Shown: piece by piece, positions 1 through 64,000 of the stretch
Layout of the letters: every line of letters starts with the position of its first letter
Numbering within the stretch: position 1 is the stretch's first letter
Virus record (IMG/VR): IMGVR_UViG_3300009164_000039
From: a virus
Length of the DNA stretch: 64,000 bases
Strand: one strand, 5' to 3'
Notes under the pieces: model-generated
What the model was told of the DNA's origin: nothing
Seen by the model: the letters and a program-made list of their open reading frames with translations, nothing else
Databases searched by the model: none
Program-made: the position numbers and the translations under genes

Positions 1-1980
1 GCCCAAGTTGGGATAATCCTCGTGGTCAATAAACAACCGCCAAACACCGCCAGGCGGCACAAGTTCATCTACTGTAAAAACTTCAATATTCTGTGGTCCA
101 AGGCCTCTGTTGTCTGTGCCAATCTCCACACCAAATGTAGCAGTTGGGTCAAGTTCATATCCAGGTAATTTAACATAGTTGTTGTCGTCACCTAGGAACA
201 GGTCATTAGCGGGTGGATTACTGTTACTGCCGTCAAACCCAATGTGAAAGTGTCCTGCTACTCCCGGACCTTCCATGTTGGTACCAATGGCCAAATTGCC
301 TCTAGTGGTGGCCAGTATCAGTCCATCACTGTTTGTGATAGTGTCTGCGTCAAATGTAAAGTTTCCAGTGTTGGCATTGCCTCCACCACCTAGCACACTC
401 TGTCCACTGCTGTTTAGGATGTCACCACCCGCTGGTAATGTTAGGTTGCCGGTCACATCAAACAACCATTCAACGTGTCCGTCATGTGCGGCATTCTTTA
501 GTTGTAGATGTGCTCTGTGATTGGCAGTGGTGTAATCACTACCGTCTTTGTCAAAGTAGAAGTAACTGGTGTTGTTGTCGTTGATCTCACCGTAGCTGAT
601 ACCAATCCAGTCAGCATCAGATCCGGTGCGGAACTCTAGGCCTGTGTAAGGAGCTTCTAGTGCTCCTATCTGTCCATTGTTGTTGGGCAAGTTCAAGATG
701 CCATTGTTATCAAAGGTCCAGGTTTTTGCAGGATTGCTATTGTCCTGGTATGCGGATATCTGGATGGTGCTACCCGATCCTTCTCGATTCTGTAGGATCT
801 GCGAAGCTATGTTTCCACTGTTGTAGAGCATGGTGGAGCCTAGCGCCACACCGCCAGATGGTGCTATGAATCCTGCTGTGCCTGTTTCGTAGCCTGAATC
901 CAGGATCAGGCTTCCGTATGGCATTGCAAGATTACCAGTATTGTCAAACTTCCAACTCCACTCACCTGTTGCGATTGCTGTAACCGAGGTATTGGCAAAT
1001 AATCCATTAACGGTCATGTTGGTGTTAAGAGATCCTACTGCAACACTCCAGTCCGTTGATTCTTGTGTTTGACCGGCTTGTGTGAATCCAATGGTAATCT
1101 GTCCTTGAGCGTCCAGACCAACTGTGTACATGCTGTCAATGTTGGGAGTCTGACTGACCATGCCAGCAAAGTTGACATCGCCATATTGCACATAATTAAA
1201 GCCTTCTACACCTGCATAGACCAAGCCAGAGTCGATTTGATCGCCTTTGTTAAAGATGCTACGGAATTCGCCGTAGCCTGATCCCATGTAAACTTCACCG
1301 GTTGCGATGTCTCCTTCACCAACAGTTGTGATGTCAGTGCCCAGTGTTGGAATAGCAGGATCGCCTGGATTTTTGTTAAAAGAGAAATTGTAATCTGGCG
1401 AAGTGATTGCTCCGCCTGCTGGTAGGGTTAATATGCCAGTGTTGCCAAAGGTCCACGTGCCTGCATCGGTGCTGATCTGTACAGCACTATTGGCGTCGGT
1501 TGCCTCAATAGACAATGGTGCGGCATTTGCGGCATTTGCGGATCTAGGTATAGTGATAGAACTGTAGCCTTCACCGCCAGGTATTAGGACTATGTCGTAG
1601 CCGCCTTTGCCGCCTGCGTCATCGGTGGTGCTTATAAAGGCTCGATCTTGATCGGTGTCAAATATAAACTTGCCAAGGTCTGCACCACCACCTGAATTGT
1701 TATCATTTGCCCAGGCCAGTGTTGAGCCACTTGCAGGCCACTTGAGTACCTGACCTGTTGTGCCCACAGTGTTGGGCATTGCAAATGCAGGTAAAACCAA
1801 GTTTCCACCCGAATCAACCTGTACTGTGTGTCCGTTATTCTGTAGGCTGTTTGTGCCTGCGGCACCGCCTGCTGTGCGTCCAACCCATTTTACCCCGTCC
1901 CAGAGATAGGTAGTGCCGTTGGCACTGTATTCTGTCACCCCAGCTACAAGGTTAGTTGTTGGAAAGTTTAATGCAGCCAT
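1..1980 (-). CDS. Tail fibre/virion structural protein, 3'-truncated by the window edge
   Basis: Read manually: ATG at 1980 (MAALNFPTTNLVAGVTEYSANGTTYLWDGVKW), still in frame at base 1. Gly/Thr/Asn-rich with repeated W-x-F-x-x-T-G-x-L-x-x-P motifs. TAAATA late-promoter core upstream (~2002-2007). Confidence 0.75.
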   Translation of the reverse strand, partial: MAALNFPTTNLVAGVTEYSANGTTYLWDGVKWVGRTAGGAAGTNSLQNNGHTVQVDSGGNLVLPAFAMPNTVGTTGQVLKWPASGSTLAWANDNNSGGGADLGKFIFDTDQDRAFISTTDDAGGKGGYDIVLIPGGEGYSSITIPRSANAANAAPLSIEATDANSAVQISTDAGTWTFGNTGILTLPAGGAITSPDYNFSFNKNPGDPAIPTLGTDITTVGEGDIATGEVYMGSGYGEFRSIFNKGDQIDSGLVYAGVEGFNYVQYGDVNFAGMVSQTPNIDSMYTVGLDAQGQITIGFTQAGQTQESTDWSVAVGSLNTNMTVNGLFANTSVTAIATGEWSWKFDNTGNLAMPYGSLILDSGYETGTAGFIAPSGGVALGSTMLYNSGNIASQILQNREGSGSTIQISAYQDNSNPAKTWTFDNNGILNLPNNNGQIGALEAPYTGLEFRTGSDADWIGISYGEINDNNTSYFYFDKDGSDYTTANHRAHLQLKNAAHDGHVEWLFDVTGNLTLPAGGDILNSSGQSVLGGGGNANTGNFTFDADTITNSDGLILATTRGNLAIGTNMEGPGVAGHFHIGFDGSNSNPPANDLFLGDDNNYVKLPGYELDPTATFGVEIGTDNRGLGPQNIEVFTVDELVPPGGVWRLFIDHEDYPNLG

Positions 1981-2016
1981 TTTTGTTTGTCCTTATTCTT
2001 GTATTTACCGTTTTTG

Positions 2017-3261
2017 TTAATCGTAATAGTTCTGGAACATATAGCTCTGTCCATTGGGAGTGGTGTTCACTGTGGTGCCCACGCATTGTCCTTGTACCAG
2101 CCAGGTTCCCACTGTGTCAAACGCTATTGCTTTGAAACGAATATAGCTGCCAGTGCGGGCATGATGCTGTCCCAGGAACAGATAGTTTGCATCTGCCACA
2201 CCCGCGGTGGCTGTGTGTAATCTTCCTTGGGTGCTGTTGTCCACTCCCACAAACAACGAACCCACAAACTGATCAGTTGTGCCTCTGCTGCCAGTGTAGA
2301 ATGCCTGTATGTAGATCTGCCCTGAATCCCCAGAGAAATAAAACTCAAATTCTGTGCCTAACAAGTTGGCTGTGATCTGTGGCAGTCTAAAGAGACTGTT
2401 GCCACCTGCTATTGTGATCAACTCACCTGCTTGAGCCGGGGTCAATTGTTGGAAAGCACCAGAAGCGTAGGTAGCGCCTATGCTGTCAATGGTTGATATA
2501 GCAGGACTTGCATCCACCCAGGCGTTGTTGTAGCGCAGATACAAGCGTCCTTCTTCGGTGTCCCACCAAAGGCTACCTGTGCGGTTAACAATGGGTGGAT
2601 TTGTGTCCACTGTGACATTTGCTCCTGTGCCAGTTAATACTATACTGCCCACGTTGGCATCTAGTCTTGCTATTTTAGTGTTAGCATAGGTTCGATATGC
2701 GTTAAAGTTTGTGGTTATTGTTGCGGCATTGGCATTGGCATAAGTTTTGTATGCGTTGAAGTTTGTGGTTATTGTTGCGGCGTTGGAATTTAGAGTTGCA
2801 ACATTGGAAGTTAGTGTTCCAATACTAACTCCAACGTTAGTAGCAAATCCTTCAAGGTCTCCTAGAAGACTATCAAAATCAGTTTTCAGTTGTGCAACAT
2901 TGGCAGTGAGTTCAACAACAGAAAGATCAGTAACACTAGGACTTGCATCTACCCAGGCATTGGAATAGCGTATGTAGGTGCGTCCACCTTCACTGTCGTA
3001 CCACAGTGTGCCTGTTGTTGATACAGTAGGAGGCGTATTGCCAACTGTGATGCTGGTGTTGGCTACTAGATTTGCTATGGCCAATACCTGCTGATTGGTT
3101 GCAAGCACCGTGCCACCTGTTGTGGTGCCATTGTACACCCGCAGAGTATTAAGATCTGTGTCTAGTACAATTTCGCCTCGCACACCATCGTATGCACTGG
3201 CCACAGCAGTGTTGCCACGACCTACCAGTATTTTTTTAATTTGTATGTTTGCCGCGGTCAT
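2017..3261 (-). CDS. Tail fibre/virion structural protein (414 aa)
   Basis: N-terminal GEIVLDTDLNTLRVYNGTTTGG fibre motif; two G(T/S)LW(Y/W)D..GR.Y.RY.NAWVDASP repeats; coiled-coil tandem repeat. Confidence 0.7.
   Translation of the reverse strand: MTAANIQIKKILVGRGNTAVASAYDGVRGEIVLDTDLNTLRVYNGTTTGGTVLATNQQVLAIANLVANTSITVGNTPPTVSTTGTLWYDSEGGRTYIRYSNAWVDASPSVTDLSVVELTANVAQLKTDFDSLLGDLEGFATNVGVSIGTLTSNVATLNSNAATITTNFNAYKTYANANAATITTNFNAYRTYANTKIARLDANVGSIVLTGTGANVTVDTNPPIVNRTGSLWWDTEEGRLYLRYNNAWVDASPAISTIDSIGATYASGAFQQLTPAQAGELITIAGGNSLFRLPQITANLLGTEFEFYFSGDSGQIYIQAFYTGSRGTTDQFVGSLFVGVDNSTQGRLHTATAGVADANYLFLGQHHARTGSYIRFKAIAFDTVGTWLVQGQCVGTTVNTTPNGQSYMFQNYYD
2690..2790 (-). repeat. Intragenic ~54-bp tandem duplication (NAATITTNFNAY[K/R]TYAN x2)
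   Basis: Two near-identical copies visible in DNA and protein; boundaries approximate. Confidence 0.85.
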
Positions 3262-3264
3262 ATT

Positions 3265-3759
3265 TTATATTTCTCCAGCATCAATAATGCCATCTTCAAG
3301 AGTTGCACCCACTGGCATGTTGTTGTAATAGCCTGCCAACACTTGCACAGGCAGTCTTGCACTGTAATTGTCGTCAATGTACAGTGGAGTTTCTTTGTTG
3401 GTGGTCAGGTCAATCAATTTGACTGTGAACTCATAGTGGCGTTGATCCAGCGAATTCACAACGTCTTTGGGGATGGTAAACACGCCCAGTCCCCGATTTT
3501 GGGTTATGAAATTCACAGTAAATGCTTCCACTGTGATGGCATTTTCTGGATCCTGTATGTCTACTTGCACATCGTAGCCAGTTAGATCAACACCTTTTTG
3601 ATCCTGATTTTTAGTCACAATGTGAATAGGGTTATCAATACCCTGGTATATTTTTATTGTTCTGCTGTACACGATCCTGTTCCTCGTAGAGAAGATGGCT
3701 GGATCTATGACCTGAATTTCTAGGATATTTTTGTAAGAAAACGTTTCAATTGTTTGCAT
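3265..3759 (-). CDS. Hypothetical virion protein, possibly BppU-like baseplate upper domain
   Basis: ORF track 3265..3798. Start moved to MQTIETF because a TAAATA late promoter lies inside the longer N-terminus. IYQGIDN...VDLTG motif. Confidence 0.55.
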   Translation of the reverse strand: MQTIETFSYKNILEIQVIDPAIFSTRNRIVYSRTIKIYQGIDNPIHIVTKNQDQKGVDLTGYDVQVDIQDPENAITVEAFTVNFITQNRGLGVFTIPKDVVNSLDQRHYEFTVKLIDLTTNKETPLYIDDNYSARLPVQVLAGYYNNMPVGATLEDGIIDAGEI

Positions 3760-3813
3760 AGGATACTGTCGCCATCTGTATCCTATATTTATGGGCAAAC
3801 AATAATACTTGGC

Positions 3814-4371
3814 TTAGGCAGTGTACCGGTAGTTGACCATGATTCCCCAGCTTTCTTGCTGGCGAATATCGCTGGTGTCTGCATCAAAGTTCACTGCATG
3901 CAGGCTAGCACCGTTGCCTAAATGGAACTTGGCCACAGGATCTTTGCGTGATGCAATGAACTCTCGCACTTGTTCTTCTGTAGGAGGTGCATCAAAATGC
4001 TTGCGCAGACTAGGTACAGGGCTCAATGTGTAGAAGTTTTGCACACCTTGTGCGCTGAAATGTCCCACAGCTTCTTTCAATGCTCTAGCACCCACACCCA
4101 ACAAGGCATCAGGTAGTCGAAAGATTGTGTAAAACATGGCAGTGAGACCTTCATCTTTGCTGTCCACAAAGATACCTTTCATGCTTTGCACTAGATCGTC
4201 ACCCACACGTGTGCAAATCATGCATTGATTTTTATCTTCTTCTTCATACATCAGCACAGTGCGTGTGCCCACAGTACGTGTTTCCTTATCAATAGTTGGA
4301 TGCACAGGGTCATGTGCAATTAGCTCTAACCAAGAGCGATCAAATTTTTCAGAGTTGGATGGAATAATCAT
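3814..4371 (-). CDS. Malonyl-CoA decarboxylase catalytic (C-terminal, GNAT-fold) domain, stand-alone
   Basis: Motifs AMFYTI, FYTLSPVP and DPVAKFHLGNGASLHAVNFDAD...WGIMVNYRY match MCD signatures. The start at 4371 follows an AAGGA SD and a TAAATA promoter; the ORF-track start at 4413 overlaps a terminator. Confidence 0.85.
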   Translation of the reverse strand: MIIPSNSEKFDRSWLELIAHDPVHPTIDKETRTVGTRTVLMYEEEDKNQCMICTRVGDDLVQSMKGIFVDSKDEGLTAMFYTIFRLPDALLGVGARALKEAVGHFSAQGVQNFYTLSPVPSLRKHFDAPPTEEQVREFIASRKDPVAKFHLGNGASLHAVNFDADTSDIRQQESWGIMVNYRYTA

Positions 4372-4413
4372 GGCATTTCCTTGAGGCATTATATGCGTAT
4401 TTATTACGGCCAT

Positions 4414-4433
4414 AAAAAAAGGACCGAAGTCCT
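4414..4433 (-). terminator. Intrinsic terminator ending the tRNA cluster
   Basis: AGGAC-TTCG-GTCCT hairpin followed by a T tract. Confidence 0.85.
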
Positions 4434-4441
4434 GGCTATAG

Positions 4442-4517
4442 TGGTCTCTCTGAGCTGAGTTGAACAGCTATCTAAACTTTAGGAGAGTCTTGTTCTATCC
4501 TATTGAACTACAGAGAG
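4442..4517 (-). tRNA. tRNA-Arg(CCU)
   Basis: Cloverleaf, loop CT-CCT-AA, encoded CCA. Confidence 0.9.
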
Positions 4518-4522
4518 TATGT

Positions 4523-4614
4523 TGGCGGAAGACGGAGGAGTCGAACCCCATCCCTGTTAAGAGAACCTGGTTTTCAAGGCCAGTCGCAGGACCAACCCCG
4601 CTGCATCATCTTCC
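4523..4614 (-). tRNA. tRNA-Ser(UGA)
   Basis: Cloverleaf with long variable arm, loop CT-TGA-AA, CCA. Confidence 0.9.
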
Positions 4615-4620
4615 ATTGAT

Positions 4621-4694
4621 TGGCGTACCCCCAGAGACTCGAACTCCGACGAACAGTTTTGGAGACTGCTATGCTGCCATTACATTAGGGATAC
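4621..4694 (-). tRNA. tRNA-Trp(CCA)
   Basis: Loop CT-CCA-AA, TTCGA T-loop, CCA. Confidence 0.92.
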
Positions 4695-4699
4695 ATTAT

Positions 4700-4775
4700 T
4701 GGTTGCGGGACTTGGATTTGAACCAAGGATGGCAAAGGCTTATGAGACCTCGCTGGTGACCGGACCCTTCCCGCG
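4700..4775 (-). tRNA. tRNA-Met(CAU), probably initiator-type
   Basis: Loop CT-CAT-AA; C1:A72 mismatch typical of fMet; anticodon stem lacks the full 3 G-C pairs. Confidence 0.85.
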
Positions 4776-4783
4776 ATAGATTC

Positions 4784-4857
4784 TATACTGAAACACACTC
4801 ACCCGAATGGACATATCCTGAGTTCCGCCTGCTGTCGGAAGTGTGTTTTAGTATAGT
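4784..4857 (-). ncRNA. Hairpin-closed small RNA module of unknown function
   Basis: 17-bp terminal inverted repeat ctatactgaaacacact / agtgtgttttagtatag with ~40 nt interior; boundaries approximate. Confidence 0.5.
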
Positions 4858-5742
4858 GGAGGACTGAGAATACATCTCTCCCATAAGCACCTCAAGCATT
4901 ATTACTAGCCTTGCGAGCCAGCTTTCTCTTGACTTCCACTAGGGTCCTTGCGGATCTCCCAGTCTGCTTACAGCATCGCCGTTTTTAACGTCAGGCAGTA
5001 GACGTGTCATCATATGCTATTCTGCGGATTCCATTCCGTTAGCCTTGCGAGCTATTCAGGTGCGCTAACACCTTACGAACCCCCCTCCACAAACTAATGT
5101 CACCTTGCGAGCTTCATTAGACTTGATTCACTTGCGTGTCAAGTATTAGATACTTTTCACATATGACCGAGGCAGTCTTTGCGTTTTTGTAATGATAGTC
5201 AGGATTTGAACCCGACTGCATCCAGCTTAAAAGGCTAGCGTTCAACCATTGAACTTTATCAACCTACCGTGATGAGCTACCTCTGTTGCTACATAATCTT
5301 TTGGACTACATAATACAACTCACCACATACCTTTCCTCTTGCGGAGTAATCAGTGATGTTTCACGACCAGTGTCCTGCATTGCTACAGTCCACCACCCAT
5401 TAACATTGCACACGAGCCCTTGGGTGCAAACCCTCGAACCAATGCACTACCCTTTCTCATACCAGCTGACTGATTGGTTTTGTTGGGAAGTCAGCACCAC
5501 CTGTTACTTTTCATGCACCCTGGTTCCCTTGCAGGCCAGTCGACGCACATTCTTTCCCCAACATCAGCTTTGCTGTTACAACCACCGGTCTTATCAGTGA
5601 TCGCTACCTCGCGATAGTGAGCAGGCTTGTTTACATGAACCATTGCTGGCGCAGGAGTGTAGGACTCATCTGCTTTGGGTGGGTCACCCCACTTATTCTT
5701 CGTACACTAGCAAGCTAGCATACAGGACAATAAACTGCCCCG
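4857..5742 (-). ncRNA. Large ornate structured RNA, GOLLD-like
   Basis: ~0.9 kb with no credible sense ORF; six C-GCAA-G hairpin loops (4910, 4947, 5044, 5104, 5131, 5338) plus further GNRA loops; inside a phage tRNA cluster; own consensus promoter; embedded tRNA-like domain. Family assignment is by resemblance, not a covariance-model search. Confidence 0.7.
5193..5261 (-). tRNA. tRNA-Lys(UUU)-like domain embedded in the GOLLD-like RNA (no CCA)
   Basis: D arm gttc/gaac, anticodon arm ctagc-CTTTTAA-gctgg, T arm tcggg-TTCAAAT-cctga, short acceptor tgata/tatca, no 3' CCA. Confidence 0.75.
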
Positions 5743-5805
5743 AAATCTTTATGCAATTGAACACTGTATGCACATTTGTATAAAGACTTGTTAACCTAAG
5801 CATCT

Positions 5806-5834
5806 ATTATAAGACACTTTTTATTTGTTGTCAA
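5806..5834 (-). promoter_or_regulatory. Sigma70-type promoter for the GOLLD-like RNA
   Basis: TTGACA-17 bp-TATAAT, perfect consensus. Confidence 0.88.
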
Positions 5835-5865
5835 TATATTTTGAGCAAAGTCCTAAAAATACATT

Positions 5866-5941
5866 TGGTAGGGCCACCCGGACTCGAACCGGGAACTGGC
5901 AGATTAAAAGTCTGCTGTGATAACCATTTCACCATAACCCC
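5866..5941 (-). tRNA. tRNA-Lys(UUU)
   Basis: Loop CT-TTT-AA, CCA. Confidence 0.93.
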
Positions 5942-5946
5942 GTATA

Positions 5947-6022
5947 TGGTCCCTGCGGCCGGAATCGAACCGGCAACCTTCTGATTAAGAGTCAGTTGCG
6001 CTACCTATTGCGCCACACAGGG
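5947..6022 (-). tRNA. tRNA-Lys(CUU)
   Basis: Loop CT-CTT-AA, CCA. Confidence 0.93.
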
Positions 6023-6083
6023 TTGTTCGTAATTTTTTGATTTTACGTGCCAACCCTAGACCAATACGGGATCTAGAGCGACA

Positions 6084-6104
6084 CTAGAGTTTACCTCGTT
6101 TCAT
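6084..6104 (-). CDS. Putative mini leader ORF MKRGKL followed by a hairpin
   Basis: GGAG SD (6111-6114), ATG AAA CGA GGT AAA CTC TAG, then a tgtcg/tggca + ctagatc/ggtctag stem. Confidence 0.45.
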   Translation of the reverse strand: MKRGKL

Positions 6105-6132
6105 GTCATTCTCCTTTGAATTAAAAACTTAC

Positions 6133-6206
6133 TGGTGCTCAAGTACAGAATCGAACTGTTGACTGCTCCTTACCATGGAGCCGTTATACCACTTAACTAC
6201 AAGAGC
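6133..6206 (-). tRNA. tRNA-Thr(GGU)
   Basis: gctcc-ATGGTAA-ggagc; unusual A32; CCA. Confidence 0.88.
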
Positions 6207-6207
6207 T

Positions 6208-6283
6208 TGGTGGAAGTGGTGAGACTCGAACTCACGATAGACACCGTATGAAGGTGGCGCATTAGCCGCTATGCTACACTTCC
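6208..6283 (-). tRNA. tRNA with CAU anticodon (elongator Met or Ile2)
   Basis: Loop TT-CAT-AC, CCA. Confidence 0.88.
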
Positions 6284-6287
6284 AGAC

Positions 6288-6365
6288 TGGAGCAACGGAC
6301 AGGATTTGAACCTGTGGTTTTCGGGATTTGCAATCCCGTGCATTGGGCCACTCTGCCACCGTTGC
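6288..6365 (-). tRNA. tRNA-Cys(GCA)
   Basis: cggga-TTGCAAA-tcccg, discriminator U, CCA. Confidence 0.92.
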
Positions 6366-6371
6366 ATTTGT

Positions 6372-6447
6372 TGGAGCGGGCGATCGGGTTCGAACCGACG
6401 ACATTTACCTTGGCAAGGTAATGCTCTACCAACTGAGCTACGCCCGC
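6372..6447 (-). tRNA. tRNA-Gly(GCC)
   Basis: ttacc-TTGCCAA-ggtaa, CCA. Confidence 0.95.
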
Positions 6448-6452
6448 ATAAA

Positions 6453-6655
6453 TTAGTGCCTAGCTACTCACACCACATGAGCCCTAGACTGAGCAGTTTA
6501 CTCTGTCTCACGTTACTGTCGTTTGGTCCAGCTATCGTCAACCCGAGATATTTTCCGTACTCCTGAGATGAAGTCGTGTGGTAAGATCTCGCGCACCAAG
6601 TCCGTCGTTATGGCAAGGGACCACTCGCCCACTTTAATAACCGTAAAGTGTAACG
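6453..6655 (-). ncRNA. ~200-nt structured non-tRNA RNA (possibly manA-motif-like)
   Basis: Long-range pairing tggtgc/gcacta and cttaccaca/tgtggtgtgag closes a multistem domain, with extra 5' hairpins. Family name is a recollection-level guess. Confidence 0.5.
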
Positions 6656-6662
6656 GAGTTTT

Positions 6663-6738
6663 TGGCTCCACAGGGTGGGCTCGAACCACCGACCAAATGA
6701 TTAACAGTCATCTACTCTACCGACTGAGCTACTGCGGA
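6663..6738 (-). tRNA. tRNA-Asn(GUU)
   Basis: Loop CT-GTT-AA, CCA. Confidence 0.95.
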
Positions 6739-6745
6739 ATAAACT

Positions 6746-6835
6746 TGGCGGAACGAAAGAGACTCGAACTCTTAAACCGGGATTAACCGATCGACGGTTT
6801 AGCAAACCGCTCCAATACCATTATGGGACCGTTCC
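6746..6835 (-). tRNA. tRNA-Ser(GCU)
   Basis: Loop TT-GCT-AA, long variable arm, CCA. Confidence 0.92.
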
Positions 6836-6845
6836 TTGTATTACT

Positions 6846-6874
6846 ATTATATAGCAACTGTGCATGCATGTCAA
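6846..6874 (-). promoter_or_regulatory. Sigma70-type promoter internal to the tRNA cluster
   Basis: TTGACA-17 bp-TATAAT, perfect consensus. Confidence 0.88.
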
Positions 6875-6882
6875 CTATATTC

Positions 6883-6958
6883 TGGTGTTTCCTAGTGGGC
6901 TTGAACCACTGACCTTTAGGATGTCGACCTAGTGCTCTACCAGCTGAGCTAAGGAAAC
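6883..6958 (-). tRNA. tRNA-Val(GAC)
   Basis: Loop TC-GAC-AT (non-canonical C33), CCA. Confidence 0.85.
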
Positions 6959-6959
6959 C

Positions 6960-7038
6960 TGGTACCCTGTCTCTGATTCGAACAGAGAGAACTCTTCCTT
7001 TTGAGAGAAGCGACTTTACCTAATTTGTCCAACAGGGC
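6960..7038 (-). tRNA. tRNA-Leu(CAA)
   Basis: cttct-CTCAAAA-ggaag, short variable region, CCA. Confidence 0.87.
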
Positions 7039-7044
7039 ATTGTG

Positions 7045-7120
7045 TGGTACCAAGAGTTGGACTCGAACCAACCACACCTAGTGCTTCAAACTAGTGCTCT
7101 ACCTGATGAGCTATCTTGGC
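7045..7120 (-). tRNA. tRNA-Phe(GAA)
   Basis: ctagt-TTGAAGC-actag, CCA. Confidence 0.92.
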
Positions 7121-7127
7121 ATTATCT

Positions 7128-7186
7128 TAGGGACGCCGGCTCAGCTTGGTCGTTTAAGACACGCAGGACATCTGCGTGGCTCCCTA
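7128..7186 (-). ncRNA. Small three-way RNA with TCTTAAACGACCAAGC core (copy 1; possibly Acido-Lenti-1-like)
   Basis: Closing stem tagggagcc/ggcgtcccta, hairpin cacgcag/ctgcgtg; core shared with the 8009-8069 element. Confidence 0.6.
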
Positions 7187-7192
7187 TAAAAT

Positions 7193-7267
7193 TGGGTTGA
7201 GGTACGAGGATCGAACTCGTGATAGCGGAATCACAACCCGCGGTTTTGCCACTAAACTAACCTCAAC
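7193..7267 (-). tRNA. tRNA-His(GUG)
   Basis: Loop TT-GTG-AT, encoded G-1 opposite C73, CCA. Confidence 0.93.
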
Positions 7268-7273
7268 ATTGTC

Positions 7274-7348
7274 TGGCCGGTCCTGCAGGAATCGAACCCA
7301 CACCGCTTGGTTCGAAGCCAAGCATTCTATCCATTGAACTAAGGACCG
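7274..7348 (-). tRNA. tRNA-Arg(UCG)
   Basis: cttgg-CTTCGAA-ccaag, CCA. Confidence 0.93.
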
Positions 7349-7355
7349 AATATGT

Positions 7356-7429
7356 TGGCACGGGAACTAGGGATCGAACCTAGGACGACAGAGTCAAAGT
7401 CTGTTGTGTTACCTCTACACCATTCCCGA
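7356..7429 (-). tRNA. tRNA-Gln(UUG)
   Basis: acaga-CTTTGAC-tctgt, CCA. Confidence 0.92.
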
Positions 7430-7436
7430 ACAGATC

Positions 7437-7513
7437 TGGTGCGACCAGAGAGATTCGAACTCCCCACCCCAACGTTCGTAGCGTTGTACTCTATCCAAAT
7501 GAGCTATGGTCGC
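7437..7513 (-). tRNA. tRNA-Arg(ACG)
   Basis: caacg-CTACGAA-cgttg, CCA. Confidence 0.93.
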
Positions 7514-7520
7514 ATAATTA

Positions 7521-7570
7521 GTGCTAGATTGTTTACTGCACAACCTAGCAAAGCAGGGGTCTGTAAACTG
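7521..7570 (-). ncRNA. Compact putative H-type pseudoknot RNA
   Basis: P1 gttta/taaac plus ctgc/gcag; loop tgctagg complementary to 3' tail tctagca. Confidence 0.45.
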
Positions 7571-7614
7571 CATATAACTTATCACATTGTACTCCATATG
7601 CAAGGGAGAGTGCT

Positions 7615-7689
7615 TGGTATCCTGCACGGGTATCGATCCCGTTCCTACACCTTGAAAGGGTATTGATCTAGCCAGTAATCTAGCAGGAT
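7615..7689 (-). tRNA. tRNA-Glu(UUC), atypical copy
   Basis: atacc-CTTTCAA-ggtgt; T-loop reads ATCGATA (A at 54); CCA. Confidence 0.8.
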
Positions 7690-7698
7690 GTATTGAAT

Positions 7699-7918
7699 TT
7701 GAGAGCCTACGCCGCATTTATCGTAGATTTATTCAGGACTTACCGGCCGCCTAGCCTGACCTCGAGCACGATGGATATCACTTGGGATCCGTCCAGCGTA
7801 GTCTCCTTTACAGACCTCCGCAGTTGCCCGCGGGTGGGAGTTGAACCCATTTGCCTTTTACTGTTTTGGTCCTTCGAAGAAACCTCATTAGCGTGACTGT
7901 ACTTGCTGACACTCTCAA
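7699..7918 (-). ncRNA. ~220-nt stem-closed RNA containing a T-arm mimic
   Basis: Terminal IR tttgagag/ctctcaaa; internal tggg-TTCAACT-ccca T-arm; no anticodon/CCA architecture. Confidence 0.45.
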
Positions 7919-7922
7919 AACT

Positions 7923-7996
7923 TGGTGGAGGACCAGGGTATTGAACCCTTGTAGTCAGTATGCTTGCAAGGCAAACCCGCCGCCCTCGGCTCCCCC
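7923..7996 (-). tRNA. tRNA-Ala(UGC), atypical copy with degenerate D arm
   Basis: Loop CT-TGC-AA, G3:U70 Ala identity pair, CCA; D arm poorly paired. Confidence 0.75.
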
Positions 7997-8008
7997 CATT
8001 GTACTATC

Positions 8009-8069
8009 TACAGGACACCCCTATGGGCTTGGTTGTTTAAGAGTACGCCTACCCAGCGACTCTCCTCTA
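8009..8069 (-). ncRNA. Small three-way RNA with TCTTAAACAACCAAGC core (copy 2)
   Basis: Hairpin agagtcgc/gcgtactct, core, short ccc/ggg hairpin, closing agga/tcct. Confidence 0.55.
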
Positions 8070-8074
8070 AAACT

Positions 8075-8150
8075 TGGCGCCTCGTAGGGGACTCGAACCC
8101 CTGACATCCGACTAGACAGGCCGGCACTCTACCAACTGAGTTAACGAAGC
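8075..8150 (-). tRNA. tRNA-Asp(GUC)
   Basis: ccggc-CTGTCTA-gtcgg, CCA. Confidence 0.92.
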
Positions 8151-8157
8151 AGAAAGA

Positions 8158-8231
8158 TGGAGCGGGGTAGGAGAATCGAACTCCTCGCTTTAGCTTGGAA
8201 GGCTAAGGTATTACCACTATACGAACCCCGC
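8158..8231 (-). tRNA. tRNA-Gly(UCC)
   Basis: ttagc-CTTCCAA-gctaa, CCA. Confidence 0.94.
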
Positions 8232-8239
8232 ATAGATTT

Positions 8240-8315
8240 TGGTGGAGGATACAGGGATCGAACCTGCGACCTATTGCTTGCAAAGCAACCGCTCTCCCAA
8301 CTGAGCTAATCCCCC
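8240..8315 (-). tRNA. tRNA-Ala(UGC), canonical copy
   Basis: Loop TT-TGC-AA, G3:U70, CCA. Confidence 0.95.
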
Positions 8316-8322
8316 AATGACA

Positions 8323-8399
8323 TGGTCGGAGTACAAGGATTCGAACCTTGGACCCCCTGGTCCCAAACCAGGTGCGCTACCAGACTGCGCCACACTCCG
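8323..8399 (-). tRNA. tRNA-Pro(UGG)
   Basis: cctgg-TTTGGGA-ccagg, CCA. Confidence 0.95.
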
Positions 8400-8404
8400 A
8401 TGAT

Positions 8405-8480
8405 TGGTGCCCCCTGTCCGACTCGAACAGACCACCTTCTGATTACAAAACAGATGCTCTACCTGATGAGCTAAGAGGGC
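8405..8480 (-). tRNA. tRNA-Thr(UGU)
   Basis: Loop TT-TGT-AA, CCA. Confidence 0.92.
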
Positions 8481-8487
8481 AAAAACT

Positions 8488-8562
8488 TGGTGCGAGATGA
8501 GAGTGTCGAACTCCCGACCCTCTGAATGTAAATCAGATGCTCTACCGCTGAGCTAATCTCGC
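8488..8562 (-). tRNA. tRNA-Val(UAC)
   Basis: tctga-TTTACAT-tcaga, CCA. Confidence 0.92.
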
Positions 8563-8588
8563 AAATTAATTTTGTATTTTATTTAACA

Positions 8589-8663
8589 TGGTTGCCATGG
8601 ACAGTTTCGAAATGTCGACCTATCGGTTATCAACCGATTGCTCTTCCTCTGAGCTACACGGCA
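8589..8663 (-). tRNA. tRNA-Ile(GAU)
   Basis: atcgg-TTGATAA-ccgat, CCA. Confidence 0.92.
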
Positions 8664-8669
8664 AAAATG

Positions 8670-8744
8670 TGGTACTGGGCACGGGAATCGAACCCGTCTT
8701 ACAAACGTGAAAGGCTTGTGTCCTAACCGATAGACGAGCCCAGC
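8670..8744 (-). tRNA. tRNA-Glu(UUC), canonical copy
   Basis: caagc-CTTTCAC-gtttg, TTCGA T-loop, CCA. Confidence 0.92.
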
Positions 8745-8751
8745 ATACAAA

Positions 8752-8838
8752 TGGTGGAGACGGTAGGAATCGAACCTACGGTGTTTCTGATGTCACTGAT
8801 TTACAGTCAGCTGCCTTCGCCGCTCGGCACACATCTCC
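8752..8838 (-). tRNA. tRNA-Tyr(GUA)
   Basis: gctga-CTGTAAA-tcagt, long variable arm, CCA. Confidence 0.93.
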
Positions 8839-8840
8839 AT

Positions 8841-8931
8841 ATAGGAACACACTACCAGTCCCGAGGATTCGAACCTCTTTCTCTTATAGTTTACCACGAC
8901 TTTTGCAGTCAGGCAAGCAATGTGTTTTTAT
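8841..8931 (-). ncRNA. Stem-closed RNA module with a T-arm mimic
   Basis: Terminal IR around aacaca/tgtgtt; internal gagg-TTCGAAT-cctc. Confidence 0.45.
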
Positions 8932-8932
8932 A

Positions 8933-9009
8933 TGGTGCCCCAGAGGAGACTCGAACTCCTAAAATTTGGCTTCTAAGACCAACACGTATACCAATTCCGT
9001 CACCGGGGC
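8933..9009 (-). tRNA. tRNA-Leu(UAG)
   Basis: ttggt-CTTAGAA-gccaa, short variable region, CCA. Confidence 0.9.
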
Positions 9010-9099
9010 AATTTGTCACAACAGATTGTTAAGGAACCATGTTCGTCTGCATGACTATGCAGTTGTTATTAGCAACACGATGTTTGCTACAGTTCCACA

Positions 9100-9127
9100 A
9101 GTATAACATCTTTTTCATTGTTGTCTA
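9100..9127 (-). promoter_or_regulatory. Possible sigma70-type promoter
   Basis: TAGACA-16 bp-TATACT. Confidence 0.45.
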
Positions 9128-9161
9128 CTAGTTTGTAAAAATATTTTTCTTCTGTTGTTTT

Positions 9162-9240
9162 TATGCACTCTAGTTGTTGCGTCCACAACCTGCCGCCTGC
9201 CGAGTCATGGTCGGGTGGGCTTGGCCTTCTAGAGTGTATA
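9162..9240 (-). ncRNA. Hairpin-closed small RNA module
   Basis: 12-bp terminal IR tatgcactctag/ctagagtgtata; interior contains AGGCGG; boundaries approximate. Confidence 0.45.
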
Positions 9241-9304
9241 GTAAAGTGTTCTACACGGATACGTACCCGCCTTTCGCCTCGCGGCTAGAGAACACTTTAC
9301 TATA
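9237..9304 (-). ncRNA. Hairpin-closed small RNA module
   Basis: Perfect 16-bp terminal IR tatagtaaagtgttct/agaacactttactata; interior contains AGGCGG. Confidence 0.5.
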
Positions 9305-9425
9305 ACTGGATTTTACACATCTGCGTTGTCGCCACAGACTTATCATCCCCAGTCCCGCCCTCATTATAGCCGATGTTTTGAGTGCCGGCAGGGTCGCGTT
9401 CCCTATACACACTTTTCATGATCCT

Positions 9426-9462
9426 AAAAACAAAAAACCCCAGGGTGTTAAGCCTAGGGTCC
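9426..9462 (-). terminator. Attenuator terminator upstream of the main tRNA operon
   Basis: accctagg-cttaacac-cctggggt followed by TTTTTGTTTTT; the 5' arm is also complementary to the leader ORF 3' end. Confidence 0.85.
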
Positions 9463-9488
9463 TTGGAGTTTGCAGTTGTTAATTTGTG

Positions 9489-9626
9489 TTAACTGTGCAT
9501 GGTCTCCTGGACCCTTGATTCCTGTGGTGTGCGATCATTACTAATCTCAGTCGCAGACCAGCTGGCCATTGGCAATGAATAGCCTAGGTTATGCTGTTTG
9601 CTAAAGAGTGAGAATGATTTACACAT
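9489..9626 (-). CDS. 45-aa attenuator leader peptide (MCKSFSLFSKQHNLGYSLPMASWSATEISNDRTPQESRVQETMHS)
   Basis: Manual translation; AAGGA SD upstream; lies between a consensus promoter and a terminator; its 3' end forms the antiterminator. Confidence 0.72.
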   Translation of the reverse strand: MCKSFSLFSKQHNLGYSLPMASWSATEISNDRTPQESRVQETMHS

Positions 9627-9674
9627 TTTGTTTACTTTTCCTTTTTTACAGGCTGCTTTTGCAACCTATGTCGT

Positions 9675-9703
9675 ATTGTATATTTATTTAGTCCTGCTGT
9701 CAA
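9675..9703 (-). promoter_or_regulatory. Sigma70-type promoter with an embedded CTAAATA late-promoter core
   Basis: TTGACA-17 bp-TACAAT; spacer gcaggaCTAAATAaata. Confidence 0.82.
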
Positions 9704-9754
9704 CCAGCTTTGGAATATTTAGTTTTTTGTTGTAAAAATACAACAAATTGAATT

Positions 9755-9853
9755 TGGTGCCCTTGGCAGGAGTCGAACCTGCACACTGTGGCTTATCTAG
9801 CCACTGCTTTGGCGAGGTATAAGCTCGCTTCTTTACCATTAAGCTACAAGGGC
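9755..9853 (-). tRNA. tRNA-Ile(UAU) with a large extra arm (99 nt)
   Basis: gcgag-CTTATAC-ctcgc; ~28-nt variable region with gtggct/agccac hairpin; TTCGA T-loop; CCA. Confidence 0.82.
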
Positions 9854-9858
9854 ATGAT

Positions 9859-9942
9859 TGGTGCGACTGGCCGGACTCGAACCGGCATGCCGTGAAGCGG
9901 GAGATTTTAAGTCTCCTGAGTATACCATTTCTCCACAGTCGC
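9859..9942 (-). tRNA. tRNA-Leu(UAA)
   Basis: ggaga-CTTAAAA-tctcc, variable arm, CCA. Confidence 0.93.
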
Positions 9943-9962
9943 ATTAGAGCACGTTGATCAGA

Positions 9963-10007
9963 TCAACGTATTCGTAATCGTATGCTGTGGAGAGCCTTGT
10001 AGTTCAT
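9963..10007 (-). CDS. Putative leaderless 14-aa mini-ORF MNYKALHSIRLRIR
   Basis: ATG 7 nt below a -10 box; ends ATA CGA TTA CGA ATA CGT TGA; stop lies inside a 9-bp inverted repeat (9951-9969). Confidence 0.5.
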   Translation of the reverse strand: MNYKALHSIRLRIR

Positions 10008-10013
10008 GTGTGT

Positions 10014-10041
10014 ATAATAGCTTGAATGTTTATTTATGTCA
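10014..10041 (-). promoter_or_regulatory. Sigma70-type promoter with overlapping ATAAATA
   Basis: TTGACA-16 bp-TATTAT. Confidence 0.65.
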
Positions 10042-10050
10042 AGCAAAAAT

Positions 10051-10839
10051 TTATGGCTTGACAACCAAAAATCCAGCGATAGCAGGGATCACTCGATTGC
10101 GTCGAGGTTGGCTGGCCATGGTGGTCATGCTGGTTTGTACTACAAATCCCACTTGTTCTACATGTGCTTGCACTTGATCTGTGCAGGTGTACAAAAATAT
10201 ATGATCATGCGATGCGGCATTGATAGCCGCACTAACAAATGCTGTACCACCCGGCCGTAGCACACGATGCAGTTGTGTCAAGAACTGTACCGGATCCTCC
10301 ACATGCTCTAGCACTTCAACACACACCAACCAATCAGTACTGGCATCCGGTGTTTGTTCTATGCTTTGCACTGTTGCCTGGTACCTAGTGGGGTTCAGTG
10401 CAGATGCAAACTCAACTGAAGCAGGACTGATGTCAATTGCATGTCCTTGTATGTTAGACCATGTTTGCAAGATCTTCCAAGAGTATGCGCCAGATCCGAC
10501 CCCAACATCTAAAAACTCAGTAGCATCAGCCATCTGTTGCACAAATTGATCTTGGAAAAAGCAAAGCTGACGATACTGGTGCGGCCATAGCCAGTGTGAT
10601 AACAACAGTCCGGGCAAGTACTCTGTCATCATGTGTTCTTTGTTTAGGTACACTGCGTCACTGACCTGTTGGTGAGTACGATTGCGATACTGTCCGGTGC
10701 GGTTGAATTCAATTTGGTACTTGATTAGTCTAGTACAAAAATTACGATAGGCAACTTGATAGGACACAGGAAAGCAATCAAATTCTTGTTTCCAAGAATC
10801 ACCAAACAGCCGATATGCTTGATCTTGATGGGAGATCAT
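10051..10839 (-). CDS. Class I SAM-dependent methyltransferase
   Basis: FLDVGVGSG motif I; EVLEHVEDP...LHRVLRPGG. Confidence 0.88.
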   Translation of the reverse strand: MISHQDQAYRLFGDSWKQEFDCFPVSYQVAYRNFCTRLIKYQIEFNRTGQYRNRTHQQVSDAVYLNKEHMMTEYLPGLLLSHWLWPHQYRQLCFFQDQFVQQMADATEFLDVGVGSGAYSWKILQTWSNIQGHAIDISPASVEFASALNPTRYQATVQSIEQTPDASTDWLVCVEVLEHVEDPVQFLTQLHRVLRPGGTAFVSAAINAASHDHIFLYTCTDQVQAHVEQVGFVVQTSMTTMASQPRRNRVIPAIAGFLVVKP

Positions 10840-11327
10840 TTAACAAAGTCCACCATTAGTATCACACGTTCGCTTGATGATTTATTAGCAGCCTGGTGTT
10901 TTTTCCTATCATCAAACAACATCATCTGCCCTTCTTCCCAATAGTAGCAGGTGTTTTTTACTTGTATAAATGCGTTGCCAGGGCAGATCAGTCCCAGATG
11001 CGATCTCCACACATTATCAGTGTAGCCTCTATGTGGATGAATCACACAGTCTGGTTCCATGATAGAAAATCCTGCTAGGTACAGGCCCGGAATGTCTTTG
11101 ATTAGTTCTCGGGTGACAGGACAATTATCCCATCCTGCTTGTTTCTGGTATTGATGTACAAGAAAATACAAGCGCCAACGCTCGTTGTGCAGTTCTTTCA
11201 TGTGCCAGAGTTCTGCTTGTTCTCTGTAGAGTAAAAACTCATCACGGATTGCTTGCCAGTTGTCTTGCAACGGCTTGAGGAACGGGTAAGCATCAATTGA
11301 TTGAAACACAGGAAGTTGATCTCTCAT
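10836..11327 (-). CDS. Aspartyl/asparaginyl beta-hydroxylase family 2OG-Fe(II) dioxygenase (LpxO-like)
   Basis: AGFSIMEPDCVIHPHRGY, RSHLGLICP, W.EG...LFDD...H.A.N.S..ERVILMVDF. Confidence 0.88.
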   Translation of the reverse strand: MRDQLPVFQSIDAYPFLKPLQDNWQAIRDEFLLYREQAELWHMKELHNERWRLYFLVHQYQKQAGWDNCPVTRELIKDIPGLYLAGFSIMEPDCVIHPHRGYTDNVWRSHLGLICPGNAFIQVKNTCYYWEEGQMMLFDDRKKHQAANKSSSERVILMVDFVK

Positions 11328-11349
11328 ACAAGTATATATGCTGAGGTAT

Positions 11350-11424
11350 TGGTCCGGCGCACAGGAATCGAACCCGTATTCTAGAGGTAGAAGCTCTATG
11401 TATTATCCGTTATACGAACGCCAG
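11350..11424 (-). tRNA. tRNA-Arg(UCU)
   Basis: tagag-CTTCTAC-ctcta, CCA. Confidence 0.92.
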
Positions 11425-11429
11425 TTGTT

Positions 11430-11504
11430 TGGTGGGCTGACTTGGAATTGAACCAAGACTCAATGAATTATGAGTTCACTGCTTTACCATTAAGCTATCA
11501 GCCC
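11430..11504 (-). tRNA. tRNA with CAU anticodon (Ile2 or Met)
   Basis: gtgaa-CTCATAA-ttcat, CCA. Confidence 0.9.
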
Positions 11505-11512
11505 GTTGAACT

Positions 11513-11541
11513 ATTGTATGTTAATTTATCTTTTGTGTCAA
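11513..11541 (-). promoter_or_regulatory. Sigma70-type promoter for the tRNA(CAU)-tRNA-Arg-hydroxylase-methyltransferase unit
   Basis: TTGACA-17 bp-TACAAT. Confidence 0.8.
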
Positions 11542-12287
11542 TCTTCAACTGAATAGTAGTCTTTGTCCAACCAAGCATGCACGATATCTTCTTGTCTTAG
11601 ATATCCGTAGCTGTTGACACTGGCTATACAGTTGTCGTTGATCAGGCCTTGGTCAGCCAGGTGCTGCCAATTGGTAGTTCGTGGATCTAAAAAGTTTTCT
11701 GAGTTTTTATAAACTGCGGCATAGATCCAAGGATTTTCTCTGCGCTTGTAGAAATAGGCATCACGACAATCAAACCCATTGATGGCCAACATGTACATTA
11801 GGTTGCCGTATGTGTAGTTGTAGTAGCATCCATTCATGGTGCGATGCACTAGTCTGTTGTGATGATAGTTTATCTGCTGTGGAATAGTTAAAATCATCAT
11901 ACCATTCACATTCATTTGCTGGTTCCACAATTTAAGTGTGCTCAATGGATTGATTGCGTACTGGAACGCATCGTGGCACCAAAGAACATCCACAGGCTTG
12001 GGCAACAATGCAGTTTCAAAATCGCCTTTGATCACTGTGACATTTTCCGGCAAGTCTACTACCAGTCGATTGGTATCTATATCCACAGCATAACAATCAA
12101 AATTATAGGGCTCAAATGGGTCTTCTTTGTTGGTTAGTGTAGCCCACCAATTGATATCCAAGCCACCACCACAGCCCAGGTCTGCCACAGTGGTAACAGA
12201 TTCTAGAAAATCATCATAACCGTACAACAGATCTAGCACATAACTGGAATGTTCGTGACTGTGGTACGGGTTTCTAAACTGTTCCAT
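11538..12287 (-). CDS. Class I SAM-dependent methyltransferase
   Basis: VADLGCGGG motif I; YAVDID; DVLWCHDAFQY. Confidence 0.85.
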   Translation of the reverse strand: MEQFRNPYHSHEHSSYVLDLLYGYDDFLESVTTVADLGCGGGLDINWWATLTNKEDPFEPYNFDCYAVDIDTNRLVVDLPENVTVIKGDFETALLPKPVDVLWCHDAFQYAINPLSTLKLWNQQMNVNGMMILTIPQQINYHHNRLVHRTMNGCYYNYTYGNLMYMLAINGFDCRDAYFYKRRENPWIYAAVYKNSENFLDPRTTNWQHLADQGLINDNCIASVNSYGYLRQEDIVHAWLDKDYYSVED

Positions 12288-12528
12288 GCTTCAAAATTTC
12301 CAAAATAAGTTTTGTTTTCAGGTGGTCAAGACGTGATTCAAGTTGGTGGCAAGCTTCTGCTATTTCTAACTCGCTGCCCCATGACCGTTGTGTGGCCAGA
12401 TGAGTGGCCCAACGAGCCACTTCATCTTTTTCCATTTGTACTTCGGCTGCATTACCTTTGGGCTGTGCTCGTACACAAAGATTAAATTCTTCAATAAGAT
12501 GATCAGCTTGTTCACGCCAGTCAATCAT
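12274..12528 (-). CDS. Hypothetical protein (84 aa)
   Basis: Overlaps both neighbours in operon fashion. Confidence 0.7.
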   Translation of the reverse strand: MIDWREQADHLIEEFNLCVRAQPKGNAAEVQMEKDEVARWATHLATQRSWGSELEIAEACHQLESRLDHLKTKLILEILKHGTV

Positions 12529-12977
12529 ACTGACACATCCTCCATGCCTGCTGTTCTCAATCGCACCACATGACCCAGCATGAAGTTCTTGCTTTCAAGA
12601 CCTTTCATCACACCCAGCCAGCGATTGCGCAACAGTGCAACTTCATTGATGATGGTTTCAAAGTCAATCACTTCGTCTTCGCCATCCACATACTTTTCAG
12701 CATCACGACTTGTGAGTGCTCGAGCATATCCTTCAAGATACTTCTGAAAGTGCTTGCGTCGGATTTTTCGTAGTTGTATGTTCAGATACTCAAGCACCGC
12801 TTCAATCTCTTGTAGTTGATTGAAACGATGCTCGGTTATGCCAGGTAGTCCACTTAGGTTCTTTTCAACTATTCCAGCAATACGTACATCACTGCGAGCG
12901 GATATGAGTTCAGCGTCATAGTATGTTATGAAGTCTGGTATCTTTCCAAGATCCGCAACAACACGATTGTACCACAT
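12525..12977 (-). CDS. uvsY: Recombination mediator UvsY
   Basis: Helical 150 aa; YLEGYARALTSRDAEKYVDGE motif; near uvsX and gp32. Confidence 0.8.
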   Translation of the reverse strand: MWYNRVVADLGKIPDFITYYDAELISARSDVRIAGIVEKNLSGLPGITEHRFNQLQEIEAVLEYLNIQLRKIRRKHFQKYLEGYARALTSRDAEKYVDGEDEVIDFETIINEVALLRNRWLGVMKGLESKNFMLGHVVRLRTAGMEDVSV

Positions 12978-13225
12978 CAGTCATCCTGATCGTAATTGTA
13001 ATCTGTTTCTTCGTCTGCATCGTCTTCTTCGGGGTCCAGATACTCTTCGCTGGCACGTTTGAGATATGCATCCCCACCTGCCAACATTCTCAGGTCCTGG
13101 TCCTGTAGTCCACTGTCGCTCAGAATACTAAACATATGATCAGCCGCTGCCTGGCGATCTTTCTGTGGGATGTATTCTTTAAGAGTGGTATACGCATCTA
13201 TCAATAGATCAATATCTAAGCTCAT
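12977..13225 (-). CDS. Hypothetical protein (82 aa, acidic tail)
   Basis: Translationally coupled between uvsX and uvsY. Confidence 0.75.
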   Translation of the reverse strand: MSLDIDLLIDAYTTLKEYIPQKDRQAAADHMFSILSDSGLQDQDLRMLAGGDAYLKRASEEYLDPEEDDADEETDYNYDQDD

Positions 13226-14292
13226 TCTGTTGTCTCCTCTACTGCCAATTGAGTTGTTGTGACCACATGGTGAGGATTGTCAATGAAGTCTTGCATCACT
13301 TTGTCCAAACACTCGTCATCGTTGCGTTCCCAACCCTTGCGGAACTTCTTGATCACTGTTCCATCAGCTAGTGTATATAGCAAACTATTGCCTTCCTTCT
13401 TAAGAAGATCCTTGCCCTCCAGCATGTCAGTCATGCCTGAGTATGGGCTCATACCTTGCTCATACGGAATCTTAACTTGCACTGACTCAAACGGCTTGGC
13501 ATAGCGAGTTTTCATGATTTTACATGCGGCACGAATACCATTGACTTCGCTGACTTTGTTGCCATCTTCATCTTCTTTTAGTTTTAGCTTGCGCATGGCA
13601 ACCACAATACTTGATGCATAGATAAAGCCTTGACCACCTGAGATCTTGTCATCTGGGTCAAACATGTCTTGACTTGCGTATGTGTGTGCAGTACATACCA
13701 GGCCTAGATTCAAGTTACCAAACATGTTCACACAGTTACGAACCAATGCAGCCAGTGCTTTGGGTTTACGACCCATGTCACCTTTCATGTCACCTGCTTC
13801 AAACTGGTTAACGTCTGTGGGTGTTAGCAACATACCCAATGAGTCAACCACAAACAGGACCTTGGGACGTTCTGCCTCCGGCATGGTTTTGTATTCCTTG
13901 ACAAATTCGCTAATCATCTTGGCCACATCGTCAATCATTGCCATATTGAGTTTCAACAACTTGTCTTCGCTGGTGTCTACGTCCAGTGCATGTAGCCACT
14001 TTTCGTCCAGTGCGTTTTCGCTGTCAATCAAGATAACATAAATGCCTTGTTTTTGTGCATTGGTAATCAAGTTACCCGAACAAATAAATGATTTGCCTGC
14101 GCCTGATTCGCCGGCAAACACAGTGACCTTGCCCATTGGAATGCCTTTATCAAACGCACCCGAGATAAGATAGTTTAGTGTGTAGTTGCCTGTTGAGATC
14201 CATGTGTCTGGATCGTTAAAGCCGACGCTGATACCGTCGATGCTTTTTGTAATAGATTTTCTAAATTTAGATAGGTCAAAAGGTTTTGCCAT
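13222..14292 (-). CDS. uvsX: RecA/UvsX recombinase
   Basis: Walker A GESGAGKS; IDSENALD; VVDSLG; SGGQGFIYASSIVV. Confidence 0.95.
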   Translation of the reverse strand: MAKPFDLSKFRKSITKSIDGISVGFNDPDTWISTGNYTLNYLISGAFDKGIPMGKVTVFAGESGAGKSFICSGNLITNAQKQGIYVILIDSENALDEKWLHALDVDTSEDKLLKLNMAMIDDVAKMISEFVKEYKTMPEAERPKVLFVVDSLGMLLTPTDVNQFEAGDMKGDMGRKPKALAALVRNCVNMFGNLNLGLVCTAHTYASQDMFDPDDKISGGQGFIYASSIVVAMRKLKLKEDEDGNKVSEVNGIRAACKIMKTRYAKPFESVQVKIPYEQGMSPYSGMTDMLEGKDLLKKEGNSLLYTLADGTVIKKFRKGWERNDDECLDKVMQDFIDNPHHVVTTTQLAVEETTE

Positions 14293-14337
14293 GATGTTCT
14301 CCGAGTTTGTTTATGTTAACATGTTATGTATCGCAAA

Positions 14338-15117
14338 TCAACCTTGTAGTAAAACATATGGATCATTTTCCAAATTGCGATACACCACTTGTCTTAGGTC
14401 TGCTAGTTGTTCTGTGTAGTTGGAAAAATTGCCCAGTGGAATTGCGCCAGGCAAAGGTTGAAGTTGGTTCTTGTTGCACCATTCAATATATGTTGGGGAT
14501 GGTAAGACACAATGTGGCTTGACCAACTGCATTGCAATATTGAATTGTATGTGACTGAAATTATCAATTTCACTTAGATCACCGTCATAGTGCCATGCAT
14601 CAAATGTAGTACGGCCAATGTTAGCATACTCAATCCGTAAATGACACTGATCGTAGCTGAAACACTCTGTATAGTCCAAACTGTTTATTGCCAACGGCAA
14701 AGTATTTGCCAGGTTGTCAAACTCCAGTAAACTATGATCGTAAAATTCAATTTCGTGTGTGTTACGATTGATTCTATCAAAGTCAACACCTAACTGGTTC
14801 ATTATTTGCTTTAGATTAGGATGTTGGCGACTTAATCGTTGCCAGTGACAATGTATCTGCTCCATGTAACGTTGATCTAGTATTCGATCAGCTGAAATTT
14901 CAAATGGCTCAAGGTGGAATGCAGGCAGTTTGGCATTGATTGCGTGTAGCGTGTCTAGTACTTCTTTACCAAGTTGTATTGGCATTGGGTACTGTTCGCG
15001 CACACAAAATCTATTGGCTTTTTGCTCCTGTAAGGACTCTAACCATTTGTCCGTCAGCGGATTGTGAAAAAAGCCCAGGGACAAAAAGTCCCCAGACTTT
15101 TCAAAAACCAGTTTCAT
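14338..15117 (-). CDS. Hypothetical protein (259 aa)
   Basis: Long ORF coupled to the gp32 stop; no recognised motif. Confidence 0.7.
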   Translation of the reverse strand: MKLVFEKSGDFLSLGFFHNPLTDKWLESLQEQKANRFCVREQYPMPIQLGKEVLDTLHAINAKLPAFHLEPFEISADRILDQRYMEQIHCHWQRLSRQHPNLKQIMNQLGVDFDRINRNTHEIEFYDHSLLEFDNLANTLPLAINSLDYTECFSYDQCHLRIEYANIGRTTFDAWHYDGDLSEIDNFSHIQFNIAMQLVKPHCVLPSPTYIEWCNKNQLQPLPGAIPLGNFSNYTEQLADLRQVVYRNLENDPYVLLQG

Positions 15118-16124
15118 TAGCTATTTTTTTGACGGCTACGAATCATTGCCAAGATGTCTTCAGCACGTTGGCTAGAAGGTTTGGCTTCAACTGGCGCAGT
15201 TGCGGCAGGTACTTCTGCTTCATCAACTTCAAACGGAGGAGTATCTTCGATTGGCACAGATGCAACAGGTGCTGGCTTGGCCGCTACAGGTGCAGGGCGA
15301 GCGGCTGGTTCATCACCAGTGCTACCTTCACCACCACGGAAGCCTGCCGGCTTGAAGTACTGGCTCCAACGATCTGGATCATATGCTTGACCATCTACAC
15401 TTGCTTCAAACATTTCCTTGATCACTTTCAACTCTACATCAGAGGGCTTCTTAGGCAAGAAGTCTGCAAGATTGAACAAACCAAACTGTTCAATTGCTCC
15501 TGCTTCTGCGGCTGTGAGCGCAGTTTCCTTGCGGCTCCAGCTTGAAGTGCTGTAGTCAGCGTAGCCACCTTTAGAAGTCTTCTTAACAGTAAAGTCAAGA
15601 CCGGCTGCGTAGTCAGTTGGCATATTTTCCATTTCAGGATCCATCAATGCATTCTTAACAATGTTAAAAATCTGAGGACTGATGATGAAACGACGGATTG
15701 GGTTTTCTGGTGTCTTGTCATCTGCAATTGGGTTCTCGTGTACAAAACCCTGGAACAGGTAACTTTTCTTTTTCCAGTACTTGCGACCCATTTCTTCCAG
15801 GCTCTTGTCTTTGAACCATGTGCGAACTTCTGCCAGCACAGGGCAAGCATCGCCGTACATTTCAACACAAGGTACTTGTACAATAACAGGCTTGCTGTCT
15901 GCTTGGCCTTTGATGCCAGCAAATGGCAAACGAATCATTAATCGTTCAACCCAGAAGAAAGAATTTTTGGAGTTGCCGTCTGGAAGAAAACGGACTTTTG
16001 CTGTGGTACCTTCTGCGATGTTCCAATGCGGATAAATTGCATTGTCGCCTCCGGTTTGATTGCCGCCTGTGCGGTTGTCTTGCGCTTGTAGTTTTGCGCG
16101 AATTTCTGCGAGAGATGTAGCCAT
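15117..16124 (-). CDS. gp32: Single-stranded DNA-binding protein, gp32-like
   Basis: VRFLPDGN, PCVEMYGDACPV, YWKKKSY, G.DF.VKKTSKGGYADYSTS, acidic/low-complexity C-terminus. Confidence 0.9.
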   Translation of the reverse strand: MATSLAEIRAKLQAQDNRTGGNQTGGDNAIYPHWNIAEGTTAKVRFLPDGNSKNSFFWVERLMIRLPFAGIKGQADSKPVIVQVPCVEMYGDACPVLAEVRTWFKDKSLEEMGRKYWKKKSYLFQGFVHENPIADDKTPENPIRRFIISPQIFNIVKNALMDPEMENMPTDYAAGLDFTVKKTSKGGYADYSTSSWSRKETALTAAEAGAIEQFGLFNLADFLPKKPSDVELKVIKEMFEASVDGQAYDPDRWSQYFKPAGFRGGEGSTGDEPAARPAPVAAKPAPVASVPIEDTPPFEVDEAEVPAATAPVEAKPSSQRAEDILAMIRSRQKNS

Positions 16125-16186
16125 GATAGTTTCCTTTATAAGTTAAGATGGTCTTTATGTGCCTAGATACACACTAGCACCCTGCT

Positions 16187-16216
16187 AGTATATAACAGTA
16201 GTATTTATGATGTCAA
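16187..16216 (-). promoter_or_regulatory. Promoter of gp32 (sigma70-type with embedded ATAAATA)
   Basis: TTGACA-18 bp-TATACT. Confidence 0.65.
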
Positions 16217-16217
16217 T

Positions 16218-16243
16218 AAAAAAGGCACAAATTTTGTGCCTTT
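16218..16243 (-). terminator. Intrinsic terminator
   Basis: aaaggcacaa/ttgtgccttt hairpin with T tract. Confidence 0.8.
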
Positions 16244-16262
16244 GGAGTAATGATTCGAACGC

Positions 16263-18044
16263 TTATCGTAAGCCGGCAATTCGAAGCATACGAGTGAGTT
16301 CTTCACTTTCTGCCATTGGAGGAGTGGCAGGTGGTGGCTGTGTGTCTGCAGGATTTGGTGCAGGCTCAACTGGTGCTTCTGGAGCGGCGTCAGGTGCGCT
16401 GGCAGTGTCTTCAGCACCAACCACTTTGTCATACAGTCCAGGCATTTCTTTTTTAATAAACTGTTTTACTGCTTCATTGGCATCTGTTTCTGGACCACTG
16501 ATTTCAGCCAGTTCGTGTAAGTTATCAAACAGTGTGTCATCGCCTATTAGGTCATACAATGCGTTGGTAGCATTAGTAGCGTCAACTCCAACCTTGAGTG
16601 GTTGGGCCAACAAGTCTTTCAACTGTTGTAGTTTTTCAGGTGTGTCCGGAAGTGCCCAGGTACCTTCGCTCAACATGTCAATGTCTTCAAGAGTGATTTC
16701 ATAATCCGTTTCTTCAATACGATCACGCAAGGAAGATTTCAAGTTTGCATTTTCACGAATACCACGTAGGTCACGTAGGTAAGTTGTGGCCAATTGCACT
16801 GCAAGAGCACGTTCTTCTTGCACTGCTTCAGGTTGTGTTTCGTTCAAGGAACCAAACTGTCCTGCCCAACGTTCAGCAAACTGGCGCACTTCTGGCATGT
16901 CTACTGCACGTGCGGCAATGTCTTCTAGCACACGTGTGACCAATGCTGTGTTGTCCACATAGCGTAGACTTTCCATGTACTGGTCTTGTGCATCGTTTTC
17001 TGCCATGACCAAGGCCATTTGTTTTGTGATCACATGTTTGACTGTTTCCAGTTGTAGCTGGCGGCTTTCTTGTTGACGCTTGTATGCCTTGTGTACATAG
17101 TTCAAGCTGTCCATTAGTCTGTCATCAAATACCTTGCGACTAAAACGTTCTTTGAGTGCAGTGACATCTGCATCGTCTTCTTCGTCTTCTTCATGTTGGA
17201 ATGTTTCCATGAAGCGAGAATAACCACGACGGCCTTTTAGTGCTGATAGATGTTCGTGTAGGTCGCGATATCGAGATGTTGCGGCTTCTACCATGCTACC
17301 TGTTTCAACATCTTCAAATGTTCTGTGTTTCATTGTGCGGGCAAAACGCCCTAGCTCGCCCATTTCGTTTACCACGTTGACAATGTAACTGCCAACATCA
17401 TCATACAAGTTGCCGCCTTCGCTCACGTGACGTGCCACTGCACGGGCACCACTCAGCTTGTTGACTGGCATACGGAAACGTTCGCCTTGTGCATTCTCAA
17501 CGTAGATACTTTCAATATGTCGACTGCGACTACCGCGGCGCTCAGGATCAATGCTTTCATTGTGACGCACAATTAGTCGTGCGTTGCCAACATTTTCAAA
17601 ACTAAGTCTTGGGGTACCATATAAACGGCTTTCGTTGACGTTTAGTTCGTCGGCGCTGTATGTGCTGTCAGTTTTACTCACTTGTTTGATATCCTTGATG
17701 TTTAAGTTACTGCGACTGATGTCGCGAGTATCAAATGTTAGGAGGTTACGCTTGGCAAAATAACGCAGTTCACGCAGGAATGTGTACCACTCTTGTCTTT
17801 GTTCTTGGTCCATCTCTCCGCTGATGTTTTTGCTGAAGTAGATCTTCAAACTGTTTTCATCAATCAGACTGATAGTAACGGTGCCAAAGCCATGCCCATT
17901 GGAATCCTGATAATCAAAGTTGAAAAATCTTGCTTTTTCTGGGTCAGTTGTTGCTTTGGCTGTTTCGTCGCCCAGGCTCACATCTTCAAATCTACTGCGG
18001 ATTTTTTCAAACAGTGCTTCGCCAATTTTAGTAATTTCTCTCAT
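16263..18044 (-). CDS. Hypothetical protein (593 aa), probably virion-associated
   Basis: Long ORF with TAAATA late promoter upstream; Pro/Ala-rich C-terminus. Confidence 0.75.
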   Translation of the reverse strand: MREITKIGEALFEKIRSRFEDVSLGDETAKATTDPEKARFFNFDYQDSNGHGFGTVTISLIDENSLKIYFSKNISGEMDQEQRQEWYTFLRELRYFAKRNLLTFDTRDISRSNLNIKDIKQVSKTDSTYSADELNVNESRLYGTPRLSFENVGNARLIVRHNESIDPERRGSRSRHIESIYVENAQGERFRMPVNKLSGARAVARHVSEGGNLYDDVGSYIVNVVNEMGELGRFARTMKHRTFEDVETGSMVEAATSRYRDLHEHLSALKGRRGYSRFMETFQHEEDEEDDADVTALKERFSRKVFDDRLMDSLNYVHKAYKRQQESRQLQLETVKHVITKQMALVMAENDAQDQYMESLRYVDNTALVTRVLEDIAARAVDMPEVRQFAERWAGQFGSLNETQPEAVQEERALAVQLATTYLRDLRGIRENANLKSSLRDRIEETDYEITLEDIDMLSEGTWALPDTPEKLQQLKDLLAQPLKVGVDATNATNALYDLIGDDTLFDNLHELAEISGPETDANEAVKQFIKKEMPGLYDKVVGAEDTASAPDAAPEAPVEPAPNPADTQPPPATPPMAESEELTRMLRIAGLR

Positions 18045-18060
18045 AGTAGAGTATTTAGCC

Positions 18061-19623
18061 TCATATTAGTATAAAGGGCATGGGTTCGATAAAGTCTTCC
18101 AGTGTGTCACGCAACTGTTTATCCAGATTAGCATCAAAGCCTTGTAGCAGTTGTAGCATGCGAACCACCAACATCATGCTCATAACTAGATCGTCTGTTT
18201 CACCTTGCTTGGCTGCATAACTAGTGCCATGTGCCACAAAGGTCTTGAGTTCAGAAATCAAGTTCTTGCTGGCAACAGTGAGTTTCTTGGTTTCTAGAAG
18301 TGCTTTGAATTTGGCGCACACAGCAAGTTTGGTTTTGTTTGTGGTGTTGAATCCTTTACGATAGGACCTAGCGCCACCCATGCGTTTTGGTTCGCTCAAG
18401 AAAATACCCGGAATGTTTTCTTCGCCAATTTCTGCAATGGCAACCAAGGCAGCTTCGCCCAGTGTGTTGTTCTCTACAGAATAGTACACGCTGGTGCTGT
18501 CTGTGCATTCTACTAGGTGACTGGTAATTTCTTTAAGAATAGCCACTTGTCGTTGCACAGGTGTTTTGTTGTGCTGCCACTCTGCCACTTGCATCAAGCT
18601 AGGCAGCTCAAGCACTTGCATAGCACTAGGGTCACCACCTGTGCCAAGGCTTGGATCTAGTCCCACAAGATATGTACAGCCCTTTTGTGGCTTCTTGTAC
18701 CAGCGCACTTGTCCCTGACGTTCAATTGGTTCAATGCCAGCCATCTCTATTAGGTGAATTGGATTGATCAAGGTTTCGTCAAAGATAATGAATTCGCATT
18801 CCATTTCTCGGCGGAAACGTTCTTCTCCCAGTTGAGATCGCATTTGGTCTGCCCACTTGTTATCACGGTCTGGGTGCTCTTGCCACTTGCTACGATATGC
18901 TTTGAATCCATTTGTACCAACTTCTGTTTCATTGCCAAATTCATCAACACACTTGTTGGCCTGTTTCCAAATCAGTGCAAACTGATCTTCGTCTGAATTT
19001 GGAGTACTTGTGATGATACACTTACCACCAGTGGCCAGTGTGGGTGTGATTGAAGTCCAGAAGTCTTTTGCAATGGTTGGGCGCACAAATGCGAACTCAT
19101 CGCAATACAATAATGATATACTCATACCACGACCAGTGTTTTCTGTTGTGGTTTGTGCAACAATACGGCTTCCGTTATCAAAGTCGATTGAGCCTTTGTT
19201 GTAGCTGGTGCTACCTGCTCGGATAAAGTCTGGACAATTTTCGTATGCATAGCGTATGCGTTGCATGATCTCTTGTGCGCCCAGGTACTTGTGGGCCGCA
19301 ACTAAAATTGTAGAATCTGGTATGAACATTGCGTACCATAATAAATACCCTGCGGCACTTGTGGATTTGCCCGTTTGTCTAGGCATTAAACTGATAGAAA
19401 ACCTATAATTGTGGTAGGTATCAATAAGTTTCTCTTGATATCCGTAGGGATGATACTGTATACTACCTTTGGTAGGATGCTGTATGTAAAAATAGTTGTC
19501 CATGAAATACTGTGGACCCGTGACAGGATCAGCGCAACGAGCAATTTCAATAATTTGCTGTTCTGTGAAATTTTCAACCTGGTGCGCTTTTTTTACAATT
19601 ACGCCTTCTAGACTTTTCGCCAT
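18061..19623 (-). CDS. gp17: Terminase large subunit
   Basis: PRQTGKS Walker A, LLYCDEFAF Walker B, IITSTPN, GLDPSLG nuclease motif, DDLVM. Confidence 0.96.
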   Translation of the reverse strand: MAKSLEGVIVKKAHQVENFTEQQIIEIARCADPVTGPQYFMDNYFYIQHPTKGSIQYHPYGYQEKLIDTYHNYRFSISLMPRQTGKSTSAAGYLLWYAMFIPDSTILVAAHKYLGAQEIMQRIRYAYENCPDFIRAGSTSYNKGSIDFDNGSRIVAQTTTENTGRGMSISLLYCDEFAFVRPTIAKDFWTSITPTLATGGKCIITSTPNSDEDQFALIWKQANKCVDEFGNETEVGTNGFKAYRSKWQEHPDRDNKWADQMRSQLGEERFRREMECEFIIFDETLINPIHLIEMAGIEPIERQGQVRWYKKPQKGCTYLVGLDPSLGTGGDPSAMQVLELPSLMQVAEWQHNKTPVQRQVAILKEITSHLVECTDSTSVYYSVENNTLGEAALVAIAEIGEENIPGIFLSEPKRMGGARSYRKGFNTTNKTKLAVCAKFKALLETKKLTVASKNLISELKTFVAHGTSYAAKQGETDDLVMSMMLVVRMLQLLQGFDANLDKQLRDTLEDFIEPMPFILI

Positions 19624-19642
19624 GATAAACTTTGTGTCCTTA

Positions 19643-19657
19643 TTAAATAGTATTTAA
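19643..19657. promoter_or_regulatory. Palindromic back-to-back T4-type late promoter (TTAAATA-g-TATTTAA)
   Basis: One TAAATA core faces terminase (-), the other faces the HNH gene (+). Confidence 0.6.
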
Positions 19658-19658
19658 C

Positions 19659-20192
19659 ATGAACTGCTTACTTCTTAATTCTAATTATGAACCAATTTCT
19701 ATCCTGCCATTGAGCATCATCAACTGGCAACATGCCATCAAGTTGATGTTTTTGGATAGAATACACGTGCTGGAAGAATACGAACATCTTGTGGCTCGTA
19801 GTTCCAGTCTCACGATTCATTACCCAGCAGTTGCAGTGACCAAGCACTACTTCAACAACAAAAAGGGTGTGCGCCTGAGTCGGAGCAATTTGTACCTGCG
19901 TGACTTGTACCAATGTCAATACTGTGGTGATACGTTCCCTGGCGACCAATTAACAATTGACCATATGATTCCAAAATCAGCTGGCGGTAGGGTAACTTGG
20001 GAAAATGCGGTAACTGCTTGCAAGCCATGTAATCACAAGAAAGGCACCAAGCTGTGGAAGCCCATGCGCTTGCCGTACAAGCCCGATTACTACAACTTGG
20101 TTTCTAAATGGAAGAATCGCCCTATCCATATTGAACACCCAAGTTGGATGCAGTACCTAGGCGTTGAAGACAAACGTATGGTCAACGGTTAG
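19659..20192 (+). CDS. HNH endonuclease
   Basis: LRDLYQCQYCG...LTIDHMIPKSAGG..TWEN.VTAC..CNHKKG. Confidence 0.92.
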   Translation: MNCLLLNSNYEPISILPLSIINWQHAIKLMFLDRIHVLEEYEHLVARSSSLTIHYPAVAVTKHYFNNKKGVRLSRSNLYLRDLYQCQYCGDTFPGDQLTIDHMIPKSAGGRVTWENAVTACKPCNHKKGTKLWKPMRLPYKPDYYNLVSKWKNRPIHIEHPSWMQYLGVEDKRMVNG

Positions 20193-20424
20193 ATCCACCC
20201 CATAGTGCAAACCATGCGGGTGTGCCCGGCTTGATGCCTTGTTCGCGCATCAGTCGGGCTTTGTCATTTTGTGGATTATCTTTTTGCCAAGCAGGTAGTG
20301 TCATAAAGTTTGTTCTAGGAACCACACCATTGGCTATGGAAAACACAGGATCGTGTTCATCTAGCACAGTGTCAGGTATTGCACTGTCTGAGTTGGCTGT
20401 GCTTGTGAAACGATATTGTTTCAT
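20182..20424 (-). CDS. Hypothetical protein (80 aa)
   Basis: Operon-coupled ORF ending IKPGTPAWFALW. Confidence 0.7.
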   Translation of the reverse strand: MKQYRFTSTANSDSAIPDTVLDEHDPVFSIANGVVPRTNFMTLPAWQKDNPQNDKARLMREQGIKPGTPAWFALWGGSNR

Positions 20425-20498
20425 ACTGGGCTGTAGGGATTACGAAAACGATCATGGCCGTCGTCCTCAGGATACACAGGATAATCGTTTGGGTTCAT
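20421..20498 (-). CDS. 25-aa micropeptide MNPNDYPVYPEDDGHDRFRNPYSPV
   Basis: Below the ORF-track cutoff; start overlaps the nuclease stop (TAATG) and stop overlaps the next start (ATGA). Confidence 0.65.
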   Translation of the reverse strand: MNPNDYPVYPEDDGHDRFRNPYSPV

Positions 20499-21316
20499 TA
20501 TTCGGCAGCGCCTTTGCACTTGGCACGTTTGGCATTGGTCAATGCACCGTAGTCAACTGCCCAGATTTGGCCGCCTGGAACTTCTTTGGCATTGGCAGGA
20601 AATGCAAATGCAACACCTGATGCTTTTTCAACAGCGTCCAAGCTAACACGCATCGGAACTAGATCGTTGCCTTGGCCACCTTCGTGCTTGAAAGCAAACG
20701 CCATTACTTCACCTGTTACAGTGTCTGTGACAATTTTGTAAAACATGTGCGGTACTACAACTTTGTTATCGCCAATGGTTTTGTCACCAGCGCCATATAT
20801 AGCTCCAACGTATACCACAAGAGTGTGTCCACGTTGCACTGCCCAGCCACGGGTTGCAGTTTCCAACAACTTCCAAATGCCACGATTGAAACCAGGCAGT
20901 TGTGGGTACATGTTTGTTAACAAAAAACTTTCCTTCTCCGCACGGTCATTGAAGCTCATGTCACCATTGGGTGCCACATGACCAATGTCATACCCTGACT
21001 TGGCATAGTCGCTTAACTCAGCACGTTGCCCTTTAGGAATGCTTTGGTCTGGTGCAAAACCATTTGAACGTGGTACGCAACCCAGTGCGTTCTGCGGTGT
21101 CAGTGTGTAACTGACCCATACAGGAATACGTGCAGCCGGATCATTTAATGTAACATAAGCATGGCGGCAGATTGCCATGCCGGGCTTTTTAGTTTGTGGG
21201 AAACCGTACGGTGCTTGTGCTTGACACTGTGCGGGTGGCAATGGCGCCCATTGTTCCCAGGCCTGAGCTGTGGTCGCGAATAATGTGATTGCTAAAATTG
21301 ATAATAACTTCTTCAT
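20498..21316 (-). CDS. DNA/RNA non-specific endonuclease (NucA/Serratia-type) with signal peptide
   Basis: YDIGHVAPNGD, NMYPQLPGFNRGIWKLLE, VPHMFYKIV; N-terminus MKKLLSILAITLFATTAQA. Confidence 0.9.
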   Translation of the reverse strand: MKKLLSILAITLFATTAQAWEQWAPLPPAQCQAQAPYGFPQTKKPGMAICRHAYVTLNDPAARIPVWVSYTLTPQNALGCVPRSNGFAPDQSIPKGQRAELSDYAKSGYDIGHVAPNGDMSFNDRAEKESFLLTNMYPQLPGFNRGIWKLLETATRGWAVQRGHTLVVYVGAIYGAGDKTIGDNKVVVPHMFYKIVTDTVTGEVMAFAFKHEGGQGNDLVPMRVSLDAVEKASGVAFAFPANAKEVPGGQIWAVDYGALTNAKRAKCKGAAE

Positions 21317-21334
21317 TGAAAACCTTTGTAAATA

Positions 21335-21703
21335 TTAGTCTTGCCCAACTCCAAATGCTTCGGGTGGGTTTTCGTTCAGCATGCGCTCAACTTGTTTGAC
21401 CCATCCACTGACATCACTTGACCCAATTTCTTCCACGTCACCCACATAATCAGCAACATCATCAATTGCGGCCATAACCGCTTGTGGACCATGCTTGAGC
21501 AAGTCCGGGCGCTGATTCATGATTCGACGAGTGATGGCCTGTGCAACAGGGCTGTCACCGTAGTCTTCGTCCAGGTGCTTGCTTGCTGTGTCTTTGATTG
21601 TCATGCCCTTGCTCATCTGCTGACCAATGGCAGCAAAGGATTCAGTTGGTTGTTCTGCAGACTCAATCAAGTCTGCAAACTTTCTAAAGAAACGTGGATC
21701 CAT
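21335..21703 (-). CDS. Hypothetical protein (122 aa)
   Basis: ORF in late operon; shares an acidic domain style with the 928-aa neighbour. Confidence 0.7.
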   Translation of the reverse strand: MDPRFFRKFADLIESAEQPTESFAAIGQQMSKGMTIKDTASKHLDEDYGDSPVAQAITRRIMNQRPDLLKHGPQAVMAAIDDVADYVGDVEEIGSSDVSGWVKQVERMLNENPPEAFGVGQD

Positions 21704-21704
21704 G

Positions 21705-24491
21705 TTATTTGGCCTTCTTGAGATATTCGTATTCAGCGGCCAAGCGTGATTCTAGTTTCATTGTTTCCTCACGCATGCCCATTGGATTGTCGCCACCCTT
21801 GTAGTTGTGCTTGTATTGTGCTTTGGGACGATTCAAATCAGCGCCTTGTTGCATCTGTTGTTTGACTGTACCATACTCTGGCTTGGGTGATTGTACGCCT
21901 TGCGGCACTGCATTTACGTCAGTGTCGCCGTACTCTTCTTCAACTTCAACTTCTGCGCTGGGTGCCTCTTCGCCGCCTGCTGACATTGCAATCACACGTG
22001 GTGCAGAGTGTGGTTCAGACTGTCCACCAATGCCGGCCAATTTCAACAGTTGCATCAGCTTGTCTGCTTCTTGCCCAGTTGCAGTAACGTTAACACTCTT
22101 GTCGCCTTTGCTACTTAGGCTAGTGTTGATGTTCATAGAACTTTCAGGTTGAGTCATGCCACCCGAGATTGGTCCCATTTCGCCGCACTCGTCCAAGTCT
22201 TCTTTGTCGTCTTCCTTGTCAGCCACTGCTTTTTTCATTGGCTCTTTTTTATCGCCATCTTTGTCCATGTCTAAAAAGTCGGGCTTGCTTTCCATCATGC
22301 TGGCACTCCAGCACTCTGCAAAACCATGCTTGGCACACATGTCGCCTTCCGCAGTCATGTTGCACTCTGACTCGTCGGTGCCTTGACGCAACATCGCAAA
22401 GTCTTCGCTGTCTAGTTTGTTGTTGTGATTGCGATCTAGTTTCTTTTGACCGCCATGCAAGCCAGCAAGTCTTGCCAGCTCATCCAATTCCATGTCGCCT
22501 TCCATAGCAGGCATATTGGTTTCGCTTACTTCAACATCACCTTGTTGCAGGGCTTGATCAAAGTGATCAGCCACCCACTCGTATGGATCGCCGTCACGTG
22601 CTTTTTTAACACCGTATGGCATGTCGTCAAAGTAGTAGTCATACAATGCTTCAAACAAGTCATTGTCCATGTCACCACCTTGAGCAAACTCACGCACTTC
22701 TTTACCAAACTTACGAACAATAGCTTGCAGGCTGCTTTCGTTCAGTTGCTTGCCCGGTAAATCTTTTGTCTCTTTAACTTTATTAGCAACTGGATTCTTT
22801 TTCTTGAAGGACGGATAAGGTGCTGTCTGCGTGAATGCGTTGGAGGTTTTAGCTGGCTTCCACTTGTCGCCAATGGCTTTTTTCATCGGCTCTTCTTTGT
22901 CACCATCTTTGTCCATGTCCAAGAAGTCAGGCTTGCCTTCATAGATGGCTGCCATCTCTGCCAGTGTGTCTTCCACAAAGGTGGAGAGATTGATATGCTC
23001 TGCTACTTTCTTTGGACGACCACGACCACGTTTTGGTGCGTCGGGATCTTTCTTGGCATGAATACGTGGACGTCCACGTTTCTTTTCTCCGGTGCTGGAA
23101 GTTGATGAACCGTAGTCATCATCTTCTTCGTCACTGCCTTGATAGTCACTGCCGTAAGATCCTTTGTGGATCAAGCCAGTCTTGGTCTGGATTGTTTGTC
23201 CTTCTTTCATGCCTAGTCGTTCCTTGGCTTTGGCCAAGCCTGCCGAACCTGTTGGGCTTTTGCTTGCTTCGTCATCTAGGTCTTTGGTAGAAACTTTCCA
23301 GTCGCCGCCTTTGGCTTTGCGTTGGAATGCAGGAACATCACTCTTGTTAGGAGAGTCTTTGTACTCACCTTCTTGAACTTCTTCGCCGCTGTCTTTGCTC
23401 TGCATGTAGTCACGTGCTGTGTCTAGGTAGTCAACTGCTTTTGTAATTTTTGCTTGTACCCACTCTGGCAAGTTCTCATCTGCGTCAAGGATACTGCGTA
23501 GTTCTTCTGCGGCGTCTTCTGCTGTTTCAAGATCTTGGTCAGCCATTTCGCCTTCGCGGTCATACTCGCCTTGATCAGTGATGTCGTCATAGCCTTCGTT
23601 GGTCTTCTTGGCGTCTTTAGCAGCCTTCTTCATTGGCTCTTTCTTGTTGCCATCCTTGTCAAGGTCAACGTAGTCTGGCTTGGACAGCATGTCTTCATCC
23701 ATATCGGCTTCACCCAAGTGACCAAATTGTACATCATCTGTGTTGGTGAATCGTGTGTTCTTCAAGCGTGGCGGTAATTCTGCATTGAAAACGATATATT
23801 TTAATTCATCTTCTGTTGGGTTTACTTGTTCGAGGTCATTCACTAGATCGCCCATGGCATCATTGTCCCACATGTCATTACCGTACATTGCGGCAATGGC
23901 ATGATATATCAGCATCTCTGGACCGTCATCTTGTACAGCATCTAGTGCGTCCTGGAGACGTCTTTTGCCGCCGCGCTTTGATGAGGATTCTTCCATGGTA
24001 TCAGTTGAAGTCCGTGCAGTAGGTGGCGTCCAAGTTTTCTTCTTTGCTGCCGCGGTACGTTGAGCTTCAAGATCATCTAGTTCTTTTGCTCTCTTGGCAT
24101 GCATTGCCGCATACTCTTGATCAGGATTCTTGATTAATTCTTGTGCGGCACGAGCCCACTCGGCTCGCTTTGCGGCAGCGGCAGCGCGAGCATCCATTGG
24201 CTCTTCTTCTAGTTGCCCAGCCTTCTTCATTTTCTGAAACTGTGCGCCAGCAATCCGCTCACCTTTTTCACCGCCGCCGGCTTTCTTGGCCAATGCCTTG
24301 AAGCCTGTGGTAGCATTGTTGTGCTTGCCCATATCTTTTTCAGCAACATAGCTTTCGCTCAGTCGTTGAACAAGATCTTTCTTGAATGTACTAGAATTGT
24401 CTTCTGTCACTGGCTGTTTGGCAGTGGGTGCTTTAGGCTCAAGTGAATTCAGCTTGCCTAAGATGCTGTAAATGTCGTTGTGCTTGCTCAT
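21705..24491 (-). CDS. Large charged low-complexity protein (928 aa), candidate internal head protein
   Basis: Glu/Asp/Lys-rich; three KPD[FY][LV]D[ML]DKDG[DN]K[KE]EPMKKA repeats. Confidence 0.7.
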   Translation of the reverse strand: MSKHNDIYSILGKLNSLEPKAPTAKQPVTEDNSSTFKKDLVQRLSESYVAEKDMGKHNNATTGFKALAKKAGGGEKGERIAGAQFQKMKKAGQLEEEPMDARAAAAAKRAEWARAAQELIKNPDQEYAAMHAKRAKELDDLEAQRTAAAKKKTWTPPTARTSTDTMEESSSKRGGKRRLQDALDAVQDDGPEMLIYHAIAAMYGNDMWDNDAMGDLVNDLEQVNPTEDELKYIVFNAELPPRLKNTRFTNTDDVQFGHLGEADMDEDMLSKPDYVDLDKDGNKKEPMKKAAKDAKKTNEGYDDITDQGEYDREGEMADQDLETAEDAAEELRSILDADENLPEWVQAKITKAVDYLDTARDYMQSKDSGEEVQEGEYKDSPNKSDVPAFQRKAKGGDWKVSTKDLDDEASKSPTGSAGLAKAKERLGMKEGQTIQTKTGLIHKGSYGSDYQGSDEEDDDYGSSTSSTGEKKRGRPRIHAKKDPDAPKRGRGRPKKVAEHINLSTFVEDTLAEMAAIYEGKPDFLDMDKDGDKEEPMKKAIGDKWKPAKTSNAFTQTAPYPSFKKKNPVANKVKETKDLPGKQLNESSLQAIVRKFGKEVREFAQGGDMDNDLFEALYDYYFDDMPYGVKKARDGDPYEWVADHFDQALQQGDVEVSETNMPAMEGDMELDELARLAGLHGGQKKLDRNHNNKLDSEDFAMLRQGTDESECNMTAEGDMCAKHGFAECWSASMMESKPDFLDMDKDGDKKEPMKKAVADKEDDKEDLDECGEMGPISGGMTQPESSMNINTSLSSKGDKSVNVTATGQEADKLMQLLKLAGIGGQSEPHSAPRVIAMSAGGEEAPSAEVEVEEEYGDTDVNAVPQGVQSPKPEYGTVKQQMQQGADLNRPKAQYKHNYKGGDNPMGMREETMKLESRLAAEYEYLKKAK

Positions 24492-24492
24492 A

Positions 24493-25068
24493 TTATTTTC
24501 CTCTTGCGCCTTGTAATTTATTCTTGTTGCTGCCTACTGGGCTGGTAGTGCCCTGTGGCAAATCGTTTGTGGACTTGCTGTCTGTCTTTTCTTTTGCCGC
24601 AAACTCATGCTTGGTTGTTTCAAGACTCTTCAAGAAACTCATCACATGCTTGTCGCCAACTTGGTCTTGCGAATTCTTAACATCGTCCACTAGGTCTGTG
24701 TTGGCCAGCAATGGTTCGCCTGGCTCATGCACAATAGCACCTTCGTTGTCGTTGTTGGGGTCAATCACCATAATGTTACCCAGTGGAATACCTGTGCTGT
24801 TGTGAATGTTCTGCGCAATCATTGGAGGATTGGCAGGATAGTTTGTTTTGATATCAAAAACATGACGCTCAACTGCGCCAAGTTTATGGAATTCGTTTGT
24901 GTGTGCGATAGGCAAACGCTTGGGTTTGCTAATGTCTGCTAGATCGTATGCAGTTAGTCCTTGCTCAATGTGGTCTAGCATGTCTTTGTCTAGATCGCAT
25001 CCGGCAACTTTGACACGGAATCCATACTGTCTATGGCTTTCTGTCAAATATTCAGTAAAAGATTTCAT
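24493..25068 (-). CDS. Hypothetical protein with T4 CTS-like N-terminus (MKSFTEYLTE)
   Basis: 191-aa ORF; N-terminus resembles the T4 internal-protein capsid targeting sequence MKTYQEFIAE. Confidence 0.7.
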   Translation of the reverse strand: MKSFTEYLTESHRQYGFRVKVAGCDLDKDMLDHIEQGLTAYDLADISKPKRLPIAHTNEFHKLGAVERHVFDIKTNYPANPPMIAQNIHNSTGIPLGNIMVIDPNNDNEGAIVHEPGEPLLANTDLVDDVKNSQDQVGDKHVMSFLKSLETTKHEFAAKEKTDSKSTNDLPQGTTSPVGSNKNKLQGARGK

Positions 25069-25101
25069 GTGAAAATTCCTATTATTTGATATTTATTCTT
25101 T

Positions 25102-25578
25102 TTAATCATTTTTTTTGCCAAGGATACTGCGGAGCAATTCATTTCTATCAATTATCATGCCTTGCCCTTGTATGGCTGATTCTTCAGGCGGAGCATCCTT
25201 TTTGGCCACTTGATCCAGTCTAGCTTTCTTCAGCTGTAGATCAACCATGCGTAGTTTTTTGTCTAGCTTGGCTTGTTTGGCTGTGATAGCATGACCCAGT
25301 AGCATGCCGGCTGTTTGAAAGATCACACCAGAGTAGCGTGGTTCTACATTCATGCCCAGATCCATTAGGTCTTCAAACTTGTCCTGTGCCAGTTTGGCCA
25401 GCTCGTCCATTTCGCTATCTGCTGTTTCCAAGTCCCGCACTGTGGGTAGTGCGGCATCGATCTTGTCTATAGCATCGTCTATAGCAAGTATAGTATCTTT
25501 GTGCTCACTAATTGTTTCTGCTGGATCACCTTGTTGAGCGTCTGGAAGATCAAACAGTTGTTCGAGTTTTTTAGTCAT
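25102..25578 (-). CDS. Possible terminase small subunit
   Basis: Helical 158 aa with a C-terminal IIDRNELLR segment reminiscent of gp16-family tails. Confidence 0.45.
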   Translation of the reverse strand: MTKKLEQLFDLPDAQQGDPAETISEHKDTILAIDDAIDKIDAALPTVRDLETADSEMDELAKLAQDKFEDLMDLGMNVEPRYSGVIFQTAGMLLGHAITAKQAKLDKKLRMVDLQLKKARLDQVAKKDAPPEESAIQGQGMIIDRNELLRSILGKKND

Positions 25579-25585
25579 ACCATAT

Positions 25586-26020
25586 TTACCGAGCTTTTCC
25601 CTGGTGGAAAATCATATCCTCGGTAACTATGCGAAAGGTTAAGCCTTGATTCCTGCACCAGGCCCTGGCGGCTTCCCATTTGGCTGCATTCAGCGCCACA
25701 AAGGCTTGATCACGCAGGCTTTTTGCGCCTTCCATGCTGACTTCCTTGCTGGGTTTGACTTCTATTACTTCTGCATGCTTCTGGCCGTTTTTGTCTTCGT
25801 ACACAATCAAAAAGTCCGGAACGTAGATAGTGTTCTTGTTGGTAAAGGGATTGCGGTAAGGTATGTGTACTGCTTCACTGGCCCATTGTATCACCCTGGG
25901 ATTGTTGTCACAAAACTGCATGAATACAAATTCCCATCCTGAACGATATGTGGGTGTTTTGTTGCCCACATACTTTGACGGATTCTTTATCTGGAATTTG
26001 CCCTGGGCATACTTGCTCAT
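25586..26020 (-). CDS. gp4: Head completion nuclease (T4 gp4-like, TnsA/PD-(D/E)xK fold)
   Basis: YRSGWE..FM.FCDNNP.V.QWASE, YVPDF, EVKP, AKWEAA. Confidence 0.9.
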   Translation of the reverse strand: MSKYAQGKFQIKNPSKYVGNKTPTYRSGWEFVFMQFCDNNPRVIQWASEAVHIPYRNPFTNKNTIYVPDFLIVYEDKNGQKHAEVIEVKPSKEVSMEGAKSLRDQAFVALNAAKWEAARAWCRNQGLTFRIVTEDMIFHQGKAR

Positions 26021-26397
26021 ATCATTATGGTGCGTTTGACGTAGTTGGATGTGATAGGTTGATTGTTTAGTCCAAGCAAACTTGTGCCCACTCTATTGAG
26101 ATTCAGGAACATGGCCAAATAAGTGTTGAGTTCACCACGGCCAACTTTTTTAAGTTCAGCCAGTGTGCTCATTGGATTGATGTTTTGTGCCAAGCTGGTT
26201 AGTATCACACTGGTTGCAAGAATTTTAGCACTGGCTTGATTGCCGGTGTACTGATCAAAAAATGCAATGACACTATCGTTGACGTTGGTCGCTATGTTGA
26301 GGTCCTTGACAAAAAAATTATTAAAGTATTTGGTAGACGATAGTTGTGGGTCCAGTGGACTTAGGTTTACTGGTTCTAGGTTGCTGGGATTACTCAT
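26017..26397 (-). CDS. Hypothetical protein (126 aa)
   Basis: Operon-coupled ORF. Confidence 0.7.
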   Translation of the reverse strand: MSNPSNLEPVNLSPLDPQLSSTKYFNNFFVKDLNIATNVNDSVIAFFDQYTGNQASAKILATSVILTSLAQNINPMSTLAELKKVGRGELNTYLAMFLNLNRVGTSLLGLNNQPITSNYVKRTIMI

Positions 26398-27785
26398 GCA
26401 AAATTGTCTCCAAAGTCAGGTTTGTTTTGATTTGATGCTAGTTTTGCTTCATAATCATAGTTGATGTTTGCATACTCTTTGCCAGCAACATCGGTGTATT
26501 TTGGATTGGCAAATATTCCAGCCTTGGCTTGCTCAACAGAAGATGGTATTGCTGGCCATTGACGTTTCCAGTTGTCAGGTGCTTGATAATGTGTGTCTAC
26601 CACACTGCCACCATTGCTGGTTATAGCACGGCTGGTTGTTGGTGCGGCAGCTTGGTCTCGTGTGGCACCCGGAAGGAACTTAGAGGCAGCTATACCAAGT
26701 CCAGCCAGCAATGCCACACTGGACCCTCCGGTGCCGCGGCCAATGCCACCACCACCTGCTATGCTACTAAACACACCGTCTACACCTTTGGATATTCCGC
26801 CAATCAAATCACTCACGCCAGGCACTGCAATACGGCTGCTGGGATTTTGACCTCGAAGTATGCCTGTACCAATGCTTTTGAGTTCATCAATTGCCAGTCC
26901 TTTAAGGTTTGTGTTTTTGTTTGCTTGTATGGCACGACCGCCTTTGAATATGGCGCCTAAGATATTGCCATCCTTGAGATCTTGTGTGATATCTGTTGCC
27001 GCGTCAAGTATGCCGCCTGGACCAAGGATACTTTGTGTGCCACCACCTGCGGGAGTAAGAGGACTAGGGTTCAGATCATAATGCAGTGTCATGTCACCAA
27101 AGTTGTTGGGAGTGACAAATCCCTTGGAGTAGTTCACAGTTTCAAACTGCACACTCATGTCGTGTTCCATCAAGCTAGTGCCGTCATGTGCATGACTACC
27201 GTGTTTGAATGATGTGATAATGGGGTTTTGCAATGTATAGCAACTGAATCGTTTTTGGTGGAAACTAAAAATATCAATTGCTTTGATCATTTGGTTGTCG
27301 TCATCAAAGTACTTGCCCGACAGCGGAGTATAACCCCAGTCCTGTGTCATTCGTGGTTGATACTTGTGGCTTGCACCATAAAGTGCATCAGTATAATCAC
27401 TGTCACGATAGTAGTAGCTGTAGTAGTCATACCAAAATTCTCTAATGATGTCAGACGAATCATCGTGAAACTTGAGATTGATTGGATCGTATTTTAATTT
27501 TGACTGCACTAGGTTTGGACGATTGTAGGCATTGAAGTTTTTTACCTCTACCGAGTACTTGGGCAGATCAACTGTTTTTGCTAGAACACCTATCTCTAGT
27601 TGCCTATCTTTAGGAAGCCTAGTTAGGTTTGAGTTCAGCGTAATGCGAACAAAAAACAGAAACTGATACTTGGGGCTTAGTTCATAGTTGTTGGTTGTGA
27701 ACAACTGACTGGCGTGACGAAAGTCCCGCAACTGTGGTCCCGTAAAAGCTTCAGAAAGAAATTGGTCTAGCATTCCCATTGGCAA
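26394..27785 (-). CDS. Tail-tube-family baseplate protein (gp54/gp19-like)
   Basis: LAKTVDLPKYSV, YDPINLKFHDD, MSVQFETVNY resemble the tail-tube fold; adjacent to the tube gene. Confidence 0.55.
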   Translation of the reverse strand: MPMGMLDQFLSEAFTGPQLRDFRHASQLFTTNNYELSPKYQFLFFVRITLNSNLTRLPKDRQLEIGVLAKTVDLPKYSVEVKNFNAYNRPNLVQSKLKYDPINLKFHDDSSDIIREFWYDYYSYYYRDSDYTDALYGASHKYQPRMTQDWGYTPLSGKYFDDDNQMIKAIDIFSFHQKRFSCYTLQNPIITSFKHGSHAHDGTSLMEHDMSVQFETVNYSKGFVTPNNFGDMTLHYDLNPSPLTPAGGGTQSILGPGGILDAATDITQDLKDGNILGAIFKGGRAIQANKNTNLKGLAIDELKSIGTGILRGQNPSSRIAVPGVSDLIGGISKGVDGVFSSIAGGGGIGRGTGGSSVALLAGLGIAASKFLPGATRDQAAAPTTSRAITSNGGSVVDTHYQAPDNWKRQWPAIPSSVEQAKAGIFANPKYTDVAGKEYANINYDYEAKLASNQNKPDFGDNFA

Positions 27786-27810
27786 GTGTCCTATATTAGA
27801 TATTTAGTCC

Positions 27811-27838
27811 AAAAAAAAGCCCGGGGTTAGCCGGGCTT
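27811..27838 (-). terminator. Intrinsic terminator after the tail tube gene
   Basis: aagcccgg/ccgggctt hairpin plus T tract. Confidence 0.85.
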
Positions 27839-27858
27839 GAACTTGCCGTCTGACTTGA

Positions 27859-28494
27859 TTAGCCAGTGATAATACGTGCGCCTTTTGCCAAGGAACCAGC
27901 AATACGTTCTCCAACGTATGTACCAATCCCTGTGCCGCCTGCTACTTGCAGTGCGTTATCATAGCGTACTGTTAGTGCAATTTTAACTGCTTCTGCGTTG
28001 GCATAATTCATCTCACCGTATGCTACTTGTTGCAAGAAACAACCGTACATTTCCCAAGTTTCAAGAATGCCTGCTTCGGCACCTTGTGACCCATCTAGTA
28101 CTTCTAGCTTGGTGATAAACTTATAGTCAATACCAGCGGCTGCTGATGCTTGTTCCATAAAGTCAAATTGTTTCTGAACTTGTTGACTTACCAAACGACT
28201 AACTTCGTTGCCGGCATCATCACGTAGGTTGATTGTGATATCAGTCCAGTCTGGTTTGCCTAGCAATTTAACTTTGCTGTTGTAGACATCGATGTTCAAG
28301 TCCCCGAAAGAAACTTGAGGGCGAGTGCAGTCCATCACTTGTTTAGTGAGTTCTGTTGTGGTTGGGTTAACACCAAAGTTACTAAATGTTACACGGAATC
28401 TGTAACCTAGTTTTGGCATCAACAGACCTTGATTAGACGCACTTTGATTAGTGGCCAACGGTACTGTGAATTTTGTTAGTGACGAGACTGCCAT
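27859..28494 (-). CDS. gp19: Tail tube protein
   Basis: PKLGYRFRV, GKPDWTDITINLRDD, WEMYGCF, LTVRYDNA; follows the sheath gene. Confidence 0.88.
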   Translation of the reverse strand: MAVSSLTKFTVPLATNQSASNQGLLMPKLGYRFRVTFSNFGVNPTTTELTKQVMDCTRPQVSFGDLNIDVYNSKVKLLGKPDWTDITINLRDDAGNEVSRLVSQQVQKQFDFMEQASAAAGIDYKFITKLEVLDGSQGAEAGILETWEMYGCFLQQVAYGEMNYANAEAVKIALTVRYDNALQVAGGTGIGTYVGERIAGSLAKGARIITG

Positions 28495-28572
28495 TATATT
28501 CTCCTATTACTCATATTTATCGCAAATTGGTTTCAGAATGGAACGGACTAGCCGTTCCATTAACTGACACTA

Positions 28573-31500
28573 TTATTTGCCGCCTCCTGCGATTGCGCCA
28601 GGATTCTTCAAGCGGATTGGAATGTAGATGAACTCAACGTCTTTCATTGGTTCAATTGCAATGTCTACATACAATTCGTTTCTAGCAATTCTAGCTGGTG
28701 TGTTGTTGCTGTCATCGCAAACCACTAGGTAGTCGTATACACCACGCTTGGCAACCAGGTCGTTCATTGCGCCATCAATGATGGCTTTGATCTGATCACG
28801 TGTGATCTTGTCATTTGGTTCAAACAAGAAGCTGTTTGAAATACCTGACAGGATTGTACGGATGTAGTTTACCAAGCGACTTACGTTCACACGATCAGTT
28901 GCTTGTGGAATTGGACTACGTGTTTTCTGACCAAACACTGCCAACCCAACACCTGGTAAGTTAGTGATAGGATTGATACGGTTCAAGTACAGTGTATCAC
29001 GCAATGCGTTGTTAACACCATTCTTGATAAACAAGCCGGTGCTACGATCCAGGTAACCAACTGCTGTTGCATTGTCAACCAAACCACGACGTGCGCCTGC
29101 TGGAGCAAACCATGAATAGCTCACATTGTCATTGTACAAGAATGTACGCAATGCCATGTGACTTGCAGGCATAACAATTTCTGTGCCGTCAAGCGCATTG
29201 GTCAAACAAGCTGGATAGTACAAAGCTGTGTTAACGTCTGCTGTTGTTGCAACATTGTTGCTCCAATCAATGATATTGGTGCTGTTAGCTGCCAAGTCAA
29301 TTGGTGTGTCGCCCACAACAAAAGCTGTCTCTGAACGATCAACGTTCAATTGTTTCATGCCTGACAGCAACTCAGGATAACCTGGGCAAGCAATCAAGTT
29401 GAATGAGAATTGGCTTTCACGAATTCGTGTGTTGCTGGAAATTGCGGCTCTTAGAGCGGCAACAACCATTGCACGTTGAGCTTTGTGGCCCATGTATGGT
29501 GTACCGTTGGCCGCATTGCCACTTGCATTGACCCATGTGCTTGGCTCTGCTGGCAATGAATCGTTTGGATAGTTGTCATCTGTAAACTTAGCGCCAACAT
29601 ATTGTTTCACGTTACCGCCTGAGCGGCGTGTGTTAAACAACAGTGTACCACGTGGGTACAATTGGTAACTCGGGCAATCCAAGTCTTGATAATCGCTTAC
29701 TAGTAGTTCAGCAATGGTTGGTAAGGTACCGCTGATTGGATCGCTTGTACCGTCAGTGTCCCAACGTGCGTCTGCAAACACAATACCATTTTGGCTAGTG
29801 CGATCAGTGTTGCTGATCTTGACCCAGGTTGTTCCGCTGTAACGATAAATTACTGGGAAGTTTTCTAAGTCACTGCTGTCAATCCACAAGTCGCCGCCTA
29901 CCAATGGGTCGCCGCTAACTTGAGTAGTTGGCTTGCTGGCTGTGATAATTGGACCTGTTGGATCTGTGTTGGTTAGGTCATATCCGCGAGCGTCTGCGCT
30001 GACGTTACGATAACCTTTCCATCCTGCTGTGTCTGCAACCATGATGTCAACGTCAAGCATGTCGCTGTAGTACCAGTATGTGCCGTCTGCTGGTTCAGCA
30101 TATGGCTCGCTGGTGCTGTAGGTATAGCTTGCAACACCCCAGTTAGAAGCTACTAGATTAGAAGTAACCGGGTCAACAATAATGCCTGAAGTTGCGCTAG
30201 TGAAACCGCCATCAGCAAGTGCTGTGCCGCCACCCACTTCTGCCAGTTCAATCTCACCACCAGTGCGGTGTGTAAAGCTGATGTTGCCAGAGCTTTCAAC
30301 TTGGCAAGAGAAGTTAGGAATACCTTTGCTCAATACTTTTGCAACAAATCCGTTAACGGTGGTAGCATCAAGTGTAACAGTGTATGTAGTCTTTGTTGAT
30401 GTGCCTGGCTGTGTCACTGTGATAGTAAATGAGTCAGACACAGTAAACGATCCTGGTGTTGATCCAGTTGTCTTTGTAACGCCGTCACGCACACGCTTGT
30501 AAACTTTGAATGATGCTGGATACTGTGCTGGATTCAATGTACCATAATCAAGGAACAATGTATTCTTAGCAATACCAAACCCACCGCCACCTACGTCTAA
30601 TGCATAGATTGCACTTGCACGATCAGCGTACAACGGAGCGGCTGAGTCAGCAAAAGCGTCAGTTGTTGCGTTGTATGTTTTGAATGTCCAGTTAGCGCCT
30701 GCACCTAGTACAGATGTTTTAACCCAGATAGAACCAGTTGGACGTGGAGTTACATCAGTAGAGTTCCATGCAGGAGCGGCTGTGTAGCTGCCAAAATGCA
30801 ATTCTGGCAATGCGTAAGTTCCAGCAGTAAGACCCAACTCTGACAAGCCAGGATCGTCGCCTTCGGCTAGTGTAATTTGACCATCAGCATTTGTGCCATC
30901 GCTTGCAGATGTGCTGTCTGCGTACAGTACCAAACGACCTGCAACCAATGCGGCTGTTACGCCATCAATGGCAGCGGCATTAATACGTGTTACCACATCA
31001 GCTGCCGCTGTGATACTAGTCATTGTGACTTGTGTTGTGTTGATACGAATTTGAATATTGCTGGTTACCACTGGCAAAGTTGCAATAGAACTTTGTACAG
31101 ATGCCCATGAAGTGGCCCAATCGTCAGTACCAACTGCTACCCAAGTGTTGGCAGCATTTTTGTAGAATACAGGATTGTTTGCGTCTTTCAACACAATAGC
31201 GTAATCGCCGATCAAACCAATTGAGCTAATTGGACGGCGAACGCCGCTTGCCAATGTTGTGTCTTCGGTTGCAGTAACAAGGATAGGAGTCTTGCCAGTA
31301 AATGTACGAGTAGACTGATCCCATTCAAAAATACCAAACTTACTGCCAGACAAGTCTAGCCAAATTGTGCTGTCAGGTACTGCACCTTTAGGGCGCACAC
31401 TAGTACCAACCAGTTGGTTCATATCAATGTCTGCACGAAGTGCATATACGCTGTTACCAAGTCCAAGAACTGAGTACGCTGTATGCAAACCGTATTCATT

Positions 31501-31764
31501 TAGCTCATCGCCATGAATAGCAGTGCCTGCGCTCTTCTTGAATGTTGGGTAGCCAAATGCGTTGATAAGTTCGCGCTGACTGCCGTATGCGTTTAATGTG
31601 TTAGCATTAATTTTTGTAGTACCAGACGCCACGTCCCCGGAAGGATTGAGTTTGTCTTGTGCTGTTGCGAAGATGACAAGTGGAACGGTACCAGTACCAG
31701 CTGGGACGTATTGACTTTCATCTGAAACGGTTATACTTAAACCGGGAGAAACTAGAGTTGCCAT
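28573..31764 (-). CDS. gp18: Tail sheath protein (1063 aa, with inserted domains)
   Basis: LVSPGLSITVSDES, WFAPAG.RRG, LY.NRINPI, DRVNVSRL, NNTPARIARNELY.DI.IEP.K..EFIYI. Confidence 0.95.
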   Translation of the reverse strand: MATLVSPGLSITVSDESQYVPAGTGTVPLVIFATAQDKLNPSGDVASGTTKINANTLNAYGSQRELINAFGYPTFKKSAGTAIHGDELNEYGLHTAYSVLGLGNSVYALRADIDMNQLVGTSVRPKGAVPDSTIWLDLSGSKFGIFEWDQSTRTFTGKTPILVTATEDTTLASGVRRPISSIGLIGDYAIVLKDANNPVFYKNAANTWVAVGTDDWATSWASVQSSIATLPVVTSNIQIRINTTQVTMTSITAAADVVTRINAAAIDGVTAALVAGRLVLYADSTSASDGTNADGQITLAEGDDPGLSELGLTAGTYALPELHFGSYTAAPAWNSTDVTPRPTGSIWVKTSVLGAGANWTFKTYNATTDAFADSAAPLYADRASAIYALDVGGGGFGIAKNTLFLDYGTLNPAQYPASFKVYKRVRDGVTKTTGSTPGSFTVSDSFTITVTQPGTSTKTTYTVTLDATTVNGFVAKVLSKGIPNFSCQVESSGNISFTHRTGGEIELAEVGGGTALADGGFTSATSGIIVDPVTSNLVASNWGVASYTYSTSEPYAEPADGTYWYYSDMLDVDIMVADTAGWKGYRNVSADARGYDLTNTDPTGPIITASKPTTQVSGDPLVGGDLWIDSSDLENFPVIYRYSGTTWVKISNTDRTSQNGIVFADARWDTDGTSDPISGTLPTIAELLVSDYQDLDCPSYQLYPRGTLLFNTRRSGGNVKQYVGAKFTDDNYPNDSLPAEPSTWVNASGNAANGTPYMGHKAQRAMVVAALRAAISSNTRIRESQFSFNLIACPGYPELLSGMKQLNVDRSETAFVVGDTPIDLAANSTNIIDWSNNVATTADVNTALYYPACLTNALDGTEIVMPASHMALRTFLYNDNVSYSWFAPAGARRGLVDNATAVGYLDRSTGLFIKNGVNNALRDTLYLNRINPITNLPGVGLAVFGQKTRSPIPQATDRVNVSRLVNYIRTILSGISNSFLFEPNDKITRDQIKAIIDGAMNDLVAKRGVYDYLVVCDDSNNTPARIARNELYVDIAIEPMKDVEFIYIPIRLKNPGAIAGGGK

Positions 31765-31854
31765 GGTTAATTTCCTTTAACGAAACATGTTAAAGTTATT
31801 TACCGGGAACTTGCTTTTTCGGGCTTGTTGAGGTGCCTTTATAAAGGTCAGGCG

Positions 31855-31862
31855 TATAAATA
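31855..31862 (+). promoter_or_regulatory. T4-type late promoter TATAAATA
   Basis: Exact gp55 consensus, 4 nt upstream of ATG 31867. Confidence 0.65.
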
Positions 31863-31866
31863 CTCC

Positions 31867-32220
31867 ATGCAATCTAGAAAAATATGTTTAACGTGCCATA
31901 GCAGACCAGTGGCAATCAATTATTTACGCAAAGAGAAGATTTATTACCGTAAACTGTGTAGCCACTGCTTGCGCAAAGGTAAGCGGGCCAAAGCAAATCC
32001 ACCACTATGGTTCAAGAGTGGCTATAGGAAAAAAGAAACTTGCGAGGTTTGCAAGTTCAAAGCACCGTTTCCAAAAGAGCAACTGACTGTGTGCCACATT
32101 GATGGCGACTTGAAAAACATCAGTTGGGTCAACTTGAAAACAGTGTGCTTGAACTGCTTGTGTACTATTTCTAAATCTAAGCTGTCGTGGAAGCCTGGGG
32201 AGCTCGAGCCAGATCTTTGA
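31867..32220 (+). CDS. Zn-finger/HNH-like hypothetical protein
   Basis: CxxC pairs, CEVCKF...LTVCHIDGDLKN..W.NLKTVCLNC; start set after the late promoter. Confidence 0.7.
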   Translation: MQSRKICLTCHSRPVAINYLRKEKIYYRKLCSHCLRKGKRAKANPPLWFKSGYRKKETCEVCKFKAPFPKEQLTVCHIDGDLKNISWVNLKTVCLNCLCTISKSKLSWKPGELEPDL

Positions 32221-32815
32221 TCTGTGCATACAGTTGCTCAATGCTTCCATTGTTGTCAACAATCACATCAAAGTCTGTGCCCACCCATGACGTTTCACTT
32301 GCATGGATAGCATTGTCAGTCAGCCATTGCTGTGCTTTTGTATCACCTCGGTTGGCCTTGCAAGCAATGTCATACCAGTGCGGTATAACACCACGCTGTA
32401 CCCACACAATACGCCCGCCTTGTTCTTTGATTGCTTTGATTTCGTTTGGAAAACGTACATCGCTGATCACAGTGTGATCACTGCGGCGTGCCAGTCGCGA
32501 TTGCAATGCCGCAATCCAAATGTCATCATGGAAGTGAGTGCGGCATACTTCGGTGCCCCACCACTGTAGAATCCATCGTGGGGTCAAGTGTGGCATTTGC
32601 AGTCGTTCAGCCCACCAAGGATCAACTTGCTCGCGCCAGGCACGAGCTTCAGGTGTGCGTCCTTCAATTAGTTCTCGGTCCCAACCAAACACTGCGCTTA
32701 CAGCGTCTTTAAGAGTGCCAGCAAAGCTGTCTCGTCTAAAGCCATGGAACCCTACTAGATAATCAGCGGCTGTATCCTTGCCGCTGCCAATAAAACCACA
32801 AATACCTATTATCAT
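32177..32815 (-). CDS. gp1: Deoxynucleoside monophosphate kinase (T4 gp1-like)
   Basis: GFIGSGKDT P-loop, SFAGTLKD, TPR..LQ..GTE, VISDVRFPNE, HASE. Confidence 0.92.
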   Translation of the reverse strand: MIIGICGFIGSGKDTAADYLVGFHGFRRDSFAGTLKDAVSAVFGWDRELIEGRTPEARAWREQVDPWWAERLQMPHLTPRWILQWWGTEVCRTHFHDDIWIAALQSRLARRSDHTVISDVRFPNEIKAIKEQGGRIVWVQRGVIPHWYDIACKANRGDTKAQQWLTDNAIHASETSWVGTDFDVIVDNNGSIEQLYAQIKDLARAPQASTTA

Positions 32816-32862
32816 ACATACCCCCGGTGTTAGAAGTATTATATTTTATAATTTGGCAAATG

Positions 32863-33240
32863 TCAAACACCGTATTTGTTCTTTTTCTTTGGAGCAACAG
32901 GACTTGCTTTGTGAGTGTCGTCTAGCTCTTTGCTGGTTAGATCACCGTGATTCAAATCTTCATAGCTGGCACCTACTGCGGCGTAGCTTTGTTTTAGCAT
33001 GTTGGCTTCTTCCTGTGTGTAAGGATGTGCTGTGTGCTTTTTACCGTAGAACGTTTTTGGATCAATGTCCAGCTTGTTTTTGCCATCGCTCATAGCCAGT
33101 GCAAGCCCAAGGCGATAGTGTGCATAGTCTGAGTTCATTTTTTCTGCATCGCCAAACGTATGCAGGCCTGCGTTTGACTGCTTGAAGTTATCTGGTACTT
33201 TGCCTGCACGAGCTTCAGCTACAATTTCAGTAATTTTCAT
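32863..33240 (-). CDS. Hypothetical protein (125 aa), candidate internal head protein
   Basis: N-terminus MKITEIVAE. Confidence 0.7.
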   Translation of the reverse strand: MKITEIVAEARAGKVPDNFKQSNAGLHTFGDAEKMNSDYAHYRLGLALAMSDGKNKLDIDPKTFYGKKHTAHPYTQEEANMLKQSYAAVGASYEDLNHGDLTSKELDDTHKASPVAPKKKNKYGV

Positions 33241-33241
33241 A

Positions 33242-33880
33242 TCAGCAGTTCCAACGTCTACGTGCTTTGCAGATGGCCTTGTCCGGAGTCTTTGCGCATG
33301 AAATGCTGTGCATTTTCATTTGTCCACGACTGCGTGAGCAGTAGCTTGATCTACGCTTGCTGGCCTTACTGCCTTTCTTTAACTTACTAGGCTTAGTGGT
33401 CACAGCAGTTTGCAATTTGCTGCCAGGGTGTTCTCTGCGATAAGTTTTAACTGCTTTGCGGCTCATGCCGTCTGTCTTGTCACGATTGTTGGCTTTCTGC
33501 CAGGCTTCGCTCTCCATAATAGGATCTGACGTCACTGCAAACACATACAGTTCATCGTCTGTTAGACTTTCTAAATCTTCCCAAATTGCGTCAGCGTCAA
33601 CTCCATTGCGTTCAGCAATAGTTTCAACGATTGATTCAATTAAATCAAATTCTTCTGACAGGTCTTCTGTCTTGGGTTTTTTGCCTGCCTTCTTCATGTT
33701 GACTGCAATAGCAGCCTGTTGAGCGGCATTGGCCGCTTCTTCAACTGCCTCGGCAGGCACACAGTTATTCACACGTACTCCGCCCTTGACCTTGGTCTTG
33801 GGGTTACCAATCTTTTTACCTGTCCAGCACTTGGGATCCAAGCGGACTTTTTCTTCTACAATAATTTCAGTTATTTTCAT
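33242..33880 (-). CDS. Hypothetical protein (212 aa) with Cys-containing basic mini-domains
   Basis: N-terminus MKITEIIVEE; CWTG...NNCVP and YCSRS...RRRWNC segments. Confidence 0.72.
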   Translation of the reverse strand: MKITEIIVEEKVRLDPKCWTGKKIGNPKTKVKGGVRVNNCVPAEAVEEAANAAQQAAIAVNMKKAGKKPKTEDLSEEFDLIESIVETIAERNGVDADAIWEDLESLTDDELYVFAVTSDPIMESEAWQKANNRDKTDGMSRKAVKTYRREHPGSKLQTAVTTKPSKLKKGSKASKRRSSYCSRSRGQMKMHSISCAKTPDKAICKARRRWNC

Positions 33881-33883
33881 AGT

Positions 33884-35017
33884 TTATCCTATCACCCAGG
33901 TATACGGTTGTGATCCATCAACAAACCGTTTGAGCTCTTCTTCGAGAGCATCCATTTCAACTTTGGCTTCAGCTTTAAGTGCTGCCCCATTCAGTTGTGT
34001 TCCACCTTGTGGGCCTGCAATTGATGCAAACTTCTCACGTGCCTGTCCCAGCATTTCTTTACACATTGCAAGACTGTAATCTTGCAACCAAGGAAATATA
34101 GTATCGCTGTTGAACAACATGCTGTCTGGCTTTTTGTTATAGATCCATAGCAACACTGTTTCAGATGGCGTGTCAGTGACAGGACTGAATGCTTCAGTGC
34201 TTCTACGATCATATCCGTCAACCACTGTTGCAGCCAACACATTGGTGGCTATGACTGTGACTGTTTTGTAATCGCCACTCACAGTGTCCACAGTGTAGCT
34301 ACCGTTGTAACCTACCACGCGGCAGTTTCTAATTACAATATTGTTGCCTACTGCAAGGCCAGTCCATGCTTGATCAACACCAATGGTGATTGTACTGCCT
34401 ATTGCTGTGCCACTCGCACTCAATTGGGACAGCACACGATAAGTGTGTCCAGCATCAGGAATCTTGCGAATAATTGTTAGTTTTTTGCTTACTGGATTCC
34501 ATGTGTAGTTCATGTAACCGCCAAACATACGCATGGCCAGTTCTTGGTACTGGCTAAACAATTCATAGTTGACTAGTCCACCAACACGACCTGCCACCAG
34601 CATGTATGTGTTTAGGTAACCACTTGCAAATGGTTCAAATTGGCTGGCACTGGTACCAGTAACTGATCCAATGCCTCTGCGAAATATTTGACGCACATTG
34701 TTGATTTCTGCTGGTAAAATGTATTCTTGTGTTTCGGGTAGCAGTTCAAGAAACGCATAGCTTTCTTCTTCTGCATTCTGCGCACGTTGACGGTAACGAG
34801 TAAGTGCTTGATTGATTGCAATCCTGTAGTGGTCAGGATCCAATTCCACATCAACCATGCCATCACCCAGGCGGAAGCGCACATAGTCTTCGATCTCTTT
34901 ACGTTTTTGTGCATTGGGCGATACCGCAGTTTCGTCATAGGCAATCACACCCGGACTGCCCAGATTGTCTGTTACCAATGCTTGCCTTGAATTGAGTCCG
35001 CTCTTTAACGTAGCCAT
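33884..35017 (-). CDS. gp13: Neck protein (gp13-like)
   Basis: RLGDGMVDVELD, WLQDYSLA..KE.LGQAREKF, PQGGTQLNG; start moved downstream of the TAAATA promoter. Confidence 0.82.
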   Translation of the reverse strand: MATLKSGLNSRQALVTDNLGSPGVIAYDETAVSPNAQKRKEIEDYVRFRLGDGMVDVELDPDHYRIAINQALTRYRQRAQNAEEESYAFLELLPETQEYILPAEINNVRQIFRRGIGSVTGTSASQFEPFASGYLNTYMLVAGRVGGLVNYELFSQYQELAMRMFGGYMNYTWNPVSKKLTIIRKIPDAGHTYRVLSQLSASGTAIGSTITIGVDQAWTGLAVGNNIVIRNCRVVGYNGSYTVDTVSGDYKTVTVIATNVLAATVVDGYDRRSTEAFSPVTDTPSETVLLWIYNKKPDSMLFNSDTIFPWLQDYSLAMCKEMLGQAREKFASIAGPQGGTQLNGAALKAEAKVEMDALEEELKRFVDGSQPYTWVIG

Positions 35018-35071
35018 AAAAAATCCCTGTATGCAGTATTTATACACACAGGGATTTGAGCTAGGGTTAGA

Positions 35072-36295
35072 TTATTGTACTTTGAGTAGCACCACATCAG
35101 CATTGATGCGTCCGTTTAGCAAGGTTTCTGTTGCCTTGATACTGTCCAGGTACTTGCGCAACTGCACTTTGCCTGCTTTCATAAACTCTGCCAGCTGTTG
35201 TTCGGGCTTGCGCAAGGTCTTGCTTGCACTCTTGGCAGTGTAGTTGTCAATGCTAGTGCCTTTGATAGCTAGACCCGAACTCGACATGGCCATGTACTGG
35301 CCCAGCTTGCGTGTTTTTGTGTTGTACACCCACAGCTCTTGCGCACCAATGATGTCCACTGGGTTGACACTGACCAGCTTGAGCACTGCATCTTGCTTGG
35401 CATACTTGAGCTTGGCAACCAGTTTTTCTTTGCTAGGGCTCTTTTTAACTCTAGCTTTCTTGGTGGCTTTCTTCACACCGCGGTACTGGTCAACTGCTTT
35501 TTGCAGTTCATCAAACCAGGCATAGATGCGTTTGTAGTCTGCGGTTTTGAAGTGCTTGTAGCCTTCAATCAACTGCTCGTCCGACTTGGCTTGCGCAGAT
35601 TCCATTTCTGCACGTGTTTTTACAAAAGCCATTTCAATCTTGCCTAGCTGTCCTTGTGGCACGTTTTGTGCAACCAGGAAGTCATAGGGTTTGAAGCTGG
35701 TGCCAGCATTGGTAACCACATCATCAAAGTAGCCTTCAAGCTCACCGATAGTGGCACTGGTTTTTTCATTCAGTCGATCTTGTATTGTAGGCTGTCTCAC
35801 AATGGGCTTGTCTTCTGCCGCAACAGGCTGATCGTCTTCTTCGTTGTATTCTGTGTATTTTTCAACCACATCACGCACGGCTGTTTCCAAGTACTGCAAT
35901 GCACGTGGCTTGAGCGGCATGCCTTGTTTGTGTGCGGCAATGATACTGCATGCAGTGATTGGCACCCAGCGGCTTTTGATTACTTTGCTCAAGTCAGTTT
36001 TGCTGACTACAAAGTGTTTCTGTTCCTGGAGCCATGTTATAAACTCTGGCTTCAAATCTTTAACACTGAAGTGATAGTTGTAGTAATAAAAACTACGGCG
36101 CAGGTGATGATCAAAATCTGCATCACTAAAGGCCAGAGCACGTTCTGTATCCCAAACGGGTTCCCCGCCTGTGTACTTTTCATCAGCCAGATGAGCACGG
36201 CGTACACTTACTTTTTTCTTGGCAATTTTGACGCCAGCAACTGTTTTGCCTGTGTTGCCTTTTTTAGGCGGTGCTTTTTTCACTGCTGTGACCAT
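35072..36295 (-). CDS. Hypothetical protein (407 aa) under a sigma70 promoter
   Basis: Long Lys-rich ORF; no recognised family. Confidence 0.8.
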   Translation of the reverse strand: MVTAVKKAPPKKGNTGKTVAGVKIAKKKVSVRRAHLADEKYTGGEPVWDTERALAFSDADFDHHLRRSFYYYNYHFSVKDLKPEFITWLQEQKHFVVSKTDLSKVIKSRWVPITACSIIAAHKQGMPLKPRALQYLETAVRDVVEKYTEYNEEDDQPVAAEDKPIVRQPTIQDRLNEKTSATIGELEGYFDDVVTNAGTSFKPYDFLVAQNVPQGQLGKIEMAFVKTRAEMESAQAKSDEQLIEGYKHFKTADYKRIYAWFDELQKAVDQYRGVKKATKKARVKKSPSKEKLVAKLKYAKQDAVLKLVSVNPVDIIGAQELWVYNTKTRKLGQYMAMSSSGLAIKGTSIDNYTAKSASKTLRKPEQQLAEFMKAGKVQLRKYLDSIKATETLLNGRINADVVLLKVQ

Positions 36296-36327
36296 GCATC
36301 TGCTCCTATTAGTTGATTACAAATGTA

Positions 36328-36356
36328 ATTATACGATAAAACGGATAATAGGTCAA
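36328..36356 (-). promoter_or_regulatory. Sigma70-type promoter
   Basis: TTGACC-17 bp-TATAAT. Confidence 0.8.
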
Positions 36357-36622
36357 CCGTGTTGTAAATGGGCTAGCATTAGCCATTTTTCAAACTCGTT
36401 AATACTTTCGTTTATCCGAGTCAGTAGCGTTATCTGGCGTGGGGATCGTTCTCGTTTGTTCCTGCGCATTTCCACTTCCTCACCGCCCAGTTGTTGCACA
36501 AGCCCTTCTACATTGCCTATCATTCGGGCTAGATCCTTGCGACAGTTCTGTGGTGCATTTTGCATTTCTGCTCGCATTTTTGAGCTGACCTCTGTCCAAT
36601 CCAGTGAAGTTTTTATCTGCAT
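36353..36622 (-). CDS. Hypothetical protein (89 aa, MQIKTSLDW...)
   Basis: 3' part of ORF 36353..36880; the upstream extension overlaps the opposite-strand neck gene; start lies 7 nt below a -10 box. Confidence 0.7.
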   Translation of the reverse strand: MQIKTSLDWTEVSSKMRAEMQNAPQNCRKDLARMIGNVEGLVQQLGGEEVEMRRNKRERSPRQITLLTRINESINEFEKWLMLAHLQHG

Positions 36623-36628
36623 GGGTGC

Positions 36629-36657
36629 AGTATAGCACAAATTAATCCCAAAGTCAA
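36629..36657 (-). promoter_or_regulatory. Sigma70-type promoter (extended -10)
   Basis: TTGACT-17 bp-TATACT with TG at the extended position. Confidence 0.78.
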
Positions 36658-36688
36658 TCCAGCTAAATATCACAATAAGGATCAAATA

Positions 36689-37858
36689 ATGCCTCGTCTT
36701 AGTCTCTGGCGCGAAAAAAAGGGTAACGATTACAAGTTCCTGGACCGCCGAATATCCGAAATGTACACTGTGGGTGGCACTGGTGTGCTTGTACACAAGT
36801 ATCTTGGTATTCAGGATCAAGGCGTCACCGGTGATGCTACCAAACCCAGCTACAACAATACCAGTGAACTCAATATACAAGATTTGTTGTTTTTAGAAAA
36901 CCGTGACCGCAAGTACGACACATCTGTGTACAGCATGCGCGGCATCTATCAAATTGCTGATCAGGACTTTGACCTAAGCCAATTTGGTATATTCTTGGCA
37001 CAAGGCACTATCTTCATGACGTTCCATTTGAATGACATGCTGGAAACCATTGGGCGCAAGCTCATGGCAGGTGATGTGTTGGAGTTGCAACATTTAACAG
37101 ATCTACATTCATTGGACGGCACTCTTCCTGCGGCGCTCAAAAGATTTTATGTAGTAACTGATGCCGCCCGTGCCGCCGAAGGTTTCAGTCCCACATGGTA
37201 TCCACATGTCTGGCGTTTGAAAATGCAACCGCTTGTGGACAGCCAAGAGTACAAGGATATCCTTAACAACATTTCAGCCAGTAGCGATCCGTTTGGTGCC
37301 AATGCCTCTGTTAACCCTCTAGCTGATATTATGAGCACCTACAACAAGTACATCGACATCAATGACGCAGTAATCCAGCAAGCAATAGTCGACGTTCCAA
37401 AAGCTGGATACAGTACCACACCGTTCTATACCGCACCTACCAATAGTCTCAAGGGACTCGGCGATCCGTCCGGAGTCTCTGCCAGTGGCAACAATGCAGT
37501 CAGCGGCACTGGTGTGCAAGCAAGTAGCAACAGAGATGTATCTCCGACCAAGATAACTGGCTATCTAACTGGTGACGGTACTGCTCCAAATGGGCTACCA
37601 GTTGGCACAGGTATTGCATTTCCAACTCATCCCACACGAGACGACTTTTTCTTGCGCCTGGATTATGTGCCCAACAGACTGTTTAGATATGATGGCAAAC
37701 GCTGGGTCAAGGTCGAAGATGCTGTGCGCACCACAAGCGATAACAACCTACACGGCGGATTTGTCAACAACACAAACACATGGAAGGGCGCAACACATGA
37801 TGTGATTGAGGAACGTCAGAGTCTCAGTAAAGCATTCAAGCCCCAGGCAGATAACTAA
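36689..37858 (+). CDS. gp14: Neck/head-tail connector protein (gp14-like)
   Basis: CTAAATA late promoter (36663-36669) and AAGGA SD; LFLENRDRKYD, GD.LEL motifs; directly precedes the gp15 homolog. Confidence 0.6.
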   Translation: MPRLSLWREKKGNDYKFLDRRISEMYTVGGTGVLVHKYLGIQDQGVTGDATKPSYNNTSELNIQDLLFLENRDRKYDTSVYSMRGIYQIADQDFDLSQFGIFLAQGTIFMTFHLNDMLETIGRKLMAGDVLELQHLTDLHSLDGTLPAALKRFYVVTDAARAAEGFSPTWYPHVWRLKMQPLVDSQEYKDILNNISASSDPFGANASVNPLADIMSTYNKYIDINDAVIQQAIVDVPKAGYSTTPFYTAPTNSLKGLGDPSGVSASGNNAVSGTGVQASSNRDVSPTKITGYLTGDGTAPNGLPVGTGIAFPTHPTRDDFFLRLDYVPNRLFRYDGKRWVKVEDAVRTTSDNNLHGGFVNNTNTWKGATHDVIEERQSLSKAFKPQADN

Positions 37859-39261
37859 TGGCACAACAATTTTTTTACGACAATCAAATACGCAGGTTCC
37901 TCATACAGTTTATTCGTGTGATGAGTAACTTCCAAGTTGAGTTTGGAAAACAACGTGACGGCAACACCACACTGCAACGTGTGCCAGTATTCTACGGCGA
38001 TGCCAGTAGACAAGCCAGTCAGATTCTCAAAGGCAACAGCGAAAACACCATGCAGGCTGTACCTGCAATGGCTGCGTATATCAGCAGTTTAACCTATGAT
38101 CAGTCTAGGATGCAAGAACCAAATCATGTGAGCAAGCTTCATTTTCGTGAACGCAAATACGACAGCGCAACAGGCACGTATACCAATGAACAAGGCGATG
38201 CATACACAGTAGAACGCCTGATGCCGGTACCATACAAATTAGGCATCAAATTGGACATTTGGACGTCTAATACTGAACAAAAACTGCAACTAATTGAACA
38301 GATTGCCACCTTGTTTAACCCTAGCTTAGAGATACAGAGCACAGACAACTACATTGACTGGACCAGCTTGAGTGTGATTAATCTAGGCGACATTGTGTGG
38401 AGTAGTAGAAGTGTGCCAATTGGCACCGAAGATCCCATTGACATTGCCAGCATGAGCTTCGACATCCCAATTTGGATCAGTACTCCGATCAAGGTTAAAA
38501 AGCTGGGTGTGATACAAAAAATGATTGCCAACATGTATGATGCTGAAGGTAATGTAAGTACTGATGTTTTTGACTCGGGCAAGTTACTCATGCGTAAAGT
38601 ATTGACTCCAATGGACTACGGAGTTGTGTGGCAAGGTAATTCATTGAGTTTGGTCAAGTACAGCGAACACTACACAGGCGACGATGTACGCATTAGTTTA
38701 ACTATCAACAAACAAAGCATTGACAACTGGCGCAATCTAATAAACTTGTACGGATCAGTTGACGCACTGCAATTAACCAATGGTACTAGCGAAATACGTT
38801 TTCAGCAAGATGATGGCAGCGAGGTAATTGGTACGGTTGCGTATCATCCAACCGACGATACCAAGTTGTTGTACACTCCGTTTGGCGATACCTTGCCCAG
38901 CAACACTGTTGGACCAATCAATGCAATCATCGATCCATTCAAAGTTGATGTGAATGCAAGTATACTAGATCCGGCGCCCGGCACACGTTATTTGATACTC
39001 AATGACATTGGAAGTTTTGACAATGATGACCCTGCGCCGGCCTGGGCAGGTGAAGTAGGCAACAACCTAGTGGCACATACCAACGATATTATTGAATACA
39101 ACGGCACACGTTGGTCAGTTAGTTTTGACAGCCGTGGCACCAATGTGCTACAATACGTAACTAACCTAGCAACAGGTATTCAATACAAGTGGCTGGACCA
39201 AAATTGGATCAAGAGTGTAGAAGGTGTTTATCGAGCAGGATCATGGAGCCTAGTATTGTAG
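37858..39261 (+). CDS. gp15: Tail sheath stabiliser/tail terminator (gp15-like)
   Basis: FFYDNQIRRF, RVPVFYG, PVPYKL.IKLDIW....EQKLQLIEQIATLFNP. Confidence 0.85.
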   Translation: MAQQFFYDNQIRRFLIQFIRVMSNFQVEFGKQRDGNTTLQRVPVFYGDASRQASQILKGNSENTMQAVPAMAAYISSLTYDQSRMQEPNHVSKLHFRERKYDSATGTYTNEQGDAYTVERLMPVPYKLGIKLDIWTSNTEQKLQLIEQIATLFNPSLEIQSTDNYIDWTSLSVINLGDIVWSSRSVPIGTEDPIDIASMSFDIPIWISTPIKVKKLGVIQKMIANMYDAEGNVSTDVFDSGKLLMRKVLTPMDYGVVWQGNSLSLVKYSEHYTGDDVRISLTINKQSIDNWRNLINLYGSVDALQLTNGTSEIRFQQDDGSEVIGTVAYHPTDDTKLLYTPFGDTLPSNTVGPINAIIDPFKVDVNASILDPAPGTRYLILNDIGSFDNDDPAPAWAGEVGNNLVAHTNDIIEYNGTRWSVSFDSRGTNVLQYVTNLATGIQYKWLDQNWIKSVEGVYRAGSWSLVL

Positions 39262-39668
39262 AAAGTTGTGGAGCACTTGTTTATGCCCGTTCCACACAAA
39301 GATATCTTTTCCTATTAAGGAATCACAGTCGCCACGCCAGCAGTTGGGGGTTTGTTGGTGGCAAGCTCGAGCTGGGTGAGCGTGTGATTGATGCACTATA
39401 CCGAGAAGCAGATGAAGAAATTGGCAAGGACCTACGTGACTTTAAGATTGTGCCAATTGAAAAGTTTACCAGCGCAAATGAAAACTTCTGCTATCATACA
39501 TTTTTAGTGCAGGTAGATCAAGAGTTTGTTCCTGTACTTAACCACGAGCATCGTGGTTACTGCTGGGTGCGACTAGAAGATTATCCTAAACCCTTGCACC
39601 CAGGTGTATGGCGTACATTCAAATTTGACAGCATTGTGACCAAGATACGCACAATGGAACAGGTTTAA
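39243..39668 (+). CDS. NUDIX hydrolase
   Basis: Nudix box GGKLELGERVIDALYREADEEIG. Confidence 0.9.
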   Translation: MEPSIVESCGALVYARSTQRYLFLLRNHSRHASSWGFVGGKLELGERVIDALYREADEEIGKDLRDFKIVPIEKFTSANENFCYHTFLVQVDQEFVPVLNHEHRGYCWVRLEDYPKPLHPGVWRTFKFDSIVTKIRTMEQV

Positions 39669-40406
39669 TTACAAATCTACAGCAAGTGCAAACTGCCTGT
39701 AGTCAATTTGCTGGAAGTTTAACAAGCCAGCCCAGGCATCAGGAACCTTGTAATACTTGCCCGGCATCACACGATAGAACTCCACATCACTGTACATGGT
39801 CATGATTGACGCCATGCTTTTGACCCAGTAGTCATCTGTGACATTGTAGTTGGCATCATCGTACCCATTGGTCCCAGCATAGCAGTTGTTGTTGAGATTC
39901 TCGCCGATGTTGTTGTCGAATCCAATCAAGAAAATCTTTTTGTGTCCATCAAAGCAGGCCAAGTAGGTAGCAATGGTTCCGGCGTTCCAACTTGGATCCT
40001 GCGGAATTAGATAAAATTTGCCTGAATAGGCCTGGATGTGCGGACTGTTGGCGTACACAATATGCTCATCGCTATAACCACTTTCAGCAATTTCTTGTAC
40101 AATTTCTTTACCAGTGGCAACTAAAAAATTAGGAGCAAAGTCTCTGTAGAGTGCATTACACCCGTAACTTTGTAACGCATCCCGCCCAAGCAATCCACCA
40201 CGGTGATTGCCAACCAAATGCAGTTCAAATTTGGCGCGAGTGTCTCCGTTGCCGATTACACATGCCTGGCTGCTGATTCTATTGTTAACCACACTGTTGG
40301 GCACAAACTCACGTTCGTATTTCCATTGCCCACCTTCAAAGGTCATAGACGAAGTAATTTCTTCGCCTGTGTATGTAGCTCTATAAAGTTTTTGTATCTT
40401 TTGCAT
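39669..40406 (-). CDS. Hypothetical glycosyltransferase/MptE-like protein
   Basis: ACVIGNG..R, YGCNALYRDF.P..LVA, IFLIGFD motifs typical of nucleotide-sugar-binding folds. Confidence 0.5.
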   Translation of the reverse strand: MQKIQKLYRATYTGEEITSSMTFEGGQWKYEREFVPNSVVNNRISSQACVIGNGDTRAKFELHLVGNHRGGLLGRDALQSYGCNALYRDFAPNFLVATGKEIVQEIAESGYSDEHIVYANSPHIQAYSGKFYLIPQDPSWNAGTIATYLACFDGHKKIFLIGFDNNIGENLNNNCYAGTNGYDDANYNVTDDYWVKSMASIMTMYSDVEFYRVMPGKYYKVPDAWAGLLNFQQIDYRQFALAVDL

Positions 40407-40415
40407 GATCAGTTA

Positions 40416-41084
40416 TTAGATTGGAATTTCTTCCCAGGTAATGCTCATGACACATAGATAGGTTGTACCAACACCAGAGTAGCAAGGTACCCAACCGTAA
40501 CCTGGAGGAATAACAACATCGCCGCCTAGGTCTTCAAAGTACGGAGTAACTGAACCACTTGCTGATGAAAATGCACCAGAGAAGCTAATATGACTGGTAC
40601 GGAAGATAACCGGTACACTAGAGCCGGTTAGTGTTGCGCCGGCTGCAGAAGCTACATAACGTGCAACAGGTGCTTTACCACCAATTAAGTTATTGTATGC
40701 AGTACCAACAGATGCTGTGAGTGTTGGTAAACCTAATGCCATTACTGTGTGAAACACTGGGCCTGCTGTTGGAGTTCCTGATATAGGAGTGGTGGCAAAC
40801 TTGTTCAGGCAAAGGTTAAAGCCAGAGCCAACTGGATTCCACAGTGCTAGATGTGTTGCACCGGCTGACGCAGGGCCTGTGGTGCTGTTTGCCAGTGCAT
40901 TACCTGCACCTAGTGTGGCAGCAGAAGTGGTCACGCTTAGACTAAAAATACTTCCGCGACTGGTTTGTTCATGATATTGTGCATGCGCCTGTGTGGCAAT
41001 TAGCTCACCGGTGCGACCTTGGCGTAGGTTGGTTTGTGTGCCATCTCCAGCTGTGGTTTGTCCTACTTGTCCTTGTATTAACAT
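40416..41084 (-). CDS. Virion/fibre-associated protein, paralog A
   Basis: Shares MLIQGQVGQTT..DGTQTNLRQGRTGE and IPPGYGWVP...TWEEIPI with paralog B. Confidence 0.75.
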   Translation of the reverse strand: MLIQGQVGQTTAGDGTQTNLRQGRTGELIATQAHAQYHEQTSRGSIFSLSVTTSAATLGAGNALANSTTGPASAGATHLALWNPVGSGFNLCLNKFATTPISGTPTAGPVFHTVMALGLPTLTASVGTAYNNLIGGKAPVARYVASAAGATLTGSSVPVIFRTSHISFSGAFSSASGSVTPYFEDLGGDVVIPPGYGWVPCYSGVGTTYLCVMSITWEEIPI

Positions 41085-41105
41085 TGTTGTTTCTCCGGTG
41101 TTAGA

Positions 41106-41765
41106 TTAGATTGGGATTTCTTCCCAGGTCACGCTGTAGCTGTTTAGTACAGAAGTGCCTGCGGCTGAAAACTGTGGAACCCAACCGTAACCTGGAGGAA
41201 TAATCAAGTCGCCATCTGGAAGATCTGCAAGAGTGTTTGCGCCGGCTGGTGCGGCAAATGCGGCTGCACTAAATGTAAGGTTCATTGTACGCAACACCAC
41301 TGGAGCACTTGCACCAGTTAGCGCAGTACCAGCTGCCACAGCAACATAACGTGCTACAGGTGATTTACCACCAACTAGGTTGTTGTATGCAACACCGTTG
41401 GTGCTGACAGTGTTGATAGTTGGATTTGATGTTTGAATAACAGCATGGTACAGCGGGCCTGTTGCCAGTGTGCCAGAAATCAACCCAACCATTACTTTGG
41501 TAATGCTCAAGTTAAAACCAGATCCAATTGGATTCCAGATTGCAAAGTTTGTTGAAGCAGCGGCAGCAGCGTTCAGCAGGTTACCGGCAGCAATACCAGT
41601 GGTGGTTGCTGACAATGTTAGTGTAAACAACTGGCCGCGGCTGGTTTGTTCGTAATAGCGTCCGTGCGCTTGGCTCAGGATGATTTCTCCTGTACGCCCT
41701 TGACGCAGGTTTGTTTGTGTACCGTCTAGTCCGGTTGTTTGTCCTACTTGTCCTTGTATTAACAT
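41106..41765 (-). CDS. Virion/fibre-associated protein, paralog B
   Basis: Tandem duplicate of 40416..41084. Confidence 0.75.
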   Translation of the reverse strand: MLIQGQVGQTTGLDGTQTNLRQGRTGEIILSQAHGRYYEQTSRGQLFTLTLSATTTGIAAGNLLNAAAAASTNFAIWNPIGSGFNLSITKVMVGLISGTLATGPLYHAVIQTSNPTINTVSTNGVAYNNLVGGKSPVARYVAVAAGTALTGASAPVVLRTMNLTFSAAAFAAPAGANTLADLPDGDLIIPPGYGWVPQFSAAGTSVLNSYSVTWEEIPI

Positions 41766-41774
41766 GGTTCTTCC

Positions 41775-42227
41775 TTAGTCGTATGTAACATCATTCTGGA
41801 TATCGTTGCGTAACTGATCCAGTTCGTCTTTTATATTTAGCCCTTCTTTGAGCAAAATGCTCTGCACTTTTAGCTCTGCAAGTATCATTGACAGCAGTTC
41901 TGTTTGGTAGGCTAGATTTCCGTTGCGCTCTGCGGCATCGTTGTTTTCCAACGGCTGCAATACTGCGTCTGTTTCGTAGTAGACATTGAGTACATCTGTA
42001 TTGCTCTGAGTAGCTGTGCTGGTGGAAAGAATAACCAGTGAGCCTGCAGAGTTGCTGGCCATTCCTAGCCCAGGTGCACCTGCAATATACAGCGGAACGT
42101 TTTGGGTGATATTGATCACTGCATACAAACGTGTGCGGTCAAATGCTGGAAAAGTGCTAAAATCCAGTGTGCCTGTGCCCGATGCGCCTGGTGTAAAAGC
42201 TGGGTTGTAGTTTAATAGTTGTTTCAT
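41775..42227 (-). CDS. Virion adaptor protein (150 aa)
   Basis: N-terminal domain homologous to the N-terminus of the 1334-aa protein; coiled-coil C-terminus. Confidence 0.65.
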   Translation of the reverse strand: MKQLLNYNPAFTPGASGTGTLDFSTFPAFDRTRLYAVINITQNVPLYIAGAPGLGMASNSAGSLVILSTSTATQSNTDVLNVYYETDAVLQPLENNDAAERNGNLAYQTELLSMILAELKVQSILLKEGLNIKDELDQLRNDIQNDVTYD

Positions 42228-42235
42228 GCTTGTCC

Positions 42236-42469
42236 TTAGAGTGCCAGCTGATAGGTCATCATGGTGACCAGAGTTGGCACTATTTGATTATTTACATAGA
42301 TATTACCAGTCACATTCACATTGGCTGCGGTTACATTTCCTGTGTAGTTTATGCTGGTTACACTGCTGACTGCCGCAGGTCCCCAGGCGTTTTTGGTGCT
42401 GTTGTACACATACACCACACCGTTGATTGTTGTTGTAGATCCGTTTGCGGGGTTAGTGGGCCATGCCAT
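42236..42469 (-). CDS. Short fibre-type protein (77 aa)
   Basis: MAWPTNPANG...NGVVYVY...W fibre module; hydrophobic C-terminus. Confidence 0.65.
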   Translation of the reverse strand: MAWPTNPANGSTTTINGVVYVYNSTKNAWGPAAVSSVTSINYTGNVTAANVNVTGNIYVNNQIVPTLVTMMTYQLAL

Positions 42470-42497
42470 GTTTTAGTTTCCTATGTTGTATTTATGG

Positions 42498-44573
42498 TTA
42501 CATTATTCTTGTGGTTACAATAGCACAGCTAGAGCCCGTGACTGTTTGCATATAGATGATCTTATACACACGTTGCAGATCTTGGTCTTGCAAGATTGCT
42601 GTAACCGTATCGCCCCCGCTGCCTAGCGGACCGTTAACACTACCAACAAAAGTAGGAACAGTTGTGACTGCGCCGCCGGTGCTGGTGTTGCCAAAAAACT
42701 TGCCTCCAGTTAGGTTTGTGATCGCACTCCAAAAATAGTTCATAGTACCGCTTACACTACTGAATGCCGGAACACCATTTGCAAACACGCTGGCACTCAC
42801 ATTGTCAATGTTGGCAAAAGTTGTTCCTCTGGCCACATTGTAGCCATTTTTTGCCGCGCCAGTAGAAACGTTGCCCAGTGTCAGATTGGCATTTGTGATA
42901 ACCACATTACCAGCATTATCTATTGATAGGCTTGTGGTAGCGCCGGCACCAGTTGTGCCAACAGTAAAGGTTGATCCGTTTATTGAGAACGGTGCATAAG
43001 CAGACCCTGCACTATTGAGACTGGTAATATTATTTTGCCCAGTGGTGCTGCCAACAGTGAAAGCCCATTGGTCTCCAGAGCCTGACCCTTTCATGGTCAG
43101 TGCGTACTGGTTGCCTGTGCCACTTTGTGTAATTGTTGCCGAAGAAGCCGATAAAGTATTGAGTGTTGTACCACCTGATACTATGAGATTGCTGGTGAAT
43201 ATGTTAGCCCACTGTGCAGTGGTAGTGCCAATGTTATAGATTATATTGCCATATGGTGTGATGTTGCCCACACTCACATTGGATATCAATGCACCAAGCC
43301 CGGCCACTGTGCTCACGCCTGCGGTGCTGTAGTCCACCCAGTAGTTACTAGAACCATCATAAACACGAGTGTAGAGAGTATCAGTAGAAGTGTCGTACCA
43401 TAGATCACCTTGCTTAGGACCAACAGGCACTGTGGCCTGGGTGGCAAAACTGATTGCTACAGGTTGGCTTAATTTGTCAACCCAGTAATAACTGGTACCG
43501 TCTGTGGTCCACTGGTACAAGGTGTCAGTTGATGTGTCATACCATTGATCGCCAATGTAAGGACTGGCAGGAGGTGTTGCGCTCTGTGTGGTATACGAAT
43601 TGACGTAAGTTGGAATGGCAGCACCAATGGTGCTGGTACCGCGATAGGTATTGCCAGACAACAGTATGTTTCCAACTTTGAATGTGCCAAGAGATGTTGA
43701 TGTAAACACGCCACCAACATCTGAGCCTTTGTCCTCCCATACTAGGTACCCAGTGGGATTGTCTCGTCCAAGGAACGCCGCTGAATCCACTGTGTCATAG
43801 TAGTGCAACTTAAGGCCAATGTCTAGTCCGTCATTGGTGACCAATGGTGTTAAGTCAGTGGGACTGTGCAGGTTGATAATACTGTCTTGGATACTCAGAT
43901 CAAAGCTGTTGGTAATAAATGTATTGCCTAGTGTGGTCAAGTTGCCCACAATGACCACGTTGCTGTTGAATGTGGACACGCCGCTAACTGTTAGTCTGCC
44001 AGTGGCAAATAAATTACCTGCAACACCGACACCACCTTTTACTACCAATGCGCCGGTGCTGTCACTTACTGTTGCTGTGGTACCAGCAACTGTTACATTG
44101 CCTGTCACATTGTCATAAACTAGATTGGTAGCACCTGCAATGAAACCTGAGTTGTTGTACTGTACTGATTTGTTTGCACCGCTGACTGTGGACGCAGTGG
44201 TTTGAAAACTTATGCTGGTACTACCCAGTGTGATCGGGTCTGGTGTGACCAATCTGTACTCTGTACCTGCGTAAGTTCCTTCTGCCACAAAGGTACGCAT
44301 GCCTGCTGTAACGTATGCACTGGCACTGGCATCAGTTGCACGAATCCAAGTTCCGTTTGACCCTGTACCTAGTGTTTGTACAATGTAGATACCATTTTGA
44401 CTGCCTGTGCTTTGTGCATTCACAAGAACGCGATCGCCGGATGCAAGCGTAACACTGTCATAGGTACTAGGGGCACCGCCCGATAATGTAATGTTGGTGG
44501 TTGTGACTATGCGGCAACTGGCCTTGTAGTCTGTGTCAACAATATTACTGTATTTTGGTCTGGTTAATCCCAT
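42498..44573 (-). CDS. Tail fibre protein (691 aa)
   Basis: LASGDRVLV..Q.TGSQNGIY, GDQWYDTSTDTLY repeats, beta-helix-like Gly/Thr/Asn composition. Confidence 0.8.
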   Translation of the reverse strand: MGLTRPKYSNIVDTDYKASCRIVTTTNITLSGGAPSTYDSVTLASGDRVLVNAQSTGSQNGIYIVQTLGTGSNGTWIRATDASASAYVTAGMRTFVAEGTYAGTEYRLVTPDPITLGSTSISFQTTASTVSGANKSVQYNNSGFIAGATNLVYDNVTGNVTVAGTTATVSDSTGALVVKGGVGVAGNLFATGRLTVSGVSTFNSNVVIVGNLTTLGNTFITNSFDLSIQDSIINLHSPTDLTPLVTNDGLDIGLKLHYYDTVDSAAFLGRDNPTGYLVWEDKGSDVGGVFTSTSLGTFKVGNILLSGNTYRGTSTIGAAIPTYVNSYTTQSATPPASPYIGDQWYDTSTDTLYQWTTDGTSYYWVDKLSQPVAISFATQATVPVGPKQGDLWYDTSTDTLYTRVYDGSSNYWVDYSTAGVSTVAGLGALISNVSVGNITPYGNIIYNIGTTTAQWANIFTSNLIVSGGTTLNTLSASSATITQSGTGNQYALTMKGSGSGDQWAFTVGSTTGQNNITSLNSAGSAYAPFSINGSTFTVGTTGAGATTSLSIDNAGNVVITNANLTLGNVSTGAAKNGYNVARGTTFANIDNVSASVFANGVPAFSSVSGTMNYFWSAITNLTGGKFFGNTSTGGAVTTVPTFVGSVNGPLGSGGDTVTAILQDQDLQRVYKIIYMQTVTGSSCAIVTTRIM

Positions 44574-44619
44574 TGTCTATTCCAAAGTTTAATGTATTTA
44601 TGGGCCAGAAGCACATAGC

Positions 44620-44644
44620 AAAAAAGCACCCGAAGGTGCTTTTT
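44620..44644. terminator. Intrinsic terminator (potentially bidirectional)
   Basis: A6-gcacc-cgaa-ggtgc-T5. Confidence 0.85.
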
Positions 44645-44663
44645 CGTGGTCTCTGTGGCCGGA

Positions 44664-47600
44664 TTAAGCCTGAGATTCTAGGAACGTTACTTGCAAGTCC
44701 ACCTGCGAGTTAAATGTACCAATTGGCACAATGTTAAACGCAACAACTTCTGGACCATTCGGGAATGTTCCATAGCCTGGAAGAATCGCACCACCAATTT
44801 CCTTAACTTTTGACAAGTCAACAAAACCAGCACTCACACCAGCAATTGGAATACTGAACAACTGTTCACCACCTGTTGCAAACGGTGTGATACGATCTGC
44901 AACACCTTGTGCAGAACGCACGTTACCAAAGATAATGTTTTGGTTAACAGTACCATAACCAGTGTTGGCCACAAACTGTGTGAAGCTTGGCTGGTTAAAT
45001 GTTGTTGGCTGATTCAAACGTCCCCAGTTGGCTGAACGAATGTTCTCTGGGTTCACAATGCCTTGCAACAAGCAACGCATGAATTGACCGCTTAGAGAAA
45101 TATAACAGTTCTGCAACAGCAACTGAGCGCGGTTAATAATGTCCTTCACACCCAGGTCACCTGTTAGACCCGATGTAATACTTGGTGCTAGACGCATCAA
45201 GAACAGTGTGAACGGATCACCTTGAGCAATCTGTTGGTTAACAACCTGGTAGTTGAACTGGTATGTACGATCAACGTCAAAGTCACCGTCTAGAATAACA
45301 GCCGAACCCCAGTGGTTCAAGTCTGGTGCGGATGTCACACTGTACAAAATAACACTTGCGTTCACTGCGTGTGTTGTGGCTGAGCCTGCTGTGAGTGCGC
45401 GGTTGGCACCCAAGATCCAAGGACGGTATGTTGCACCACGAACGCAACCTGTTAGGTTACCAGTGGATGTGTTGATACCTGTAAAGCTGATCAATTCATT
45501 GTCAACTAGCACATAGCCAGGATAGCTGGCGTTGGCATCAGTTGATCCTGGGAAGTCATCCACACTGTACAACTGAATTTCAGTGTCTGTACCGTTAGGG
45601 ATCACAGTCTTCAATTGACCAACTGCACCACGGTTGGTAGCTTGATAACGAGCTGGCAAGTTACCAGAACGCATGTAGCCTTCGTCGTTCACGTTGTTGT
45701 TTTTCAAGCGGTGAGCCCAGATCAATTTACCGTCTGTGGCTCTCATGCCCCAGTCAACAAAGCCTGCGCCGTACCAGGTGTACTGGATGGCAACCATCTG
45801 CATTTTGGTCAGATCCACAATGTATCCTGATGGTCCTGTACCGTCCATGCGGTCCTGGTTGAAGAAGGCCTGGCGTGTGCGTGTTTCACGGATCACGCTG
45901 ATTGCGGCATCTTGAGCGTTGATAGTGCCTTTGAATGCCGGTGTGCAGAAGAATGTGTTTTGATCCTGCACGTTGATCACAGAATAAACCATACCTTTGA
46001 CATAGATGTCATCGCCTGGCTTTAACTGATCTCTAAATCGAGTATTACTGTCACCTGTGACTCTGTTGTCGTCACGAGCAATGTTCACACGACCTGCAAT
46101 GTTGTTGGTAACACTACGTTTCACAGCCCACAAGTACTGTCCATCAAACTCCCAGAACACACCGTTACCTGCGTCAAACATACCGTTACGAATTCTAGCA
46201 CCGTGCCAGTTACGCACAACCACACGTGGAGGTGTTGTTGCGCCTGTGTTGCCCAGGAATACTGGTTGTGTGCTACCCAGTGTGGCAGTCACGTTCACTG
46301 TGAATGTTACAGGACTTGTTACGCCAGCCACACGATAGAAGCTGTTGTATCCTGTGGTGCCCAGGTTGTACAAACTTATGTTGGCACCTGCTTGCACACC
46401 GTGCTCACCATCAGTGGTAATGAAAATAGTTTGACCAACTGCGGTACCAGTTGCGCTAATGTTGGCAATGGTAAACACAGGGTTAAACTGTGTACCTGTT
46501 GTGAACATCATGCCTTTACCAGATTGATAGCGGAAATATTTCTTGGTCTGACGTGCTGTTTCGTAACCGTGTGCTGGAATGTTGGTACCAATGTTTGTAC
46601 CACCATCAAACGGACGGTGACGTACCAAACTAGAACTAAACACTGTGATGTTAGCATTGGTAATCGAGTTAGGTACTGACGCACCGTCTTTGCCCTTGAA
46701 GGTAAAGGTGGTTGTGGTTGGAACTGACTCAACAATAAAAATACCTGAACCGTGTGTGTCGGCGTTGGTACCACCAATCAGTGCTGTTTCAAGCGCAACA
46801 CCTGGCAACAAGCCGTGTGGGTTGATGGTGCTCACAGTGAGTAAACTTGGAGTACCAGCGTTGGATGTGATTGATTTGAAACGAATGTTACCACCGGTGT
46901 AAATACCACCACGGCGGATTTCAGCTGTTTGGTCATTGAAGTTCAGCTGATATCCAATTGGCAAGTTGGGGTTGACTTTTGGATAGTAACCCATGTAGTT
47001 GATATCTTCAAGACGGTTTTTGTACACGCCTTCAATGTTGGCTGAGTTCAAGCCAATTGTGCTCACATAAGCATTGGCGTTGGACACTGTGCCACGTACC
47101 ACGCCGTGAGCGTTGGCATTGATCAGCACTGCTGGGTTGGTTACGTTACCAACCACGGCTGCACCAGTTAGTGTGATAAAGTGACTACCAGATGGTGCAC
47201 TGGAGATTGGGCTGGTACCAAACGCACGACCCAATGGGCTGGTAAATTGTCTTGCAATGGTCTGTGGTGTTGGAACGTTGTTGATCTGTGATGTCTGTGT
47301 CATTTTGACAATTTCAACGTTGGCACTCACGTTACCACGCATGTTCACAACAGAAACAATACTGTTGGTGTTGAACTGCACGTTGGCGTTGGTATTGAAC
47401 CAGCCACGTGTGACGTTCAATGTGCCGGTGGCTGCTTCAACAGAGTCCACACGCATGATTTCAATTGCTGAGTTGGCAAAGTTGGTTGTAACGTTACCAC
47501 TTAGATACATGATCTTGGCGCCAATGGCAATGTGAGCATTACCTGCGTTGGTACCCCACAAGCGACGAGTCACGCCATGAACACCAGCAGATGATGTGTG

Positions 47601-48668
47601 AACACTCATGAGTTCCCAGTTGTAACCAGCTACACCTGCTTGTGTTCCTAGTGTTTCAACTGCAACAACTGAGTTGGCTGTGATAACTGCGTTGGCAGTC
47701 AAGAAGTTATCAAGTGCACCGGTTACCGCAGTGGCAACGGCTGCAAAGCCAACACCGTCCGGAAGACCAGCAACTGCAATAATGTCGCCTGCAAAGAAGC
47801 CAGTGGCATTTGCCACAGTAAAACTACGCTGGTACTGTCCACCGTTGGCCTGTGTGATTGGCGTTGGCAGTGTGATATATGATGTTCCACCAACTTGTAC
47901 GTTTGGTGTACCAGACTGTGGACACAATGCATCGCCTGATAGTCCTTGTGCCACAATCATCTTGTAGTCATTGAGGTGGTGTCGAGGTCCAACATAGGCA
48001 TAGGTAGTACCAGCACCACCGCTCAAACCAGCTGGGCCAGAAATCAAGTAGTCTGTACCTTGATTGGCTGCGTTGATTGTGACAATGGTACTGGCAGTTG
48101 TAACAGTGCCTGGATGGATGTTACCACCAGATGTGGTAGTGTTGGCGCCACTTGTTAAAATTGTGCTGTAACCAAACAAGTTGGCAGTAATTGGCGTACC
48201 AGGAATTTCATAAAAGGTAGGAATATTACGGTACGCACTAACAGATGCCCACTTGGTTGATTGTAGACCATACTCAAAGTCAGCGTCAATCAAGCTACGT
48301 GGAATACCCACCCGTTGACGCTCAACTGCATCAATACCAAAATCATGAGTGCGGATTCTTTGTTCTGCGCTTTCAACAAAGATTTGCAACACATCACCCG
48401 ATGACATGGCAACAGGAGAGTTTGTGTTGTATGTTAAAGTTAGGGTAGTAACACCTTGTTGAGCACCTGGAAATGTAGTGGTATCATTTGCGTTGTATGC
48501 AATGGTTCCACCGCGATTTGGATCCCCAAAGTTGTAAATGACTGTGTTACGAGTCACGTTGGTGATCATTAGGATGTCATGCAACGCATATGGATCCTGG
48601 AATTTGATCGTTCCTGCACCGCCTACACCTGGTGTAAAAACGTAATATTGTATTTTTTTTCTGGCCAT
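44664..48668 (-). CDS. Large virion structural/fibre protein (1334 aa)
   Basis: SLIDADFEYGLQ.TKW, RQTKKYFRYQSGKG, YTWYGAG motifs seen in large T4-like phage structural proteins. Confidence 0.8.
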   Translation of the reverse strand: MARKKIQYYVFTPGVGGAGTIKFQDPYALHDILMITNVTRNTVIYNFGDPNRGGTIAYNANDTTTFPGAQQGVTTLTLTYNTNSPVAMSSGDVLQIFVESAEQRIRTHDFGIDAVERQRVGIPRSLIDADFEYGLQSTKWASVSAYRNIPTFYEIPGTPITANLFGYSTILTSGANTTTSGGNIHPGTVTTASTIVTINAANQGTDYLISGPAGLSGGAGTTYAYVGPRHHLNDYKMIVAQGLSGDALCPQSGTPNVQVGGTSYITLPTPITQANGGQYQRSFTVANATGFFAGDIIAVAGLPDGVGFAAVATAVTGALDNFLTANAVITANSVVAVETLGTQAGVAGYNWELMSVHTSSAGVHGVTRRLWGTNAGNAHIAIGAKIMYLSGNVTTNFANSAIEIMRVDSVEAATGTLNVTRGWFNTNANVQFNTNSIVSVVNMRGNVSANVEIVKMTQTSQINNVPTPQTIARQFTSPLGRAFGTSPISSAPSGSHFITLTGAAVVGNVTNPAVLINANAHGVVRGTVSNANAYVSTIGLNSANIEGVYKNRLEDINYMGYYPKVNPNLPIGYQLNFNDQTAEIRRGGIYTGGNIRFKSITSNAGTPSLLTVSTINPHGLLPGVALETALIGGTNADTHGSGIFIVESVPTTTTFTFKGKDGASVPNSITNANITVFSSSLVRHRPFDGGTNIGTNIPAHGYETARQTKKYFRYQSGKGMMFTTGTQFNPVFTIANISATGTAVGQTIFITTDGEHGVQAGANISLYNLGTTGYNSFYRVAGVTSPVTFTVNVTATLGSTQPVFLGNTGATTPPRVVVRNWHGARIRNGMFDAGNGVFWEFDGQYLWAVKRSVTNNIAGRVNIARDDNRVTGDSNTRFRDQLKPGDDIYVKGMVYSVINVQDQNTFFCTPAFKGTINAQDAAISVIRETRTRQAFFNQDRMDGTGPSGYIVDLTKMQMVAIQYTWYGAGFVDWGMRATDGKLIWAHRLKNNNVNDEGYMRSGNLPARYQATNRGAVGQLKTVIPNGTDTEIQLYSVDDFPGSTDANASYPGYVLVDNELISFTGINTSTGNLTGCVRGATYRPWILGANRALTAGSATTHAVNASVILYSVTSAPDLNHWGSAVILDGDFDVDRTYQFNYQVVNQQIAQGDPFTLFLMRLAPSITSGLTGDLGVKDIINRAQLLLQNCYISLSGQFMRCLLQGIVNPENIRSANWGRLNQPTTFNQPSFTQFVANTGYGTVNQNIIFGNVRSAQGVADRITPFATGGEQLFSIPIAGVSAGFVDLSKVKEIGGAILPGYGTFPNGPEVVAFNIVPIGTFNSQVDLQVTFLESQA

Positions 48669-48700
48669 GTCGGTCTACCTTTATCCTTTAATATCTTTAT

Positions 48701-49003
48701 TTATGAACCAAACACCACAGTCATAACATCTATGTACTGTTTTGGTTGTACTGTGTCTGCCGCAGTGCTTAGTGTTGCTGTTTGGGACAGCGTGATATTG
48801 CCCCCAACTGTCATGTTATCATATCCAACGGCAGAACTACCAAAACTTACGTTTCCAGTGGTGATGATGTCTCCGTTTCCTGCAAACATCTTGATCGAGC
48901 CCATGGTCACGTTGCCCGTTGTTGTCAAGTCGCCTGCTGTTGCAGTAACGCTCAATGCACCTACTGTGAGTCCTTGGTCAATTACAAAATTGCTATTTGC
49001 CAT
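48701..49003 (-). CDS. Short fibre-type adaptor (100 aa)
   Basis: F.IDQGL.VG N-terminus, QPKQYID, hydrophobic C-terminal VVFGS. Confidence 0.7.
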   Translation of the reverse strand: MANSNFVIDQGLTVGALSVTATAGDLTTTGNVTMGSIKMFAGNGDIITTGNVSFGSSAVGYDNMTVGGNITLSQTATLSTAADTVQPKQYIDVMTVVFGS

Positions 49004-49034
49004 ATTTGTGTTCCATTATTTGTTATTTATTCAA

Positions 49035-52000
49035 TTAAACAGCCAATCGCTCAGCAATCACTTTCACAGTGTTGCCCGACGCTGTACCTGTGTAACGTAC
49101 TTCAATATTTGCGCCAACAACCAATGCTGTCACTGTGCCCAGTGCTGTGCCACTGGTGCTGATCAATCCGTATTGTGTGCGGTATGCAGTTGTGCCGTCG
49201 TGTACAACCAGTACCTCACTGGTTTCGTATGTGCTGCCATTTGTAACTTGAATTATGTATTTGGCAGAGCGATAAACTGCCTTGTCAAATGTGTCAATAG
49301 CCACTGCACTGGTGCTGACTGATACAGGGCTTGGTGTTGCGTTCCATGAACCATCTGTTCCAATCAGTACCTTGTACTGTCCTGCAGACACTGTGGAACC
49401 TGTAATTTGAACTCCACCGTTACTTGCAACCACTTCAACATAACCGTTTTGACTTGACAATCCAGAAATGCTTGATGTTGTGGCAAATGTACGAATGTCA
49501 ATCACATCGTCCACTGCCGGAGCTTCTGTGAATGTCAATGTCACGTTATCAACAACAGATACAGAGTAAGCCAAGGTTGGAGTTTGAACCACACCGTTCA
49601 GTGTTACCACCGTGGAGTTGGTTGTGCTTTCTCTGCTGAGTGTGTAAACAGTAGTTGCCCCATCGCCGTTGAACTGTTGATCAGTTACAACTGTGATACT
49701 TGAACCTTGTCCAGCAATCCAGCTGGTGCCGTTGTAGTATTCAATGTCGTTGCTGATAGTGTTGTAGCGGATCATACCTGCCACGTCACTGAAACCAACC
49801 AATCCTGGACGCTGTCCTGTGGTACCTATTGGCAACAGCATAGAGTCTGTTGAGTTGATTTGTAGTTTAGAACCTTGTACCAAGTTGGCTTGAACAGCAC
49901 TGTTACCAACCAACACTTGGTTGTAGGCAGCGCCAGTAAAGCCCCAAATCAATGTAGCATCATTTCCGCCACGTACATAAAAGTCTTTGCCTGCTGATTG
50001 CAAGTCGTTGACTCTCATGCCCAGGCCAACATTTAAGTTGCCACTGGTGCTGATACCACCGTTTACGTACAATGCACCTGTTGTGGTGTTAGTGCTGACT
50101 GTGGAATTGGCCACACGCACTTGACCGTAGAATTCTGAAATTTGATTAGCATCAACACGAAGTGCTAGAGTGCTTGCACCGTTGTCCTTCTTGGTCCAAA
50201 GCTGAGCTTGTCCACCAATACCACTTGCGGCTGCTGTAGTACCTTGGTTGACATAACGCCATGCACCAATCTCAGCATAGTTTGGTGTGCCACCTGTCCA
50301 GGCATACGCACCATAGATACCGTTGAAGTCACCGTCTTGTGTAACATCCGGTGCGCTTGCTGTGCCACGGCTAGTACTTACGGTCCATCCCTGTGCTTGT
50401 CCAAGAACGTTGGCGCTGATAGAAGAATTTTCTAAGTAGCTGTCACCTTGGTAGCGAATGTTCAGTGTGTCTGTGCCTTGACGCAACAAGTTGTTTTGTG
50501 AAGAGTGTCCTAGGCTCAATGCAACAGTAGCAAACGTATTGCTGGTTGTGCGCTGGAAGTTGTAGGCTTCGTTCTTTTGATCAACTGTGACGTTACCGCT
50601 TGGGCTGATAAACAATGCACTGTTGGCCAAGAATGCACTCAGCTTTAGGTCTTGTCCAACAGTCGCAGCAGTGAAGCTGGCTTGACGTGGTGTGGTGTTA
50701 CCAATATACACGTTGTCAACAGTGCTGGTGGACCCGCCTGGATTAACAGTCAATAACTGTGTGGGTTGGATCTGTACTGTGCCAGTTGGGTTCAAGTATG
50801 CAGTTTGTGTGGCCTGCAACACCGTGAATGTACCACTCTTAGGAGTAGTCTGACCAATAAACATGTTGTCCAAATTACCAGCAACTGTTACTGGGAATAC
50901 GTTGACCGAACCTGTACCACTTGGCTTTAATTCAATCTGTGCATTGACGCCGCTGGCTGTTACGTTGTTGTCAGTTACACTAGAATGGAAGTAGGACAAT
51001 GCGCCGGTGCCAATACCACCTTTAACAACCAATGCACCAGTGGTTTGTGAACCAGATGCTGTGGTGTTGCTTAACCATGCACTACCAAATTGTACGTTAC
51101 CGTATGTGCCAGAAACCACGCCGCCTGTTTCTGTAGCATTGTCAATGTACACAAAGTTCTGTGTGCTGTTCTGGAAGCCAAAGAATGACTGACGATCATT
51201 GCTGATGTAGTAGTGATTGCGAATACCAATGTCACGACTGTCATTGGTTGACAATGCTGCCAAGTTAGCAAATGTATGCAATTCTATGATTGAGTCATTG
51301 ACTGTGATGTTTTGTGCATTGACTGTTGTGGTTTGTCCAAGCACAGTCAAGTTGCCTGTAACTGTCAAGTTAGCGCCAACATACAAGTTGGCCGCAACAC
51401 CCATACCACCTGCAACTACAAATGCACCAGTTGCTGGAGATCCAGATTCAACTGTACTAACGATTGTGGTTTTGCCTGTGTTGTCAATTGTGATACGTGG
51501 GTTACCTTGACCGTCTGCAAACAACATGTTGTTGTTGCTTGTGGCAATGGTGTTACCGTCATGGCTACCAATGATAACATTGTAGTCACCGCTGGTTACC
51601 AAACTACCTGAATTGTAACCGAAGAATTGGTTTTGTAGACCAGTGCTTGCTAAGTTTAGACCAGCGTCTGCACCAATCACAGTTGTGTTTAGTCCTGGGC
51701 CAGCATAACCTGCTCGAGCACCGTATGCAGTAATGCTGGCTGCTGTGGCAGTGGTATTGAGTGCTTGATAACCAACCACAGTTGCGTTAGAACCAAATGT
51801 TCCTGTCTGGCCAATTAACTGACCAATTACAACACCGTTTGTGCCCAGTGCGCTGGTGGCTGTGTTGCCACTCATCACAATACTTGTTTGTGTGGCATCA
51901 AGTACCAGTCGCTTGCTTGCCAATCCCAGTGCGCCACCAACGTTTAGGTTGCCACCAATGCCTGCACCACCTTGCACTGTAAATGCGCCGGTGTTGGCTG

Positions 52001-53330
52001 TGGTGCTGTTGACTCCGCTTACTACAAATACGTTACCAGTTGCGTCAACACGAATACGTGGAGCACCTGCGCCGTCAGCAATCACCACTTGATTGCTCAG
52101 GGTGTTGATCACGTTACCGTCATAGCTACCAACAATAACGTTGTACTGTCCTGATGTTACTAGACTACCTGCGTTGTAGCCAACAAATGTGCTGTCTGAA
52201 CCTGTGGCCAAGTTACCTGCACTCTTACCAATGTAAGTTGCGTTGGCAGGAGTGGCAGCAGGGCCTGCGGCAGCACCAACCAATGTTGCGTTGATACCAA
52301 TGCTGGTTGTGCCTTGCATGGCACCCAGAGCAACAACGTTTGCGCTCAGTCCAGATTTAAGCTGATTCTTACCAATAACCACGTCGTTGGCTTTGCTACT
52401 TTGAATGTAAACTTGTCCACTTTCAAAGCTGGCTGCTGTACCAATGTTTAGGTTACCACCAATACCCATACCACCAGAACCGGCAATGATCATTGATCCA
52501 ACGTTGGCACTGGTTGAGTTGATGCCAATGGTAGATGTCACAGCGCCATTGCTAGCATGTACAACCAGACTGGCCAAGTTGTTTGGTTGTATATAAATGT
52601 CGTTGTTGGTACCACCATATGTGGCCAATTGGGCACCAAACACACCAGTACGTAAAGTCAACGCACCGTTGTTGCTGGTATCTGTTATCATCAATCCAGG
52701 ACGGGTGCTGGTTAATTGCGTAATCTGTAAAATTGGAACATTGCTACTGATGGCAACTTGTCCAGTGTTGGCACCAAATACAGTGGCTGTACCGCCAACC
52801 TGTACGTTTTGTGTAAAACTTGCTCCGCCTTTGACTTGCAATGCACCAGTACCAGTATCAACTGCTTCAACCACACTTGGGTTGGTTGCACTTGTACGAA
52901 TAACTGTGTTACCAACCACAACGTTGGCATAGGCTGTGCGGTTAATAGCACCTTGTGTGCTACCAGTTTCTGTGGTTAAAATACTTTCAAATGCGCCGTC
53001 TGCTTCGCGCCAGACCCACGCCGAGTTCAAGCTACCGTAATTGGTTGGGCTAATTGCCTGTAAGTCACGGTTGACCAGGATACCCACGTCATAACTTGGT
53101 GTACCTGTGTATCCATTGTTGAAAATAACCAATGGGTCATTAATGAATGTGTTGGTGCTGTTAACAGTGTATGTGTTACCAGTAACACTAAGGTTACCGA
53201 TAATACTGATATTACTGTTGAACGTAATATTTGGATTGAACTTGGTACCTACTAGGGTATAGTCCTTGATCTTCTGATACTCAATGGTATTGTCAGTGAT
53301 CTGATTATTTTTAATTCTGGTAACGGCCAT
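49035..53330 (-). CDS. Long tail fibre/virion protein (1431 aa)
   Basis: GALQVKGGA repeats, YadA-like NT.IG..AG repeats, C-terminal YRSAKY domain. Confidence 0.8.
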   Translation of the reverse strand: MAVTRIKNNQITDNTIEYQKIKDYTLVGTKFNPNITFNSNISIIGNLSVTGNTYTVNSTNTFINDPLVIFNNGYTGTPSYDVGILVNRDLQAISPTNYGSLNSAWVWREADGAFESILTTETGSTQGAINRTAYANVVVGNTVIRTSATNPSVVEAVDTGTGALQVKGGASFTQNVQVGGTATVFGANTGQVAISSNVPILQITQLTSTRPGLMITDTSNNGALTLRTGVFGAQLATYGGTNNDIYIQPNNLASLVVHASNGAVTSTIGINSTSANVGSMIIAGSGGMGIGGNLNIGTAASFESGQVYIQSSKANDVVIGKNQLKSGLSANVVALGAMQGTTSIGINATLVGAAAGPAATPANATYIGKSAGNLATGSDSTFVGYNAGSLVTSGQYNVIVGSYDGNVINTLSNQVVIADGAGAPRIRVDATGNVFVVSGVNSTTANTGAFTVQGGAGIGGNLNVGGALGLASKRLVLDATQTSIVMSGNTATSALGTNGVVIGQLIGQTGTFGSNATVVGYQALNTTATAASITAYGARAGYAGPGLNTTVIGADAGLNLASTGLQNQFFGYNSGSLVTSGDYNVIIGSHDGNTIATSNNNMLFADGQGNPRITIDNTGKTTIVSTVESGSPATGAFVVAGGMGVAANLYVGANLTVTGNLTVLGQTTTVNAQNITVNDSIIELHTFANLAALSTNDSRDIGIRNHYYISNDRQSFFGFQNSTQNFVYIDNATETGGVVSGTYGNVQFGSAWLSNTTASGSQTTGALVVKGGIGTGALSYFHSSVTDNNVTASGVNAQIELKPSGTGSVNVFPVTVAGNLDNMFIGQTTPKSGTFTVLQATQTAYLNPTGTVQIQPTQLLTVNPGGSTSTVDNVYIGNTTPRQASFTAATVGQDLKLSAFLANSALFISPSGNVTVDQKNEAYNFQRTTSNTFATVALSLGHSSQNNLLRQGTDTLNIRYQGDSYLENSSISANVLGQAQGWTVSTSRGTASAPDVTQDGDFNGIYGAYAWTGGTPNYAEIGAWRYVNQGTTAAASGIGGQAQLWTKKDNGASTLALRVDANQISEFYGQVRVANSTVSTNTTTGALYVNGGISTSGNLNVGLGMRVNDLQSAGKDFYVRGGNDATLIWGFTGAAYNQVLVGNSAVQANLVQGSKLQINSTDSMLLPIGTTGQRPGLVGFSDVAGMIRYNTISNDIEYYNGTSWIAGQGSSITVVTDQQFNGDGATTVYTLSRESTTNSTVVTLNGVVQTPTLAYSVSVVDNVTLTFTEAPAVDDVIDIRTFATTSSISGLSSQNGYVEVVASNGGVQITGSTVSAGQYKVLIGTDGSWNATPSPVSVSTSAVAIDTFDKAVYRSAKYIIQVTNGSTYETSEVLVVHDGTTAYRTQYGLISTSGTALGTVTALVVGANIEVRYTGTASGNTVKVIAERLAV

Positions 53331-53434
53331 GTTGTGTAAGCTCCTAAGCGAAGTGAGAGTCGTTTAAGCTATTTAGCGTTTTGGGCGCAAAGGTTGCCCG
53401 TGTGGGGTATTTGAATCTATTGTGCTTTTACTGC

Positions 53435-56299
53435 TTAGAGGTCAGTAAAATAAGTGCGTTCTAGCTTGACTACAGCGTCAATCACTGATGTTGTAGCATA
53501 CAATCGAACCACGCCCAGAGCATCAATGCCCGCTGTGAATGTGGCAATTGAACTGCCTAGCACTGTAGATCCTGTCTGCTGAAGATTGGCTGTGGTTCCG
53601 TTGTGAATCAACAGTAGATCTGTTGTTTGATATGCAGTGGATCCTGCACTCTTGCACAGCACAGTGTATTTGGCACTGCGGTATGCTGTGACATAAAAGC
53701 TGTCAATTTCCAGTGTGCCTGTTTGAGACAGTGTGTATTCTTGTGTGACACCAGTCTGTATACCCAGATACATTTTTGTACCGTCTGGTTTGAAGTCCAT
53801 GGTACGCAGAGTATTGGTTGGTGCCAACGAGTTAAATGTCCATCCCGAATAACTAGCTGTGTTCACTTGCCAGGCAGTGCTTAGATCGTACCTGGTTACT
53901 TTACCATTGATACCACCAGCAACAAACATCTGTGTGCCAGCGGTATTAAAGTAAACATCTTGTGGACTGGTGTCTTGAACGCTGACTGACACGTTGCCCA
54001 CTGCCACTGCGGTGTTCACTCGCCAAGGTGTAGACAAATTGTATTGGAAAATTTTAACGTTGGCTGATCCAACCATGTACATGCTGGTACCATCTGTTTT
54101 GAAACGAATGTTTCTTGGCTGTGCATCCTGCGGAGTTATCAATAGGTTGCCACCTGTAAGTAACATGCCAGTAAACTGATAGGCTGCGGTGGTACTGTAC
54201 TCGTACACTCTGCCACTGGTGTTGCCCACTGTGTAGTATCGGGTGCCACCGGTGTTTGACTCAAATCCTTGTGGACCGTATGTTTCTGTAAAATATGTGC
54301 TGGGCAAAAAGTTTTGCCCGCCATAAACAAAAGTGTTGGCCTGGTAAGCGGTGCTCAGTGTGAATCTATACATTGTGGTACCGGAGTTTTGGTACAACAC
54401 GTTGCCCACGGAATTCAATCTGCTGGTTCTGTGACTGGTACCTGCAGGAGTTACTGCTGTCATTGATGCAACTGCGGCGTTGATGTTAAACGGAATAGGG
54501 TCTAGGTCGTTGTACAACTGTGTGACCACAGTTGGCGCTGAACTAATACTTAGACTGCCTGTTAGATAACGAATTTCAACAATGTCGGTTGTAAGCGGTG
54601 CTTCTGCAAATGTTATTGTGGTTCCAACCACAGTGTAGCCGGCACCTGCTTGGCTGATCACACCGTTGATGTTGACCAAAATGCCATCTTCGCTGGCACT
54701 GTAAGTCAGTGTATATGCTTGAGTAACACCGTCTGGATAGATAATCTGTTTACGGATGATGGGTGTGGTTGATGTCCAGTCTCCGTTGTAGAACTCAATT
54801 CCGTTGATATCGGTGTTGTATCTCAAATCACCCAGGTCTGGAATTACTGGACGAAGTCCAGTGCCGCCAATTGGCAAGGTCACTGCTGAGTTGCCACCAA
54901 AGAATATTCTTTCACCAGCCCCCGGAATCATTTCCAATGGCCCAGCCAAGGCAGTTAGTCGGCTTCCGTAAATTTCAATATCTTCTAGTCTTGCAGTCTG
55001 CCCGTCAAAGCTGGCTTGCAGTACATTGTTAACGTAGATTTTAACGTTGGCTGTTCCGTAGCTGTCGTCACGAACTGCCACGTTTGATCCGCCTTGAGCA
55101 ATGGTGTCTGTAATAAATCCAGCACTAAAACTGTCCACATAGTCTTTGGTTGCCGCATCAGCACCAGCAGTGGGTGTGCCTAGGTTTGTGATTTTCTTAA
55201 AGCTGACTGACACTGCGCCTGAACCCAATGGTGCTAGCACAATGTCTTGGTTGGTAGCACGGCCACTTATGGTAGAAACAGAGAATGTCAAGTTACCAAG
55301 CACACTGGTTCCGTTGCTGGCAAATGTTGTGCCATCGTAATAAAATGCCGGATTGCTTTGTACTTGATTGTTACTTGCAGTGTACAGCACACGGCTTCCG
55401 GGTACAGTAGTAATGCCTAATTCAGTCACACGCAGACTGCTGTTGGTATCAAAGTACACCATGCCTGGACTGCCAACTATGAACGAAGGACTTGAGGTAT
55501 TGGCATACAGTACTTGCGTACCAACCAGTGTGGTTAGTGTGATATTGTTGGCGCCAATGATTTCGTAAGACAATGCGCCACTGGTTTGAATATTACCAAC
55601 ATACAATGTGTTGTTGGCATTGAAATATAACAAGTCTGGATCGTCGGCTAGTATACCAGAGTTACTGTAGACAATACGATTGTTTGATAGTGTTTGTACT
55701 TTGACGTTGGCTAGGTTGGCCAATGCTGTGGAGTTAACTGTAGTAAACCTACCAGTTGACGGTGTGGTGGTACCAATGTCAGTTGCATTGATATTGCCTT
55801 TGAGCACGTTGACATTGCTGATTAATGTTCTACCACCAGTAGTAATATCAACATTGTTGATTACAGTGATGTTGGCACTGGTGCCACTGGTAACTGTAAC
55901 CAACCCAGCAGAGTTTATATTTTGTGCGGCTGTGGCTAACGTGATAGTACCAGTAGACGTCAGCGTTTGATTGCCGCCGGATTGCATGTCAATGTTGTCA
56001 CGCACACGAATGTTGGCACCAAAGCCAGCAGTGAGCTTCAAACTTTCGCCTGCGGCTAGTATTAAACTTTTGTTGTTCTGTTGTGTGGAAATTGTATTAG
56101 CAGTGACAACAACATTGCCTGCTGATATGTTTCCGTAGATTGTGAGAGTTTCAGTAAGGACGGACGTGTTGATTCCCATCTTGAAATTACTAAAATCAAG
56201 ATAGGCCAGTGTATTACTGTTTGTGGTAAAATTTAAGTCAATGCCTTGTCGGTCTAGTTCCGACAATAACATTGGCCCTGCCACACGACCAATTGCCAT
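53435..56299 (-). CDS. Virion structural protein (954 aa) with a beta-propeller-like repeat insert
   Basis: DAATKDYVD, repeated Y.LST.W.VNTA blades, C-terminal YRSAKY domain. Confidence 0.8.
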   Translation of the reverse strand: MAIGRVAGPMLLSELDRQGIDLNFTTNSNTLAYLDFSNFKMGINTSVLTETLTIYGNISAGNVVVTANTISTQQNNKSLILAAGESLKLTAGFGANIRVRDNIDMQSGGNQTLTSTGTITLATAAQNINSAGLVTVTSGTSANITVINNVDITTGGRTLISNVNVLKGNINATDIGTTTPSTGRFTTVNSTALANLANVKVQTLSNNRIVYSNSGILADDPDLLYFNANNTLYVGNIQTSGALSYEIIGANNITLTTLVGTQVLYANTSSPSFIVGSPGMVYFDTNSSLRVTELGITTVPGSRVLYTASNNQVQSNPAFYYDGTTFASNGTSVLGNLTFSVSTISGRATNQDIVLAPLGSGAVSVSFKKITNLGTPTAGADAATKDYVDSFSAGFITDTIAQGGSNVAVRDDSYGTANVKIYVNNVLQASFDGQTARLEDIEIYGSRLTALAGPLEMIPGAGERIFFGGNSAVTLPIGGTGLRPVIPDLGDLRYNTDINGIEFYNGDWTSTTPIIRKQIIYPDGVTQAYTLTYSASEDGILVNINGVISQAGAGYTVVGTTITFAEAPLTTDIVEIRYLTGSLSISSAPTVVTQLYNDLDPIPFNINAAVASMTAVTPAGTSHRTSRLNSVGNVLYQNSGTTMYRFTLSTAYQANTFVYGGQNFLPSTYFTETYGPQGFESNTGGTRYYTVGNTSGRVYEYSTTAAYQFTGMLLTGGNLLITPQDAQPRNIRFKTDGTSMYMVGSANVKIFQYNLSTPWRVNTAVAVGNVSVSVQDTSPQDVYFNTAGTQMFVAGGINGKVTRYDLSTAWQVNTASYSGWTFNSLAPTNTLRTMDFKPDGTKMYLGIQTGVTQEYTLSQTGTLEIDSFYVTAYRSAKYTVLCKSAGSTAYQTTDLLLIHNGTTANLQQTGSTVLGSSIATFTAGIDALGVVRLYATTSVIDAVVKLERTYFTDL

Positions 56300-56334
56300 C
56301 CGCCACTCCTATGCTGTTTGTATTTATAGAGCGG

Positions 56335-56757
56335 TTAGGCCGCTTGTGTACTAGCGAAGTTATGCAGAATAACCACAGCTTGTCCAAACGGTGGTGGGCT
56401 TGTGAATGTTGCAGTTGTTGTGCCGCCAAAAGTGTAGTTTACTCCTGGGTTTTGAAAAACTCCGCCAATAAACACCAGGGCTTGTGACTCCTGCCCTGAG
56501 TTATAACTATATGTCATTGTGAATCCAGTGGTGGCACCATCACCAGTGAATGCATCTTTAAGAATGGTACTGTTACCTGCCACTGCCAGTTGTTTCCACC
56601 CACCGCCAAAATAGGCCTGCATGTTGGCGGTGGTAGCATTGTAACGGAACTGTCCATTAACAGGACCTTCAGGACCCAGTGAACTAGTGCCGTTGGGAAT
56701 TATAACACTGTAACTACCAGTTGGTTGTAGTGTAAAGTTCTTTACAAATCTTCCCAT
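56335..56757 (-). CDS. Virion structural protein (140 aa)
   Basis: GQFRYN, FTGDGATTGF, VFIGGVFQNP motifs shared with the neighbouring fibre genes. Confidence 0.75.
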   Translation of the reverse strand: MGRFVKNFTLQPTGSYSVIIPNGTSSLGPEGPVNGQFRYNATTANMQAYFGGGWKQLAVAGNSTILKDAFTGDGATTGFTMTYSYNSGQESQALVFIGGVFQNPGVNYTFGGTTTATFTSPPPFGQAVVILHNFASTQAA

Positions 56758-56758
56758 G

Positions 56759-57085
56759 TTAGATGCTCGTAAAACTAATGGTTGCTAGTACTGAACTTGC
56801 AATGCTGGCATTGGCACGCAAGTGGTCGCCTTGCCCAAGCAATAAACGTTCCGAATCAATGACGTAAGTATCATTGCCAGCAACTTGTAAATTACTATAA
56901 AGCATGTTACGAGAAGGGTTTGCTACGTTTGCACCACCTGCCACGCAAAATAGATTGATGGTCACTGGCACATTTGTTGCATTGCATAGATATATGGTTG
57001 TTACTGCGGTGTTACCGGCACTGGCGTACACGTTAGCTGCCGCAGTGCCTCCCAGCGTAGTAATAATTGAATTTATAATTGCCAT
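56759..57085 (-). CDS. Small virion protein (108 aa)
   Basis: Beta-sandwich-type small protein following a hydrophobic C-terminal fibre motif. Confidence 0.72.
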   Translation of the reverse strand: MAIINSIITTLGGTAAANVYASAGNTAVTTIYLCNATNVPVTINLFCVAGGANVANPSRNMLYSNLQVAGNDTYVIDSERLLLGQGDHLRANASIASSVLATISFTSI

Positions 57086-57094
57086 GCTTTTTCC

Positions 57095-57736
57095 TTAAAA
57101 GATCAAGGAAAAGACAATGGCTTTTCCTTTGGTTACTAGTTCATCCTGCCCCACTGTGGGATTGATCACATACAGGCCAGAGCCACCGGTCGCTACAGTA
57201 CCGGCAGATATATAGGTGTTTCCTGCTTCTGAAGCAGGAAAATTTGTTTGATTTTGAAGCTTTACGTTACCATAAACAACAAAATGCAATGCTGGGTCAA
57301 CTTGTATTGTAGTGTTACTGGTTAGCCAGTTTGACCCAGTCACTAGGTTTGCGCTCAAAGACGGAGCAGTGTCTTCACTTAGTTTAGTAAAACCTGTTGT
57401 GGTTGCTACCAACGTTACGTATGTGGATCCATCATAGGTCACTTGCCAATTATCAATGGTTTCGTTGAAACGAAGTTGTACATTGGGTAGTGATCCGCGA
57501 GCTACTTCAATACCGGCAAATCCTGTGCCACCACCCACACCAGCCCCAGTCTCACCACTGTTGATCTGGATGATGTTGTCTGCAACCACTGAGTTCTGTG
57601 TGGACACTGTGGTTGTGTTGCCTTTAATCTGCACGTTACCGTTTAGGATGATAATGCTAGAATCCAGAATAATAGGATCGGTGCGATTAACACTGTAAAT
57701 GGTATATGCGCTGGCTATGTTCTTTTGTATGCTCAT
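57095..57736 (-). CDS. Fibre-type structural protein (213 aa)
   Basis: DNII.IN.GETG.GV, AGIEVARGS, LSEDTAPSL.ANL; C-terminal KAIVFSLIF. Confidence 0.75.
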   Translation of the reverse strand: MSIQKNIASAYTIYSVNRTDPIILDSSIIILNGNVQIKGNTTTVSTQNSVVADNIIQINSGETGAGVGGGTGFAGIEVARGSLPNVQLRFNETIDNWQVTYDGSTYVTLVATTTGFTKLSEDTAPSLSANLVTGSNWLTSNTTIQVDPALHFVVYGNVKLQNQTNFPASEAGNTYISAGTVATGGSGLYVINPTVGQDELVTKGKAIVFSLIF

Positions 57737-57785
57737 GGCTTCTCAATACTTGTATGCTTTATTTATCCGGAGCAGGCGCCAAAAT

Positions 57786-57810
57786 AAAAAGAGGGCCGAA
57801 GCCCTCTTTT
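57786..57810. terminator. Intrinsic terminator
   Basis: A5-gagggc-cgaa-gccctc-T4. Confidence 0.85.
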
Positions 57811-57830
57811 GTTGTAACTATCCAAGTGGA

Positions 57831-58574
57831 TTAGTTAGTTGCTAGTGTAACTGTACCAATATCAGTTGCAGTTGGTGCAGATGCTGCCAGTGCAAAACTG
57901 TTGGTTGCTGGATCAGTCCATTTTGCTTGTGCGCCAGTGGTATAATCAAAGCCGGTGCCGCCATCATTCTGTTGCTCAAGAGTGACCAGTGTGCCATTTA
58001 GCTTGGTCACATAGTATGTGCTAGCTTGGCTGTCTGTTGCAATGATAGTCATTTTGCCAGCTGTTGCCGCAGTGTTTGCCAGTGCGCAAACACCAGTGCC
58101 TTGTGCAGTAACAACTCTGTAACGACGAGTACCTTTTTGTGCCACAATGTCAGCAGCCACTCCACTGGAGCCGCCGTTGGCCACAGGAATAAATGCAGTC
58201 ACTGCCATTACGTTGGTTACTGCGGCTGTCAAGCCACCACCAGTGATTGTGCCAACTGCTGGAGTTGTGTTTGCACCAGTGAATGTCAGTGTTGGTTTGG
58301 TTGTGTAGCCAGTACCTGCACTGGTCAATCCAACGCCATTCACAGCGCCGTTTGCAAATAAAATAACAGTACCAGTGGCTGCTACACCTGTTGGCAGTTG
58401 TGGTGCACTGAATGTTACCACTGCATTGGCAGAAAAGTAGCCAAGGCCACGATTGCTGAATGTAACTGCAACGTTACTGTTAGTAGAGGTTACACCCTCA
58501 CCACCAATTAACACGCGACCGTCTGCTGTGTTGTCTACCGGGTTGAAAAATTTTGCCTTAATAGGACGTCCCAT
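57831..58574 (-). CDS. Virion structural protein (MGRPIKAK...)
   Basis: Start set at the ATG after GGAG SD; the ORF-track extension to 58664 covers the structured 5' UTR. Confidence 0.75.
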   Translation of the reverse strand: MGRPIKAKFFNPVDNTADGRVLIGGEGVTSTNSNVAVTFSNRGLGYFSANAVVTFSAPQLPTGVAATGTVILFANGAVNGVGLTSAGTGYTTKPTLTFTGANTTPAVGTITGGGLTAAVTNVMAVTAFIPVANGGSSGVAADIVAQKGTRRYRVVTAQGTGVCALANTAATAGKMTIIATDSQASTYYVTKLNGTLVTLEQQNDGGTGFDYTTGAQAKWTDPATNSFALAASAPTATDIGTVTLATN

Positions 58575-58758
58575 TTGTTTCTCCTTAATGTGTTGGCGTT
58601 CTGGGCCTACGCGGTGGGGACCGCATAAGTTCTCACTTCTGAGATGAACAAACTTATTTATCATAAAGTTTGCTATTGCTCACTGCCTGCTGTATACTAC
58701 GTATAACGCTAGTCAGACAGCGTTCACCTAGAGAGTGCGTGGTAGCCCGGGTAAGAAA

Positions 58759-58787
58759 TTGCCCGGGCTATTTCTTTACTGTATAAT
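58759..58787 (+). promoter_or_regulatory. Sigma70-type promoter whose -35 lies in an inverted repeat
   Basis: TTGCCC-17 bp-TATAAT; IR tagcccggg/cccgggcta spans 58743-58770. Confidence 0.6.
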
Positions 58788-58794
58788 TATTAAC

Positions 58795-59529
58795 ATGACT
58801 ACACTAACTTCAACCATGTCAACAGATACCGAGGAGGTATGGGATCCGTATGGCTTGAAAGCGGCCTGGGCCAAAACCGGACGCAAAGTCGGACCAGAGA
58901 CTGCTAAAACATATAAAGAAAAATTTAACAACGGCTTCTGGGAAAAATACTGTAGCGGACCCAACATGCTAGAGATTGGGCACGACGGAGGGCTAGGTTG
59001 TGAAACTGTGTTTCCTCATGCGATTGGCATTGATAAAAATTACCCCGGGTACAACGGTGTTCTTTTACCTTTTGCAGATACTAGTCAAGATACTGTTTAT
59101 GCTAGTCATATATTTGAGCACGTGGACGACTGGCGTACTGTGTTACAAGAGTGGTATCGTGTGCTTAAAATAGGCGGGTACCTTATTATCATTGTGCCAC
59201 ATGTTTGGTTATATGAAAAGAAGCCGGATCTGCCCAGTGAGTACAACCCAGATCACAAACGATTTTATACACCAGGTCATTTGTTATTAGAAGTTTTTGA
59301 AGCGTTGCCACACCTAGGCTACAGGGTGCGCCATTGTATAGACAACGATGCAGATTGGAACGACGGATGGACTCGTGTATCCACACAAGGATCCGACGGA
59401 CTAGACTACACTGGTCAACTGTTACACTCACACGGTTGCTACGAAATTGAACTGGTATTAGAAAAAACCGCTATACCAGACTGGACCAACATAGCATTTG
59501 GCAATAGAAAAACATTGGGTAGATCTTGA
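58795..59529 (+). CDS. Class I SAM-dependent methyltransferase
   Basis: MLEIG..GG, LPFAD.SQD.VYASHIFEHV, WYRVLKIGGYL. Confidence 0.88.
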   Translation: MTTLTSTMSTDTEEVWDPYGLKAAWAKTGRKVGPETAKTYKEKFNNGFWEKYCSGPNMLEIGHDGGLGCETVFPHAIGIDKNYPGYNGVLLPFADTSQDTVYASHIFEHVDDWRTVLQEWYRVLKIGGYLIIIVPHVWLYEKKPDLPSEYNPDHKRFYTPGHLLLEVFEALPHLGYRVRHCIDNDADWNDGWTRVSTQGSDGLDYTGQLLHSHGCYEIELVLEKTAIPDWTNIAFGNRKTLGRS

Positions 59530-59534
59530 GTCAC

Positions 59535-59559
59535 AAAAAAAGCACCTTGCGGTGCTTTT
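59535..59559. terminator. Intrinsic terminator between the convergent methyltransferase and capsid genes
   Basis: A7-gcacc-ttgc-ggtgc-T4. Confidence 0.85.
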
Positions 59560-59593
59560 CCTGCCTTCCCATCCCTGGGTTGACGTTCCAATA

Positions 59594-60766
59594 TTATTGG
59601 AATGTTAGGTTGCTTACAGCGATCTCTGACAAGTAGTCACCGGCGTTTCCTAGAGAAGACGCAGTGTTTGTCAATTCAACATATCCGTAACGAGTCATAA
59701 ATCCTACGACTGGTTCGAATGTGTTTGGATCAAGAACAACACCAGAGCTCATCAATGGCACGTAAGGGCAATAGAACGCGGCAGCATCTGCCTCGCTAGA
59801 ACCTTTGTAACCAACTAGAACTGGTGTGCTATCGCTTGCATAGCTGTCAACATACACACGCATTGCGCTGTTCAAAGTACCAACAAACTTGGTGTTTGTA
59901 GGAGCTTCGAATGTACCTTCTGTGGTACGAGCAAATGCTGATGTAGTTGCTGACTGAAGAACAGTCAATGCGGCTGGGCTTACAACTGCCCAGTTAGCCG
60001 CACCACGACGTGTACGCTGTGCGATTTGGTTAGCGGCACGGTTGATTAGAACTGCCAATGCGGCATGCTCGTCACCAACGAATGTAGCTGTACCAGATAC
60101 TGCGTTTTGGTCGTATGTGAAGTCTGTAGCGGCTAGGCTACGTAGTGATCCAAGAATTTCTTGGTCGATTTCAACGGTAATCTCTTGTGCAAGAGCGGCC
60201 ATGATTTCTGCTTCGACATCCAAACCATGCATGGCTTGTGCGTCTTGAGCAGCTTCAAATGTCCAACGTGCTGACAATTTGCGGGTTTTAGCTTCCACAA
60301 CTTGTTTCAAGATTTGAACGTTGATACGATTACCTGGAACACCTTCAAGGGTTGAAGTGCTTGATGGATAACCATTGGTACCACCCGAGTATGCAGTAGC
60401 AATACGGAATGGGCTCAATGCTTCATCACCAGCAGATGCGCCAGTTGCGCCGCTTGTGCCAGACACGTTGTCTGCATAACGAACACGTAATGTGTGGATC
60501 TGTGCAACAGGTCCGGTCATTGGTTGAACACCAACGATTTCGTTAGCAATAACTGTCGGCATTACACGACGAATCACTGGAAGAATAACGCGATTCAATG
60601 TTGCTACGTTGCTTGAGCTAGTAGCGCCACCTGTTGCATTTTCAGCCAAGTGCTTGCGAGTGTTCTCGAGGATTACACTCATTGTGGTTCTACGTGAACC
60701 GTTTAAGCCTTCTAACAGAGCGTCTTTGGTTTCGCCCCAACGGCTTTCTAGTAGTGCGGTTGTCAT
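59594..60766 (-). CDS. gp23: Major capsid protein
   Basis: EIVGVQPMTGPV.QI, TRKL.A.WT.EAAQD....HGLD.E.E, YCPYVPL, F.P..GF.TRYG. Confidence 0.97.
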   Translation of the reverse strand: MTTALLESRWGETKDALLEGLNGSRRTTMSVILENTRKHLAENATGGATSSSNVATLNRVILPVIRRVMPTVIANEIVGVQPMTGPVAQIHTLRVRYADNVSGTSGATGASAGDEALSPFRIATAYSGGTNGYPSSTSTLEGVPGNRINVQILKQVVEAKTRKLSARWTFEAAQDAQAMHGLDVEAEIMAALAQEITVEIDQEILGSLRSLAATDFTYDQNAVSGTATFVGDEHAALAVLINRAANQIAQRTRRGAANWAVVSPAALTVLQSATTSAFARTTEGTFEAPTNTKFVGTLNSAMRVYVDSYASDSTPVLVGYKGSSEADAAAFYCPYVPLMSSGVVLDPNTFEPVVGFMTRYGYVELTNTASSLGNAGDYLSEIAVSNLTFQ

Positions 60767-60788
60767 TTCTTTTTTCTCCTATTTAGGG

Positions 60789-61883
60789 TTACTTTAGCCC
60801 TGCTAAACGCTTGATCTCAATGACATTGTCACTGGGTTCCGCAGTTTGTGTTTTAGCAGTTTTATCTCCTGTTACTGTGCTACGGCTTTCGCTGATCACA
60901 GTTTTACCTGTTTTCATTGCGCCATTGTTCAGTACGGCAGGGAGATACTTTTCATATGCATTCTGTAATTTGTCAGTTTGCACATTTTCAAGAAGTTGAC
61001 TCATAATTGTAGCCTTCTCCTTGTTAAGAGTCTTCAATAGTGCATCCATAGTTTCCTTGCGGGCTACACTTTCTTTAACTATCTTAATCTCTTTGTTTTT
61101 TGTTTCAACAAGTGCTTTTGTTGTTTCAGCAATATGAACAGCTTCTTTTAGTTGCTTGTTCTTGTGTTGAACCATGTCTTGTAGTTTAGCAATTTCACGA
61201 TTCTCATTGAGATGTGTTACAGCAAACTCACTAGCAAATGCTTCGAACAGACGACGACCAAAATTGTTCTCACGAGCAATTTGAATGTCTTCTTTAAGTT
61301 GAGTTAACTCAGACTCAAGTTTGGTACCTACAGACTCTTTTACAAGTTTGGCACTACGCTCAATAAACTGCTTGCGCAATTGATCATGCTGTTGTCGTGC
61401 CTCAGCTACTAAGCGTACCTTTGCTTCGATTACAGATTTTTTGTCTGTTTCGAATTCACTGATCTCTTCAGCAAGACTCTTCATAACAAACTTCTCAAGT
61501 TGAGAAATATTGTTTTCGTATGTCTTGCGATCAGCACGTAGTTCTTTGATTTCTTCAGCTAGTTTAGTAACTAAGAAATTGTCGAACTTGCTTGCGCTTT
61601 CGCTCATGTGACGTTTGAATTTCACACGATCTTCAGCTAGCTTTTGCTTGTCTTCTGCAAACTCTTTAATTTCTGCAGAAAGAGACTCGGTTACCATCTT
61701 GTCTAGAGCTTCAACCATCATGCCTTTGTCGTGTTCGTAACGACCGGCAAACTCCTCACGGAGTTCTGCACGAATAGACTCGCGAGCTTCATGCAACTTG
61801 GCTTCCCAAGCTTCACTAATGGCTGTACGTGTGTCTTCGTTGATGATACCGCTGTCTAGCAACGGTTTGATAGCATCAAACAT
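60789..61883 (-). CDS. gp22: Prohead core scaffolding protein
   Basis: Coiled-coil, Glu/Lys-rich, located between protease and capsid genes. Confidence 0.8.
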   Translation of the reverse strand: MFDAIKPLLDSGIINEDTRTAISEAWEAKLHEARESIRAELREEFAGRYEHDKGMMVEALDKMVTESLSAEIKEFAEDKQKLAEDRVKFKRHMSESASKFDNFLVTKLAEEIKELRADRKTYENNISQLEKFVMKSLAEEISEFETDKKSVIEAKVRLVAEARQQHDQLRKQFIERSAKLVKESVGTKLESELTQLKEDIQIARENNFGRRLFEAFASEFAVTHLNENREIAKLQDMVQHKNKQLKEAVHIAETTKALVETKNKEIKIVKESVARKETMDALLKTLNKEKATIMSQLLENVQTDKLQNAYEKYLPAVLNNGAMKTGKTVISESRSTVTGDKTAKTQTAEPSDNVIEIKRLAGLK

Positions 61884-61893
61884 TACCTATCTC

Positions 61894-62535
61894 CTATAGT
61901 TTCAAGTCTTTGATCAAGCGAGTTACCTGCTCTTTCAAATACTTTTGTACTCGTTGATTTCCGCCAGCCTCGCCAGCGATTTCCAACACCCTATGACCGT
62001 TGCGCATATTCATCATGCCTTCGTAGATTGCATGAGGATATGCATGAGGAGCGGATGGTTGGGCGACCACATCCACCGTGATTATTTCAAAATCACTCAC
62101 ATGTCCCGAGCCTTCGCTTACATTACCTGATCCGCGACTGCTCACACCTAGTTTGACTCCGCTTTCCAACATGGTTTTAACCAGGTTACCCATTGGAGTC
62201 GGTAACACTTTTAATTTTCCGTAACCACAATGACCGTCCATCCACATGTCAGTGATCATGTGGCTAACTCTGTCAAGGTTAATTTTCAAGTCATCTGGGT
62301 GATCTACTTCACCCAATACGGAATAGCCACCTTTGATCTGCTCATTGATGGTGCTTACGGCTTTTGATATTTCGTGAATAGGGTAAACACGTTGGTTGGC
62401 GTTTTTCAAGCCACCTTCGATGAATACCCCTTTCATATAGAGATTCTTACCGCCTTTGCCGTCGTTGGTTTCTTCTGTTAGAAGCTCCATACGGGCCGCA
62501 TCAAATGTAAGATTCTCTCTTAGGTACGAAGCCAT
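61894..62535 (-). CDS. gp21: Prohead core protease
   Basis: N.N.RVYP, GEVDHP, GVSSRGSG, D.V..PSAP.A. Confidence 0.95.
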   Translation of the reverse strand: MASYLRENLTFDAARMELLTEETNDGKGGKNLYMKGVFIEGGLKNANQRVYPIHEISKAVSTINEQIKGGYSVLGEVDHPDDLKINLDRVSHMITDMWMDGHCGYGKLKVLPTPMGNLVKTMLESGVKLGVSSRGSGNVSEGSGHVSDFEIITVDVVAQPSAPHAYPHAIYEGMMNMRNGHRVLEIAGEAGGNQRVQKYLKEQVTRLIKDLKL

Positions 62536-62551
62536 ATTATAAGTGCCCTAA

Positions 62552-63496
62552 TTACTTAATTTTCTTAAGAATGCTTTGCTTATCTACAGACACAGAACCA
62601 TCAGTTGTGCTACCTTCTGGCTTTTTAGCAGTTGCTTTTGTGTTGTAATAGTCTTGAGCACCTTTGTTGCCACCTGGCTGGTTTACATTGCGCTCAGCAC
62701 CTTTTAGTGTGCCTTGACCTTTTGTATACACATTGCTTGGTGCTTTGTATTGTTTGCCGTCTGGGTTTTGCTCACTGCCACCTTTAACGATGTTGGCAGT
62801 TGTACCGCCCATGTCGTTTTTCTTGGCAATAATGCTTTGCTTGTTGATTGGTGTAGTTCCACCTTTACCAACTTCGCCGCCTTCAGTTTTGTCAGCGCCA
62901 CCAGATACTTTTTCTACGTATTCACGAATGCGTTCAGCTTCAGACTTGGTACGACGAGACTCAGCAACTTCTTCTTCGTCGTCTTCTTCGTCTTCGTCTT
63001 TGTCTTCTTCAGCTTCCATGTACATGCCTTCGACTTCTTCTTCGCCGCCCATGTCATCTCCGCCCATTTCGTCGCCCATGCCCATGTCGTCATGGCCTTC
63101 TTCGCCTTGCTCGTCGCTCATTAGTGCGTCAAACTCAGCTTTCAATTCGTCCATTGCGGCTTCCAGGTCCATCACGCGATCTTCAATAGGAGCTTCTTCG
63201 CCGCCCATTTCGTCGCCCATGCCCATGTCATCTCCGCCCATTTCTTCTTCGCCGCCCATTTCATCAGACATTTCGTCATCAGCTTCAGCTTCATGCATGC
63301 CTTCTTCATCGGCCATGACTTCGTCAGCTAAACCATGTACCTGGTTACCGCCAACGCCTTCTTCATAGTTTTCCTCATCCATAATGTTCTCATAGATGTC
63401 GCGGCTCTTTTCAACCACGATGGTGTGGAATAAGGCTTTCGCCTTGTCTTGTTCATCATTGATGATGTATTCAATGAGTTGTTCGTATTTGTTCAT
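62552..63496 (-). CDS. Acidic prohead core protein
   Basis: Very Glu/Asp/Met/Gly-rich; position between portal and protease as for T4 gp67/gp68. Confidence 0.65.
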   Translation of the reverse strand: MNKYEQLIEYIINDEQDKAKALFHTIVVEKSRDIYENIMDEENYEEGVGGNQVHGLADEVMADEEGMHEAEADDEMSDEMGGEEEMGGDDMGMGDEMGGEEAPIEDRVMDLEAAMDELKAEFDALMSDEQGEEGHDDMGMGDEMGGDDMGGEEEVEGMYMEAEEDKDEDEEDDEEEVAESRRTKSEAERIREYVEKVSGGADKTEGGEVGKGGTTPINKQSIIAKKNDMGGTTANIVKGGSEQNPDGKQYKAPSNVYTKGQGTLKGAERNVNQPGGNKGAQDYYNTKATAKKPEGSTTDGSVSVDKQSILKKIK

Positions 63497-63592
63497 TGGA
63501 GAACTCCTTTGTAATATAGCTTGTAAGATATTTACATAACTGCGCAGAAAACTACCTAATATAGGTGTTTTTTGAAGAATTTTGTAAGATAA

Positions 63593-63826
63593 TTAGAGAC
63601 TGGCCGGTGCGCCTTCGCCGGCAGCTGGTGCAGAGTATTGTTTTTTAAGATCTTCCATCTTGCCGTCGTGCTCAAATTTACGTACATCATTCATCATACG
63701 TAAACGATTCAACTGGCCAAGTGTGAGTCTAGTTTTGCGCAGGTCAGAGATTTTAAGAGGCGAATTGTCTTGTTTTTCGTCTCTGTAGCCTGCAGGGTCT
63801 TGTGCCCAAAATTCTGTTATATACAT
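63593..63826 (-). CDS. Hypothetical protein (77 aa)
   Basis: TAAATA upstream; RKTRLTL.QLN.LR motif. Confidence 0.72.
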   Translation of the reverse strand: MYITEFWAQDPAGYRDEKQDNSPLKISDLRKTRLTLGQLNRLRMMNDVRKFEHDGKMEDLKKQYSAPAAGEGAPASL

Positions 63827-63852
63827 ATTGTTATTTACCCAAAATGTACAAT

Positions 63853-64000
63853 TTAGGCACTGCCCACTGGGCTGGCAGTTCCTGGTGTGGCAGGCGGTGC
63901 TCCTCCAACAGGTGGTGCTCCTTCTGCCCCGGGTGGTGGCATGCCAGCTTCTCCGCCTTCGGGCGGCGGTGCTAGGCTTTCAATGTCTGCGCTGATACCA
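63853..64000 (-). CDS. gp20: 3' end of probable portal protein (5'-truncated)
   Basis: Pro/Gly/Ala-rich tail ...SLAPPPEGGEAGMPPPGAEGAPP...GSA*; identity inferred from T4 gene order only. Confidence 0.5.
   Translation of the reverse strand, partial: GISADIESLAPPPEGGEAGMPPPGAEGAPPVGGAPPATPGTASPVGSA

Follow-up and report, generated by a model that had tools for sequence, protein, structure and literature searches.

A putative leader-peptide attenuator at the head of the tRNA array in a family of phage contigs

Features of the locus

The window, i.e. the whole stretch of 64,000 nt analysed here, derives from a jumbo phage whose terminase shares 54% identity with its counterpart in Pseudomonas phage PA5oct; judged by this protein, no cultured phage is closer. 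It contains a GOLLD RNA and 32 tRNA genes (predicted by ARAGORN), all of them on the minus strand, and the DNA sequencing runs holding a matching stretch come from lake and other freshwater metagenomes. The only match of the tRNA region to cultured phages at the DNA level consisted of 53 bp at about 8424-8476. Arrays of tRNA genes are common in large phages, and to our knowledge their regulation is hardly known.

The tRNA array of the window is headed by a short element, whose parts are listed in Table 1 in the direction of transcription. An earlier note on this DNA had described a TTGACA-17-TACAAT promoter, a 45-codon ORF followed by an intrinsic terminator, and a complementarity of the 3' end of the ORF (AGGGTCC-A-GGAG) with CTCC-AA-GGACCCT, which includes the 5' arm of the terminator, extended by inner tgca and gttaa/ttaac pairs to a long antiterminator. 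All of these parts were recovered at the positions given in the table, and the terminator hairpin (9464..9433) proved to be the strongest terminator-like site within positions 4000-12500. Folding the predicted transcript, as the note had proposed, yielded a minimum-energy structure which contains the antiterminator, with 9515-9504 paired to 9468-9456 plus two inner stems; the full transcript folds better than shuffled sequences (z = -3.2; 0 of 200 shuffles equal). Two further parts stood up less well. The late-type motif CTAAATA is indeed present in the promoter spacer, but it is one base off the motif [CT]ATAAATA which stands 27-37 nt before the large structural genes of the window, and the Shine-Dalgarno match AAGGA (9643-9639) exists, but is weak and lies about 13 nt from the ATG.

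Table 1. Features at the head of the tRNA array, with positions in the window.
Feature	Position	Strand	Remarks
Sigma-70-type promoter	9675..9703	-	TTGACA 9703-9698, 17-nt spacer, TACAAT 9680-9675; 11 of 12 consensus matches
Predicted 5' stem-loop at transcript start	9649..9668	-	in single-sequence folds of the window and most relatives
Leader ORF	9489..9626	-	45 codons plus TAA (9491-9489); NDRTP codons 9539-9525
Three-tier antiterminator hairpin	9515-9456	-	3' strand doubles as terminator 5' arm
Arm A	9504..9515	-	5' strands of P1 (9515-9509) and P2 (GGAG, 9507-9504); codons 38-41
Inner and apical stems	9471..9499	-	TGCA:TGCA; GTTAA 9493-9489 with TTAAC 9482-9478; stop codon in 5' strand of apical stem
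Arm B	9456..9468	-	3' strands of P2 (CTCC, 9468-9465) and P1 (GGACCCT, 9462-9456); P1 strand common to terminator 5' arm
Intrinsic terminator	9426..9464	-	5' arm 9464-9453, loop, 3' arm and T-run 9444-9426; 12 pairs
Conserved structured RNA	~9163..9412	-	~20 nt past terminator; first feature the switch would gate in the window
Promoter-like site	9100..9127	-	TAGACA-16-TATACT, with TG; between structured RNA and first tRNA; consensus match only
tRNA-Leu(UAG)	8933..9009	-	first of 28 co-oriented downstream tRNA genes

Relatives of the element

We entered the family through the flanks of terminase relatives, which contained two homologous elements. A search pattern on the two hairpin arms retrieved 29 additional viral contigs, a back-translated pattern of the peptide core, which is blind to the arms, another 36, and a profile built from 15 peptides matched 85 protein clusters at E<1e-3, mostly of 44-52 aa. 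Altogether, the same element is present on about 60 viral contigs and in these 85 protein clusters, with no cultured phage among them. A covariance model of the switch matched 58 loci once each with 45-103 bits, and the terminator is conserved in all 58. The two DNA searches serve as mutual tests: the ORF is present in 29 of the 29 contigs picked by the arms, and all three arms occur in all but three of the contigs picked by the peptide. One of these exceptions shows an apparent deletion of the antiterminator, and the other two carry an unrelated 70-aa gene, whose product has the start AKQAGFMPS in common with the leader peptide. The joint presence of ORF and complementarity in homologous loci, on which the earlier note had staked its reading, is therefore the rule. 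Mainly because of this conservation in about 60 other contigs, we judge the element to be beyond chance.

The promoter is conserved as well, with 10-12 of 12 consensus positions at the equivalent place in 47 of 47 distinct relatives. Shine-Dalgarno sequences upstream of the leader ORF are weak or absent, and in 11 relatives the ATG follows just 6-10 nt past the -10 box, so that nearly leaderless initiation would be required in these.

Searches of about 50,700 records of cultured phages at the DNA and protein levels gave no match to the element of the window, to that of a relative or to a relative's peptide, and the head of the tRNA array of PA5oct contains tandem promoters, with neither a leader ORF nor a terminator. 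Neither Pfam nor PHROGs contained a match for the leader, for the second ORF of many relatives (see below) or for the 70-aa look-alike. Rfam 15 had no family for the leader or the downstream RNA, the best matches within 9100-9720 having E>2, and one relative gave the same result; no match came near a gathering score for T-boxes, leaders or small RNAs. A match to permuted tmRNA in the Rfam search was dismissed at E = 0.85. The neighbouring 262-aa gene had no relatives among viral contigs, and the exact terminator string retrieved no relatives when used as a query.

Two mutually exclusive hairpins

Every member of the family folds into an antiterminator composed of P1 (7 bp), P2 (4 bp) and P3, with a mean energy of -24.8 kcal/mol compared to -16.8 kcal/mol for the terminator. 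The 3' strand of P1 lies wholly within the 5' arm of the terminator, and the two structures are therefore mutually exclusive. The covariation of the antiterminator, which the earlier note had asked to be checked, is borne out: in an alignment that leans somewhat towards structure because it was fitted to the covariance model, P1 and P2 are paired in 99.2% of the cells, and 5 of the 11 pairs are changed on both sides. None of 500 shuffles and no slid register matched this level of pairing. RNAalifold had missed the antiterminator on MAFFT alignments, which mis-registered arm A, and the covariance-model alignment recovered the pairing.

The variants of P2 comprise GGAG:CUCC, GAAG:CUUC, UUGG:CCAA, GGG:CCC and wobble forms, and the apical stem of P3 occurs in at least 17 differing sequences, all of them complementary. 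The terminator likewise shows compensatory pairs among the relatives. Arm B ends in U or C, and this base changes in concert with the bases it pairs with in arm A and in the terminator, the arm A:arm B:terminator triples being G:C:G in 20 cases, A:U:A/G in 19 and G:U:A in 3, with 2 mismatched cases in which the mismatch is in arm A. Such a three-way covariation is as predicted by selection on both alternative pairings. Because the sequences are related, the statistics on covariation, as well as those on composition given below, overstate the independence of the cases. Another hairpin inside the ORF appeared in single-sequence folds, but was absent from the consensus fold and did not exceed shuffled sequences; by these two approaches, neither a 1:2-type hairpin nor a polymerase pause site was established.

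The leader ORF

The 49 distinct DNA versions all have an uninterrupted ORF of 42-67 codons (median 46), and the two other frames contain a mean of 2.6 and 3.6 stops in these versions. Differences in length are multiples of three, corresponding to in-frame indels. In four relatives, an insertion of one base before arm A is offset by a deletion of one base after it, which leads back to the same TAA, and a metatranscriptome contig from a relative also carries a compensated +1/-1 pair. The stop codon is TAA in all 49 versions. It lies 15-27 nt beyond the point where arm A begins, and 24-34 nt separate it from GGACCC. Since the ORF includes arm A, it overlaps the switch; this arm is read in the three frames by 31, 14 and 4 of the relatives, and its nucleotides are nearly constant. 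Arm A is thus constrained as RNA, not as peptide, and judging from the sequences, the ribosome is apparently meant to traverse arm A and to stop within the hairpin.

The N-terminal third of the ORF changes equally at the three codon positions (22/21/23), and this lack of bias is expected of a leader, not of a folded protein. Over the whole ORF, the codon-position counts are weakly coding-like, with 29/30/36 in the core. This conserved peptide core reads AKQAGFMP..W..I..S..NDRTPE. One stretch of it does not vary even at synonymous sites, a feature which the leader model does not explain, and some synonymous changes occur in the W-S-A and N-D-R-T-P codons. A pure timer would need no conserved core, which counts against the ORF being a timer only.

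An ordinary small-protein gene would account for part of these observations. Its peptide of about 45 aa would act in trans, the hairpin would be a 3' stabiliser, and the terminator would be leaky enough for downstream expression. Gene callers do annotate the leader ORF as a hypothetical protein, and the conservation of the core throughout the 85 clusters, the synonymous changes in the W-S-A and N-D-R-T-P codons and the shared AKQAGFMPS start of the 70-aa protein in two contigs would all fit. We nevertheless consider such a gene unlikely, because the nucleotides and the stop position of the C-terminal quarter stay fixed while its frame differs among relatives, all three being used, and the N-terminal third lacks codon-position bias. 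Moreover, a plain terminator needs neither strand sharing nor three-way covariation, the amino acid composition and the relocation of rare residues described below have no obvious reason in a folded 45-mer, and the protein family databases contributed no match. The lack of any hydrophobic stretch in the peptide led us to reject readings as a toxin-antitoxin system or a membrane peptide.

Amino acid composition of the leader peptide

As the earlier note had counted, the peptide of the window contains all 20 amino acids within 45 residues, including 9 Ser (and 2 Ala), and 19 of the 20 types precede arm A, the exception being Val. The same tendency pervades the family: 98 of 130 distinct peptides (mean length 47 aa) contain all 20 amino acids (75%), 28 contain 19 and only 4 contain fewer, with Cys being missing most frequently. 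In comparison, 1.0% of 45-aa stretches taken from the phage's own proteins contain 20 types and 5.4% contain 19 or more, and only one of 82 spurious short ORFs used as a control reached 20. After clustering at 50% identity, 10 of 12 clusters still had 19 or more types.

Rare residues change their place without being lost. When Cys is absent from the N-terminal segment, 29 of 44 peptides have it elsewhere, and when it is present there, a second Cys occurs in 16 of 86 (Fisher p = 1.6e-7). His and Tyr likewise relocate between segments yet persist (Fisher p = 5e-5 and 1.5e-5, respectively). The effect survives clustering at 70-80% identity, with p about 2e-3 for Cys and His at 70%. The direction of these data is the one predicted by selection for completeness, and relatedness inflates the numbers.

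The leader contains no codon runs for any amino acid, and it is the all-20 composition in place of such runs which makes the element a variant among leader-peptide attenuators. The idea that the leader mirrors the tRNA array found no support in codon choice: 38 of its 45 codons are read by the phage's own tRNAs, compared to 89% genome-wide, which amounts to no enrichment.

The conserved core as a possible arrest site

The earlier note had also suggested that the ribosome is arrested at DRTP. Its geometry is correct in the window, where arm A starts at +15 with the ACA codon of Thr33 in the P site. The motif itself is not constant, with T-P following D-R in only 36 of 48 versions; the other 12 have L, S, G, T or Q in place of Pro. 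Across versions arm A starts anywhere between +11 and +23, and one clade lacks the motif altogether. Arrest at DRTP can thus not be the general mechanism.

The element might still be an arrest-peptide sensor, in which a single specific signal, as opposed to the general supply of tRNAs, would make the core stall translation at DRTP, past it or at the stop codon, and the RNA switch would turn the stall into read-through or termination. By the time the ribosome arrives at arm A or the stop codon, the conserved core would occupy the exit tunnel. When the P site holds the codon that follows D-R, the start of arm A is at least at +15 in 43 of 48 versions and exactly at +15 in 27, in addition to the Pro which follows in three quarters of the versions. 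SecM and TnaC contain W..(D/R)..P-type motifs, which is a lead only. A sensor of this kind appears quite unlikely, given the replacements of Pro, the variable distance and the unexplained all-20 composition. In addition, the promoter, ORF, arms, second ORF, structured RNA and tRNAs are all retained in the clade without NDRTP, one distant member of which comes from an independent ENA assembly. For the preferred reading as a ribosome-dependent attenuator, the core suggests an added effect of the nascent chain.

Genes downstream of the terminator

According to the earlier note, the terminator is followed by the main run of tRNAs, which the attenuator was proposed to gate. The tRNA genes are indeed located downstream in the same orientation, but in the window about 420 nt with the structured RNA and a promoter-like site intervene. 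A co-oriented tRNA is found 219-1100 nt downstream (median 428) in 54 of the 54 loci with enough DNA, and 700 of 700 downstream tRNAs are on the strand of the element, with none on the opposite one. Within 3 kb upstream, tRNAs occur in 15 loci only. Because the tRNAs are always downstream and seldom upstream, the element marks the head of the array.

The structured RNA was detected in 44 of 47 relatives with enough DNA; its first two hairpins covary, and the RNA has z values of -3.1 and -4.4. About 30 of 50 distinct relatives contain a conserved second gene of about 53 codons with a good Shine-Dalgarno sequence, which starts 18-22 nt past the terminator. It is missing in the window, where the structured RNA directly follows the terminator. 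Because there is no room for a promoter before this gene, it can be expressed only by read-through, and its dependence on read-through argues that the terminator is conditional or at least leaky. In the distant ENA-assembly member, the tRNAs abut the structured RNA.

We also looked for sigma-70 matches before the first tRNA in 45 relatives: 15 had a strong one, about 10 a fair one (including the window), and about 20 had no credible one. A promoter between switch and tRNAs, as in the window and in 15 of 45 relatives, means that the tRNAs there are not gated exclusively. The proposed gating of a tRNA operon therefore holds for the position of the switch, which heads the array in all loci assessed, but exclusive gating fails where such a promoter exists. 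Judging from these sequences, the tRNAs may be wholly switch-dependent in some phages and partly so in others.

Some hints on expression came from a lake metatranscriptome, which contained contigs identical to 9498-9656, 9360-9510 and 9005-9176 (0 mismatches); they are shallow, and DNA carry-over is possible. The contig 9360-9510 bridges the terminator, as does a likewise shallow contig of a relative (9388-9560) from another study, and RNA contigs from two studies end at 9656, which is weak evidence. The contigs, which are too shallow for ends or levels and whose uncovered parts are uninformative, may agree with transcription that begins close to the predicted promoter and in part passes the terminator.

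Two other explanations concern the element as a whole. The T4 tRNA cluster encodes unexplained stable RNAs, and the element might similarly produce a stable non-coding small RNA from its own promoter and terminator, with an incidental ORF. Strong folding extends over the whole transcript, part of its "coding" region is invariant at synonymous sites, and terminated leader RNAs can act in trans elsewhere, as is described for rnTrpL (PMC6614838). We regard this as very improbable because no version has an interrupted ORF, its indels being in frame and its frameshifts compensated, because the stop codon keeps its place in the apical stem, and because the downstream gene requires read-through. A recombination cassette of promoter and terminator, kept for shuffling modules rather than for regulation like the PeSLs described in T4-like phages (PMC4122927), would fit the very high nucleotide identity of promoter and terminator across otherwise diverged contigs and the mosaic combination of leader types and downstream modules, but has a probability close to nil, since the element occurs once in the window and once per locus instead of in many copies between modules, and since the ORF, the covariation and the fixed place before the tRNAs would be left unexplained.

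Proposed mechanism

We assign a probability of about 0.65 to the reading that the element is a ribosome-dependent transcription attenuator heading a phage tRNA array. It starts from the observed parts, their conservation, covariation and geometry, and their genomic context, and translation would decide between the two folds. Host RNA polymerase would start at the sigma-70-type promoter and transcribe the leader ORF of about 45 codons, whose last 8-9 codons would form the 5' side (arm A) of P1-P2-P3. Because arm B doubles as the terminator's 5' arm, only one fold would be possible at a time. A ribosome that stands at arm A or the stop codon as arm B leaves the polymerase would block A:B pairing, so that the terminator would form and a leader RNA of about 240 nt would be released. 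A ribosome at the stop codon would cover roughly -15 to +15 nt and leave GGACCC exposed. If no ribosome is there, because translation has not begun or has been slowed at any codon, the more stable A:B pairing would form and the polymerase would read on through the structured RNA into the tRNA genes, having first passed the small protein gene in most relatives. A pause of the polymerase is probably needed for the timing. The direction of this response is predicted from the three strands A, B and C: without a demonstrable 1:2 hairpin, RNA that is translated slowly or not at all should form A:B and be read through.

The whole ORF would thus serve to time decoding. With all 20 amino acids represented in the leader, a lack of any one charged tRNA should hold up the ribosome; through the element, the output of phage tRNAs would rise when decoding is poor, and the new phage tRNAs would restore termination. 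We infer a response to shortage or cleavage of tRNAs, as the earlier note had done. The core of that note's proposal, namely a leader-peptide attenuator with exclusive folds and an all-20 leader at the head of the array, passes every comparative test run, and the proposal as a whole may be regarded as partly supported.

Relation to known regulatory systems

In the attenuators of amino acid operons, the position of the ribosome selects the fold. The trpL, hisL, pheL, thrL and ilvGMEDA leaders resemble the phage element in having a promoter, a short ORF, alternative hairpins with a common strand and, ahead of the genes they regulate, an intrinsic terminator. A conserved ORF, the terminator in between, a strand-sharing antiterminator and the overlap of ORF and switch were also found in our comparison; runs of cognate codons were not. 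The amino acid leaders contain runs of one to three cognate codons, whereas the phage leader has none. They also possess a 1:2 anti-antiterminator or pause hairpin and terminate when untranslated, whereas the phage RNA is predicted to read through, and the genes regulated in the phage encode RNAs.

Arrest peptides such as SecM, TnaC, MifM and the Erm leaders often have Pro at the stall site, and their stalling remodels the downstream RNA; their targets are translation or Rho-dependent termination, and the signals they sense are secretion, Trp or drugs. A conserved segment near the end of a short regulatory ORF is common to them and the phage leader. In the phage, however, the stall is only putative, and the motif is neither universal in the family nor at a fixed distance from the RNA element. 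T-box riboswitches also couple transcriptional read-through to the charging of tRNA, but bind one uncharged tRNA directly without translation, and the phage element contains no T-box match.

The closest system in logic appears to be the uORF attenuator of whiB7 (wblC) in mycobacteria, where read-through is held to follow stalling on the uORF and an antiterminator/terminator pair lies downstream (PMC10274678). The system is triggered when any of many amino acids, tRNAs or synthetases is depleted, with hits for 18 of the 20 amino acids; the specificity of sensing is set by the composition of the uORF, which in M. smegmatis contains all amino acids but Cys, and loss of the start codon leads to higher basal expression (PMC10274678). 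Both systems combine an upstream ORF, translated in whiB7 and predicted to be translated in the phage, with an antiterminator/terminator pair. Their sequences are not related, and the uORF of whiB7 is Ala-enriched and variable, whereas the phage leader (with only 2 Ala in 45 residues) is seemingly selected for completeness. The output of whiB7 is a bacterial transcription factor, while that of the phage element is a structured RNA and a tRNA array, which would close a feedback loop. The phage element would therefore work like whiB7 without being a member of its family.

Implications for phage biology

Beyond attenuation as such, we tentatively interpret the leader as a gauge of the whole tRNA pool, at somewhat less than even odds. 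It would measure the decoding capacity of the host, to which the phage would answer with its own tRNA array and the structured RNA in a self-closing loop of supply and demand. The capacity could fall by a mismatch in codon usage, host shut-off, starvation or cleavage by anticodon nucleases. Recent work ties phage tRNAs to the escape from host defences which target tRNAs (for example PMC11555353). Full-text literature searches returned no account of leader-peptide control of phage tRNA genes.

If the reading is correct, the element would represent a demand-driven control of tRNA genes by translation, which applies the principle of the trp operon to all 20 amino acids at once and includes feedback onto the very molecules sensed, an arrangement not described for tRNA genes. 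It also points to a conserved structured RNA which would be co-regulated with the tRNAs. Being compact (about 280 bp) and equipped with a consensus sigma-70 promoter and a canonical terminator, the element is testable in ordinary hosts or cell-free systems. It could also act as a general reporter of translation stress.

Conservation of the leader peptide core

In the relatives examined (contigs L111–L148, with 18 distinct versions of the leader), the codons for A-K-Q-A-G-F-M-P, the first 23 nt of the conserved peptide core, are near-invariant even at synonymous positions, while the codons immediately 3' vary freely, which suggests a constraint at the RNA level. The A-K-Q-A-G-F-M-P-S stretch of the core also opens a 70-aa protein encoded on two contigs, which beyond this point is helical and unrelated. 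Possibly the leader originated from the 5' end of a gene like this one. A natural variant was found in contig L135 (approx. 7885–7915, oriented), which has lost everything between the start of arm A and the end of arm B, the two antiterminator strands, and its ORF continues through a residual terminator-like palindrome. It may be a deletion mutant, or else the assembly is at fault here.

Coordinates of the features described in this section
Feature	Location	Strand	Remarks
70-aa protein	L143:2342-2551	-	
70-aa protein	L144:3980-4189	+	
Conserved structured RNA	window 9163-9412	-	between leader terminator and first tRNA
Conserved structured RNA, examples in relatives	L084:11740-11925; L151:1865-2045		
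~53-codon small gene	L081:6315-6473; L023:16108-16266; L151:1699-1857		and ~30 others
GOLLD RNA	window 4861-5326	-	201 bits vs. gathering score 150
tRNA-Sec-like Rfam match	window 4527-4614	-	36.6 bits, below threshold
Pair of protein genes (products of 262 aa and 163 aa)	window 10051-11327	-	embedded among tRNAs
tRNA array head, PA5oct (L150)	NC_071039.1:266300-267700		
[CT]ATAAATA motif	window 56328, 48705, 44602, 35044, 3793	-	ahead of structural genes
[CT]ATAAATA motif, further sites	window 10038 and 16209		in sigma-70-like promoter spacers

Elements between the leader terminator and the tRNAs

The structured RNA following the leader terminator is kept in 44 of 47 relatives, which share common motifs and covarying first hairpins; a further hairpin is long and variable, and an ACACAC/GUGUGU hairpin closes the structure. 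It matches no Rfam family, and at some loci a tRNA directly adjoins it. A conserved small gene of about 53 codons, absent from the window itself, starts 18–22 nt past the leader terminator behind a good SD sequence. Its product carries the motif H-T-L-T-P-E-Q .. K-L-I .. K-x-E-R-A and has neither a Pfam match nor a named PHROG family.

Within the tRNA cluster of the window, the GOLLD RNA contains a tRNA-like match at 5190–5263. The tRNA-Sec-like match is flanked by two tRNAs and has no ARAGORN call; it probably represents a tRNA with a long variable arm, for instance tRNA-Ser. No close relatives of the two embedded protein genes were found in viral contigs by pattern search; the second product (163 aa) shows a weak match to phrog_25472.

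Promoters and 5' untranslated regions

The nearest cultured relative, PA5oct, carries promoters at the head of its tRNA array (TTGCAA-17-TATAAT, one in each copy of a segment of some 80 bp that occurs twice), but neither a leader ORF nor a terminator. In 11 relatives (L023, L082, L095, L114, L116, L117, L121, L124, L128, L131 and L132), only 6–10 nt separate the end of the -10 box from the leader ATG, so the leader mRNA is predicted to be leaderless or nearly so; other relatives have a 5' UTR of 40–60 nt with a 5' hairpin.

The motif [CT]ATAAATA, which resembles the T4 late promoter, lies 27–37 nt 5' of several large structural genes in the window. It also occurs within the spacers of sigma-70-like promoters (10042..10014 and near 16209), and the leader promoter of most relatives holds a one-off variant of it. 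Sigma-70-like promoters with such a spacer motif are possibly dual early/late promoters.

Follow-up and report, generated by a model that had tools for sequence, protein, structure and literature searches.

A conserved short open reading frame ahead of tRNA-Leu(UAA) and tRNA(UAU) in a phage tRNA island: a possible sensor of codon supply

The tRNA island and its mini-ORF

The DNA analysed here (64,000 nucleotides of IMG/VR record IMGVR_UViG_3300009164_000039, referred to below as the window) belongs to the large genome of a lake-water tailed phage, has a GC content of ~46% and encodes a T4-type large terminase, a tail sheath and a RecA-like protein. The isolates nearest to it are PA5oct-like jumbo phages, which are distant (29% identity for a structural protein), and blastn against isolate phages returned matches at the tRNAs only. 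ARAGORN called 32 tRNA genes, all on the minus strand (Table 1). These include tRNA-Arg(UCG) and tRNA-Arg(ACG), both of which a preliminary description of the sequence had placed in the array.

Further RNAs are interspersed in the island. A GOLLD RNA with an embedded tRNA-like match lies among the tRNA genes, downstream of a perfect TTGACA-17-TATAAT promoter. The 385-nt gap between tRNA-Asp and tRNA-Glu is devoid of a notable ORF, carries the T-arm-like motifs GGTTCAATACCCTGG and GGGTTCAACTCCCACCC, and is probably occupied by one or more structured RNAs, tRNA-like or otherwise. A sub-threshold tRNA-Sec match with no ARAGORN call sits between tRNA-Arg(CCU) and tRNA-Trp. Between tRNA-Arg(UCU) and the cassette described below are two protein-coding genes, one for an Asp/Arg-hydroxylase-family protein and one for a class I SAM methyltransferase.

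The cassette opens with a near-consensus sigma-70 promoter matching at 11 of 12 positions, with a spacer measured at 17 nt and not 16 nt as first described. The window has nine promoters with at least 11 of 12 matches, all but one on the gene strand, against a chance expectation that we roughly estimate at ~0.85. An ATG at 10007 follows 6 nt past the -10 hexamer, its A being the seventh nucleotide after that hexamer. These 6 nt leave no room for a Shine-Dalgarno sequence, and the ORF is predicted to be leaderless; since ~60% of the phage's genes carry a Shine-Dalgarno motif, the host may initiate poorly on leaderless transcripts. The mini-ORF encodes MNYKALHSIRLRIR and ends in TGA. Its six final sense codons are ATA CGA TTA CGA ATA CGT, as had been reported, and enclose a 12-nt core, CGATTACGAATA, that reads CGA UUA CGA AUA. 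The phage itself uses ATA, TTA and CGA sparingly, at 8.5, 7.4 and 3.6 per 1000 codons. Of the 16,231 codons counted across the long ORFs of the window these three account for 1.95%, whereas in the mini-ORF they take five of the 13 post-start codons, which bears out the enrichment in rare codons claimed earlier. The same block doubles as a tandem hexamer, with WTACGA occurring three times. From promoter to tRNA-Leu(UAA) the leader spans 65 nt, and the whole cassette is compact (~100 nt).

Downstream lie tRNA-Leu(UAA), whose cloverleaf shows covariation across homologs, and a 99-nt tRNA with a 29-nt variable region. ARAGORN labelled the latter Glu(ctc), a call we overruled because the anticodon stem GCGAG/CTCGC encloses the loop CTTATAC, which makes the anticodon UAU; its homologs are called Ile(tat) by the same program. 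The two genes following the mini-ORF are thus readers of TTA and ATA, as the preliminary description had it, and neither decodes CGA.

The variable arm of tRNA(UAU) has features of its own. Its stem covaries among variants (CAGGC/GCCUG, CCGGC/GCCGG, GUGGC/GCCAC, CAA/UUG and others; L141-L173 and L174-L193) and closes a 7-nt loop, UAGAUAA in the window and YAGAUAA in 11 of 12 variants from ~50 loci. We take this loop to be a close likeness of the anticodon loop CUGAUAA of the major tRNA-Ile(GAU), and the arm may imitate an anticodon arm and so recruit IleRS to a tRNA whose anticodon is UAU. Alternatively, by analogy with the nematode V-arm tRNA-Ile(UAU), which is leucylated in vitro (PMC3333845, PMC4300185), the phage tRNA(UAU) may not accept Ile.

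Among the other promoters of the island, those at 11541 and 6874 abut their tRNAs, and the one at 9127 has a leader with no ORF comparable to the mini-ORF. A different arrangement is found ~300 nt downstream of the cassette, where a promoter precedes a Shine-Dalgarno-led 45-codon ORF in which all 20 amino acids are represented, followed by a strong hairpin and U-tract intrinsic terminator before the main tRNA block. This unit resembles the cassette in its location in the tRNA island, its promoter type and its small ORF ahead of tRNA genes; it differs by its Shine-Dalgarno sequence, its full set of amino acids and its canonical terminator, whereas the mini-ORF is predicted to be leaderless, would be codon-specific and has no terminator. 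The presence of such a unit nearby makes translation-coupled control of the tRNA island plausible.

Table 1. Positions of the cassette and of other features of the tRNA island in the window
Feature	Position	Strand	Basis or remark
tRNA genes (32)	4442-11504	minus (all)	ARAGORN
tRNA-Sec-like match	4527-4614	minus	RF01852, 36.6 bits, below gathering score of 47
GOLLD RNA	4861-5326	minus	RF02032, 201 bits
tRNA-like match in GOLLD RNA	5190-5263		
Promoter upstream of GOLLD RNA	5834-5806		perfect match
tRNA-Arg(UCG)	7274-7348	minus	ARAGORN
tRNA-Arg(ACG)	7437-7513	minus	ARAGORN
Gap between tRNA-Asp and tRNA-Glu	7690-8075	minus	385 nt
45-codon ORF unit, whole	9433-9703		
Intrinsic terminator of 45-codon unit	9464-9433	minus	hairpin and U tract
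45-codon ORF	9626-9489	minus	Shine-Dalgarno-led
Promoter of 45-codon ORF	9703-9675	minus	
tRNA(UAU), 99 nt	9853-9755	minus	ARAGORN; Rfam RF00005 at 9758-9853, 58.2 bits (threshold 29)
tRNA-Leu(UAA)	9942-9859	minus	ARAGORN; Rfam RF00005 at 9862-9942, 56.7 bits (threshold 29)
Helix P1, 3' strand (tRNA-Leu nt 5-13)	9938-9930	minus	predicted fold
Leader 3' end, helix P2 partner of core codons	9943-9949	minus	predicted fold
Apex hairpin with stop codon inside	9950-9970	minus	ViennaRNA; includes 9-bp inverted repeat
Inverted repeat ACGTTGATC / GATCAACGT	9969-9951	minus	
Stop codon TGA	9965-9963	minus	inside inverted repeat
12-nt core (CGA UUA CGA AUA)	9969-9980	minus	100% identity
Leader strand UCUCCACAG	9985-9993	minus	predicted P1 partner of tRNA-Leu nt 5-13
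Mini-ORF with stop	10007-9963	minus	predicted leaderless
-10 hexamer TATTAT	10019-10014	minus	promoter scan
-35 hexamer TTGACA	10042-10037	minus	promoter scan
Hydroxylase-family and methyltransferase genes	10051-11327	minus	

Conservation of the cassette among viral contigs

Relatives were collected by means of the terminase, a 17-mer from the anticodon arm of tRNA(UAU) and three DNA patterns. The cassette, comprising promoter, 6 nt, ATG, ORF, hairpin, tRNA-Leu(UAA) and tRNA-Ile(UAU), was present in 10 further distinct viral contigs (L144, L179, L174, L176, L177, L178, L182, L180 with the identical L183, L184 and L185, and L193). The family is small (10-11 sequences), and L193 is its sole deeply divergent member. 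The -10 hexamer reads TATTAT, TATAGT, TAATAT or TATACT among the homologs, with a promoter spacer identity of 87%, and in all members it is followed after exactly 6 nt by ATGAAC. The ORF is open from the +1 AUG in each case, running over 14 codons in the homologs and 15 in L193. Its 12-nt core was 100% identical in all nine sequences compared, some family members having been recovered by patterns that themselves include the core, as against ~60% identity at third codon positions of the neighbouring gene and 85% for tRNA-Leu. This difference points to constraint on nucleotides or codons and not merely on the peptide, and with all three codon positions invariant, constraint at the codon level fits better than constraint on the peptide.

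The sequence upstream of the core is more variable. Most members share 84% identity in this 5' part of the ORF, while L193 is 58% identical to the others and its stretch from ATGAAC to the core differs in length by exactly 3 nt, which keeps the reading frame. L193 (MNTPFYIGRLRISSL) carries one further in-frame ATA and one further TTA at non-homologous positions; each mini-ORF holds two ATA and one TTA as cognate codons (two and two in L193), with two or three CGA. Codons 5 and 6 encode Ala or Gly and Leu, Phe or His, respectively. A functional peptide was judged unlikely, given this non-synonymous variation and the fact that L193 shares only MN...RLRI. The stop codon is TGA, TAA or TAG and falls inside the apex hairpin in every member. 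The preliminary description had named homologs lacking both the frame and the rare codons as grounds for dropping its proposal; those found here retain the AUG at +1, the reading frame, the AUA, UUA and CGA codons, and a hairpin that spans the stop.

The recurrence of this arrangement in 10 contigs, its codon enrichment and its promoter match indicate more than chance, and the element is real, conserved and non-random. We give very little weight to the idea of a plain pre-tRNA leader that has no function and looks conserved through the close kinship of the contigs. The small size of the family and the high identity of most members in the 5' part of the ORF would suit it, but it accounts neither for a core that is invariant while neutral sites have diverged nor for the retention of AUG, frame, core, stop-in-hairpin and predicted leader:tRNA pairing by the divergent L193.

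A nascent peptide could also be at work. The peptide contains R10-L11-R12 in all copies, followed by I-R in most, and this Arg/Lys-X-Arg/Lys (+X+) pattern is documented, with ErmDL, as a drug-dependent arrest sequence (PMC8298421, PMC12583479). The ribosome would then stall through its exit tunnel independently of tRNA supply, possibly in response to a small molecule. We regard this as very improbable, since the RLR codons show no synonymous variation despite ~40% divergence at nearby neutral sites, the known motif requires a tunnel-bound macrolide or ketolide, and the mini-ORF is followed by tRNA genes instead of a resistance gene whose ribosome-binding site is sequestered.

The cassette also has a well-defined upstream border. 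The homology that L144 shares with the window sets in precisely at the -35 hexamer, and in the relatives (L144, L174-L193) the place of the window's hydroxylase-family and methyltransferase genes is taken by a conserved gene for a 160-aa protein of unknown function, P0108. The last two codons of this gene (Leu-Thr) constitute the -35 hexamer and its stop TAA comes next, so that gene and promoter overlap in TTGACATAA. The promoter boundary is a recombination joint. A search independent of the leader was made with the P0108-family protein, and the best 80 loci were examined. Among these, L198, L200-L202, L209, L210, L212, L213 and L215-L217 carry the cassette, in each case together with the Leu(UAA)-Ile(UAU) tandem; the sequence of L222 (= L178) ends within tRNA-Leu. 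Eight of the 80 (L199, L203-L208 and L214, the last being the L062 region) have a different tRNA-Leu(UAA), beginning GCGAGUAUGG as against GCGACUGUGG in the cassette, placed 9-45 nt after the upstream gene and accompanied by no promoter, leader or adjacent Ile(UAU). Nearly all of the remaining loci have no tRNA downstream within the sequence examined. As the cassette was seen only with the tandem among these 80 loci, cassette and tRNA pair travel together, and the cassette, its tRNA-Leu variant and tRNA(UAU) behave as one exchangeable module.

Other searches extended the family no further. The window's methyltransferase had no relative in the viral contigs; a protein search gave matches of 83-92% identity, on short contigs, and a metagenome scan found 38-51% identical homologs, mostly cellular and without tRNAs, with the exception of L056, whose contig ends before the region. 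An exact 29-mer of the mini-ORF had no match in viral contigs, and nhmmer with a leader profile retrieved neither more divergent copies in the loci examined nor a second copy in the window. A scan of genome contigs for the host gave 55 matches, all judged to be due to chance, and hence no host clue.

The stop-codon hairpin and predicted pairing with tRNA-Leu

The end of the mini-ORF lies in a 9-bp inverted repeat with the stop codon inside, as first noticed in the preliminary description. A 1-nt loop is impossible; ViennaRNA folds the apex hairpin with nine pairs and a 3-nt loop. Among the homologs this hairpin occurs in three unrelated sequence versions, namely the ACGUUGAUC type, ACGAAUAC/GUAUUCGU and AUCAUC/GAUGAU, and within these types compensatory G-C to A-U and G-C to G-U changes were observed. 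By our rough estimate, the chance of an in-frame stop in the hairpin in three independent versions is below 1%. The apex hairpin is well supported. It is not a plain intrinsic terminator, in line with what had been noted at the outset: a U tract is absent after the hairpin here and in every homolog, and no terminator-like site was called between 10007 and 9943. A cmscan search against Rfam (4000-12500, E up to 1) gave only tRNA matches across 9755-10042, with no T-box or other cis-regulatory family.

The three hairpin versions bear on the proposal that the block acts as DNA, with the tandem hexamers or the apex palindrome binding a transcription factor, or with sigma-70-dependent promoter-proximal pausing tuning tRNA transcription. 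The invariant block is indeed close to a strong promoter, the promoter spacer is conserved as well, and the hexamers at +25 to +42 (TACGAT, TACGAA, TACGTT) resemble a -10 element, TACGAT possessing its A2 and T6; the tandem block is presumably similar to the lambda PR' pause element. The apex palindromes, on the other hand, are completely different among the three types and so do not form one operator, the conservation of ORF and stop is left unexplained, and no candidate regulator was identified. We consider action at the DNA level improbable.

Folding of the leader together with the first 25 nt of tRNA-Leu predicted one and the same extended stem in six of six members, with z from -2.7 to -4.7. 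In this predicted architecture the apex hairpin is followed by helix P2, in which the core codons pair with the 3' end of the leader, and by helix P1, in which codons 5-8 (CCACAG) pair with CUGUGG at tRNA nt 5-12; pairing of CUAC with GUAG of the tRNA-Leu D loop is often added. For the full leader plus tRNA, the nearest-neighbour model puts the extended stem 1-8 kcal/mol ahead of the combination of hairpin and cloverleaf. The leader and tRNA 5' end of L193 differ from those of the other members, yet a 16-bp helix of its own is predicted (p=0.007 versus shuffles), and the L193 leader pairs best, by far, with its own tRNA. Elsewhere the support is lower: the leader:tRNA duplex p-values of five members range from 0.06 to 0.29, the window leader ranks its own tRNA-Leu third of 32 tRNA 5' ends with two unrelated tRNAs equal or better, and covariation on P1 (83% of cells paired) was indistinguishable from shuffled partners. 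RNAalifold on a MAFFT alignment recovered the tRNA cloverleaf alone, as the three types of hairpin cannot be aligned with one another. With P1 equal to its shuffled control and other tRNA 5' ends giving similar energies, we do not treat a leader:tRNA trap as established; it is a hypothesis to which these predictions lend moderate support at best, and outside L193 the case for the tRNA part of the predicted stem is weak.

A leader that is structured and untranslated has to be weighed seriously at this point. The stem would then be an element for pre-tRNA processing, stability or folding, for example a substrate of or obstacle to RNase III, RNase E or RNase P, with CGAUUACGAAUA as the site for an RNA-binding protein or RNA, and the ORF would be incidental. 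Persistence of the hairpin through three sequence versions, the long stem predicted in every member, a core that is conserved at all three codon positions as a nucleic-acid motif would be and that consists of tandem hexamers, and the impossibility of a Shine-Dalgarno sequence in front of the AUG all speak for such a leader. It leaves unexplained, however, why the distance from the -10 hexamer to the AUG is fixed in all members including L193, why the one indel preserves the frame, why an in-frame stop recurs in all three hairpins and varies only between TGA, TAA and TAG, why L193 has extra in-frame ATA and TTA codons, and why the motif codons match the two tRNAs that follow. A core that stays unchanged while its pairing partners differ among the three types would also be unusual for a purely structural element. 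We hold an untranslated structured leader to be possible but rather unlikely.

A codon-sensor reading and its relation to known systems

Our preferred reading, to which we assign slightly less than an even chance, is that the cassette senses, through translation of a leaderless ORF, the codons of its own operon and in this way controls how the pre-tRNA is folded or processed. Here the conserved leader would act as a regulatory 5' element heading a two-tRNA unit of tRNA-Leu(UAA) and the long-arm tRNA(UAU). The transcript would start at the A of the AUG, and a 70S ribosome would initiate on the 14-codon ORF without a leader. CGA-UUA-CGA-AUA and a further AUA would make its transit dependent on tRNAs supplied by the unit itself, with CGA as an additional slow or rare codon. 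The apex hairpin would cap a longer stem that joins the leader to its own 3' end and to the initial 13-22 nt of tRNA-Leu. A ribosome covers ~12 nt behind and 15 nt ahead of its P site, and one that has codons 9-13 in the A site would sit over the P1 strand, the 5' arm of the hairpin or both. Held on these hungry codons, the ribosome would keep the stem open, so that the tRNA-Leu cloverleaf folds and RNase P reaches its cleavage site. After fast transit and release the stem would re-form before the 3' acceptor strand is made, leaving the precursor trapped or occluded; as this strand is made ~70 nt after the 5' strand, a free leader would win kinetically. The net outcome would be negative feedback on tRNA supply. 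The start site, the translation of the ORF, the leader:tRNA trap and the direction of control are parts of this scheme that we infer.

The more specific version, a kinetic folding switch in which the stalled ribosome blocks trapping of the nascent 5' half of tRNA-Leu and maturation rises when the isoacceptors are scarce, we advance only tentatively and think it rather doubtful. The same guarded standing applies to its corollaries, that sensing would be specific for isoacceptors and not for the amino acid, and that the output would be pre-tRNA folding and RNase P access with no terminator. One objection is that it is not obvious how a trap on tRNA-Leu would act on the tRNA(UAU) that follows. 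The preliminary description had proposed a codon-specific sensor of the cognate tRNAs. Preservation of AUG, frame, codons and hairpin in the homologs speaks in its favour; CGA is left out, being read by neither downstream tRNA, and the stem is not backed by the controls outside L193.

We compared the cassette with known systems. The attenuators of amino-acid operons (trpL, hisL, leuL, pheL, thrL, ilvL) and pheM-pheST likewise have a 5' short ORF with cognate regulatory codons and an RNA structure overlapping the ORF end; in these attenuators the position of the ribosome decides the fold, as it would in the cassette. They employ an intrinsic terminator, whereas the cassette has neither terminator nor U tract and its ORF is predicted to be leaderless. 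They sense one amino acid, whereas the cassette would sense the codons or isoacceptors for AUA, UUA and CGA; and in the cassette the regulated products would be tRNAs, with pre-tRNA folding or processing as the proposed output. Leaderless short polycysteine ORFs of mycobacteria are attenuators that make downstream expression respond to the supply of charged tRNA (10.1101/834739). They share with the cassette a short ORF with a 5'-AUG at the head of a polycistronic transcript, leaderless status being only predicted in the cassette. The polycysteine type consists of single-amino-acid runs ahead of protein-coding genes in Actinobacteria, unlike the alternating rare CGA, UUA and AUA codons ahead of phage tRNA genes.

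In Streptomyces, the abundance of the bldA tRNA-Leu(UAA) controls target genes that contain TTA. Both bldA and the cassette put the rare UUA codon and a single cognate tRNA to regulatory use; the bldA tRNA acts on its target genes, whereas the UUA codons of the cassette would feed back on tRNA production. The +X+ leaders of the ErmDL type (PMC8298421) are similar in having R-L-R in a short peptide with a hairpin next, but there drug-dependent arrest exposes a ribosome-binding site, while the cassette offers no hint of a drug, is conserved at the codon level and is followed by tRNAs. T-box riboswitches are also cis-acting leaders that read tRNA status to control translation-related genes; they bind the tRNA directly without a ribosome, and the cassette leader has no T-box match in Rfam. 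Our literature searches found no control of tRNA genes by a leader ORF or leader peptide. By its sequence, the cassette looks like leader-peptide-type control that lacks the defining terminator, for which we found no published precedent.

Little is known about the means by which phages set the dosage of the tRNAs they encode. If the sensor reading is true, ribosome-mediated sensing can be specific for codons and isoacceptors, can act on a non-coding product and can work by letting a leader stem compete with a tRNA cloverleaf, no terminator being needed. The cassette is portable and, if confirmed, would be a natural part for building sensors of codon supply. Together with the adjacent attenuator covering all amino acids, it suggests that this phage lineage monitors the translation state of its host at several levels to set its tRNA output.
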